The notes under the pieces: model-generated
Seen by the model: the letters and a program-made list of their open reading frames with translations, nothing else
Database searches by the model: none
Told to the model about the DNA's origin: nothing
Source: Macrostomum hystrix
Lineage: Eukaryota > Animalia > Platyhelminthes
DNA length: 64,000 nt
Reading direction: 5' to 3'
Assembly (NCBI GenBank): GCA_950097015.1
Contig: CATNEN010000020.1
Coordinates: 31,025 to 95,024 of the forward strand
Part shown: positions 1 through 64,000 of the stretch, piece by piece
Layout: the number at the start of each line of letters is the position of its first letter
Position numbering within the stretch: position 1 is the first letter of the stretch
Program-made: the position numbers and the translations under genes

Positions 1-24300: not shown

Positions 24301-27300
24301 GTCTCAGTAAATAATCTCATGCAGGATTGAGGTCCTGGTCTCACTAAAGAATCTCATGCAGGATTGAGTCCTGGTCTCAGTAAAGAATCTCATGCAGGAT
24401 TGAGTCCTGGTCTCAGTAAAGAATCTCATGCAGGATTGAGTCCTGGTCTCAGTAAAGAATCTCATGCAGGATTGAGTCCTGGTCTCAGTAAAGAATCTCA
24501 TGCAGGATTTGATTCCCTGGTCTCAGTAAAGAATCTGCATGCAGGATTGAGTCCTAGGTCTCAGTAAAGAATCTCATGCAGGATTGAGTCCTGGTCTCAG
24601 TAAAGAATCTCATGCAGGATTGAGTCCTGGTCTCAGTAAATAATCTCATGCAGGATTGAGTCCATGGTCTCCACTAAAGAATCTCATGCAGGATTGAGTC
24701 CTGGTCTCAGGTAAAGAATCTCATGCAGGATTGAGTCCTGGTCTCAGTAAATAATCTCATGCAGGATTGAGTCCTGGTCTCACTTAAAGAATCTCATGCA
24801 GGATGAGTCCTGGTCTCAAGTATAAAGAATCTCATGGCAGGATGAGTCCTGGTCTCAGTAAAGAATCTCATGGCAGGATTGAGTCCTGGTCTCAGTAAAG
24901 AATCTCATGCAGATTGAGTCCTGGTCTCAGTAAGAATTCTCATGCAGGATTGAGTCCTGGTCTCAGTAAAGAATCTCATGCAGGATTGAGTCCTGGTCTC
25001 AGTAAAGAATCTCATGCAGGATTGAGTCCTGGTCTCAGTAAAGAATCTCATGCAGGATTGAGTCCTGGTCTCAGTAAAGAATCTCATGCAGGATTGAGTC
25101 CTGGTCTCAGTAAAGAATCTCATGCAGGATTGAGTCCTGGTCTCACGGAAGATTCTCTCGGGGAGTTTATTCATAAGTATGTGAACAGTATCTTATGATA
25201 TTGGGCATAACGCTGAAGAATGAAATCAGAGAGTTAAAATGGTCTCTTGTTAGCCTAAAGTAGTAAGAAGTGCCTCTGCACTTGTTCGCAAGTATTAATA
25301 ATTGTATGTGTCAATCAATTTTAGCATTAAATTCCATAGCTAATTTAGTGAGAATTTAGCGAGATTGCTTCGAGTGCCACCTCTGTATTCATTAATCAGT
25401 TACCTACAGCTCTAGACTAATTACTTAATTTTCCTTTCCTTGTGTCTTGCCTAATCTAACTGTGCTTATTATTTTCTCGTCCCTTGCCCGGTTGCATTTT
25501 CTTGAATTTTGCTAGCTTGAACGGCTTGGATTTGAAATTTCAGTGTCTTTAATCCAAGCAGTTTTCCCGTTTTAAAGGTGTTGCCATTTGAATCCAGGTT
25601 TCAAAATTTCTCATTCGCATTGTTAATTTCCCGTCTGTGCATGTGGGGGGGGGAATCAAGCCAACCCAGTTCCTCTTATCGGATTAATATGTGTGATATC
25701 TGACACGAGTTCGTATTTGGGAAGGAAGAACCGTTGTAAGTCTATTTTGTTATTTTAGCATTTCAAATGATCAAATCATCTCAAGGGTGAATAAGCAGGG
25801 CAATGCGTGTTGCTTTAAAGAAGGGGCAAGCATCACTGGCAGAACGAAGTGAAGATAGGGCGGGTTTGTACCATAGACTAAACTTCAATGTGTGTCAATA
25901 TGGTAAGGAGAATGTATGAAAACATTAAGACGTTGATTGTAGCCGTGTCTGATGTGTATGAGGCTTTGGTAAGCCTTGCTTAATCTCTGATCCTCTATTA
26001 ATCTATCCCGACCATGCTGGCTGAGGCTCAGGCATGATAACGATTCGGTTTAACTCTCTGTCACTTTGTGGACTGTGAGCAAATTTATGCCCACTCATTT
26101 CAGCTGATCTCCCACCTCCAATCTCCCATGCTGGAGATTAGTCGCGAACATGGTTGTTGGACTGAAACGGATCCCATTAAGGTGGTAGCTGGCTATTTAT
26201 ATCAGATAGCCAGTTCCGGTCTCATTGTGTACACTGAGTGACCGGGTGGACTGAGCAGCGACCGGAAATTCAAGCTGATCCCCTACCACTCAGCTTAAAC
26301 AGAGAGAATGAGGAAGATGTCTCTACTTGTCCTAACTGCTCCCATGGTCCACTATCCTAAAAGCAATATCATTTGCTGATGCTTCCATAAAAAATAAATA
26401 ACATTGACAGCCTCTTCACGCTGGAAACGCTTGCTTTAGGTTAGTCCATCGCACGAGCCTTAGCTCAACGCCATCTGCTAAAGTCTTGACTACTCAGACG
26501 ATTATCCTGAGAAACTACGTTAAGCGAGACGCAAACAGAGTGTGAATCTCGCCCTTAGCTTTTCTCATCGTCTGGAAGTGTACAGTCTTGCCTTGGAGCT
26601 TTCGTTTACATTTAGCGCAGATGGCTTAAACTCCTGGTCATAATATCTCCGCTTAGACTTTTCAGATGTGCCTTTAAAAAATCTTGTAAAGGCTTTTTAA
26701 TCCTTGAAATCAATTAAACTACTCCTACAGCACAGTGGATGTCTACATGCTGAATGTCTTTTGGATTCGTGAAGTCACGAGACAGTTAAAAAAGTTGATG
26801 CAGCTAAAATGCAGATTTTCAATAAAAAACGTCACCTAACCAGTTCAGTAAGATTTGCAGCCAGTGGCACAGCCGCAGCTATTGCTCGGCACTTCTAAGG
26901 CCTGTTTACAGCTGTTGAGTCCGTAAATTAGGGAGGCCGCCACACCCACCTAGTTTCTTCTACCCCAACTGATGCTGGTAGCTATTTTACAGCTGGGTGA
27001 ATTAAAGTACTAGGAAATGTAATTTCCCCAACAACACAACTTTCTTCATCTGGGCCGAGGGCTTCCAGGCGCGTGTTTAGCACGCGTGAGGTGAAGCTTA
27101 GCAAGCTCTGCCAGCTCTGCAAGATTAGCAGAGTTCTGCTTCCAGAATTAGCTGACTGCTACCTGAAAATTCTGCTGCGCCAGACTCCTGTACAGAGAAA
27201 GCTAGGATCCAATATACACGTACATACAGAATGCACACTGGGCACTAACATCAATTTGTGCGCACTGCGCGCTGCACAAACTGGCTCAATTACGTCACTC

Positions 27301-28296
27301 AACCATAAATCTGATGAAAATTTATCCGCTACTGGTTTTCAGATGTTTAATTTTTGACTTAGGCAAGTGTATGTAGTTATTCAAATCTCATTATAGTCCC
27401 TTCTATATGCCCCCTATTTCATTGAACTTTTTGTTAGTTCCGCTGGTCACCGCACGACCTGGACCTGCTGGCCACCGGCAGCCTGGCTGGCCACATTATC
27501 GAATGCGGCGCCCAGTGCACTGGTGGCATCTTTACTGACTACGAAAGCGTGCCAGACTGGCACACCATCGGCTTCCCGGTTGCCGAGTGCCACAGAGATG
27601 GCCGGCTCTACATCACAAAACCGGCTGGCACTGGCGGCCTCGTCACCACGGAGACAGTCGGCGAGCAGATTGTGTACGAAATCGGCGACCCGTCCGCCTA
27701 CCTGCTGCCGGACTGCACGCTGGATCTGCGGCAAGTCCGGCTGGAACAAGCGGGCGAAAATCGCGTCGCTGTGCTGGGCGCGCGCGGTCGACCTCCGCCG
27801 AGCCAGTTGAAGGTCAGCGGCTGCGTGACCGACGGCTACAGGCTGACAGCCGTGTCTGTGGTGGCAGGCGGCCTGGCGGCTAAGAAGGCCCGACTAACTG
27901 CCGAGGCTGTGCTCAAGCGGTTTGTTGTAGCGACTGTTTATTGAAGGGGAACAGAAGGTTGTGAAGTATATGTTGCATATTTTTAAAGAGACTTCAATAA
28001 ATCGATAATAGTCAAAACAGACAGTTGGCGACGACGTTGTAGCCTAGTGGTTAGAGCGTCAGACTCACGACTTAAAGGTCTGATGTTCGATTCCCGACTC
28101 CATTGGAACAATTTGTATCCTTTAGCTAGATACTTAACTCTCCATTGCTTCATTTCACTCAGCTGTTAAATGAGTGCTAGCATTAGATGGGGAAAATTGA
28201 GGGTGTGTGTGGACTGAGAAGTCGTACGCAGCCTTCAGATGCGCCGTGCAATAGCTGCGACCCAATCGGGGCGGTGTAATTAAATATTATTATTAA

Positions 28297-28328
<32 letters not shown>

Positions 28329-30095
28329 AAAGAGATTTCCGCCATTTTCGATTTTCACCCACAGTGTTCGCCTGATATTCAAGCACCTAGGCTATCAAGA
28401 CTTCACTGATGTCACGGTACAGGTCATCGGCGCTGAAGACGCATTTGGAGCCTCCGGCATGAGCAGCCCAGTGAGTAGTCTTGAGCCTTCACTTAATGCG
28501 AATCGTTGCCCACGCCTATTCAATGCGACTCGCTGTGTCAACTATTTTTAAGACCTGCTGACGTAATAACTTTGAAATTGATGTCTAATTAGTTTTTTAA
28601 TACGCGCTTTAGCAAATTGAAATCTCATTTTTCCACTTAATAGTTTGTAATCTATTATGCTCTTAAATAAACTCCGATAACCACTGATAGAGCTTAAGAT
28701 TCTGTTTAATTAAGATATATTTTTTGCCTGCCCGTATAAAGACAAATTCTAATTGGGCAAGGAGTGTTTGCACTGTCTGATTGTGTGAGTGTGTTCAGAG
28801 GTCTGCGGAATGGTATATTAGACTAATTTATGCGACTATTAAACGTCGCCAAAATCTATAAAGTACATTTGATGGTTCGAAGTTTCTTAATACGTATTTA
28901 GTGTAATATAGATAGACTGGCAGAAATGCCCATTCGAAGATATGTGTACAGCTGTTCAGTACTTGGACCGCACGCATACCTGATTTTCTTCCCCAGGTAA
29001 TGGGAAATAGAGTATCTTGCTTTATAACACATTATGTTTCCCTGTGGTCTGAGATTCTCTTTACGAGCTCCAAAATTCTGACCAATACGGTACAGGCTTG
29101 ATATTTCCGCATTAGTAGTTTTTGTATTATTCTCTTTGATTTTAATGAATCATCACTCTGAATACCCAGCAGGCGCCACGCGAAGCCGCCCTGTGGCTGG
29201 CTGCCAAGCACCAGTCCAAGGAGGCGCTGGAGGTGCTGTCGCGAGAAATCGCTCCGGCGGGCACCGGCATGGCGCCCGGTCTAACGGCGCTGGTGGGCGG
29301 CCGGCCAAAAGTATCCCCGGTGCTGCGCCTAGTCACGCATCAGGTTAACAGGGCCTCACTGAAGCCGCAGGTGCACTTTGTTGGTGGTAGAACTATTGAT
29401 ACAATCGACGCCTGGTCTGATCCGGCAGTCTTGTCTACGGCAAAGGCGAAGTCAGTTGCGACGACTGATAATCTGCTAGAGAACTGTGAGACTGACGCTT
29501 CTGAGGATGAGCAGGCTTCGATGCAGGTAAGGTCCTTTGGCTATTCATACATAAACAAAACATTAGAAATAATGCAGGCCTCATTCCTAATTTGTTCCTA
29601 ATTATTTTACATGCAAAGTGCACAAATTAGTATAGTAGACTAGCAAAATCTGCCCCCTTGCTCCGTTGCTCTGTTCAGGCGCAGCAAAAATTTGTCATTT
29701 CATCTGACACTACTCAAATTCTTCACCCGCAGTTGCCTTGTCGCCTAATTGACGTAGCCATTGCGCGCAGCGGTGACAAAGGCGACGCCTGCAACATTGG
29801 CGTCCTGGCCCGCAGTCCTGAATACTATCCGCTGCTGAGGCGCCGCCTGACTGCCGCAGTCGTGGCCGACTATTTTCGGCACGTATTTCCTCCTGGGCTA
29901 GATCATCGCGCGCTGGTGCGACGCTACGAGCTGCCAGGCCTGCGGGCACTGAACTTCGTGCTGGATCAATCACTGGGCGGCGGTGGTGTAGCCTCTCTAC
30001 GCTACGATCCGCAGGGCAAAGCCTACGCCCAGATGCTGCTTGACCTTGTGTTGCAGCCTGAGAACAGTCCAGCTGATGCTGCGGCTAGTGGCTAA
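15366..30095 (+). CDS. AtuA/DUF1446-family (acyclic terpene utilisation-like) protein, ~661 aa, likely mitochondrial
   Basis: Phase-consistent exons 15366-15534, 15628-15728, 15849-15918, 15995-16178, 17576-17675, 27438-27919, 28365-28470, 29170-29526, 29679-30095 (1986 nt). Family motifs [69 protein letters not shown]. Basic, hydroxylated N-terminus resembles a mitochondrial presequence. Confidence 0.85.
16385..17435. repeat. ~28-bp G-rich minisatellite (GGGATCTGAGATAGGGATGGGGTGTTTT) in AtuA-like intron 4
   Basis: Direct reading; ~37 copies. Confidence 0.95.
17741..25146. repeat. 36-bp minisatellite (GCAGGATTGAGTCCTGGTCTCAGTAAAGAATCTCAT), ~205 copies, in AtuA-like intron 5
   Basis: Head-to-tail units without spacers; explains the [12 protein letters not shown] and [12 protein letters not shown] ORFs. 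Confidence 0.98.
25850..26720 (-). pseudogene. Highly decayed LINE (CR1/L2-like) reverse transcriptase remnant
   Basis: By-eye minus-strand fragments [13 protein letters not shown]...HSPYHIDTH* and [10 protein letters not shown]...GDQLKMSGH resemble RT C-terminal motifs, broken by stops and frameshifts. Weak; needs a translated search. Confidence 0.3.
26860..27050 (-). mobile_element. SINE family B body (headless copy)
   Basis: CACAGCCGCAGCTATTGC...CCACACCCACC...CAACTGATGCTGGTAGCTATTTTACAGCTGGGTGAATTAAAG matches the 43715-44023 copy. Confidence 0.65.
28033..28328 (+). mobile_element. tRNA-derived SINE, family B, CORE-like central domain and (TAT/TAG)n tail
   Basis: Head GTTGTAGCCTAGTGGTTAGAGCG (A box) ... 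GTTCGATTCCC (B box). Centre ATACTTAACTCTCC...CAGCTGTTAAATGAG resembles the CORE domain. Simple-repeat tail. Confidence 0.8.
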
Positions 30096-30122
30096 GCCTA
30101 ATTAGACCTACTCAAATCTGTC

Positions 30123-30574
30123 TAGCCTTTTTAACAGATTTTCTGTCCCTTCTGTTAACCTAAGCCATCCTTAGTCATGTCAAGACAAATGACGATTAGG
30201 ATAAGGCGGTATTCACAGCCACCCTGGGGTCCTTGGGCCCTAGATACTGTAAGTCATGGGTCGAGGGTTCATCATCACCGTCTTGTTGTCATCTAGCAAA
30301 ATTGTTGTTGCTCTCATCACAACACAATCATAATATTGGATCGAATTCCCTGGTAGTTAAACAAATTTCCTAGAATTTTCCACCGATAAATGATGCAACC
30401 CAATGACATCTCGTCTGCTTTCCGAACACTTTTAGTACTTTTAGCACCAATAATTTCGGGACATAGGGTACAGCCTTTTTTTGCGTCAGAAGTCATCTTG
30501 TCTTAACTTTTCAATGAGATTTTATCTAATGGCTTAGGTTAACAGAAGGGACAGAAAATCTGTTAAATAGGCTA
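30123..30574. mobile_element. ~450-bp MITE in the AtuA-like 3' region
   Basis: 30131-30168 is a perfect 38-bp reverse complement of 30529-30566, extendable to TAGCC...GGCTA with one mismatch. Confidence 0.85.
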
Positions 30575-31950
30575 CTTGTAATCATCATAGTACGGAATGT
30601 ATTATTAAAGAATCCTATGATTTTTTTTCGTCCCGAGGTTATAAATGAGTCTTTCGTGTGCGCTGCATAAAGCCCTGATAAATTATTGTGATTAGGTTCG
30701 CACTGCCCTGGCACTGCATGTGCTAATTCAGCCTTGAGCCTCTTCAGCCTTGGCCATTTTTCTGTCTGTCGCGTGGTTTGTGGTACCGATCGGAAAAAAT
30801 CCTGCGTTGTTACCGTCAAGCTTGGCTCTTCATTACCATCGTGTTGTTGCGAAATCCATTGTGTGCCTCTGTTCCTGTGGAGGTGCTCAGATCTTGTTAT
30901 TGGTATTTTTAATCTATTTGTTTTGTTAGCAATTCTCAAAGCTTAATTTAATTGGCCGATTGCATCTATCGAGTAGGTGCCTCCTAAAGAACTTGTTGTC
31001 CTGATGTAAATTGTTGATCTGGTAGCTGTAAAATTTGATATAAAAATTTATCTGAACTTTGTAATTAAATAAAAATTAGACTTTGAGCAAGATTTTTTGT
31101 GCCTTAACAAACGTTAGGCTTATTTGGCATTATTATTTAACGCTTTCAAATAATACTAGCTAGTCACATTACTAATTTTCTAGTCAGTTCTATGTACGAG
31201 CTAGTTAGGAATGATTCATAAAAAGCTGGCTTTTGGAACACAGAATTCAATGGTTGCACATTGTCAGACAGCATTTATTCGTGTCACTATTTTTTATTTG
31301 GTAAATGTCAAAATGTTTTCCTCTACAGAGCTGTTACTAGTGACGATATGCTTTTTAGGTGAATTTTCAAACAAGAGTTAGTGTAAGGCTTTAAAACTTG
31401 TTAAGTTTTGTTAAGTTTATCTAATTCTTATTTGAAGTGTTTTAACACGAAAGGCTAAAAAATGCATTATAACACAATGTATTAACTTCACGACACTTCG
31501 CACACCTTAAGTAACTAAGCAATAATTTTTGTTAAGAAAGAACAACAGAAGATGCTATTCGCACCAAGATGAGTCAATCGTAGCCTCGGAACGATAGACG
31601 ATTCAACGGTATTGAAGTATGTGCTATTTTTTCATACTTTGCTGGTGCAAAAAAACTAATATAGTGACAACTAAAAAGTGGAAACTCTTTCTAACGAATG
31701 AAACTTAACAGGCATCACAACAGAAAGTGCCGTGAGACACAGCGACCGGCCAAGAAGCCTGTGTCTTGTGCCTGACAAGAGCATACGAACACTTGCGACA
31801 AGATTTGACAATATTTTAGCAAGACTCGCTAGAAGTTGCTTCACAACAATAGACCAACAACGAGGCAGTGAGAATGTCTTGCTTTTGCATATCAGAAAGT
31901 GGACAATCAACTCTAGCAGATCAGCTATCCGGACCGGGCTTTCGTATTGT

Positions 31951-33120
31951 CTAGCCGATCACTCGCAGCGGTATGACGTCCTCCTCTGTGCGATTGCTCG
32001 CCCTCTGACAGCGGCTGCGACGCTTCTTGCGCATCTTCGTCGAGACCAGGTGGTGGACCACGAACGCACTGACGGCCAAAGCGGACAGAACATTCTTCAT
32101 CGGCTGCAAAATGTAGTTCAGTATCGGATAGAGATCCTGACCTACTGGCATCTTGTCGTGAACGGAAGCAGCACGGATCAGGCCGGTGGCAGCGAGTGGC
32201 GGATAACAGATTAGCGACACACACAGCTGAAGCAGTTTCACGTTGCGGTTCATTCGGTCCAGACTTGTCAAAGCTCCGTTAGCGTTGTTTGAGTCGTTAG
32301 TTACGTTGCCGACTACCCCGTTATGATTAATAGTCGCTTTTCCAAACACGGTGCTTGGTCGCTCGATTCCGTTGCGAATCCAGAAAGTTATAACAACTCC
32401 TGCCGAGATGCTGCACACCAGCATCGGGGCGTAAACATTGGCAAACAGCTCGACAATTGCAACGACGTAGTATATTTCCAGAAATTCAGCGGTCACCCGA
32501 CACTCATATTCGGACAACCAGGCAGTAGAGTTGTTCTGATTGTTCCCTTGACCGCTTAGCGATAGCCCGATGCCGTACATCCAGATATGGTTTAGGTGAA
32601 CTGCCATAGTCACCACAGCGGCTAGGCATGCGCCAATTCTCAGTCGAAATTGGCTAAAATGTTTCACTCCGAAGCGCAAATTGAAGGCAATAGCGCCTCT
32701 TTCTAGCGCAAATAATATCAGTAGGGAGGCTTGCACGCTCATTGTCAGGTTCTCGCCTAAATGGTAGAGCTTGCAAACCCAAGTCAGGGCGTGTCGGTTT
32801 CCAATCAAATGGCCCAGTTGGCGGTTAATCAGCGCAAATGTCGCCTTATTGAGTAAGCAGGCAACGTCGGCTGCGCAATTCCAGCGCAGGATGAGAATGC
32901 AGCCGAGTCTATATCGGCTAAATGTCGGCCTGCTCATGTAGTAGATGCAAGTTAGCAGCATTACAGCGCCACTGTAGCAGCAGGTCAGCATGAGGCTGCT
33001 CAGCAGTTGTTCGTTATCGCTAGCAACGTACATCTCGTTGTTTAATAATTTTAAGCACTCGCCAGTCGTATTGGTGGCATTGACATTGCAGTCCTCGCCT
33101 CCTGTCTCCAGTCCGGCCAT
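31951..33120 (-). CDS. Orphan rhodopsin-like (class A) GPCR, intronless, 389 aa
   Basis: About seven hydrophobic segments, N-terminal N-glycosylation sites (NAT, NTT), Cys at the top of TM3 (WVCKLY), LFALERG at the DRY position, CYPP in TM6, basic C-tail. Confidence 0.75.
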   Translation of the reverse strand: MAGLETGGEDCNVNATNTTGECLKLLNNEMYVASDNEQLLSSLMLTCCYSGAVMLLTCIYYMSRPTFSRYRLGCILILRWNCAADVACLLNKATFALINRQLGHLIGNRHALTWVCKLYHLGENLTMSVQASLLILFALERGAIAFNLRFGVKHFSQFRLRIGACLAAVVTMAVHLNHIWMYGIGLSLSGQGNNQNNSTAWLSEYECRVTAEFLEIYYVVAIVELFANVYAPMLVCSISAGVVITFWIRNGIERPSTVFGKATINHNGVVGNVTNDSNNANGALTSLDRMNRNVKLLQLCVSLICYPPLAATGLIRAASVHDKMPVGQDLYPILNYILQPMKNVLSALAVSAFVVHHLVSTKMRKKRRSRCQRASNRTEEDVIPLRVIG

Positions 33121-33906
33121 CGCTTCGTCGTATCCTATTTAGTCTAGGAAATATTTCTCCAATCCTGCACTGCTTGTGCCGCAGTTCCTGTAGCTCCTTA
33201 GCTCCTTTTCTTTATATGCAGATTTTCGCCTGATTCGCTGCTTTATGATTGGTTCGTTGTCTTCCTCATTTTAACCCATTTTTATCTGATCTACTCATAC
33301 CCCATCAGCTCAATCGTTTCTCTCAGCTCGTTTCTCATTCTGTCGCTGTGCTGTTTGCATACGGGCTGCCTCCTTGCTTGTCATTGAGGATCACGCTTCA
33401 TAGGCTTAGTTCTCTTGCCATGGTAAATTGTCTGCTGAAGGCAAAATTTTAAGCATCTCAATCACAGCAAAACTGGAGCGTGGAATTCTGGTCTTCAATT
33501 CTCCCAATTGATGAAAGGCCATTAGCAGAGTAATTAAGTTTTGCTGAGAGTCTCCCAAATAGCTTTGGGCGCCAATTTCAGCGAGTGACACATTGCTGCA
33601 GGCGGCTAGCATTAGTGTGTTGGATGGAGGTAGCATACTAGAGCCTTGATTTTATACATGTAGCACCTCATCTTCATGCTCTGCATGCCTCAGGTGTGTT
33701 ATCTTACAATTGACCAATTGGAATTGGTGTGGAGAATGTGCGATGCAAAACGCTGTCCAGCAAAATCGTCCTAACTTACCTAAAAAGACAACTAAAATGC
33801 GAACGTTTTCTTAAAAAGTACGCTATTTTCCTTGCTTTACAAGCCGGTCTAAACTTATATGTACAAACGCGAATGTATGTTGCATTGCAGCCTATCTGAA
33901 GTTGCC

Positions 33907-36838
33907 ATGCTCTCCCGCCTGCACCTCTGTCGCTCAGCAGCAGCCTCCTCCGCCAGTCCCGTGGCACTGTTCTCGGCCGCTCGTCGGCTAGTTCAGACGT
34001 TCGAGGCGGCCCCGATAGAGCCTAGAAAACCGCCACGTCAGACGCCCAACGTAATGCACGGCACCAGGCTGGCTACGGATCCCAGGTGGTCCAGGCGAAT
34101 GCGCCAGGATCTTTACCGCAGGCGAATGCTGGCTGGGCCGGAGCCGGAGCGGCCCAGATCTGCTTGGTCCAATTGGAATCGCCGGGTTGAATTGTCGGCC
34201 ACTCTAAACCGTCTGGGCCTGGCCGGACTGTCCGGATTCACAGTAGAACAATTGGACAGGGCGCTAACCTTTCCAGAAGTATCGGCTGTTGCTGGGGAAG
34301 GTAATCATAATAATATCACGCAGGTCAAAGGGAGCTTCTAGCCCAGCTTGAGACTTCTGACCGAGATGGGGACAAGGGGTGTCATTGAGCAATTTAATAG
34401 TTCCCTGGCGCTTCAGTTCAGCCTGCTGTAAAATGAGTACCACCATCAGCTGGGGTAGTTTAGTTGGTGTGGTGGCCTACACAGTCCACAGACTTTGCAT
34501 CTGTACACAGCCTTTGGAAGCTACGACTGTGCCACCCACTGGCGGTACATCTGACCCAACTAGCCTAGGTGTAATATCTATCTGTTATCTTACTGCTGAG
34601 GCTGTGGGCACTGTCGCATCATTTGTCGTCAGTCAACCCGCAGCCAGCAAGGAAGCTATTCCACCTATTCCGCTGACTTCTGAATCCTGAGCACAACAAC
34701 GCAATTGTAAACTGCAATTTTATATTCGCGGTTTATCATTGAGTCCTTTGGGCACTAACTTATATTAATCGCAATTTTTCGTTTCCCAATGCGAGTGCTC
34801 CAAACCAGAATCTCCTATTTTTTCAAATCCTGCAGTTTCACTCGAGGCCCTAAGCGTTACGTCAGATGCATCCGTAGCCAAGCCTTCTAAAAATGTCAGC
34901 GCCAGTGAAGACGACGAAGTGGCCGACTCGGTGGCAACAGCAGCCGGCGAGCTGGTCTCCAGTGCCGGTGACAACGCCGACCTGGTGCCAGCTGGGCGCG
35001 CTCTGATCGCAGAATTTTGCAACCGGTTTCTCACTAAAGAGCTGCCGCATGTGCCCAGTCGGCTGAGGGAACAGGTCAGAAGAATCCCACTGACAGAATT
35101 CACTAGTCTGGTACTGTAGGAGGGGCGTGTCAGGAAAGTCTCGCGATTTTTTGTGTACAGTTGTGCTCATGTGTCAAACATGTGCTATCGGTTAGCCACA
35201 AATTCAAGACTAATTTGAGTAAATAATTTTTTTAATGTTTCCTATAGATGCCCCGAAGCGAAAAAAACTGGACATTGTCGGATGACGCTGTAGGTCTATC
35301 TCCGAGCAATCCGTGTCAATTGACTTATAGCGTCTGGGCGTCTGGGGTTCGATTTCTGACTCCGTTTCCTGGAAATATTTGTCTATTAGTAAAACACTTT
35401 ACAATGCATTGCTTCAGTTCAGACAGCTTTTAAATGCTTTTAAATTTAGGGTGGGTGTGGCGTCCCCTCAGTCCATGGACTAAGCAGCCGTCTTGCTCAT
35501 TTCGCATCAGAATTCAGACTTCAGACTTGGGTTTTAACATGTTTGGTAGTCATTTGTGCATGCACAACAATGCAAATGTGACAGCTCAATTTTCCGAGAC
35601 TTTTCGGATGCCTTTCAATTTTGTGATAAAAAACTCGTCTGTTGCGATAGGGATAACCAATTCTTGATCCCAAATCTTAACGTTCCCGACCCTTCCTCTC
35701 AGGCTGTCCGCCAGCTCACCTCAGACGAATGCCTGGCCTACGTTAGCGGCCATCTCGGCCTAGCTGAGCTGCTGTCTGGCGTTGACACTCGCCAATCCAC
35801 GCTGCCTCTGGCTCGCGAGGCCGACGCTTTCGCAGCGCTTGTTGCCTCGGCAAAGCTAGGCGGCGCAGTCGAGGGTGAAGGCGAGGAGGCGGCCTGGCGA
35901 CTGACGCGGGACTATCTGCTCACCAGGCTGCATGACGTTGACATCAACGAATGGTGGAGCTTCGGAGGCGAGGTCGAGGCTGAGCGACTTTTGTCCGAGT
36001 CTCTGGTCCAGGCTGGCTTTCCGGCCAATGAGCCGCTCGAGTACCGCCTGATGCGGTGCTCGGCGCCGGACTCGCCCGTCTATGCCTGCTTTCAGGTGCG
36101 CCACTGGGTGTTCCTTGCTGAGAAGCCCTCTGTTAGAAGTAGAAAGACGACCGGGGTATTTCAAATACCCTTTTTTCCTGTATCTCACGAAAGCTTCAAC
36201 CAATCGCCTAAAAAACTCGAAACACGGGCTAAAATTTTCCACTCTGTAAGGTTTCTGATTTATCTTTAATATTTCTGGTTCAGCTGTAAGGTTTCTGGTT
36301 CAGCTGTAATGTTTCTGGTTCAGCTGTAAGGTTCCTGGTTCAGCTGTAAGGTTTCTGGTTCAGCTGTAAGGTTTCTGGTTCAGCTGTAAGGTTTCTGGTT
36401 CAGCTGTAAGGTCTCTGGTTCAGCTGTAATGTCTCTGGTTTAGCTGTAATGTCTCTGGTTTAGCTTTTGGAATTCGGATCAGGTGCACTTCGATTTTGTA
36501 TATTAGGCCTGCTGAAAGCACTTACCGATTCGATCAATTAGGCTAAGGAATAAATAATATAGGCGATCGATAATTCAAACACCTGCATCTACATTCTTTA
36601 AATGCGTCCAAATCCTCAATTCGTTAGGTTTTCTGTAGATTATAGGCTTTTATCTCCATCCCATTCCCATCCACAGGTGGGCCTGTACGTTCGGCGCGAA
36701 TTGCTCTCCAGCGGCTTCGGTGAGACTCCGCGAGCAGCCCAGTCGGAGTGCGTCAGCGAAGCCTTGAAGACTTTGTTTGACACTGGCGACTCGAGGGCGC
36801 CGATGAACTTTCAACTCGCCCTAGCCGAACTGCCCTGA
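33907..36838 (+). CDS. mRpL44: 39S mitochondrial ribosomal protein L44
   Basis: Phase-consistent exons 33907-34300, 34836-35074, 35703-36095, 36677-36838. Motifs PRSAWSNWN..EL.A...RL, FAALVAS, DYLLTRLHDVDINEWW, EYRLMR, VGLY...GFGET match the RNase III-like/dsRBD mL44 pattern; mitochondrial presequence. Confidence 0.85.
34410..34500 (+). mobile_element. SINE family B body fragment in mRpL44 intron 1
   Basis: CAGTTCAGCCTGCTGTAAAATGAGTACCACCATCAGCTGGGGTAG...GGTGTGGTGGCC...CAGTCCACAGACT matches the family B centre. Confidence 0.55.
36245..36465. repeat. 20-bp minisatellite (GGTTTCTGGTTCAGCTGTAA) in mRpL44 intron 3
   Basis: Direct reading; ~9-10 copies. Confidence 0.9.
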
Positions 36839-37703
36839 AGACCTGACATTAGCAACTCAGTTTTAGTTTAAGCACAAGATTAAACAAATGAAAATTCGCG
36901 TGCAGTTTTTGTGCATTTTTATTCGTAGTTTCAGTCGCGAAGAGGTTTTATAAAATCTTTATTATAGATAATAAAGAGGTTAAGTACGCAATTTAGAATG
37001 TTACTTGATACGTTTTTAGTAGCGTAAACCAAACCCTCAGTTAAAAGTTACTTTATAATCGTTACTCAAAATCACTTTGTACATCTACAAACAGCTACAT
37101 CTTTATGAAGCACCATGCCTGCAGACGTAGTACTTCTGTCTCTGCGACCCTGCAAATAAAAACACAAATGTTCTGCTTTATAACAATGATTAAATATGAA
37201 ATATTATTTTGCAAAGCAATTAAAATAGGCTTTGGAATTGTTTTCTAGTTGCTATTATTTGAGTTGCAGGGTGTTGGTTTGCAGCCAGACTGGTTCGCTA
37301 ATTTCGCATCGCCAAGTTTGCCAATTTTGTGCTGCCCTAAAAAGCCGATCGATAGTTGGCTGTTTCTAGACTTCTTCATTATAAGTTAGACTTGTATGTA
37401 CATTGGCTTCCCAAATGGGTGGGTGGGTTTGTTGTGTGTGAATAAAGTGTTCGCAGCCAACGCCTTTTGGCCATAGAATGTTAAGCCAAGAAAGATCTGG
37501 GGTTTATGGACCGAGCCCTCTTGCGCGCTGGGTACAGGACATCTCTTATTAGCGATCGAGAAGAAATAGCCTGAAGAAGACTTTCACGTCAAGCCAAGAG
37601 CCCCGACCACGAGCATTTTTTCCGCGCTTAGTTGCGACATTTTAAGTCAGTCAGTTTCGAAACTTGAACAAAAAATTATCAGTTGAGAAAAAAGCGGTAA
37701 AAA

Positions 37704-39496
37704 ATGACGTCAACTGAAATTCTGGGCATGGACACAAACAATTCTTCGTGCGGCTCAAGTGATAACGGTGAGTAAACAATTCTTTTTTTAAATGATATCT
37801 AGTTAAACTCATGGGGGCAATCTTATCTTGATCGGGGCAGGGATATAAATTCTAGCCATTGATATTTTATTATCTTAATTCGACCGATCCAGCTGTATTT
37901 AACATCACTTTCACACTTTGACACTGCCTAAAGTGTGAAGACTTTGCGGGGCTCTAGATAAGGTGTGAAATGGGGTGGGTGTCTCAGCTTGTCCTTATTT
38001 TTAATGGCCGGACAGAGCAGGACGGACTGCAGACCTGCGGGCTTGTTTTCTATGCGGTTTGAGATTGAATCTCCTCATACAGAGGCTATAAGAGGTTATT
38101 GCATTGAATGAACGAATTAAACGCTTTGCATTGGCTACAGTGCCTACAAGCCAAATCTGTCTAACTTGTCTTCTGACCGCTATATTTTGTGTGTGAAGGA
38201 GGATCAATATATGGGTCCTAAAAGCAGACTGATAAGTGATTGGAAGAAAGTCTATTTGCTTTGCACTAGCCACCAACCACGATTTCTCTATTCACTCTAG
38301 TAGTTAATCCCCAATAGTTTCTCGTTTACCTTTTCTTGTTCTTGTTGACTCGTTCTTAGTGACATTCACTGCAATATCCAGCGACTCGAAATGGCATTTT
38401 AGAGAATCGCACCAACCTGATCGTGAACTACTTGCCGCCGTCGATGGCTCAGGAGGACGTTCGCGCCCTGTTTTCTAGCATCGGCGAAGTCGAAAGCTGC
38501 AAGCTGGTCCGGGACCGAACCACCGGAGAGAGCCTTGGCTACGCTTTCGTAAAATTCATGCAGCCGAAGGAGGCGGACAAGGCCATTAAGACGCTAAACG
38601 GCCTGCGACTACAGAACAAGACCATTAAGGTGTCGCTTGCACGGCCCAGCTCCGAGGCTATCAAGGGGGCCAACCTGTATATCTGCGGCCTCCCAAAGCG
38701 AATGACCCAGGAGGAGCTTTCCCGTCTGTTTTCCCAGTGCGGTAAGATAATCACGCTGCGCATTCTATACGACAACAAGACTGGCCTGTCGCGCGGCGTT
38801 GCTTTCATAAGATTTGACCAACGCAGCGAGGCCGAAGACGCCATCAAGCAGCTGAACGGCTTCACACCGGAGGACGGCTCAGAGCCAATCACGGTGAAAT
38901 TCGCCAACAGCCCCAGCGCGGCCAGACAAGAGAGTAGCAACATTGTCAACAGCTTCTTGAAGCAGTGCAGCATGCAGTCACCGTCGACTGCCAAGTTGGG
39001 TAGCCCCATACAGCACCTGGCAGCTTTGACCAACAACTACAGTAAGTACCAGAGCCCTAACGGTATTGGTGGCATCGGTGATCTAATGGCCGCAGCCAGC
39101 AGCCTGCCAAATTCAGCCCTGCTGGCCCAGTCGATGGTTGCTCAGGGCGGCGGCATGACCTCAAGCGGCAGTTGGAGCATCTTCGTTTACAACCTTGCCC
39201 CGGAAACTGAAGACCGCATCCTCTGGGAGCTCTTCGGTCCATTCGGCGCTGTCCAGACTGTGAAAGTGATTCGCGATCCCAGTACTAGCAAGTGCCGTGG
39301 ATTCGGCTTTGTCACAATGAGCAACTACGAGGAGGCCCTGCTGGCAATTCAGTCGCTGAACGGCTACACGGTGGGCAACCGAACCCTGCAGGTGTCCTTC
39401 AAGTCGGCCGCCAGTCCTAAGAGCATGGGCGCTGCCAAGGCTCTCAGCGGAATGCTCCGCAGCTCGACCAGCCCCGACTCGCAGGCTGTCAACTGA
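37704..39496 (+). CDS. elav: ELAV/Hu-family RNA-binding protein (3 RRMs)
   Basis: Exon 37704-37767 (ATG...AAC G|GTGAGT) joins 38403-39496. [42 protein letters not shown] and RGFGFVTM are diagnostic ELAV RRM motifs. Confidence 0.93.
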
Positions 39497-40938
39497 TGCG
39501 AATGACTACCTGAACACACGCCACAGGCTGTAGGCGCAAGTGACTTTTCATTGCCTTGTATTTTAGATGCAAAGACAAAAAGCAAGCTAACCGAGGCACC
39601 GAGGCCTAAGTCTGAGCAGATGAGCTTTTTAACAAAAAATCACCGAGGAAGAAAAAATTGCAAGAAAAACAGACGAGTCGCCATCGAAGGTTTGCAGCTG
39701 CAGTAGCTTTGCTTTTGTATCTCTGTACGATTGGTGTTGCTTTCCAAAAAAGTTTAAGCAAGTTATTTTGCCTGCATGGCTTGTTATTCTTTAACGCCTT
39801 ACGGCTCCTTAAACCCAGGCCCCGCTTCTCTTTCTGCTCTCCATTGCTCTCTTCCACAACTTTTGCATCCGCCTCTGATTTCTAGAAAAAGCTTAGTTCT
39901 TATACTGTACTTTCATGTGCCCCAGCTGCCCGAACTCGCACTTGCTCGACCTTCGCTTCCTTCACCGCGCGGTGAAGTCTCCCTAATTCAGTCTCGCTGC
40001 GTCTCTTAAACAAATTGCTTCGAAAGGAAAAGAAATTAAGCAAAGAGTTACATTTTCCATGGTTTTAATTCTCTGCTGTGCGAATTAATTTTCTGTCAGT
40101 GCGAATGCGGCCAAGAACGGCGTTCTCTCCAACTTCACTTCCACCTGCAGCATGATGCTCAAAGCTGTTTTTTTAGTTGATTTTCAGTACTAGTTTCTTA
40201 CGTTCATTGTTTTTTTAATACGGTTTTCAGTTTATCATTTTAAATTCTCTTTAAATAAATACTTTCAACTCGACGACCAGCGAAAAACACACAGAGAAAC
40301 AGAGCGCTCTTCATTCTCCCAAATTGACGCACCAAAATGGATACCTGTCATAGAGACAAATTTACTGCGTTTTAATGCTTTTTATTTAATAATGATAATC
40401 CTTTAATAAAGGCTTTTTAGTCTTCTGGGGCCTAGGGATAGATTAGTCAATGGAGTTTTCGATGCAATGCTATATGCAGTACAAGGGGTCCCGCAAAATG
40501 GTATAGGCTGCTTCTAGCAAATAATCTGTGCTTGGAAATGTGTAAGAATCGGGTTAAAACTAGCTGAATGAAATTTGCAGGCAATTTGCAGACGTGAGAC
40601 GTGTTTATATTGTATGAACTTTGCTTGCATGTCAACGAGGTGAATTCCTAATCATCAGACAACATAAAATCCCACGTGTCATACTTTTTCACTTCAAAAA
40701 ATTAGTTAACATATTTTGCGGGCTTACTTATAGTAGCAAATATGTATTGTACCAGGATGGGTACGAGGAAAAACAGAATCATCACAGTCTAGATTTTAGA
40801 TTTTCATTCCAGTTTATTTTTGCGCATATTTTGCCGCTAATAGGTTTTTTATATCGGATAAATGTTTTTAAACGAGCCAAATTTCGAGCACACCACCGTG
40901 GTCATGGTGTTTCTTTAATATACCAAGCACCGGTTTTG

Positions 40939-42622
40939 TTAAGAAGCTCTAGCCGAAGCGCCGGAAGTAGAACCTTCCCTCTCCCTACAAAGCAGGAACT
41001 GGTGATAGAACTGAGTCTTGGTCGTCGCATCCAACTGTTGGAAACTGTCCAGCTTCACAATATCCGTGTAGCTAGAGTGGCATACAAGCCGCATCAGGGC
41101 CCGGCCCAGGGCTTCCTCACCCAGGTGGCTGACTGTCGTGCGCCAGATTGTCACCAGATCGTCGGGCGTCCAGCGCACCTTCGAGCTGACGGGTCCGTCT
41201 GTTGCCGTCGTTGACGGTGAGGATGAGGCCTCGGTTGCGTTGCTGGCAGCGTCAGCGGGACGTCGAGTTCCAGCCTCGGCTAGCAGCACGCACTCGTTGA
41301 CAAAGACTGCGCAGCGTTTGACAACGCCGGACACAGAATAACGGACCGCTATGCGAGCCATTGTGTTGAAGGTGTCAAATCTCGCCAAATCGTAGAACAG
41401 CTGAGCCTGCAGGTAGAATAGGAATACCTTCATGTCGGTCAGGCAGAACTCGCTGCAGTCCAGAGAGTTGGCCGCAGAGTCGGATAGACGAGTCTTCCAC
41501 AGTGTCGACTCGCGCATCAGCAAGGTGCGCTCGGCGCAGAGGGAACCATCGGAGCAGTTCACCTGACAATTAGTTTCCAATACGCGTACACTTTTTACAA
41601 ACTGAACGAGCAAATGCCAAGACAATAAACAGCTAAAGTAGACGCGACTCACATGCACCATCTCCTTTTCTTCGTCGTTAAGTGAAGTCCACTGGAAGGT
41701 GGGGACCCGCGGAGCCAGCAGGAAGCTGGGCGCTGCCGAGGTGACGTCGAACAGCAGGCGTATCTCCACCAGCTGAGCCGATGTGGAGCCGGTCTCAAAA
41801 TCGCTTAACTGAAGAAGGCCGCCGAAACGAACGGCTGGCGAATCGTCGCGCACCTGAAGAAACATTTATAGGCTTGCTGCGTTGAGAGATTTGAGCATTT
41901 CTTGTTGGTAGACTTGAGCATTTCTGGTTGGTAGACTTGAGCATTTCTGGGTGGTAGACTTTAGCATTTCTGGGTGGTAGACTTTAGCATTTCTGGGTGG
42001 TAGATTTGAGGATTTCAGGATGGTAGACTTGAGCATTTCTGGTGGTAGATTTGAGGATTTCAGGGTGGTAGACTTGAGCATTTCTGGGTGGTAGATTTGA
42101 GGATTTCAGGGTGGTAGACTTGAGCATTTCTGGGTGGTAGACTTGAAGATTTCAGGGTGCTAGATTTGAGCATTTCTGGGTGCTAGACTTAAGGAGGTGG
42201 TAGGCCCGAGGATGCAAGAGACAGGCAAGTTAACCACTCCACTCGACCACCGCCAGTCTCCATGAGGATATTATGAACTTTACCTCGACTCCCTCCAGCC
42301 ACGGATGGTTGCGCACGACAGTGTCGCCAACCAGAACTCGCAGCTTGAGGCGCATAGTCAGCGCGCACTCGCAGCAGACACCGAAGCAGCGTACAACCAG
42401 AATGCCGCTGTAGGAGGCGCTGCCGTCTAAAGAGGAACCGTCTGACCCCTCTTCGCTGTCGTTGCGCACCAAGAAGGCGCAGGTGACATTCCGATGCTTC
42501 AGCCCGTCGTTGCGCACCAGAGTGCGAATTATCCGAGCACCCGGCAGCAGGCTCACGATTTCGTCTCGCAGGAAGCGGCAGCGCACGCCGTAGCGAAGCT
42601 CTTCATCGTCCGTCGCCTGCAT
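40939..42622 (-). CDS. Divergent BTB/POZ protein with MATH-like N-terminal and BACK-like C-terminal regions, ~417 aa
   Basis: Exons 42284-42622 (donor GAG|GTAAAG) and 40939-41853, phase 0. NCQVNCSDGSLCAERTLLMRESTLWKTRL...DMKVFLFYL...MARIAVRYSVSGVVKRCAVFV follows the BTB pattern. MATH and BACK assignments are by eye only. Confidence 0.6.
41885..42195. repeat. 23-24-bp minisatellite (TTGAGCATTTCTGGGTGGTAGAC) filling the BTB-gene intron
   Basis: Direct reading; ~13 copies. Confidence 0.9.
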
Positions 42623-43083
42623 GCCCCTTTTCTTTCGAATCGAATGTGTTGGAACCTGCAATGGGGGACTGGATTTAAAGGATTATACGCTTGGTTCTTA
42701 AGTGTGTGAGTCAGTCGAGTTGATGAAGAATGGAGCCCGGGGCACACGCACGGCTATTTTCTGTACAATTGTGCCATTGTACGAATCAGAGCCAGACCCG
42801 CCTGCGTGCACCCTCGCACAATGCGCGGTGTCGTTTTTGAGGCAGTTCTGTGCAGTTCTCTAATAGAATGCAAGATCGCTCAGTTCGACTCAGCATGTCT
42901 CTGCCCGCCCTCTGCCCCGCCTCATTTCATTTCTCTGGAGTGAGCTGGAGAGAACGCTTTTAAGAGCGCAGACTTTTCTGCTGAGAAGATAAAGGCTTGA
43001 GTACCGCGGTTTTACAACATTACAATTTTTTTGAACTGCAAGATTAAAACAGTAGAACGACCACTCTATTTTTCCCCATTGGG

Positions 43084-43370
43084 AAAGACCACAGGGATAT
43101 TTCAAATACCCAAAGCCTACTTCACGATAGCTCCCAAACCGGATGATCGATTTTCGTGAAAGTCCACCATGTGGATCAAAATTTTCCACCCTTTACGATG
43201 AGCTAACTTTCAAAGCCGTCCGAGTCAGCATCGTCGAGATATTCAGTGATGCTAGTCGAATCGGATAGAGCGGAAAATTTCAGCCCGCGGTTTTCATGGC
43301 GATTGGTTGAAACTTTTATGGGATATTGTAAAAAGAAAAATGTTAGCATTTGAAATACCCCGTGGTCTTT
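43084..43370. mobile_element. MITE with ~24-bp TIRs containing the palindrome GGGTATTT(C/G)AAATACCC
   Basis: AAAGACCACAGGGATATTTCAAAT vs reverse complement of right end AAAGACCACGGGGTATTTCAAAT. Related sequence at ~36145-36240, 46505-47040 and 61234-61438. Confidence 0.75.
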
Positions 43371-43714
43371 TGCTGTTTTTACAAGCATCGGGTAACTAAG
43401 AGACTTATGCGATAATAAAAGTACACCTTCATAAAAATAACAAATTTAGAAAAGTTTAAAGGAATAGAATGATTCGTATACGATGATCTTAAATATATGT
43501 AAAGTGGGACTGAATGCCAACAACGGGTATTACCGTCAAACTACGCATAAATTTCAATAATTAAATACGCTAAGGAAGGTTGTTGCCATAATTGGATTTG
43601 CCTTAAAAAATATCCCACCTACTATAAATTCTTTATGAATAAAAAATAATTTTGTGGATGACTTAATCGATGGTTGAGCAGCTAGCAAAATTGAAAATTA
43701 AACCATCTATGGCC

Positions 43715-44023
43715 ATAATAATAATTGATAATAATCGATTACACCTGTCCCAATTGGGCCAGACGTGCAGCCGACAGCGCAGCCGCAGCTATTGCGCGGT
43801 GCATCTGATGGCTGCGTACGGCTGTTCAGTCCATGGACTGGGGGGACGCCACACCCACCCTCAATTATCCCAGCTGATGCTGGTACCCATTTAACAGCTG
43901 GGTGAACTGAAGCAATGCAGAGTTAAGTGTCTTGCTAAAGGACACAAATTGTTCCAGTGGAGTCGGGAATCGAACCCCCGACCTTCAAGTCGTGAGTCCG
44001 ACGCTCTAACCACTAGGCTACGG
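43715..44023 (-). mobile_element. tRNA-derived SINE, family B (full length)
   Basis: Reverse complement: CCGTAGCCTAGTGGTTAGAGCGTCGGACTCACGACTTGAAGGTCGGGGGTTCGATTCCCGACTCCACT, then CORE-like body and (TAT)n tail. Confidence 0.85.
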
Positions 44024-44751
44024 TCTAACCAATAGCCATATATGGATAACATTGGCCCGGTGCCATTTATTCAAGTGGCAAGAGATATACAATGCCTCCC
44101 AGAACTAGATAAAAATGCAGATGATTAAACACCAAACATGCTCAACACATTATAGTGGATCCATTGAGCAGACATGACTCCAACCAACGGTGCAGAGCTG
44201 TGTGTCCCAGAGTGCACTTTTCTGGTTTCTCTCAGCAAATTTAGTGGTCTGCCATGGCCAGTCATATCGGAGTCAAGTCAATCAATCTGGGCTCTCAGTG
44301 TCACTCAGCCAGCTATTGCTGCAGGACAGAACAGAAGGGAGAGAGCGAAGAGGCAGAGGACAGAGGCAGTCAACTCGCAGCCCTCTCTCACCTGGCCCAA
44401 TTGCGCAGTGAATCCAGCACACAAGGCTGCAGTTCAGGCCTTGCGTACACCCCAACACTGAGTACGCGACTTCTCATTGCCAATAACCAAACAGCGCAGC
44501 ACTCCATTGTGCGGGCACAGCTTCTCAGAGTTAGCCTCATCCATTCAAGCTAACTTTTTTCAGTCCTATAGTCTACTCTCTACACCTTGTGAGTCCAGGT
44601 AAAAAAAGATATTTTAGCACTCAGAAGCACGCGATCAGTGTGAGTCCCTAAGAGCAGCGTAGAGTCGAGAGTCCTAAAGAGAAGGGACAGGCAGAAAAGT
44701 GACCATTTAAAGTTTTTTAATTAGCAACTACGAGTAAAAAGTGCAAAAGCG

Positions 44752-47700
44752 ATGACCGAACGGAAACGACGTGGTCGAGACAGCAAAGCGGCAGCCACTG
44801 CGGGGGCAGCCAATGCAGAGACAGCGGACGCGCCCGCTCCTGTGAGCGCCCGAACCCTGCGACTCTTCACTGTAGCAGACGCAGCCGCCGTGGCTAGCGA
44901 ACCGTCCGCGCCGTCCAAGAATCCTCGCTGGCTGCAGCAGCGGGAGAAGGTGATGCAACCTGCTGAACTTAGAAACTTAGCAACTAGCCTTCGTGCTGAC
45001 GCGCGTGTTGTTTGTTGACATTATTGATTGCTATGCACTTTTGGTGACATTAACGTCTTAATGTCGTTCTAGTTCATAGACTAAAGTTTAGTAGACCAAC
45101 ATTCAAGGAAAAGCTTAGTCAAACTTTTTTTGTCTATGGTAGGAACCCCCTTCTAACACGTCGCAGTTAATACCCATAGACAGATATAGATTTCAATAAT
45201 AATGCACTGATATCATAAAACAACTATAGTTTTATTCTGTTTCCTTACCAGTGATCAAGTTAATTTATCAAGTTGACTCTGTTAAAAAGTATTTTTATAG
45301 GCTTAGTAAAGAAAATATCACGTAGATCAACATTTTCAGGAATAAAACTTACCTAAATTCGTTGGACCAAAATAAAAGAGTTATAAAAACTAGAGCTTTG
45401 GATCTGCTTCCAATAAAAAAACGATCTGCATTTAAAATGTGAAAAAGTTAAAAGTTTCGTATCTTAGTATTCGTATAGTGTATTTTTCAGCAGAACCTGC
45501 CTCCAAAACGTTTTCTAAGAAACTTCCTAGAAACCTCCCGTCCTTCTACTCCTAGATGTCCTTTTTCCTACAGTATCCCCTAGCCTCCTACTAGAGCAGG
45601 TTCCTCCTCCAAATTCACATCAATTAACAAAGAGACGATCGCCCTTGAATCCGCCAGGAGCTTCGCAGCGAAGCCATCCGTGAGCGCATGCTTGACCTGG
45701 TAGCCCAGATCGAGAAGGAGGAGGCTCTCAAGAAGCCCGCCCTGCGCAAGGCCTGGCTGCACGAGAAGAAGATGGAGCTGCGTCGGCTGTCCTTCAAGCA
45801 GCCGGAGGACATCATTGCCTGCGAGGACTACATGCGGCGGGCTCGGCGGAAGCTGCGCGAGGCTCGGCGCAAACAGCGGGAAAAGCACGGTAGAGAAAGC
45901 GAAGAGGGCGAAGACGATGGCTCCACCAGTGACAGCGGCAGCGAGGAAGACGGCGTCAGCAGCAAAGGCAAAGAAAAAGGCAAGAAAGAGCAGAAGCCCG
46001 GCGATGAAGCGACTCCAAGGAAGTTCAGAGGCGCGACTGCTGTGGCGAGAAGGAGCTCAGAAAGAAATGGGCTAAGCCGGGGCAATCACAGCAGCGAGGA
46101 CGAAGCTGATGACAAGAGTAGCGACCAGGTGAGCCCAAGATGGCACCTGGCTTCTCAAATCAAGCAGTCTCTACTCCACTCAAAATTCAAAACCAAATTA
46201 ATCCTTCACAATTTCAGTCTGACTCAGGCGGGGTGTTCAACCTCAATCCGACGGGTAGAATCGCGAGGCCAAATCCAAGGGCGTCGAATTTGTCAGAGGT
46301 TAGATCGAGACTGCAGACTTTGCAGCGAGGAGGCCTGGGCTGGCTTTCTGCTTGTGGCGAGAAAGATTCGAATATAAAAAACCTGGATTTCTAGTTTTGT
46401 TACCTGGAATTCTGCATTTCTTGCGTATTCGAAGCGGGCAGGTAGCAAAAGGGATGCCAACTCAAGGCTGATTTCAGTGGGTTTGGGAGCGATCGTGAAG
46501 TAGGCAGTGGGCCTTTGAAATACCAATCCTCAAACCAAACCAAACCAAACCAAACCAAACCAAACCAAACCAAACCAAACCAAACCAAACCAAACCAAAC
46601 CAAACCAAACCAAACCAAACCAAACCAAACCACTCATCCTCAAATGACCGATTTTCGTGAAAGTCCACCATATGGATCTAAATTTTCCACCCTTTACGAT
46701 AAACTAAATTTTAAAGCCATACGAGTCAGCATCGTCGAGATATCCAGCGATTCTTGTGATGGTAAGAGACTCTGGTGACAAGGACAAATAACATTCTCTG
46801 TAAAAACGTCTATGGCGAATCCACAATTAACAATTTATTCAATCCAAAATAGTCAACAATGATTACCTGATGAAATTTTGTGAGCAGAAAACTATGCCTA
46901 CATTGGTGGTTTGTGCCACCAGACTCCCCGACGAGAATCGTTGAATATCTCGACGATGCCGTTGTTTGATGATTTTTAAAGTTGCTTCATCGGATAGAGC
47001 GGAAAATTTTAGCCATTGTTCAACCAAAATCTTAAAATTCTCACAGGACGAATCAGAGCGGGTCTCTAAGCGACAAAATAATTTAAAGAAAATGGGCAAA
47101 GTGTTTCGTGTAAGTCACTCATTGAAAATTGTAATATGTACTATTGGAAGTTTGCTAGACTTATATTCTCTGGAAGGAAGTGGAATGGAAGAACCCTCTG
47201 TGCTCCCGCAGTACCCCCTGGAGTCCGGTTTCAAGCTGGGCAGAAAGATTCGAAAGCAACGCGAGAAGCGCAAAGCGTCTTCGGCACACGGAAGCTCCAC
47301 AGGCGGCGGCGAGCCAGAAGCTGACGATGACGGCGGAGAATGGGGCGAGCGAGTCGTCACGGGCCCACGTCAGCTTGAACGACGTCGAAGATCATCGACC
47401 TCGGAGGCGGACACAATGCGACGACGCGACGCCGGGGTCCGCGTGATTGTAGCGGATGACAGTGACGGCGATGGCGGCAGCAGCAGCAGCAGCGGCAGCA
47501 AGGCCGAGGCCGACAAGATCCCTGAGCTGCAGGAGTCAGTCGGCAAGAAGATACGCGACCGGCTGGCCATTCGACGCCCGCGTTGGCGAGCATCGCGAAA
47601 CAGCAGCGGCAGCGACGGCGAAGCCGACGGCGACGACTTTGACCACAAAATTGGCGACGAGGGCGACGGTGCCGGAAAAGAGAAGAAGAAGAAAAGAGAG

Positions 47701-47964
47701 AAGGATAAAAAGGAAAAAGAAAAGAAGGCTGAAGACAAGAACAAAAGTACAGAGTCCAAAACGCGACGCGAGAATGAAAACTCGCAAGACGATGAAGAGG
47801 CTCGAGACAAGCAGAAAAGTTCCAAGAATAAAGACAAAAAGCAGTCCAAAAACTCAAAGCAGAAGGAAAAGGAAGCAGAAAGGACAGTGGGCCTGCGAGA
47901 CGAGGAGCGCAATGGTGGTAGAGTGAACAATGCTGTGGAATTCGTTGAGCTGGAGGATGACTAG
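44752..47964 (+). CDS. Uncharacterised highly charged (K/E/R/S/D-rich) probably nuclear protein, ~503 aa
   Basis: Exons 44752-44949, 45658-46128, 46218-46254, 47159-47964 sum to 1512 nt in frame with GT/AG sites. No domain recognised; the exon 3/4 junction is the least certain. Confidence 0.6.
46505..47040. mobile_element. Rearranged copies of the palindromic-TIR MITE family with an internal (CAAAC)n microsatellite (46523-46630)
   Basis: TTTTCGTGAAAGTCCACCA...TTTTCCACCCTTTACGAT...GAGTCAGCATCGTCGAGATAT is shared with 43150-43250; 46880-46965 is an inverted copy of sequence also at 61295-61350. Confidence 0.65.
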
Positions 47965-48599
47965 CTCCCCATGACGATGTGATGTCTAGCATCACACGAA
48001 TGTACAGTATAGATCACCCAAACTGTAAAAAAAATTTTCGCGCTATAACGGGCTCGCGTATGTACGAGACATGGGTCCGGTTTTTGGCGGTTTTTAGACT
48101 AACATCCACTACCGGCTATTTGATTAGTCAGCAAAAATTACCAATGTCATAAGTATGTTTGCGCACATTATGCTTTGTTTTTTTCAGGGGGAATCTCTAG
48201 AACAATAGATGCTTCAGTCTAGCATAACTCTCCCTTCGTTTTTATTCAAGGTGAGCAGCTTAGTAGCTTCAATGGGACCACAATCGGTATGACCGAGTCC
48301 TCATGGCGATGCTCATGCCCAAATTATGTTTCAACTTGCTAACACTTCTTCATTTGTCTTCTGAAGCTTGTCAGAAATGCAAATTTATTTTCGAATTATG
48401 CATCCTACGACAATTAAAATTGCTTGTGAACATTTTGGTTCAAAGTATATTGCTTGCTTGCAAACTAGCAACAGTCTTACGTGTAAACAATGAACAAGAC
48501 AAGACAGTCTTTGTTTTTTAGTAGAACTACCTGTACTAAAAAGTTGATTACGAGTCGGTTTTCACCTTTGTTGGTTTTTGTAGCCTTTGTTTTTGTCTT

Positions 48600-48790
48600 G
48601 GTAGTGGATCGGGCGTCGGACTCACGACTTGAAGGTCGGTGGTTCGATTCCCAACTTCACACTGCAAAGAATTGTGTCTATCAGCATGGTATTAATCTCC
48701 AGCTGTTAAATGGGTAGCAGCATTAGTCACATAACTGAGGATGGGGTGGGTGTTGTGCCCCAGTCCATGGACTGAGGCACAGAACTTCAG
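48600..48790 (+). mobile_element. SINE family B, 5'-eroded copy
   Basis: GCGTCGGACTCACGACTTGAAGGTCGGTGGTTCGATTCCC head remnant plus CCAGCTGTTAAATGGGTAGCAGCA body. Confidence 0.75.
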
Positions 48791-48879
48791 CGGGGCTTTT
48801 GTAATCAATTATGTGCGTGTTGCTTCTATGAGCTTTAATGAAAGAAAAAATAGACTCAGTTGGGTCAGAGACAAACAGC

Positions 48880-49010
48880 CAGTAGTGCCACGGCTATTAC
48901 GCAGCTGTTCAGTCCGTGAACTGGGCGCCGCACCCACCAAAATGTCTACTCCAGCTGATGCTGGCACTCATTTTACACCTATGTGAACTGAAAACCTGGG
49001 GGCTAATTGC
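48880..49010 (-). mobile_element. SINE family B body, inverted relative to the 48600 copy
   Basis: CTGTTCAGTCCGTGAACTGGGCGCCGCACCCACC...CAGCTGATGCTGGCACTCATTTTACACC matches family B on the minus strand. Confidence 0.7.
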
Positions 49011-49076
49011 TGAACACTCGTGCGAGTTCTCTGAGTTCAGCTATCAGCAACCCGCAGCAGTCAATCCAACTCGTCG

Positions 49077-52000
49077 CTACTGCACGCGGCATCCGCTGGA
49101 GTTCTCCACGCGGCTCATGCGCCACTGACTGACCAAACGGGCGATTTTCATCCCAGCCGCCATCGACAGGTTGGTGGCCTCGTCACCGCCACCGGCGGCT
49201 CGGTTTCGATGCACGAGAGCCACGCTTCGGCTGGGCAGTGCGGCCAAGTGCTCGGCGAAGTCCGGCTCGGCCGGATCCGCGATCGCCAGCATGGTCAGCG
49301 AGCCGTCGACTCCGCCGCAGACAACGCCGCGACCGTCGACAGATCCGACGAGAGCTTTGACCTCAGCGTGCACCTTGTAGTCGGCTAGCAGAGCCCCGTC
49401 GGACATTCGAATCAGGCGGACCGTTTTTCGACCACTGTGAAAGTGCACAATGTACTTGTCGTTGTTGGTGAACACTGTCAGGCTGGGAAAAACGCCGTCG
49501 GCGGCCAAGCGGCGCAGGATCCACTTGGATTGCTGCGGCTTGCGCAGATCGAGCAGCTTCACGCCGCCAATCAGCGGGGAGAAGAGACCGTAAGCGCCAT
49601 CAGAGGTGACAGCGCCCTGCCACTCCGGAACCGAGCGCACCACCGCTTTCTTTTTAACGTCCCAGATCTGTCCGCAGTCCTCGGTGATGAGGCCGAGCCA
49701 GGCCGGTTTGCCGGGAAGCGGGACCAGCTGGCGCACCGGCTTGGCCTCGTTGCTGAGGCGCGGCTTCGTTTTGACAAGAAAAGCACCTGATACGGCGTCG
49801 TAAAACGAGACGATGAAGTCGTCGTCTTTTGCTGAGCATGGAACGAGAAGCTGATGGCTGTCTAAAGCAAAGACCGGCGCAACAAACTCGGCGCCGTGGT
49901 AGTACTCAAACTCGAAAAGCAGCTCACCGGCTGGCATCGAATAACAACTCAATGTTGTGCTCTTGGAAGTTCTCTTCTCGGCGCTGACAGCGACAAGCTT
50001 GCTGCCGTCCTTAGACAACTCCAGAGCCTCCACGGGGCCCCCGTCGCGGCTGTGCGTTGCCACGCACTCCGGCAGGCGCCAAAAGACAAGCCGGCGGCTG
50101 TCCCCTGATACCGCTGTTGAAGCATCGTGCGAGATGATCGTCTTGAAGATTATAGCATTGCCACTGGCTGAGAAGGTTTTCAACAGATGACCTCGCTGGA
50201 GGTCCCATAGGCCCAGGTAGGTTCGGGCAGCTGTCACGGCCGTTTTTCCATCCTTAGCCAGCGAAATCGAGTCGATTGGCTTCTCCATGTGGTGAATGTT
50301 GTACACGCGCTCCATTATATTGTTGAAGTTCCACACCTTGATGGTCTTGTCCATGGCAGAGGAGACGATGCGGTGCAGTGGCGCCGAACTTGTCAGGGCA
50401 ATGACCCGACCGAAGTGAGCGTCCAGCTTCTTCATCAAGGTGCCCGTCTTGCACGAGTAAGCCAACACAAGGTGACGCACTGCGGCTATCATAAACTCGT
50501 TGCCGCGGCTCAGCACGATCAGGTTCTGCATTGGGTTTCTGTTGGGAATGTTCTGACAGCCCTTGGGCAGCTGGGCGCGAGCGCATGGCCGATTCGCCGC
50601 AGCCAAGTGCCACAGTTTGAACTCGTTGGAGCAGGCAGCCACAAGAACATTCTCATCGTCGCTAAGCGTCAGACTGCAGAACTCGTCTGTATTGTCGACA
50701 TAGGTTTCTTCTCGAACGCCGAAGACAATGTCCTCAACGTTGCCTTCTGGGGTTTTCAGATAGCGATGAATAGCAAAGTCAAACGAAGAATCCTCCGAGC
50801 AACGCTCTGCCACAAAAAACTGGCGCCGGCCCATCGCCAGACCCGTGTGGTACTTTAGACTGCGAGAGACGTCTCGGCAAAAGTACAGCTTGAAATCTCT
50901 TGTCGTGGACGAGTCGCTGCCGTCGCCGTTGGAGCCTCGCGTATCGTCGGTGACAATGGACGTGCAGAAATAAAACTCGCCATCAGCCGCGCCACCGCCG
51001 CCGCCACCGCTGCCGCCGCCGCCGCCGCTGCCGCCGCCGCCGCTGCCGCCGCCGCCGCCGCTGCACTCTCCGCGGTAGCCAAAGTGAATGATCTCCTCTC
51101 GACAGCCGGCTTCTTCCGCTGCGAGCTGACTGGAGCGCGTCAGCTCCGCCGCATGGCTGAATTCAGACCAGCCGTGCGCAGTGAAGGCCAGGCAGGCCGT
51201 TGAAGTGACCAGAACCCCACGGATCTCTGCCTCCTTGGGCATGTCGTGAAACCGATGCTCGCCAGAGACCAGGTCGGTGAACACCAACTGGTTGTTGCTT
51301 GTGTAGCTGACTGCCCGCCTGTCTTCTGCATCGAAAGCCATGCCTCGAGTGATGCCTTGCAGACCGTGCATCGGAATGCTGCGAAATATCTCGCCAGTCT
51401 GCAGGTCCCAAATGATGAACTGGTTGGACACTGACACCAGGTACTTGCTGTCGCTGGTCACCTGCATTCCGTAGCAGGCGAACTGATGACCCTCAAGCGA
51501 GTACTCCAACGGGCCGCCTGGCGTGTACAGGTAGTGGTGACCGGGAACCAAAGCGCAGTGAGTCGGTCCCTGACGGTCGCATTCTTGAATGAGCCGTCGC
51601 ACCTTTTCAAAGTTGGCGTAGTACGGAAGCAGTCGCCCACTCACCTGCGGCCCCAGCATGTTCGGACTCTTGGTGATTATGCTAGCCGAGAGACGAAGGC
51701 ACTCGCTGAGAATCCGGGCGTCCCTGTCGTTCGTCTTGGCGATCATGCTGTCCAGATCTGACAGCAGCGCCTGAAGAGGAAACGCGCTCAGCTTGGCGTG
51801 CAGGAACTGGTAGTTGAACAGGCACTCGCTCGCCAGTTCTGCCATGCGGCCCGACTTCAGCAGCTGGAAGGGCAGCTCGCTCAGCTTGCGCAGGTTGTAT
51901 CGAGCTGTGCGCGCCGCACCGTCGTTTAGACGCAGCGGCTGCGGCGGCACCATTCGATCGCTCTCCGAGTTGACGTCCTTGAGGCCGAATCGCTGCTTCT

Positions 52001-55000
52001 GCAGCTCACTGTAGGCAAATGGCTTGGCCACCCCGGCCCACTTTCCCAGGTAATAATCGGCCAGGTTTGAGTGAATGCTCGACTTGAAGTTCAAGTTCTT
52101 GAAGTATCGCTTCTCGCACACCTGGAAGAACTGTCTATGGTACCAGTAGACAACGCTAACTCCGTCGGCCTCCTTCTCGACCAAGAAGCCAGGCAGTTCG
52201 CTACGGATGCGGGTCCACAGCAGCGGCGGGATGCGTCTGCTAGGTGGCAGGTGGTACTGATAGACATCGTTCAGGACCTTCTCATCCAGTGATAGATTGT
52301 CCTCGAGCTCGGACTCAGAGATGCCACTTTTTGAGGCTGTGATGTAGGAGAATGCGTGCGTCACCAGAATAAGACCATGCTGGTTCTCAATGCGCTGAAA
52401 CAGTTGCATGATGCTGTCGAAGATGTTGAAAGATAGAACATTCTTCTCGGGCGAATCGTAAGATCGCCACCGAGTGATCTCATCGAACACGATTTTGATA
52501 AACAGAGGCGAGGTGCACTTGGAGATGGCCTTATCCACCACCTGCCACTGCGACTCCGTGATGCTGCGATTTGCCGCTCGCAGCCGCACCCGAAGCACCT
52601 CCAGCGACAGGGGCTTGCCGAGGTCATCGAGCTTCAGAAAGTTATCAGCGGTGGACACCTTCAGCTTGAGAGTCTTCAATAGGCCATAAAAATTCGGCAG
52701 CGAAGACACGACGACCTTGACATTCGGCGGAAGCGCGTCCGGCAGCCACAATAGCAGATGAGCATTGTTCTCTGGTGATAACTCTTCTAGGGAGTCCAAG
52801 AACACCAGCAGTGGCCTCTGCGGTGTGGCGAAGGTCATGAGCTGCTTGAAGTGCTGGATGAGCCGCGGCAGCTCCTCAGGGATGTCCGCGGTGCGCTGGT
52901 CATAGAGGAAACTCAACTGGCGGCACAAACTGGTGAGCAGGACGCCCAAGGACGAACTCTGAGGAGACGTACCCAATAGTCGGAAAACAATGCAGGGCTC
53001 CAACCGCGGCTGCTGCTCATCCAGCCAGTTCCGCACCTGGAAGGTGATTAAGAACGCGAAGCCAAGTTCAAAATTTGTAGATTTTCTGAAAAGGCCAACT
53101 GGCTTCCCTAATTTCGACTCACCTCCCCGCATGACTTGGCCATCAGCGAAGTCTTTCCACAGCCGGGTTTGCCATAGAGTACAAAGATTCGCCGGTTTTC
53201 TACACTCCGACAATAGTCGCGCACCTTCAGCAAGTCGGCCTCGCGACCTTGAAATATCTGCAAAGCCCGCACGCCAACAGTTTGAGCGACGCAACACTAC
53301 TTATAGTAGTGATTAAAGTACTGACTAAGGTCGATAACATCGTTCTCACCTCGCATAACTTTGCGCACACAAGTAGGTGCTGCAAAATTTCCGACAGCGT
53401 GACGTCCTTGGAAACCAGGCGGTTTCTACGGGCGCCCCGGTCAATGAGGTGCACAAGGCGGGTGTAGAACGTGTCGCAAAATTCGTCTATGTACTCTGAA
53501 AGTTTAATCGGTCTTAAGTAAGGTAAGTAAAGTAAAGTTTAATCATTTACAGGACATGCTTTAGTCCTGTAAATGTAATTGTACTTGCAAAATAAAAGTA
53601 AATGTAATTGTAAAATATTTCAATATTTCAACATTAACCGACATGATGGCCAGAATAAACACAAGTGTATCCATCTATTCCTAGAAAACATTGCTTATTA
53701 TTCACATTGCTATACTGTGTACACAGGACATTGTGCGGGGGTCGACATGGCAAAAAGCTTTGGTGATTCAAATTGCGTTGTCAGTAATGCAGGAAAGATA
53801 TCGACAAGCGATGCCTGTCACAGGGTCGTGACTTGGACTTTTGTGTGACTTTTTTGACGATTTAAGAAATTTATGGACCAAGAATTGGGTAAAATCAGAT
53901 TTTTGAAAATTGCTGTATTCAAGTTTACAACTATAAAGAAACGATGCACATAGTAGGACAAAGTGTCTTCCCTGGCGCAGCGCGCTGATTGGTCCGTGAG
54001 GGAGGTGGGTTGGGAGGGGTTGGTGTGCAGGGGTGGAGAGGTTTGAGGGTCTGAGTTTAGGTTTGGTGGGGTAAGAAGGGATTTCTATTTAACAACAATT
54101 TCTTATACTTATGACTTTATATATTCTACGTTAATGTTAAAGATTACAAGGTCCTATTACCTGAAATCCTGCTTCAGTAAAATTAGGGGAGGGGGTTAAC
54201 CAGTCACAAATTGAGGTTTTTCGCTAATTTTTGGGCCCTTTAAACTAGGCATGGCCCAGCTTTTCCAACTATAGAAATTTGAAATCACTTCTGTGCGTAT
54301 CCAGGTGGATTCCAGACGGATCGACCCACGGCTGCGAGTAGCGAATGATCGAGGACGCCCGAAGGCGCTCTGGTATCTTCCTGTCGCGCAGGTCGTCCAT
54401 CAGCTGCTGACCCTCCCGGTCGACCTCCGAGCCAGACATGTCGATGAAGTTGCGAGCCACGCGCCAGTTCTCCAGGCTGATGCCATTCAGCTGGCGCAGG
54501 AAGGCCAGTGTGTGGCGGTGGTTGTCCGGCGCCGTCAGGATGCCGTGAATGTTCTCGCGCTCCGTCACTGCAGTCAGAGTGTAGGTGAGTTCAGGTGAGT
54601 GCAGATGAGTGCACGTTGAGTGCACGTTGTGCAGATGAGTGTTGGTAAGTGTAGTTGAGTGCAGGTGAGTGCAGTTGAGTTCAGGTGAGTGCAGGTGAGT
54701 GCTGGCTAAGTGGACGTTGTGCAGGTGAGTGCAGGTGAGTTTAAGTGAGTGCAGGTGAGTGCAGGTGAGTGCAGGTGAGTGCAGGTGAGTGCAGGTGAGT
54801 GCAGGTGAGTTCAGGTGAGTGCAGGTGAGTTTAGGTTAGTGCAGGGGAGTCCAGGAGAGTACAGGTGAGTTCAGGTGAGTTCAGGTGAGTGCAGAGGAGT
54901 TCAACAGAATGCAGGTAAGTGCAGGTGAGTTCAGGTGAGTGCAGGTAAGTTTAGGTTAGTGCAGGGGAGTCCAGGAGAGTACAGGTGAGTTCAGGTGAGT

Positions 55001-58000
55001 TCAGGTGAGTGCAGAGGAGTTCAACAGAATGCAGGTAAGTGCAGGTGAGTTCAGGTGAGTGCAGGTAAGTTTAGGTTAGTGCAGGGGAGTCCAGGAGAGT
55101 ACAGGTGAGTTCAGGTGAGTTTAAGTGAGCGCAGGTGAGTTTAAGTGAGTGCAGGTGAGTGCAGGTGAGTGCAGGTGAGTGTAGGTGAGTTCAGCTGAGT
55201 GCAGGGGAGTCCAGGAGAGTACAGGTGAGTTCAGGTGAGTGCAGGTGAGTTCAGGTGAGTGCAGGTGAGTTTAGGTTAGTGCAGGGGAGTCCAGGAGAGT
55301 ACAGGTGAGTTCAGGTGAGTTCAGGTGAGTGCAGGGGAGCTGAGGTGAGTGCAGGTGAGTGCAGGTGAGCTCAGGTGAGTGCAGGGGAGTTCAGCAGAAT
55401 GCAGGTGAGTGCAGGTGAGCTCAGGTGAGTGCAGGTGAGCTCAGGTGAGTGCAGGTGAGTGCAGGTGAGCGCAGCTGCTCCTAAGGTATGAGCTATTCTG
55501 CTGCTATGTGGCAGACTCCGACCTTGGCAAAGGCCTTACTCACCCGACATGAAATAGTTGTGCCTTTGATCTGCGTCAATTTTCTCCTGGTCAAAGAGTG
55601 CATCGGCAGCCCGGCGAAAGATGCCCTGCATTTTGGTCATTGTGGACCACCACTCATTCTGGTGTGCCTCCATCATCTTTTGCATTCCCTGTGAGCAGGT
55701 AACAGGTTTGAAAACAGGTATCGTAACAACTTTTTTTCGATAAATGTCGGACATTACAATAGAAAAATGATAGCATCTAGGTACGAGTTAAACAGGTATT
55801 ATTATATCATTACGAAGCACTCAGACATTTGTGGAGAAAAATATGGAGTCTACTCATCGTCTGAGATAGACTGGCACAGTTATACCAATGTCAGCAGAGC
55901 TGTTAACTCGCTTGCCCGTCACACCTAATGTCCTTCTAATGTCCTTCTAATGTCCTTCTAATGTCCTTCTAATGTCCTGAGTTTGACTTCGCAACCCTGG
56001 AGAAAGTGCTTGGGGCTTGTTGTGAATTCCATGCTCTTGAAACGATACAACCTCCAAGGCACAGTGAAAAATTCAGGGCAGATGTACATTCGTGTGTCAG
56101 TGTCGTGTAGATCGCCTCTTATTGGCTGCGGGTCGACTTGGACAAAATAATGTGCCCTCTTCCCTTCTGCAAATTATTATTCATGTATTGTGTGCTTGTT
56201 ATTCGGCTGTCACTTAGTAGAGTAGGTAGCGGGGTTGTAGCCTAGTGGTTAGAGCGTCGGACTGACGACTTGAAGGTCGGGGGTTCGATTCCCGACACTT
56301 CACTGGAACTATTTGTGTCTTTAAGCAATGCACTTAACTCTGCAACGCTGCAGTTTCATCCAGCTGTATCTGGGGTAATTGAGGGTGGCGTCCCCCCAGT
56401 CCATGGACTGAACAGCCGTACGCAGTCTTCAGCTGCGCCGTGCAATAGCTGCGGCTGCGCTGTCGGCTGCACATTTATCGACCCGGTTGTGGTAAGTGTA
56501 ATCAATTATTATAATTAACAATTAGACAGTAGATACGACATACGACATTAGACATTTTTGTAAAATGCTACCAAGAACAAAACTAATACTTTTTGAGCTA
56601 AAAACATGGACTCTAATTCAGTATAAAATGCGCTTTCATTCAATTTCGCACTCATAGACTGTCAGTAACTATGAGAGCATCTAGAAAATATAAAACTAAC
56701 TGCAGAAATTTGCTTTCGCAGATAACTACGCATGATGATTACGAACCTTTTCCTGAAATCAATGGATGATTTAAACAAATTATTCAGAAAAGTTTCAGCT
56801 AGTGTAGATGCAGAAGCAAAAGTGGAGGCTCCACTCACCTTGTTGTTGAAGTGAATCAAAATCGACGATATTGGCTGCAGCACCTGTACAGGCGGCACAA
56901 TGTTCGCGTCCAGCTTGTACCACCGCTCCAGGCAGGCTGCGTCCTCCGCCGAGCTCTGGCGTACAGCCTCCAGGATGAGATCGAATTCCTGGGCGTCAAT
57001 CAGCGTAGGAAACGGCCGGTAGCCGTACTTCTGACCGAGCAGAACCACGAAGTTCGGACCCACGCTAACGCGCTGGCAGGTTTTGATCTCCCGCAGGCAC
57101 AGCTCTGTGGTCATGTGGTCATCTGTGGCCTCATCGCGAACACCCCAGCGCATGTCAACGACCTGGCGATTCAGATTGGACGCAGTTTTCGGAACGCAAA
57201 CACGATAATAATAATTGCAGAAGGGCTGCGGGCAACGGCACATCATTTGGTGACACTAGAACCCCAGCCAGCGAGGAGGCAATTCTGCCCATTTCGCTGA
57301 CTCCTGAGCACACACGCACACAGATACTGTATGCAGGCACACACTCACACAGGTGTGTACATCTTTCCTGACTCTCTTATCGTCAGGCAGTGTACACTCT
57401 CACTGTGCCTTTGAGGTTGGCCCTCAAGGGCCTAAATTTCGCGACCAGCTTTAAGCCTTCTCTCCGAGGCTGCGCCCCAAGTAAATGTGGCCTCGCCGCG
57501 GAATCAAGCTCAGGGACCTTGGTGCGAGAGGCAAACGTGTTATAACGCTTTGCAACTCAACGCTCAACAAAATACCGAACAAATAGGAGAGAAAAATTGT
57601 CACCTGAAACTCGAGTCCGTGCTTCTCGCGACAGTACTCCTTGATCTTCGGATAGATTGTCTCCATCAGAGAGTTACGCTCAACTCCGGTGTCTAGAGTT
57701 CAGAGAAAGTTTAACAAAACAGCTCGAATTGATTTCGAATGAAGATTCTGTGATAAACATTCAAAATATTTGAGTACTACTCAAGTTGGTGTGAACCTGT
57801 GAAGGTGGAGCTGGTGAATATGCGCACGATCTTGCTGGGCATCGCTGGCAAATCCTCCAGAGACCCGCCGAACACCGAGTCGACCGTCGGGTGCCTGCCC
57901 CGGCTAAGCGGACCCGTCAGCAGCTCCAGCTCCGGCAGGTCGTCATCTTCGTCTTCGGCGGCCAAAAACTCCTCAGCGGCCTCTAAATCTTCTTCCTCGC

Positions 58001-58591
58001 CGAGGTCTTCACCATCGTCTATCGGCATCTCGACGTCACCGTCGTCTGAGTCAAGAGTTGCCGCACCAGTTGCTGCGATAGGCGTTGATGTCTCAGCTGT
58101 TTTGTCACCGGCGTCGTCAGCAGCAGTCTCGTCGAAGGCTGCGGTTTCGGCCCCTTCGAAAGGCTCAGCTTGTTCCTGACTCTGCGGATCTTGCTGATCC
58201 TGTTGAAGCCAGTTTTGCGGAAGCTGCTGCAGCTGCTGAGGCAGCTGATGATGCTGCGACTGCTGATGATGCTGCGACTGCTGAAGCAACTGTTTGAGTA
58301 GCTGTAGCTGCTGCTGTTGCTGCTGCTGCTGCTGAGGTTGCTGATTTTGCTGCGACTGCTGAAGCAATTCCTGTATTAGCTGCCGCTGCTCAGGTTGCTG
58401 TAGCTCCTGTGAAATGCTTGACTGCTGAAGCAGCTGTTGTAGAATTTGTTGCTGCTGTTCCTGTTCTGGTATCGGATCAAGTGGCTGGTGTAGCTCGGTA
58501 TGGAGTTGTTGCTGATTCCTAAGCGTCTGTTGCACCCGTTGCGGTTGCTGCAGACTTTGCTGCTTTTGAACTGGCGGCTGCAACCCTAAAA

Positions 58592-58631
<40 letters not shown>

Positions 58632-58954
58632 ATCTAAGTTCAAGGGCTGATTTTGTTGAACAAGCTGCTGCAAGAGCTGCTGCTGCGATGAGTTGTGCTC
58701 AAGTTGCTGTGGTCGCAATTTGAGAAGCTGCAGTAGCTTTTGCTGCTGTGCACTTTGCGGTGCCAGCTGAAGCAGCTCTTGAAACGATTGAGGCTGTGAC
58801 AGCATTTGCTCTTCGACAGTAGGATTGCCTGTCGCAGCATCTCGCGGTGGGTCATTTCTGCGATCTCCCAGATGAGTCTCTATACTTTGCTGCTGCTGCT
58901 GCGTTGGAGGCAGCACAGGAAATTGACCGCGTCTCAAGTTCATTTCAGTCTGAC

Positions 58955-59000
<46 letters not shown>

Positions 59001-62000
59001 AAGCTGTTGCAGACGCGGAGGCATTCTCATTGGCAGCTTGACCTCCGGCAGTGATCCAAAGCTGAACTGCTGCTGATGATTCTGGAGCTGCCCCTGTTGA
59101 TGCTCGAGCCTTTGCTGCTGCTGCTGCTGCTGCAGGTTTTGCAGGTACTGCGGCTGCCTTGGCGGCTGTTTGGACTCTGAAAGTGCACCAAATTCGACGC
59201 GTTTCAGCGTCTGCTCGCCGGGTGGCTCAGCGATGGACTCCAACTGGTGGCCAGCGAACTCTTGCGGCTTGCGGCCTCGCCTGCACCGACCGGCCTCGCT
59301 GCGCCTCGATGCATTGCGCCCCGGGCCGGGCCCCGGATACAGACGGCCCAGCGAGAACTCCTCAGCGGCCTGGCTGGGCGTCATGCCGCTCAGCGTCTTG
59401 GAAAAGCTCGGCTGCGCCGAGGGAATCGCGCCGGACTGAGCGGCTGGCAGCTCGCCGGTGTCGCCAAGGTGAGCCAGCCGGATGTTGACCACCTGCGGCC
59501 GCTCCGGCCGATTGTCACGCGATCGATGCCTCGATCGTTTCGCCCTGAGATCCGCAGCGACGCCGCCGTCGGCTGCTTCTAAGCTCGTCGTCGGCAAACT
59601 GCCCGGCTTCAACGACTGCGACAGCTCCTTGGACAGTCGAAACTCGAGCTCCTGACCACCGGATAGCAGGATCATCACCTCGGGAGGCTGCGACCCCTGA
59701 TTGCCAGATTCGTCGGCGTGCGAGCCGACTGGCCCTGACACGGCCTGCAGACTGCTCTTCTTCAGGGTCACTGCCGACAGATCAAAGAGAATCAGCATGA
59801 GATTCATGAGATGTGAGACTGTTGTGATCTGAGTACAACCAGGTCTGATTCATGAGTTATGAAATTTAGGATGATGCCGACACCTGAGGCCATCTTAAAG
59901 TACTTGCTAATCAGATTCCATTATCTCGCCGTCTCACCTGGAGGCGGCGTACCGCTGATTGACACCTTCCAGAGGCTCTTGGTCTGCGGCCGGGGTCGCG
60001 GCCCCAGCTCCATTAGGCGTCTGGAGAAATAATTGTTGACAACTTTTTGTTTTCATGATTTTGTTTTTAGAATAAACTCACGAATGGAATTTCATTCTAG
60101 GAGTAAAGCTATAGTTTAGATAGAGCTTGTGATGTACTTTTAAATGAGCGTCTAGAGATTGACGTTAATTTGGCGATTGAAATGTACTTTAAAGGCGACG
60201 ACACATAAGTACTTTGCTGTGACATGTGACATCTACACGCGACCGATGAATTTTTTAGGAAAACAAAAAAAACTTTTCGAAATCCTTGAGATTGAAAAAT
60301 TCATTAGATTGATAAATCCATGAGACTGATAAATCAATGAGTCTGAGATTAATAAATCAATGAGATTGATAAATCAATGAGTGTGAGATTGATCAATCCA
60401 TGAGACTGATTAATCCATGAGTCTGATAAATCAATGAGATTGATAAATACAAGAGACTGATAAATCAATGAGACTGATAAATCAATGAGTTTGATAAATA
60501 CAAGAGATTGATACATACAAGAGATTGATAAATCAATGAGACTGATAAATCCAAGAGATTGATAAATCCACGAGATAGATAAATCAATGAGATTGATGAA
60601 TCCATGAGACTGTTAAATCCATGAGACTGATGAATCCATGAGTCTGATAAATCAATGAGATTGATAAATACAAGAGACTGATAAATCAATGAGACTGATA
60701 AATCAATGAGACTGATAAATCAATGAGATTGATAAATACAAGAGACTGATAAATCAATGGGTTTGATAAATACAAGAGATTGATAAATTCATGAGTCTGA
60801 TAAACACAAGGGATTGATAGATCCATAAAATTTATAAATCAATGAGATTGATAAATCCATGGGACTGATAAATCAATGAGATTGATAAATACAAAGAGAT
60901 TGATGAATCCATGAGACTGATAAATTCATGAGACTGATGAATCCATGAGACTGATAAATCCATGAGACTGTTAAATCCATGAGACTGTTAAATCCATGAG
61001 ATTTCGGAAATCTATGACATTGGGGAAACGCGGGAGCAGTTGAATATTGCGGCAATCTCAGTAATTAATATGCATGCGAGGCGAATAAAGCAAATAGATC
61101 ATATCAGAAGAGTAACTAATTTAGCCAATAGTTGTAAATCAGAACAGAGGAAGCCGTATTAGTATAAGTACATTTTATGACAACTAACAAAGCACAGTAG
61201 CAACAATTTTTAGTTTATTAACTGTAGAAAGTTCACGGAGGTATTTCAAGCACCCACTGTCCGATTCAACAACCTCCAGAGTCACAAAACATCGGCATCG
61301 CCGAGATATTCAACGATTCTCGTCTGGCAAGAACCACAAATATGGGGCATATTTCAATATGTCATTGTTAGTAATTTTGTATTTAAATAGTTAATTGTTG
61401 TATTTTTGGGCAGTGGGTATTTGAAATACCCCCCTGGTGTTTTACTGTCAAGTGATAGCTAATTCGAACTACGAGATAAGCGAATATTGGGTCAATGGAT
61501 TCTACTTATTTGCAGTGCGAAGTACCTGTTTAGTAACTGGCTGAAATGTGTGAGTATTTTGTGGCCAGCAAGTTAGAAACAATTGTTTAGTAAAGTTCAG
61601 AAAATCGTTTGCTCAAAAAATGCTGAAAACCCACTTACCTTGAAATGCTGCGTCCCTTATACACTGAAAAATGGAAGAGGTAAACACTTTAATGTGCGAA
61701 TTTTCTCATGCAACTAAGACAGTAGTATTGTATCATAGAACACTCTTGTCTAACACTGAACACTCTTGTCTAACACTGAACACTCTTGTCTAACACTGAA
61801 CACTCTTGTCTAATACTGAACACTCTTGTCTAACACTGAAGACTCTTGTCTAACAATGAACACTCTTGTCTAACACTGAACACTCTTGTCTAACACTGAA
61901 CACTCTTGTCTAACACTGAACACTCTTGTCTAATACTGAACAATCTTGTCTAACACTGAAGACTCTTGTCTAACAATGAACACTCTTGTCTAACACTGAA

Positions 62001-63618
62001 CATTCTTGTCTAACACTGAACACTCTTGTCTAACACTGAACACTCTTGTCTAACACTGAAAATACTTGTCTAACACTGAACACTCTTGTCTAATACTGAA
62101 CAATCTTGTCTAACACTGAAGACTCTTGTCTAACACTGAACACTCTTGTCTAACACTGAACACTCTTGTCTAACACTGAACACTCTTGTCTAACAATGAA
62201 CACTCTTGTCTAACACTGAACACTCTTGTCTAACACCGAACACTCTTGTCTAACACTGAACACTCTTGTCTAACACTGAACAATCTTGTCTAACACTGAA
62301 CACTCTTGTCTAACACTGAACACTCTTGTCTAACACTGAACACTCTTGTCTAACACTGAACACTCTTGTCTAACACTGAACACTCTTGTCTAACACTGAA
62401 CACTCTCGTCTAACACTGAACACTCTTGTCTAACAATGAACACTCTTGTCTAACACTGAACACTCTTGTCTAACACTGAACACTCTTGTCTAACACTGAA
62501 CACTCTTGTCTAACACTGAACACTCTTGTCTAACAATGAACACTCTTGTCTAACAATGATCACTCTTGTCTAACACTGAACACTCTTGTCTAACACTGAA
62601 CACTCTTGTCTAACACTGAACAGTCTTGTCTAACACTGAACACTCTTGTCTAACAATGAACACTCTTGTCTAACACTGAACACTCTTGTCTAACACCGAA
62701 CACTCTTGTCTAACACTGAACACTCTTGTCTAACAATGAACACTCTTGTCTAACAATGAACACTCTTGTCTAACACTGAACACTCTTGTCTAACACTGAA
62801 CACTCTCGTCTAACACTGAACACTCTCGTCTAACACTGAACACTCTTGTCTAACAATGAACACTCTTGTCTAACACTGAACACTCTTGTCTAACACTGAA
62901 AATACTTGTCTGATAGTGAACACTCTTGTCTAACACTGAACACTCTTGTCTAACACTGAACACTCTTGTCTTCTTGTCTTCTAGAACCGTTGTCAAACTG
63001 TTTTTGAAATCCGCAGCACTTTACAATAGGATCCACTCTCAATGGTTGTGGCCAATTTTTGCTTGCCATTATTTTCTCAACTGCAGCCCTAACATTTGCA
63101 TTTCCCACAATGCCACCAGAGCAGAGGAACATTGCAGTGACAGCTGAGGGGTGGAGACCGGGGAACAAGAATGGCGAGGAACTTGGGAACAAATGTTTGA
63201 AGGGGCGCACTGATCTCAGCTCTGAGTATAGTTCTCGAAATGCAATTTAATATCTGCTTCAGAACAGAACAATTTTTATGTCAGAAAAAAGTGCTAACAC
63301 TATCCAGAATAATCATTTGACGCTTGAAACTTGCTAACTGTCTGTCTTGTTTTCACGCGACCCAAAATTTATGGAATTTATGTGTAATATTATCTGTTAG
63401 ACAAGGTTGTTCATGTGTTAGAAAAAGTTGTTAATGTGTTAAAAAAGGCTGTTCATGCGTTAGACAAAGTTGGTCATGCGTTAGACAAAGTTGGTCATGC
63501 GTTAGACAAAGTTGCTCATGTGTTAGACAAGCAGATTTGTTTATTAAGCATTTGACACCTGTCACTTACCGTCAGGGTGCTTAACATAAATTTGCACAAC
63601 TAAGTCACCGCGCCACAT
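49077..63618 (-). CDS. NACHT- and WD40-repeat protein (NWD1/NWD2-like STAND ATPase) with putative N-terminal ubiquitin-like domain and polyQ linker, ~2454 aa
   Basis: Phase-consistent exons (minus): 63570-63618, 62988-63143, 61639-61663, 59938-60020, 57797-59770, 57604-57692, 56839-57162, 55544-55688, 54289-54567, 53350-53495, 53123-53257, 49077-53036 = 7365 nt. Motifs VRIFTSSTFTD and VDMRWGVRDE (DUF4062-like N-domain), Walker A GKPGCGKT, Walker B LLVFLDSLEE, WD repeats (LEGH, SSAMDKTIKVWN). The first three exons are less certain (~0.7). Confidence 0.88.
54585..55472. repeat. 10-bp minisatellite (CAGGTGAGT[G/T]) with ~120-bp higher-order units, filling an NWD intron
   Basis: Direct reading; higher-order unit repeated at ~54811, 54931 and 55051. 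Confidence 0.95.
55995..56100 (+). mobile_element. Degenerate SINE family A fragment, preceded by an 11-bp repeat (CTAATGTCCTT x~4-5, 55927-55978)
   Basis: GCTTGGGGCTTGTTGTG...AACCTCCAAGGCACAGTGA...CAGGGCAGATGTACA matches family A. Confidence 0.55.
56230..56515 (+). mobile_element. tRNA-derived SINE, family B (full length)
   Basis: GGGGTTGTAGCCTAGTGGTTAGAGCG...GGTTCGATTCCC head, CORE-like centre, 3' GTGCAATAGCTGCGGCTGCGCTGTCGGCTGCAC, TTATTAT tail. Confidence 0.85.
57205..57548 (-). mobile_element. tRNA-derived SINE, family A (copy 2), occupying most of an NWD intron
   Basis: Aligns by eye with 600-918 and 63804-64000; ends in a (TAT)n tail ~40 nt before the acceptor at 57163. Confidence 0.8.
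60305..61003. repeat. Degenerate ~17-bp minisatellite (AATC[A/C]ATGAGA[C/T]TGATA) in an NWD intron
   Basis: Direct reading; ~40 copies of variable length. Confidence 0.9.
61234..61438. mobile_element. Short MITE of the palindromic-TIR family
   Basis: CACGGAGGTATTTCAAGCACCCAC vs reverse complement of right end ACCAGGGGGTATTTCAAATACCCAC. Confidence 0.65.
61739..62970. repeat. 20-bp minisatellite (AACACTCTTGTCTAACACTG), ~61 copies, in NWD intron 2
   Basis: Direct reading; ends ~17 nt from the exon-2 donor. Confidence 0.97.
63396..63531. repeat. ~6 copies of a 21-bp unit (TGTTAGACAAAGTTGTTCATG), an inverted relative of the 20-bp array, in NWD intron 1
   Basis: Reverse complement of the first unit, CATGAACAACCTTGTCTAACA, vs array unit (C/A)TGAACACTCTTGTCTAACA. 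Confidence 0.85.
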
Positions 63619-63803
63619 TTCACACTGCAGCTAAAATTTATTCCACCATAAATAATTTATAGCGTAGTTAGTCAACGCAATATAATACTCAATTTTTGCC
63701 TTTTAGCTCGTACTTTCAAGAATAGAACAGTCTATGAATGGTCAAACCTGTTACACGGAAGGGTTCCGTTAATTTTAGAACAGATTGTAACCTGTTAGAC
63801 GTA

Positions 63804-64000
63804 GGGGGTCGGTGGCAGAGCGGTTAACGCGTTTGCCTCTCGCACCAAGGTCCCTGAGCTCGATTCCGCGGCGAGGCCACATTCATTTGGGGCGCAGCCG
63901 CGGAGAGAAGGCTTGGGGGCTTGTCGTTCAATTTACGCCCTTGAGGGCCAACCTCCAAGGCACAGTGAGAGTGTACACTGCCTGACGATGAGAAAGTCAG
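63804..64000 (+). mobile_element. tRNA-derived SINE, family A (copy 3, truncated by the window end)
   Basis: GGGGGTCGGTGGCAGAGCGG (A box) ... GAGCTCGATTCC (B-box-like), with body matching copies 1 and 2; ~185 bp upstream of the predicted NWD ATG, divergently oriented. Confidence 0.85.

Follow-up and report, generated by a model that had tools for sequence, protein, structure and literature searches.

Within the window, the whole 64,000-nucleotide stretch of Macrostomum hystrix DNA analyzed here, the minus strand appears to carry the 5′ end of an ordinary, intact NWD2-like STAND gene, an orthologue or close paralogue of M. lignano PAA84392.1, whose reading frame extends above ATG 60013 and encodes no ubiquitin-like domain; taken as a whole, we regard this explanation as probable. 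An earlier sequence-only reading had proposed that hidden upstream exons give this protein an N-terminal ubiquitin-like domain, which, if true, would be an unusual architecture for an animal NLR-like STAND protein. The outcome is modest, a small annotation correction and no surprising biology: to judge from a conserved 25-nt coding micro-exon, the deposited models of the three M. lignano copies probably begin at an internal methionine. The correction is of use for re-annotating Macrostomum genomes and for studies of the N-terminal region of the protein. Features of the locus are collected in Table 1.

Table 1. Features of the NWD2-like locus and its upstream region (positions in the window; a slash marks a splice junction)
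Feature	Position	Strand	Remarks
Exon 1, candidate first coding exon, 49 nt	63570..63618	-	ATG 63618; donor ACG/GTAAGT, phase 1
Exon 2, 156 nt (3n)	62988..63143	-	Probably intronic, at best an unsupported cassette
Exon 3, conserved 25-nt coding micro-exon	61639..61663	-	tttcag/TGTATAAGGGACGCAGCATTTCAAG/gtaagt; encodes (V)YKGRSIS(R)
Exon 4, 83 nt	59938..60020	-	Encodes RLMELGPRPRPQTKSLWKVSISGTPPP; contains ATG 60013
Exon 5, Q-rich low-complexity N-terminal region ending in DUF4062 start (SKIVRIFTSSTFT)	57797..59770	-	Donor ACAG/GTTCAC, non-consensus
Gene remainder, 7 more exons	49080..57693	-	Exons mapped by tblastn with P0001
20-nt minisatellite, 62 copies	61738..62971		Intron between exons 2 and 3; Tandem Repeats Finder
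17-nt minisatellite, 42 copies	60280..61003		Intron between exons 3 and 4; Tandem Repeats Finder
21-nt minisatellite, 6.5 copies	63395..63530		Just downstream of exon 1 donor; Tandem Repeats Finder
tRNA-like SINE, very high copy	63803..64000 (to window end)		185 nt upstream of exon 1 ATG

The identity of the gene as a Q-rich DUF4062-NACHT-WD40 protein, already recognized in the sequence-only reading, is borne out by Pfam scans and by homology to M. lignano. The tblastn exon map of the M. lignano orthologue P0001 on the window is complete, and the exons downstream of exon 5 encode DUF4062, a NACHT P-loop of the NPHP3_N type, an NWD1-type winged helix, WD40 propellers, and the NWD2 C-terminal propeller. 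At 49080-53300, the last of these (PF23586, Beta-prop_NWD2_C) scores 407 bits against a cutoff of 33, and WD40 (PF00400) scores 44.9 bits. HTH_NWD1 reaches 50.8 bits in a window ORF, and the P-loop exon (53260-53120) aligns to residues 1061-1107 of P0001, in which NPHP3_N scores 34.2 bits (cutoff 24.8). DUF4062 precedes NACHT in the orthologue, with 32.7 bits against a cutoff of 24.7; the single DUF4062 exon of the window stays below the cutoff, at 20.3 bits, since three exons share the domain. The frame of exon 5 is open from the exon 4 junction, and its alignment with P0001 consists of conserved islands amid variable linkers.

The four small minus-strand pieces upstream (49, 156, 25, and 83 nt) join in frame without a stop, as had been claimed; they reproduce the 104-aa peptide quoted in that claim, and the frame continues into the next exon at 59770. 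The two GTAAGT donors that had been pointed out are indeed there, at exons 1 and 3 (both G/GTAAGT); the donors of exons 4 and 2 are GTGAGA and GTTCTA, respectively, the latter non-consensus. Conservation was judged against three Macrostomum lignano copies (loci L001-L003), each with 10 kb upstream of the gene. Comparison with this related flatworm upheld the proposal of hidden upstream exons in part: translation in the claimed frame extends over exon 3 and the first 7 nt of exon 4, and exons 3 and 4 are conserved at the M. lignano loci, whereas exons 1 and 2 are absent there.

Exon 3 and both of its splice sites are found at L001 8746-8770 and also in L002 and L003. All six of its differences from M. 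lignano are synonymous and fall at third positions, and identity in the flanking introns is random (14/40 and 11/40). Exon 4 matches L001 9991-10078 with 85% DNA identity and 27 of 28 residues; its two differences before ATG 60013 are both synonymous in frame. Over the 32 nt upstream of that ATG, 8/8 differences are thus third-position synonymous and 0/21 first or second positions have changed (P about 2e-4), and the peptide of exons 3 and 4 is identical to that of M. lignano in 35 of 36 residues. Because the splice sites are conserved and the upstream differences are all synonymous, exons 3 and 4 are, on this comparative evidence, real coding sequence. The same 8/8 pattern shows, at the level of DNA comparison, that the open reading frame starts upstream of the methionine annotated in M. 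lignano, that is, above ATG 60013, and passes through the micro-exon. The strongly conserved peptide VYKGRSISRRLMELGPRPRPQTKSLWKVSISGT is therefore internal to the protein, and it is under strong purifying selection.

How the frame begins is a separate question. Exon 3 was rejected as a contiguous first exon: in both species, reading upstream from it meets a stop and no ATG, and a spliced upstream exon bearing an ATG is therefore required. Initiation on exon 3 or 4 at the 3′ ATG of the spliced leader (SL) was rejected as well, since inspection of the SL sequence (PMC8629364) places this ATG out of frame with the conserved frame. Within the window, exon 1 is the sole candidate that combines an ATG with a strong phase-1 donor in the 2.3 kb above exon 3, a combination with a chance frequency of about 0.3 per kb. 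Its codon log-odds are neutral, its codon composition is intermediate, and it is single copy in the genomic DNA run. Because the length of exon 2 is a multiple of three, exon 1 can also be spliced straight to exon 3 in frame. A counterpart of exon 1 was not found at any of the three M. lignano loci (10 kb upstream each), and an end-anchored comparison of all phase-1 donor peptides of the window with 7 kb of M. lignano upstream sequence yielded no conserved upstream exon. Upstream identity among the three M. lignano copies is 84-98%, too high for exons to stand out by conservation. N-terminal exons may evolve fast or be lineage-specific, and absence from M. lignano is no proof against them. Exon 1 (ATG 63618), the only good candidate inside the window, is a plausible start exon to which we give slightly less than an even chance, and it may join exon 3 directly.

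The upstream exons lie among repeats. The GTCTAAC core of the 21-nt minisatellite is inverted with respect to the 20-nt array. Contig word depth in the SINE is 1.3e5 to 4.3e6 versus about 77 in its flanks, and another copy of the SINE is located at approximately 57390-57545. Above exon 1, the window extends for another 380 nt. Over 62972-64000, run X1 gave flat ~77x genomic DNA coverage and no splice joints, and the sister-species runs X2 and X3, at a likeness of at least 80%, aligned to minisatellite and SINE only, in a comparison with no positive control and hence of little weight. A read-run search for 57800-63700 listed no RNA run, and one for the open frame at 49080-53300 listed three runs, guessed to be DNA. 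With residues 1-200 of P0001 as the query no transcript-derived fragments were found, and with residues 1-60 its own cluster was the only match.

Together with exon 1, exon 2 would supply the beta1-beta2-alpha1 core of the putative ubiquitin-like domain; it is very probably intron sequence with a chance open frame. Its GC3 is 0.39, versus 0.66-0.78 in known exons, and its codon log-odds are negative, as in introns. In L001-L003 it has no match by blastn, tblastn, tblastx, or end-anchored peptide comparison, and its frame has no credible homologue among 1.84 billion proteins; the lone database match (E 8e-4) was rejected, as it lies mostly upstream of the exon and involves a repetitive protein. 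Real families typically score higher in Atlas recognition than its 1634, and an Atlas search with its frame returned nothing above 0.57. Origin from a transposon fragment was also rejected, the exon being single copy at ~77x with no second copy in the window.

Three other explanations were weighed against this reading of the locus. On the one hand, the M. lignano proteins P0001, P0121, and P0122 all begin MELGPRP, at the counterpart of ATG 60013, and this alone would favor a downstream start, with exon 3 absent from the mRNA or part of the 5′ UTR, or with the spliced leader trans-spliced onto exon 4. Some 20-30% of Macrostomum genes undergo SL trans-splicing at acceptors of the form [T/C]TNCAG (PMC8629364, PMC10468722), a motif that the exon 4 acceptor, CTCCAG, matches. 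On the other hand, the synonymous differences and unchanged first and second positions upstream of ATG 60013 lie in the frame of the main ORF with no intervening stop, which is the mark of translated sequence and not of a UTR, and a truncated model would be accounted for if a transcript-to-genome aligner had lost the 25-nt micro-exon, as happens easily. We consider a start at ATG 60013 improbable. An SL-trimmed isoform could coexist with a longer one. Somewhat less improbable, although still unlikely, is a transcript that contains all four exons, with exon 2 either constitutive or a cassette, and that gains from them a lineage-specific orphan N-terminal peptide without a ubiquitin-like fold. 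An upstream ATG-bearing exon is required in any case, the two species diverge rapidly in the remaining N-terminal region, and exon 2 has a good acceptor (pyrimidine tract and CAG, the strongest in its intron) and sits in an open frame of 98 codons. Its weak donor (AACG/GTTCTA) does not exclude it and counts for less because exon 5 of the same gene must use a similar G/GTTCAC. Against the use of exon 2 stand its lack of conservation and homologues and its intron-like composition; moreover, frame-preserving cassettes are expected by chance (32 open AG..GT cassettes in the needed phase in the same intron versus 23 and 24 in the other phases), and the frame is kept equally well without it.

The remaining explanation is the one originally proposed: four constitutive exons whose first ~100 residues form an integrated ubiquitin-like beta-grasp domain before polyQ-DUF4062-NACHT-WD40. 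It draws on in-frame joining with usable splice sites, on short collinear matches in a soft-gap alignment (QIYVK, NV.A, KQ, GR..S), and on the reality and high conservation of exons 3 and 4, from which the last strands would come. The likeness to ubiquitin and other beta-grasp families (PF00240, PF11976, and relatives) is limited to length and a few short collinear identities (QIYVK/QIFVK, GR..S); unlike ubiquitin, the peptide has no C-terminal GG, profile match, above-chance alignment, or conserved core, and it has proline-rich segments where strands are expected. When the conceptual peptide of 104 aa was run through hmmscan with Pfam-A (E <= 10), the only match was a sub-threshold MelC1 (19 bits, cutoff 27); no family of the beta-grasp type, whether ubiquitin, Rad60-SLD, or another, came up. 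The resemblance seen by eye dissolves on alignment: the Smith-Waterman score against ubiquitin, whose sequence was verified against PDB, is 22, versus 22.3 +/- 4.0 in 3000 shuffles (p 0.52, or 0.18 when gaps are soft). Nor is the proposed domain conserved as a unit, as its exon 3-4 part is nearly identical in M. lignano and its exon 1-2 part is missing from all three loci; a single folded domain would not be half-conserved. As weak evidence from single-sequence structure predictions, exon 2 alone gave three low-confidence helices and no strand (AlphaFold2, pLDDT 52), and residues 1-175 of M. lignano P0001 were predicted to be disordered (pLDDT 34); proline abounds in the part from exon 4 (GPRPRPQ, GTPPP). 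An integrated ubiquitin-like beta-grasp domain thus appears to be absent, and four constitutive exons encoding one are very hard to credit. Equally so is its last refuge, in which all four exons are spliced and the N-terminus is an extremely divergent, species-specific beta-grasp with its last strands from the micro-exon and exon 4.

Under the NWD2-like explanation that we favor, the start codon would lie in an upstream exon, with exon 1 as the candidate, spliced straight to exon 3. VYKGRSISRRLMELGPRPRPQTKSLWKVSISGT would be the first of several short conserved motifs in a variable region that is predicted to be disordered. In NWD/STAND proteins, propellers sense, the NACHT domain oligomerizes, and the N-terminal part serves as output. 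By analogy with these NTPases, the WD40 propellers of the present protein would presumably sense and its NACHT domain oligomerize, and DUF4062 together with the disordered N-terminal region may be its output or regulatory end.

The closest known system is that of M. lignano. PAA84392.1 (BOX15_Mlig005707g1, a hypothetical NACHT domain protein) and its copies PAA84265.1 and PAA72568.1 have the same architecture and exon structure, in which a Q-rich N-terminal stretch of some 720 residues precedes DUF4062, NACHT, winged helix, and WD40 propellers. PAA84392.1 shares 83% identity with the large terminal open frame, and the micro-exon occurs in all three M. lignano loci. However, the M. lignano gene models begin MELGPRP and omit the micro-exon, and nothing resembling exons 1 and 2 is found at the loci, where the best candidate for a first exon (L001 7343-7376, MALQFAAPYGH, donor ATG/GTAAGA) is unrelated in sequence. 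The exon 5 donor also differs, being G/GTGAGT in M. lignano and GTTCAC here. With animal NWD2 and NWD1 the protein shares DUF4062, a NACHT-type P-loop, an NWD1-type winged helix, WD40, and the NWD2 C-terminal propeller. Compared with named NWD2 proteins from molluscs, brachiopods, nemerteans, and arthropods, identity is 36-43% at about 90% query coverage and reaches 44-53% at about 42-48% coverage. A typical NWD2 has about 1650-1750 aa and starts near DUF4062, whereas the Macrostomum proteins carry about 720-770 additional N-terminal residues, Q-rich and apparently disordered.

Judging by comparison with Macrostomum lignano, exons 3 and 4 of the NWD2-like gene are real and coding. The sequence-only reading had joined four minus-strand pieces (exons 1 to 4) ahead of the Q-rich exon 5 and had taken their product for an N-terminal ubiquitin-like domain. 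The M. lignano protein PAA84392.1 and its two sister copies start with MELGPRPRPQTKSLWKVSISGTAPP, which is the peptide that exon 4 encodes from ATG 60013 onward. The exon 4 counterpart lies at 9991-10078 of the orthologous locus L001 (NIVC01000376.1; 85% identity), and 1.2 kb upstream of it (L001 8746-8770) lies an exon 3 counterpart of equal length, with a tttcag acceptor and a GTRAGT donor; exon 3 was also found in the other two M. lignano loci, L002 and L003. Between the two species, the 32 nt before ATG 60013 (all of exon 3 and the first 7 nt of exon 4) carry eight differences, all of them at third positions and all synonymous in the proposed frame: 8 of 11 third positions have changed, against 0 of 21 first and second positions (P about 2e-4). 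Identity in the 40-nt intron flanks is random (14/40 and 11/40). Because of this synonymous pattern and because there is no stop codon from exon 3 to ATG 60013, the stretch is taken as translated continuously with the main ORF and is neither a UTR nor a separate uORF. Just upstream of exon 3, contiguous reading meets a stop and no ATG in both species; thus, an additional spliced exon with a start codon is required. The proposal of hidden upstream exons therefore holds for exon 3 and the 5' end of exon 4 (over the whole exon 3-4 peptide, 35 of 36 residues are identical in M. lignano), but not for exons 1 and 2, which are unsupported and absent from the three M. lignano loci.

Exons and repeats of the locus and its surroundings (window positions)
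Feature	Position	Strand or location	Details
Exon 1	63618-63570	minus	donor G/GTAAGT
Exon 2	63143-62988	minus	156 nt, multiple of three; donor G/GTTCTA
Exon 3	61663-61639	minus	25-nt micro-exon; donor G/GTAAGT
Exon 4	60020-59938	minus	donor G/GTGAGA; contains ATG 60013
21-nt array	63395-63530	intron
20-nt array	61738-62971	intron	62 copies
17-nt array	60280-61003	intron	42 copies
tRNA-like SINE	63803-64000; about 57390-57545
Very long tandem arrays	about 3900-7350; 14070-14820; 16235-17580; 17626-25192

Trans-splicing of a spliced leader (SL) is common in Macrostomum (20-30% of genes, acceptor motif [T/C]TNCAG; PMC8629364; PMC10468722), and exons 3 and 4 both have acceptors that match this motif. 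However, at neither exon is the terminal ATG of the SL in phase with the conserved frame, and it cannot provide the start, so that an SL-supplied start codon was excluded. An SL-trimmed isoform beginning at MELGPRP may exist alongside the longer form.

Where, then, does the required start lie? On the minus strand (59700-64000 read), the four pieces join in frame as had been described, giving 313 nt with no stops and the same 104-residue peptide, and the open frame continues into the next exon through acceptor 59770; the two perfect GTAAGT donors are also present. The observation is correct as arithmetic, and the half of it that is relevant to the claim is no better than chance. Searches by blastn, short-word blastn, tblastn and tblastx, covering the 8.7 kb of L001 upstream of exon 3 and the three loci as a whole, found no counterpart of exons 1 and 2; none emerged either when the peptides preceding each phase-1 donor were compared between the two species with their ends anchored. 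Under the constraint seen on exons 3 and 4, a 51-residue exon would have been detected in M. lignano. Exon 1 is the sole ATG-to-strong-donor phase-1 candidate within the window's 2.3 kb of upstream sequence; the same rule gives two candidates in 7 kb of M. lignano, so that one in the window is about the chance expectation. The better of these two (L001 7343-7376) has good Kozak context and a GTAAGA donor, and its sequence is unrelated to exon 1. Codon log-odds in the proposed frame are neutral for exon 1, and we put its reality at slightly short of an even chance.

The use of exon 2 is unlikely. Its codon log-odds are negative, and its GC3 is 0.39, against 0.66-0.78 in exons 4 and 5 and the terminal large open frame. 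With the minisatellite set aside, 32 AG..GT cassettes in the intron are open and keep the frame in the needed phase, compared with 23 and 24 in the other two, and a good donor is present in none of them, so the in-frame property of exon 2 is not special; being a multiple of three in length, exon 2 is also dispensable, since exon 1 joins exon 3 directly in frame. Its donor cannot be dismissed by strength alone, because the real donor of exon 5 is G/GTTCAC. At that site (57795-57800), the non-consensus ACAG/GTTCAC is required for frame with the DUF4062 exon, and the M. lignano orthologue has a consensus G/GTGAGT. Among 1.84 billion representative proteins, the open frame of 98 codons that surrounds exon 2 had one match (E 8e-4), rejected as a homologue: its best stretch lies mainly upstream of the exon acceptor, and the matched protein is itself repetitive and has none but spurious Pfam matches. 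An Atlas search of the exon 2 frame gave a low recognition value, and none of its hits exceeded 0.57. Coverage of 62972-63800 in a DNA sequencing run is even at about 77x with no joints, which, for genomic DNA, confirms the assembly only.

The ubiquitin-like domain itself is wrong or unsupported. No ubiquitin-type or other beta-grasp family was found in the 104-residue peptide (hmmscan, Pfam-A, E <= 10), and its local alignment to ubiquitin, the sequence of which was confirmed against PDB, scored 22, against 22.3 +/- 4.0 for 3000 shuffles (p 0.52; p 0.18 with soft gaps imitating by-eye chaining). In the sister species, the exon 3-4 half of the supposed fold is conserved and the exon 1-2 half is absent, which is unlike the behaviour of a single small domain. 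The exon 4 part is proline-rich. Single-sequence models, which count weakly, were all-helical with low confidence for exon 2 alone (pLDDT 52) and reached pLDDT 34 for M. lignano residues 1-175. Over the first ~330 residues, the two species align as short conserved islands between variable Q-rich linkers (MELGPRP...VTLK, VMIL.S.GQELEFRL..ELSQSLKPG, SFSKTLS...EEFSLGR.YPG, QQQFSFG.LPE and NLRRG.FPVLPPT), a pattern typical of linear motifs set in a disordered region. Low complexity is not uniform in exon 5 (57797-59770): compared with PAA84392.1 residues 26-300, it has five or six short near-identical blocks, one in fuller form SFSKTLS.M.P.QA.EEFSLGR.YPG, which stand among linkers free to vary.

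Minisatellite DNA makes up a large share of the window. The two arrays flanking exon 2 have a common 7-nt core in opposite orientation (GTCTAAC and GTTAGAC, gene strand), and the corresponding M. lignano region has mutually inverted (TTAG)n and (CTAA)n microsatellites (L001 about 7440-7480 and 7975-8020); the two species may share a repeat-prone intron. Upstream of the candidate start exon, at a distance of 185 nt, lies one SINE copy; the other is in the intron following exon 5. Summed contig word depth of the SINE in the DNA run is 1.3e5 to 4.3e6, against about 77 in single-copy flanks, which makes it an extremely abundant family. On both strands, the very long arrays can be read as open frames hundreds of codons long, with one unit type extending over about 7.5 kb.

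In M. lignano, the deposited PAA84392.1, PAA84265.1 and PAA72568.1 begin MELGPRP. The micro-exon and the 7 nt preceding the ATG (L001 9994-10000) evolve as coding, likewise in L002 and L003, and the deposited start is probably an internal methionine. Loss of a 25-nt micro-exon in transcript-to-genome alignment would account for the shortened models. The 5' part of the Q-rich exon recurs as a 1.8-kb copy (L001 3-1796, 96% identical to L001 10176-12023) 10.2 kb upstream of the gene, owing either to partial tandem duplication or to an artefact in the assembly of the hidden polyploid M. lignano; the gene span in L002 is 10 kb longer than in L001.

The sole new point is that the micro-exon is conserved and coding and that the M. 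lignano models probably have a truncated start. The locus is otherwise an ordinary NWD2-family gene. Its terminal large open frame (49080-53300) shares 83% identity with PAA84392.1 (2414 aa), and remoter matches, at ~36-53% identity, come from many invertebrates and bear the name NWD2. Every PAA84392.1 exon was placed on the window, unbroken, by tblastn; exon DNA identity is 69-85%, and introns are unalignable, which points to a Macrostomum species distinct from the sequenced M. lignano or to a diverged copy. Pfam detects the NWD2 C-terminal propeller (407 bits), WD40 and an NWD1-type winged helix in the window, and DUF4062 and an NPHP3_N/NACHT P-loop in the orthologue. The protein carries a Macrostomum-specific disordered N-terminal extension, which the deposited M. 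lignano proteins already have.

Follow-up and report, generated by a model that had tools for sequence, protein, structure and literature searches.

Reverse-complementary sequences in the introns on either side of an exon drive back-splicing in several systems, including primate Alu pairs, the inverted repeats of mouse Sry and the Drosophila laccase2 repeats, and complementarity of about 30-40 nt has been reported to be sufficient for circularisation. In the classic experiments of Solnick, exons were reportedly skipped when an engineered stem placed them within a hairpin loop of the pre-mRNA. The effects of hairpins on splicing in vivo depend on co-transcriptional kinetics. Minisatellites that share a short core are exemplified by the human Jeffreys family. 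In maize, back-splicing is attributed to intronic reverse-complementary pairs of LINE1-like elements (10.1101/100578). Nothing specific was found in the literature on flatworm circRNAs or on circRNAs driven by minisatellites; RNA-seq data sets have been described for Macrostomum hystrix (PMC10468722).

The locus described here belongs to an NWD2-like gene of M. hystrix and lies on the minus strand of the window, the whole stretch of 64,000 nt that was analysed. It resembles the Alu, Sry, laccase2 and LINE1-like pairs in having complementary sequences in both introns flanking a candidate exon, but its arms are minisatellite arrays rather than dispersed transposon copies and are highly unequal in size. 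These arrays are probably ordinary, locally related members of a minisatellite family with a common GTTAGACA core, and the RNA stem that they are predicted to form is probably a by-product rather than a selected device.

The long arm (61738-62971; 1,234 nt) occupies the stretch separating the candidate exon from a 25-nt microexon and begins 16 nt past the donor of the former. TRF reported 61.7 copies of a 20-mer, GAACACTCTTGTCTAACACT (94% matches, score 2216), corresponding to AGUGUUAGACAAGAGUGUUC in the RNA sense. The short arm (63395-63530; 136 nt) consists of 6.5 copies of a 21-mer, TGTTAGACAAAGTTGTTCATG (86% matches), starts 39 nt past the donor of candidate exon 1 (63570-63618) and stops 251 nt ahead of the acceptor of the candidate exon. 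The sequence-only reading, which placed about 61 copies of a 20-mer some 17 nt from the donor and about six reverse-complement copies of a related 21-mer in the upstream intron, was thus accurate on both counts. The units of the two arms are related as reverse complements, and the arms are separated by a loop of 423 nt (62972-63394) that encloses the candidate exon and is present in a single copy in the genome. An 11-nt core common to both arrays occurs 62 times in the window (1.6 expected) and is confined to these two arrays, the long array accounting for 60 matches on the minus strand. Over 137 nt, the long and short arms are 77% identical with 6 gaps (blastn), with 89-95% complementarity between single units and 79-95% in the 25 inverted pairs (I1-I25) detected between the arms.

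Since the arrays are inverted, the pre-mRNA can form a stem looping out the 423 nt. The arm-arm duplex had a predicted energy of -139.6 kcal/mol, versus -70.5 +/- 5.5 kcal/mol for shuffled sequences (z of about -12.6), and the minimum-energy structure predicted for the 2,041-nt pre-mRNA had 115 of the 136 nt of the short arm base-paired. By contrast, 400 nt of the long array alone were less structured than their shuffles (-71.4 vs -89.7 +/- 4.0 kcal/mol). When folds of the growing transcript were examined, cross-pairing appeared in the first fold containing sequence of the downstream array (about 20 nt) and in every such fold thereafter, and no rival complementary partner for the arrays was found elsewhere in the window. 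The earlier premise that the arrays pair in the pre-mRNA is therefore borne out by the folding check, and, according to these models, the arrays are complementary enough that they should pair across the 156-nt segment in an imperfect duplex of about 115-130 bp. Such a stem would be far longer than the 30-40 nt reported as enough for circularisation and, like the Solnick hairpins, would bring together an upstream donor and a downstream acceptor and sequester the enclosed segment; unlike those engineered stems, it is a thermodynamic prediction. Because the 136-nt short arm sets an upper limit on the length of the duplex, the 61-copy array would hardly alter duplex stability. The very unequal arms allow about 55 alternative registers, and the copy number of the long array can shift the pairing register and the size of the loop. 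The proposal that array length acts as a heritable dial is thus not upheld, the long array being a poor one.

The two arrays are not isolated cases. Tandem triplets of the GTTAGACA core numbered 22,672 genome-wide, versus about 770 for the reversed control, and the core recurs in arrays whose units differ among many unlinked loci (unit consensuses from ten other loci), which, on these sequence comparisons, places the local arrays in a dispersed, core-sharing minisatellite family. This family resembles the Jeffreys minisatellites in its many loci, differing units and short shared core, but it is present at a far higher density, and its arrays fill introns and often adjoin a second array with the same core. 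Tandem repeats make up about 27% of the window and 41-76% of four 10-kb stretches sampled on another contig (C1). Arrays similar to the long arm (70-87% identity) and to the short arm (70-79% identity) are present on many contigs; with an identity of 77% between them, the local arrays therefore resemble each other no more than they resemble distant arrays. At other loci, arrays with the same core were found within 1-2 kb of each other, some direct and some inverted, with loops and flanks of unrelated unique DNA, and most of the sampled arrays of the family were single or direct. Nevertheless, closely related arrays number only some tens in 220 Mb, and the presence of two of them 423 bp apart is not due to chance. 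Selection, besides local birth, could be a cause of this non-random placement.

The gene context of the arrays is defined by the neighbouring exons. The microexon (61639-61663), encoding (V)YKGRSIS, is conserved in a paralogue on contig C31, with identical splice sites and with six of the seven differences at third codon positions. The next coding exon (59938-60020), encoding (R)RLMELGPRPRPQTKSLWKVSISGTPPP, matches the N-terminus of P0001 and contains an internal ATG at which the M. lignano gene model starts; its DNA is 80% identical to that of the C31 paralogue, and the codons preceding the internal ATG are conserved. Upstream, the candidate first coding exon (63570-63618), read in the sequence, comprises an ATG plus 16 codons and 1 nt and has a phase-1 donor, ACG|GTAAGT. 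Elsewhere in the window, no open frame lying upstream of the microexon both contains an ATG and terminates at a strong phase-1 donor. Equivalents of exon 1 and exon 2 (the candidate 156-nt exon) were not found within 8.7 kb upstream of the microexon of the C31 paralogue; an unrelated ELAV-like open frame was observed farther upstream. The first 269 residues of the open frame of the Q-rich exon (59001-59807), a query chosen as a possible indicator of which upstream exons are spliced on, identified no transcript-derived proteins.

The enclosed segment (62988-63143) was described in the sequence-only reading as a 156-nt exon of phase 1-1, skippable in frame, with a weak donor, and these features hold for it as an open segment. 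It is open in the frame giving phase 1-1 (51 full codons, VTAMFLCSGG...QKQFDN), and its acceptor, within an AT-rich intron, consists of 22 pyrimidines in 26 positions followed by AG. The donor, G|GTTCTA, is very weak. However, the GC content is 43% and the GC3 content 39%, versus a GC3 of 65-77% in the confirmed exons, so that the composition is intron-like and nearer that of the neighbouring introns. The peptide had no homologue at E up to 0.001 among 1.84 billion representative proteins, matched only itself in its own genome and hit no Pfam family at E up to 10, and its best match among PDB sequences (E 0.73) was to unrelated proteins. With the single-exon peptide as the query, neither profiles nor PDB sequences yielded a significant match to a ubiquitin-like domain, and the suggestion that this exon encodes the core of such a domain is not confirmed. 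The status of the segment as a genuine exon, and any splicing effect, are unproven.

There is a slightly less than even probability that 62988-63143 is intronic, with candidate exon 1 spliced directly to the microexon and the arrays forming a harmless hairpin within a single intron of 1,906 nt (61664-63569). The microexon takes phase 1 from exon 1 and from the candidate cassette exon alike, so exon 1 can be joined to it in frame, the GTTCTA donor is unlike those of the neighbouring introns, which fit GTRAG, and the intron-like composition and the lack of relatives in the C31 paralogue and in the databases searched point the same way; by our estimate, open frames as long as this are not uncommon by chance in 1.9 kb. 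Such an intronic status is less easily reconciled with the unusually good acceptor, with an open frame that agrees with the required phase at both ends and with the start of the long array so close to the putative donor. If the segment is an exon, the stem could be a working device that loops it out, generating isoforms with and without 52 residues and/or a 156-nt circRNA, with copy number tuning the outcome. The strength of the predicted stem, its presence in all growing-transcript folds with about 20 nt or more of the downstream array and the lack of a competing partner in the window all favour this idea, as do the frame symmetry and weak donor, which are typical of alternative exons, and the reading frame of a circle of 62988-63143, which would be uninterrupted and include two in-frame AUGs. 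A single-exon circle of 156 nt would be short. We nevertheless regard a working device as unlikely, given a GC3 of 39% in a segment without identified homologues, a short arm that limits any tuning and the lack of any sign of selection, with arms only 77% alike and family members that pair in either orientation at other loci. Thus, the part of the switch or circRNA proposal that stands is the pairing of the arrays in the predicted folds, whereas neither an evolved switch nor a circRNA is supported, the candidate exon being intron-like and without a homologue and arrays of this family being commonly adjacent in either orientation. A broader version of the idea, in which minisatellites with a shared near-palindromic core recurrently arise as inverted pairs that bracket short stretches of unique sequence, exons among them, and constitute a genome-wide, fast-evolving source of skipping and circRNAs with a role like that of primate Alu pairs, appears a little less probable still; the NWD2-like locus would then be one case, with a 156-nt circle carrying an endless frame. 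Should the stem affect splicing, intron pairing for exon looping or circularisation would be supplied by fast-mutating tandem repeats, not transposons, and an N-terminal segment of an NWD2-like NACHT/WD-repeat protein would be under copy-number-variable control. It would be of interest to determine genome-wide whether exons bracketed by inverted arrays undergo more skipping or back-splicing than those bracketed by direct or unrelated arrays.

The layout had also been likened to a Foldback (FB) element, the whole 1.8-kb block being one transposon with tandem-repeat arms around a loop that supplied a newly recruited exon. As in Foldback elements, the arms are indeed inverted arrays of tandem subrepeats with a variable region between them, although unequal (61.7 vs 6.5 copies), and the loop segment is lineage-specific and intron-like in composition. 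However, no second copy of the loop or flanks was found by BLAST against the M. hystrix genome, in which 63144-63569 matched elsewhere over its array part only, and three other inverted pairs had loops and flanks unrelated to those of this locus and to each other. The 25-nt outer flanks have no common k-mer of at least 5 nt, which means that there is no target-site duplication. The locus thus differs from Foldback transposons in lacking a multi-copy element, shared termini and such a duplication, and in arms that are 77% alike with diverged unit lengths (20 vs 21); the family arrays sampled were, moreover, mostly not inverted. A Foldback origin was therefore rejected as highly improbable.

We favour instead the view that the stem is a by-product of a repeat-crowded genome. 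The 5' intron region of the NWD2-like gene in M. hystrix would have been expanded by minisatellites, and a single local seed copied in inverted orientation is the most likely origin of both arrays; each copy may then have grown and been homogenised separately, giving a 20-mer repeated 62 times and a 21-mer repeated 6.5 times with 77% identity. The unit at the inner edge of the short array shows 95% complementarity to variant units within the long array, a sequence feature that fits a shared seed. We infer both this local inverted-copy origin and an absence of selection on the arrangement of the arrays. The frame symmetry of the enclosed segment, together with its very good acceptor, argues against a mere by-product. 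The inverted arrays would form the imperfect stem in the pre-mRNA. Should the 156-nt segment be a real exon, this stem would probably increase in-frame skipping, and perhaps back-splicing, to some degree; otherwise, the stem would sit inside one 1.9-kb intron. As it stands, the locus suggests that a minisatellite-saturated genome incidentally yields long RNA duplexes within introns. An Rfam scan of 56000-64000 gave only sub-threshold chance matches, plus a tRNA-like match at 56231-56300 with a score below the gathering score.

Two minisatellite arrays in inverted orientation bracket the 156-nt segment at 62988-63143, a candidate cassette exon of the NWD2-like gene on the minus strand. TRF defined the long array (61738-62971) as 61.7 copies of a 20-mer with 94% matches and the short array (63395-63530) as 6.5 copies of a 21-mer with 86% matches. 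Their units are mutual reverse complements (individual units 89-95% complementary), and the short array aligned over its full length with the long array at 77% identity with six gaps (blastn). The 11-nt core TGTTAGACAAG, with no more than one mismatch, occurred 62 times in the 64-kb window, versus 1.6 expected, and all 62 occurrences fell inside the two arrays. The sequence-only reading had described these flanking arrays, and a segment of 156 nt with phase 1-1 and the donor G|GTTCTA; both observations were right, and the long array starts 16 nt from that donor.

The inverted arrays are confirmed, and they are predicted to form a strong RNA stem. RNAduplex gave a duplex along the entire 136-nt short arm at -139.6 kcal/mol, versus -70.5 +/- 5.5 kcal/mol for dinucleotide shuffles, and the net gain from co-folding the two arms was about -109 kcal/mol. 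In the minimum-energy fold of a 2,041-nt pre-mRNA stretch, 115 of the 136 short-arm nucleotides paired with the long arm and none elsewhere. The long array on its own was less structured than its shuffles and should therefore be available for pairing; no other complementary partner for the arrays was found in the 64-kb window. In folds of the growing transcript, cross-pairing was already present in the first fold to reach the long array, with about 20 nt of it included, and was essentially complete at 170-190 nt past the donor. These models indicate that the arrays can pair strongly as RNA. The short arm sets the limit on how long the stem can be, and the long arm, with its 61 copies, offers more registers and alters loop size but contributes little stability. 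The suggestion that long-array copy number acts as a dial is thus weakened.

Many circular RNAs depend on introns that pair through reverse-complementary sequences, as with Alu pairs, Sry and laccase2. Maize LINE1-like pairs are described as intron pairs of this type (10.1101/100578). The layout here would work alike, given the stable stem predicted across the segment, and it also resembles that of hairpin-enclosed exons that undergo skipping. Our literature search on flatworm circRNAs and minisatellite-built intron pairs found nothing.

The large downstream exon of the host gene (49080-53297) was 83% identical to the Macrostomum lignano NACHT/WD protein P0001 and about 40% identical to NWD2 from many animals. 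The N-terminus of P0001, MELGPRPRPQTK, is encoded in the window at 59938-60020 (the MELGP exon). A paralogue on contig C31, with a DUF4062 exon 87% identical to that of the window gene, retains two upstream exons. The MELGP exon (positions 5663-5745 of the C31 stretch L030) had 80% DNA identity and also keeps the acceptor position and the two codons preceding the ATG, and a 25-nt microexon (61639-61663; L030 8243-8267), located about 2.5 kb upstream of the C31 MELGP exon, shares its splice sites with the window copy. Six of the seven microexon differences between the two copies are at third codon positions (peptide VYKGRS(I/V)S). This conservation indicates that the open reading frame begins upstream of the MELGP start of P0001, and requires a translation start upstream of the microexon with a phase-1 donor. 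The only strong phase-1 donor with an ATG-initiated frame in the window was that of 63570-63618 (MWRGDLVVQIYVKHPD, donor GTAAGT). Since this candidate exon and the 156-nt segment both end in phase 1, skipping and inclusion of the segment would both be in frame. A search for a transcript-derived protein spanning the 5' part of the gene found none. Two further introns contain minisatellites, each with its own unrelated unit: 45 copies of a 20-mer at 54577-55474, filling nearly all of an intron of about 960 nt, and 42 copies of a 17-mer at 60280-61003 (724 nt), beginning about 635 nt past the donor. The NWD2-like paralogous locus was present twice, with near-identical match patterns (C31:3481000-3490999 and C13:65800-75799), and may correspond to a retained haplotig or a very recent duplication.

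Whether the 156-nt segment is used as an exon is a nearly balanced question, tipping slightly towards no. Its acceptor is very good, with a pyrimidine-rich tract followed by AG, and it is open in exactly the frame giving phase 1-1. However, the donor GTTCTA deviates from the GTRAG donors of neighbouring introns, and the composition of the segment (GC 43%, GC3 39%) is near that of the surrounding introns (32-39% GC) and unlike that of the confirmed exons of the gene (GC 58-65%, GC3 65-77%). Furthermore, its peptide had no relative in the C31 paralogue, the rest of the genome, Pfam (E up to 10), PDB sequences or 1.84 billion representative proteins; taken by itself, this exon thus lends the label "UBL core" no support. 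A circle formed from the segment, which is phase 1-1 and free of stop codons, would keep its reading frame open without end, with two AUGs in that frame.

The alternative of a Foldback transposon was not supported. The loop (62972-63394) and flanks are single-copy in the genome, no other array pair compared has this loop or these flanks, and the arms are only 77% alike, with unequal unit lengths. No word of 5 nt or more is common to the two outer flanks, and there is therefore no target-site duplication. The arrays belong to a genome-wide, core-sharing minisatellite family: the core GTTAGACA at 18-22 nt spacing formed 22,672 tandem triplets genome-wide, versus about 770 for the reversed control. 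Tandem repeats make up about 27% of the window; in a sample of four 10-kb stretches from contig C1 they account for 41-76%. The superfamily core, (C)TGTTAGACA, is a near-palindrome (TGT...ACA) within locus-specific units of 19-22 nt (e.g., C1:182058-186588, C1:807969-810094, C1:1072359-1072717 and C1:1195775-1196073). Members of a closer subfamily occur on many contigs and match the long arm at 70-87% identity or the short arm at 70-79%, and the mutual identity of the local arrays is no higher than their identity to distant arrays.

A second array of the core 1-2 kb away was frequent in the sampled loci, with direct pairs at C1:182-186 kb and C1:808-810 kb and inverted pairs at C1:14.98 Mb (C1:14981501-14984645; L035 2002-5146) and near C1:13.58 Mb (C1:13573500-13575856, L036 1-2357; C1:13583899-13585999, L037 3900-6000). 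The three inverted pairs have unique loops of 1.0-1.25 kb, and their cores face each other, unlike those of the window pair; no sequence was common to the loops or flanks of these pairs and this locus, or among the C1 pairs. In this small sample, part of it chosen because inverted matches had already been seen, same-family arrays lying close together, whether direct or inverted, seem to be an ordinary outcome of the way the repeats arise. The idea of an evolved splicing switch is unsupported. Close relatives number only in the tens across 220 Mb, which makes purely random placement of the window pair unlikely. The unit at the short arm's inner edge retains 95% complementarity to variant units in the long arm, and the best-fitting origin would be a local seed duplicated in inverted orientation. 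Most likely, the inverted pair is a side effect of minisatellites arising locally in a genome saturated with repeats.

A tRNA-like SINE lies at 63804-64000 (contig end), just upstream of the candidate exon at 63570-63618, and an intron 6.3 kb downstream holds a second, inverted copy (57368-57542) with 90-94% complementarity. This SINE is young and very abundant: a first look gave more than 1,000 candidates, of which the best 40 had 96-98% identity. If the upstream copy is transcribed, the two could form a second RNA stem across the first exons.
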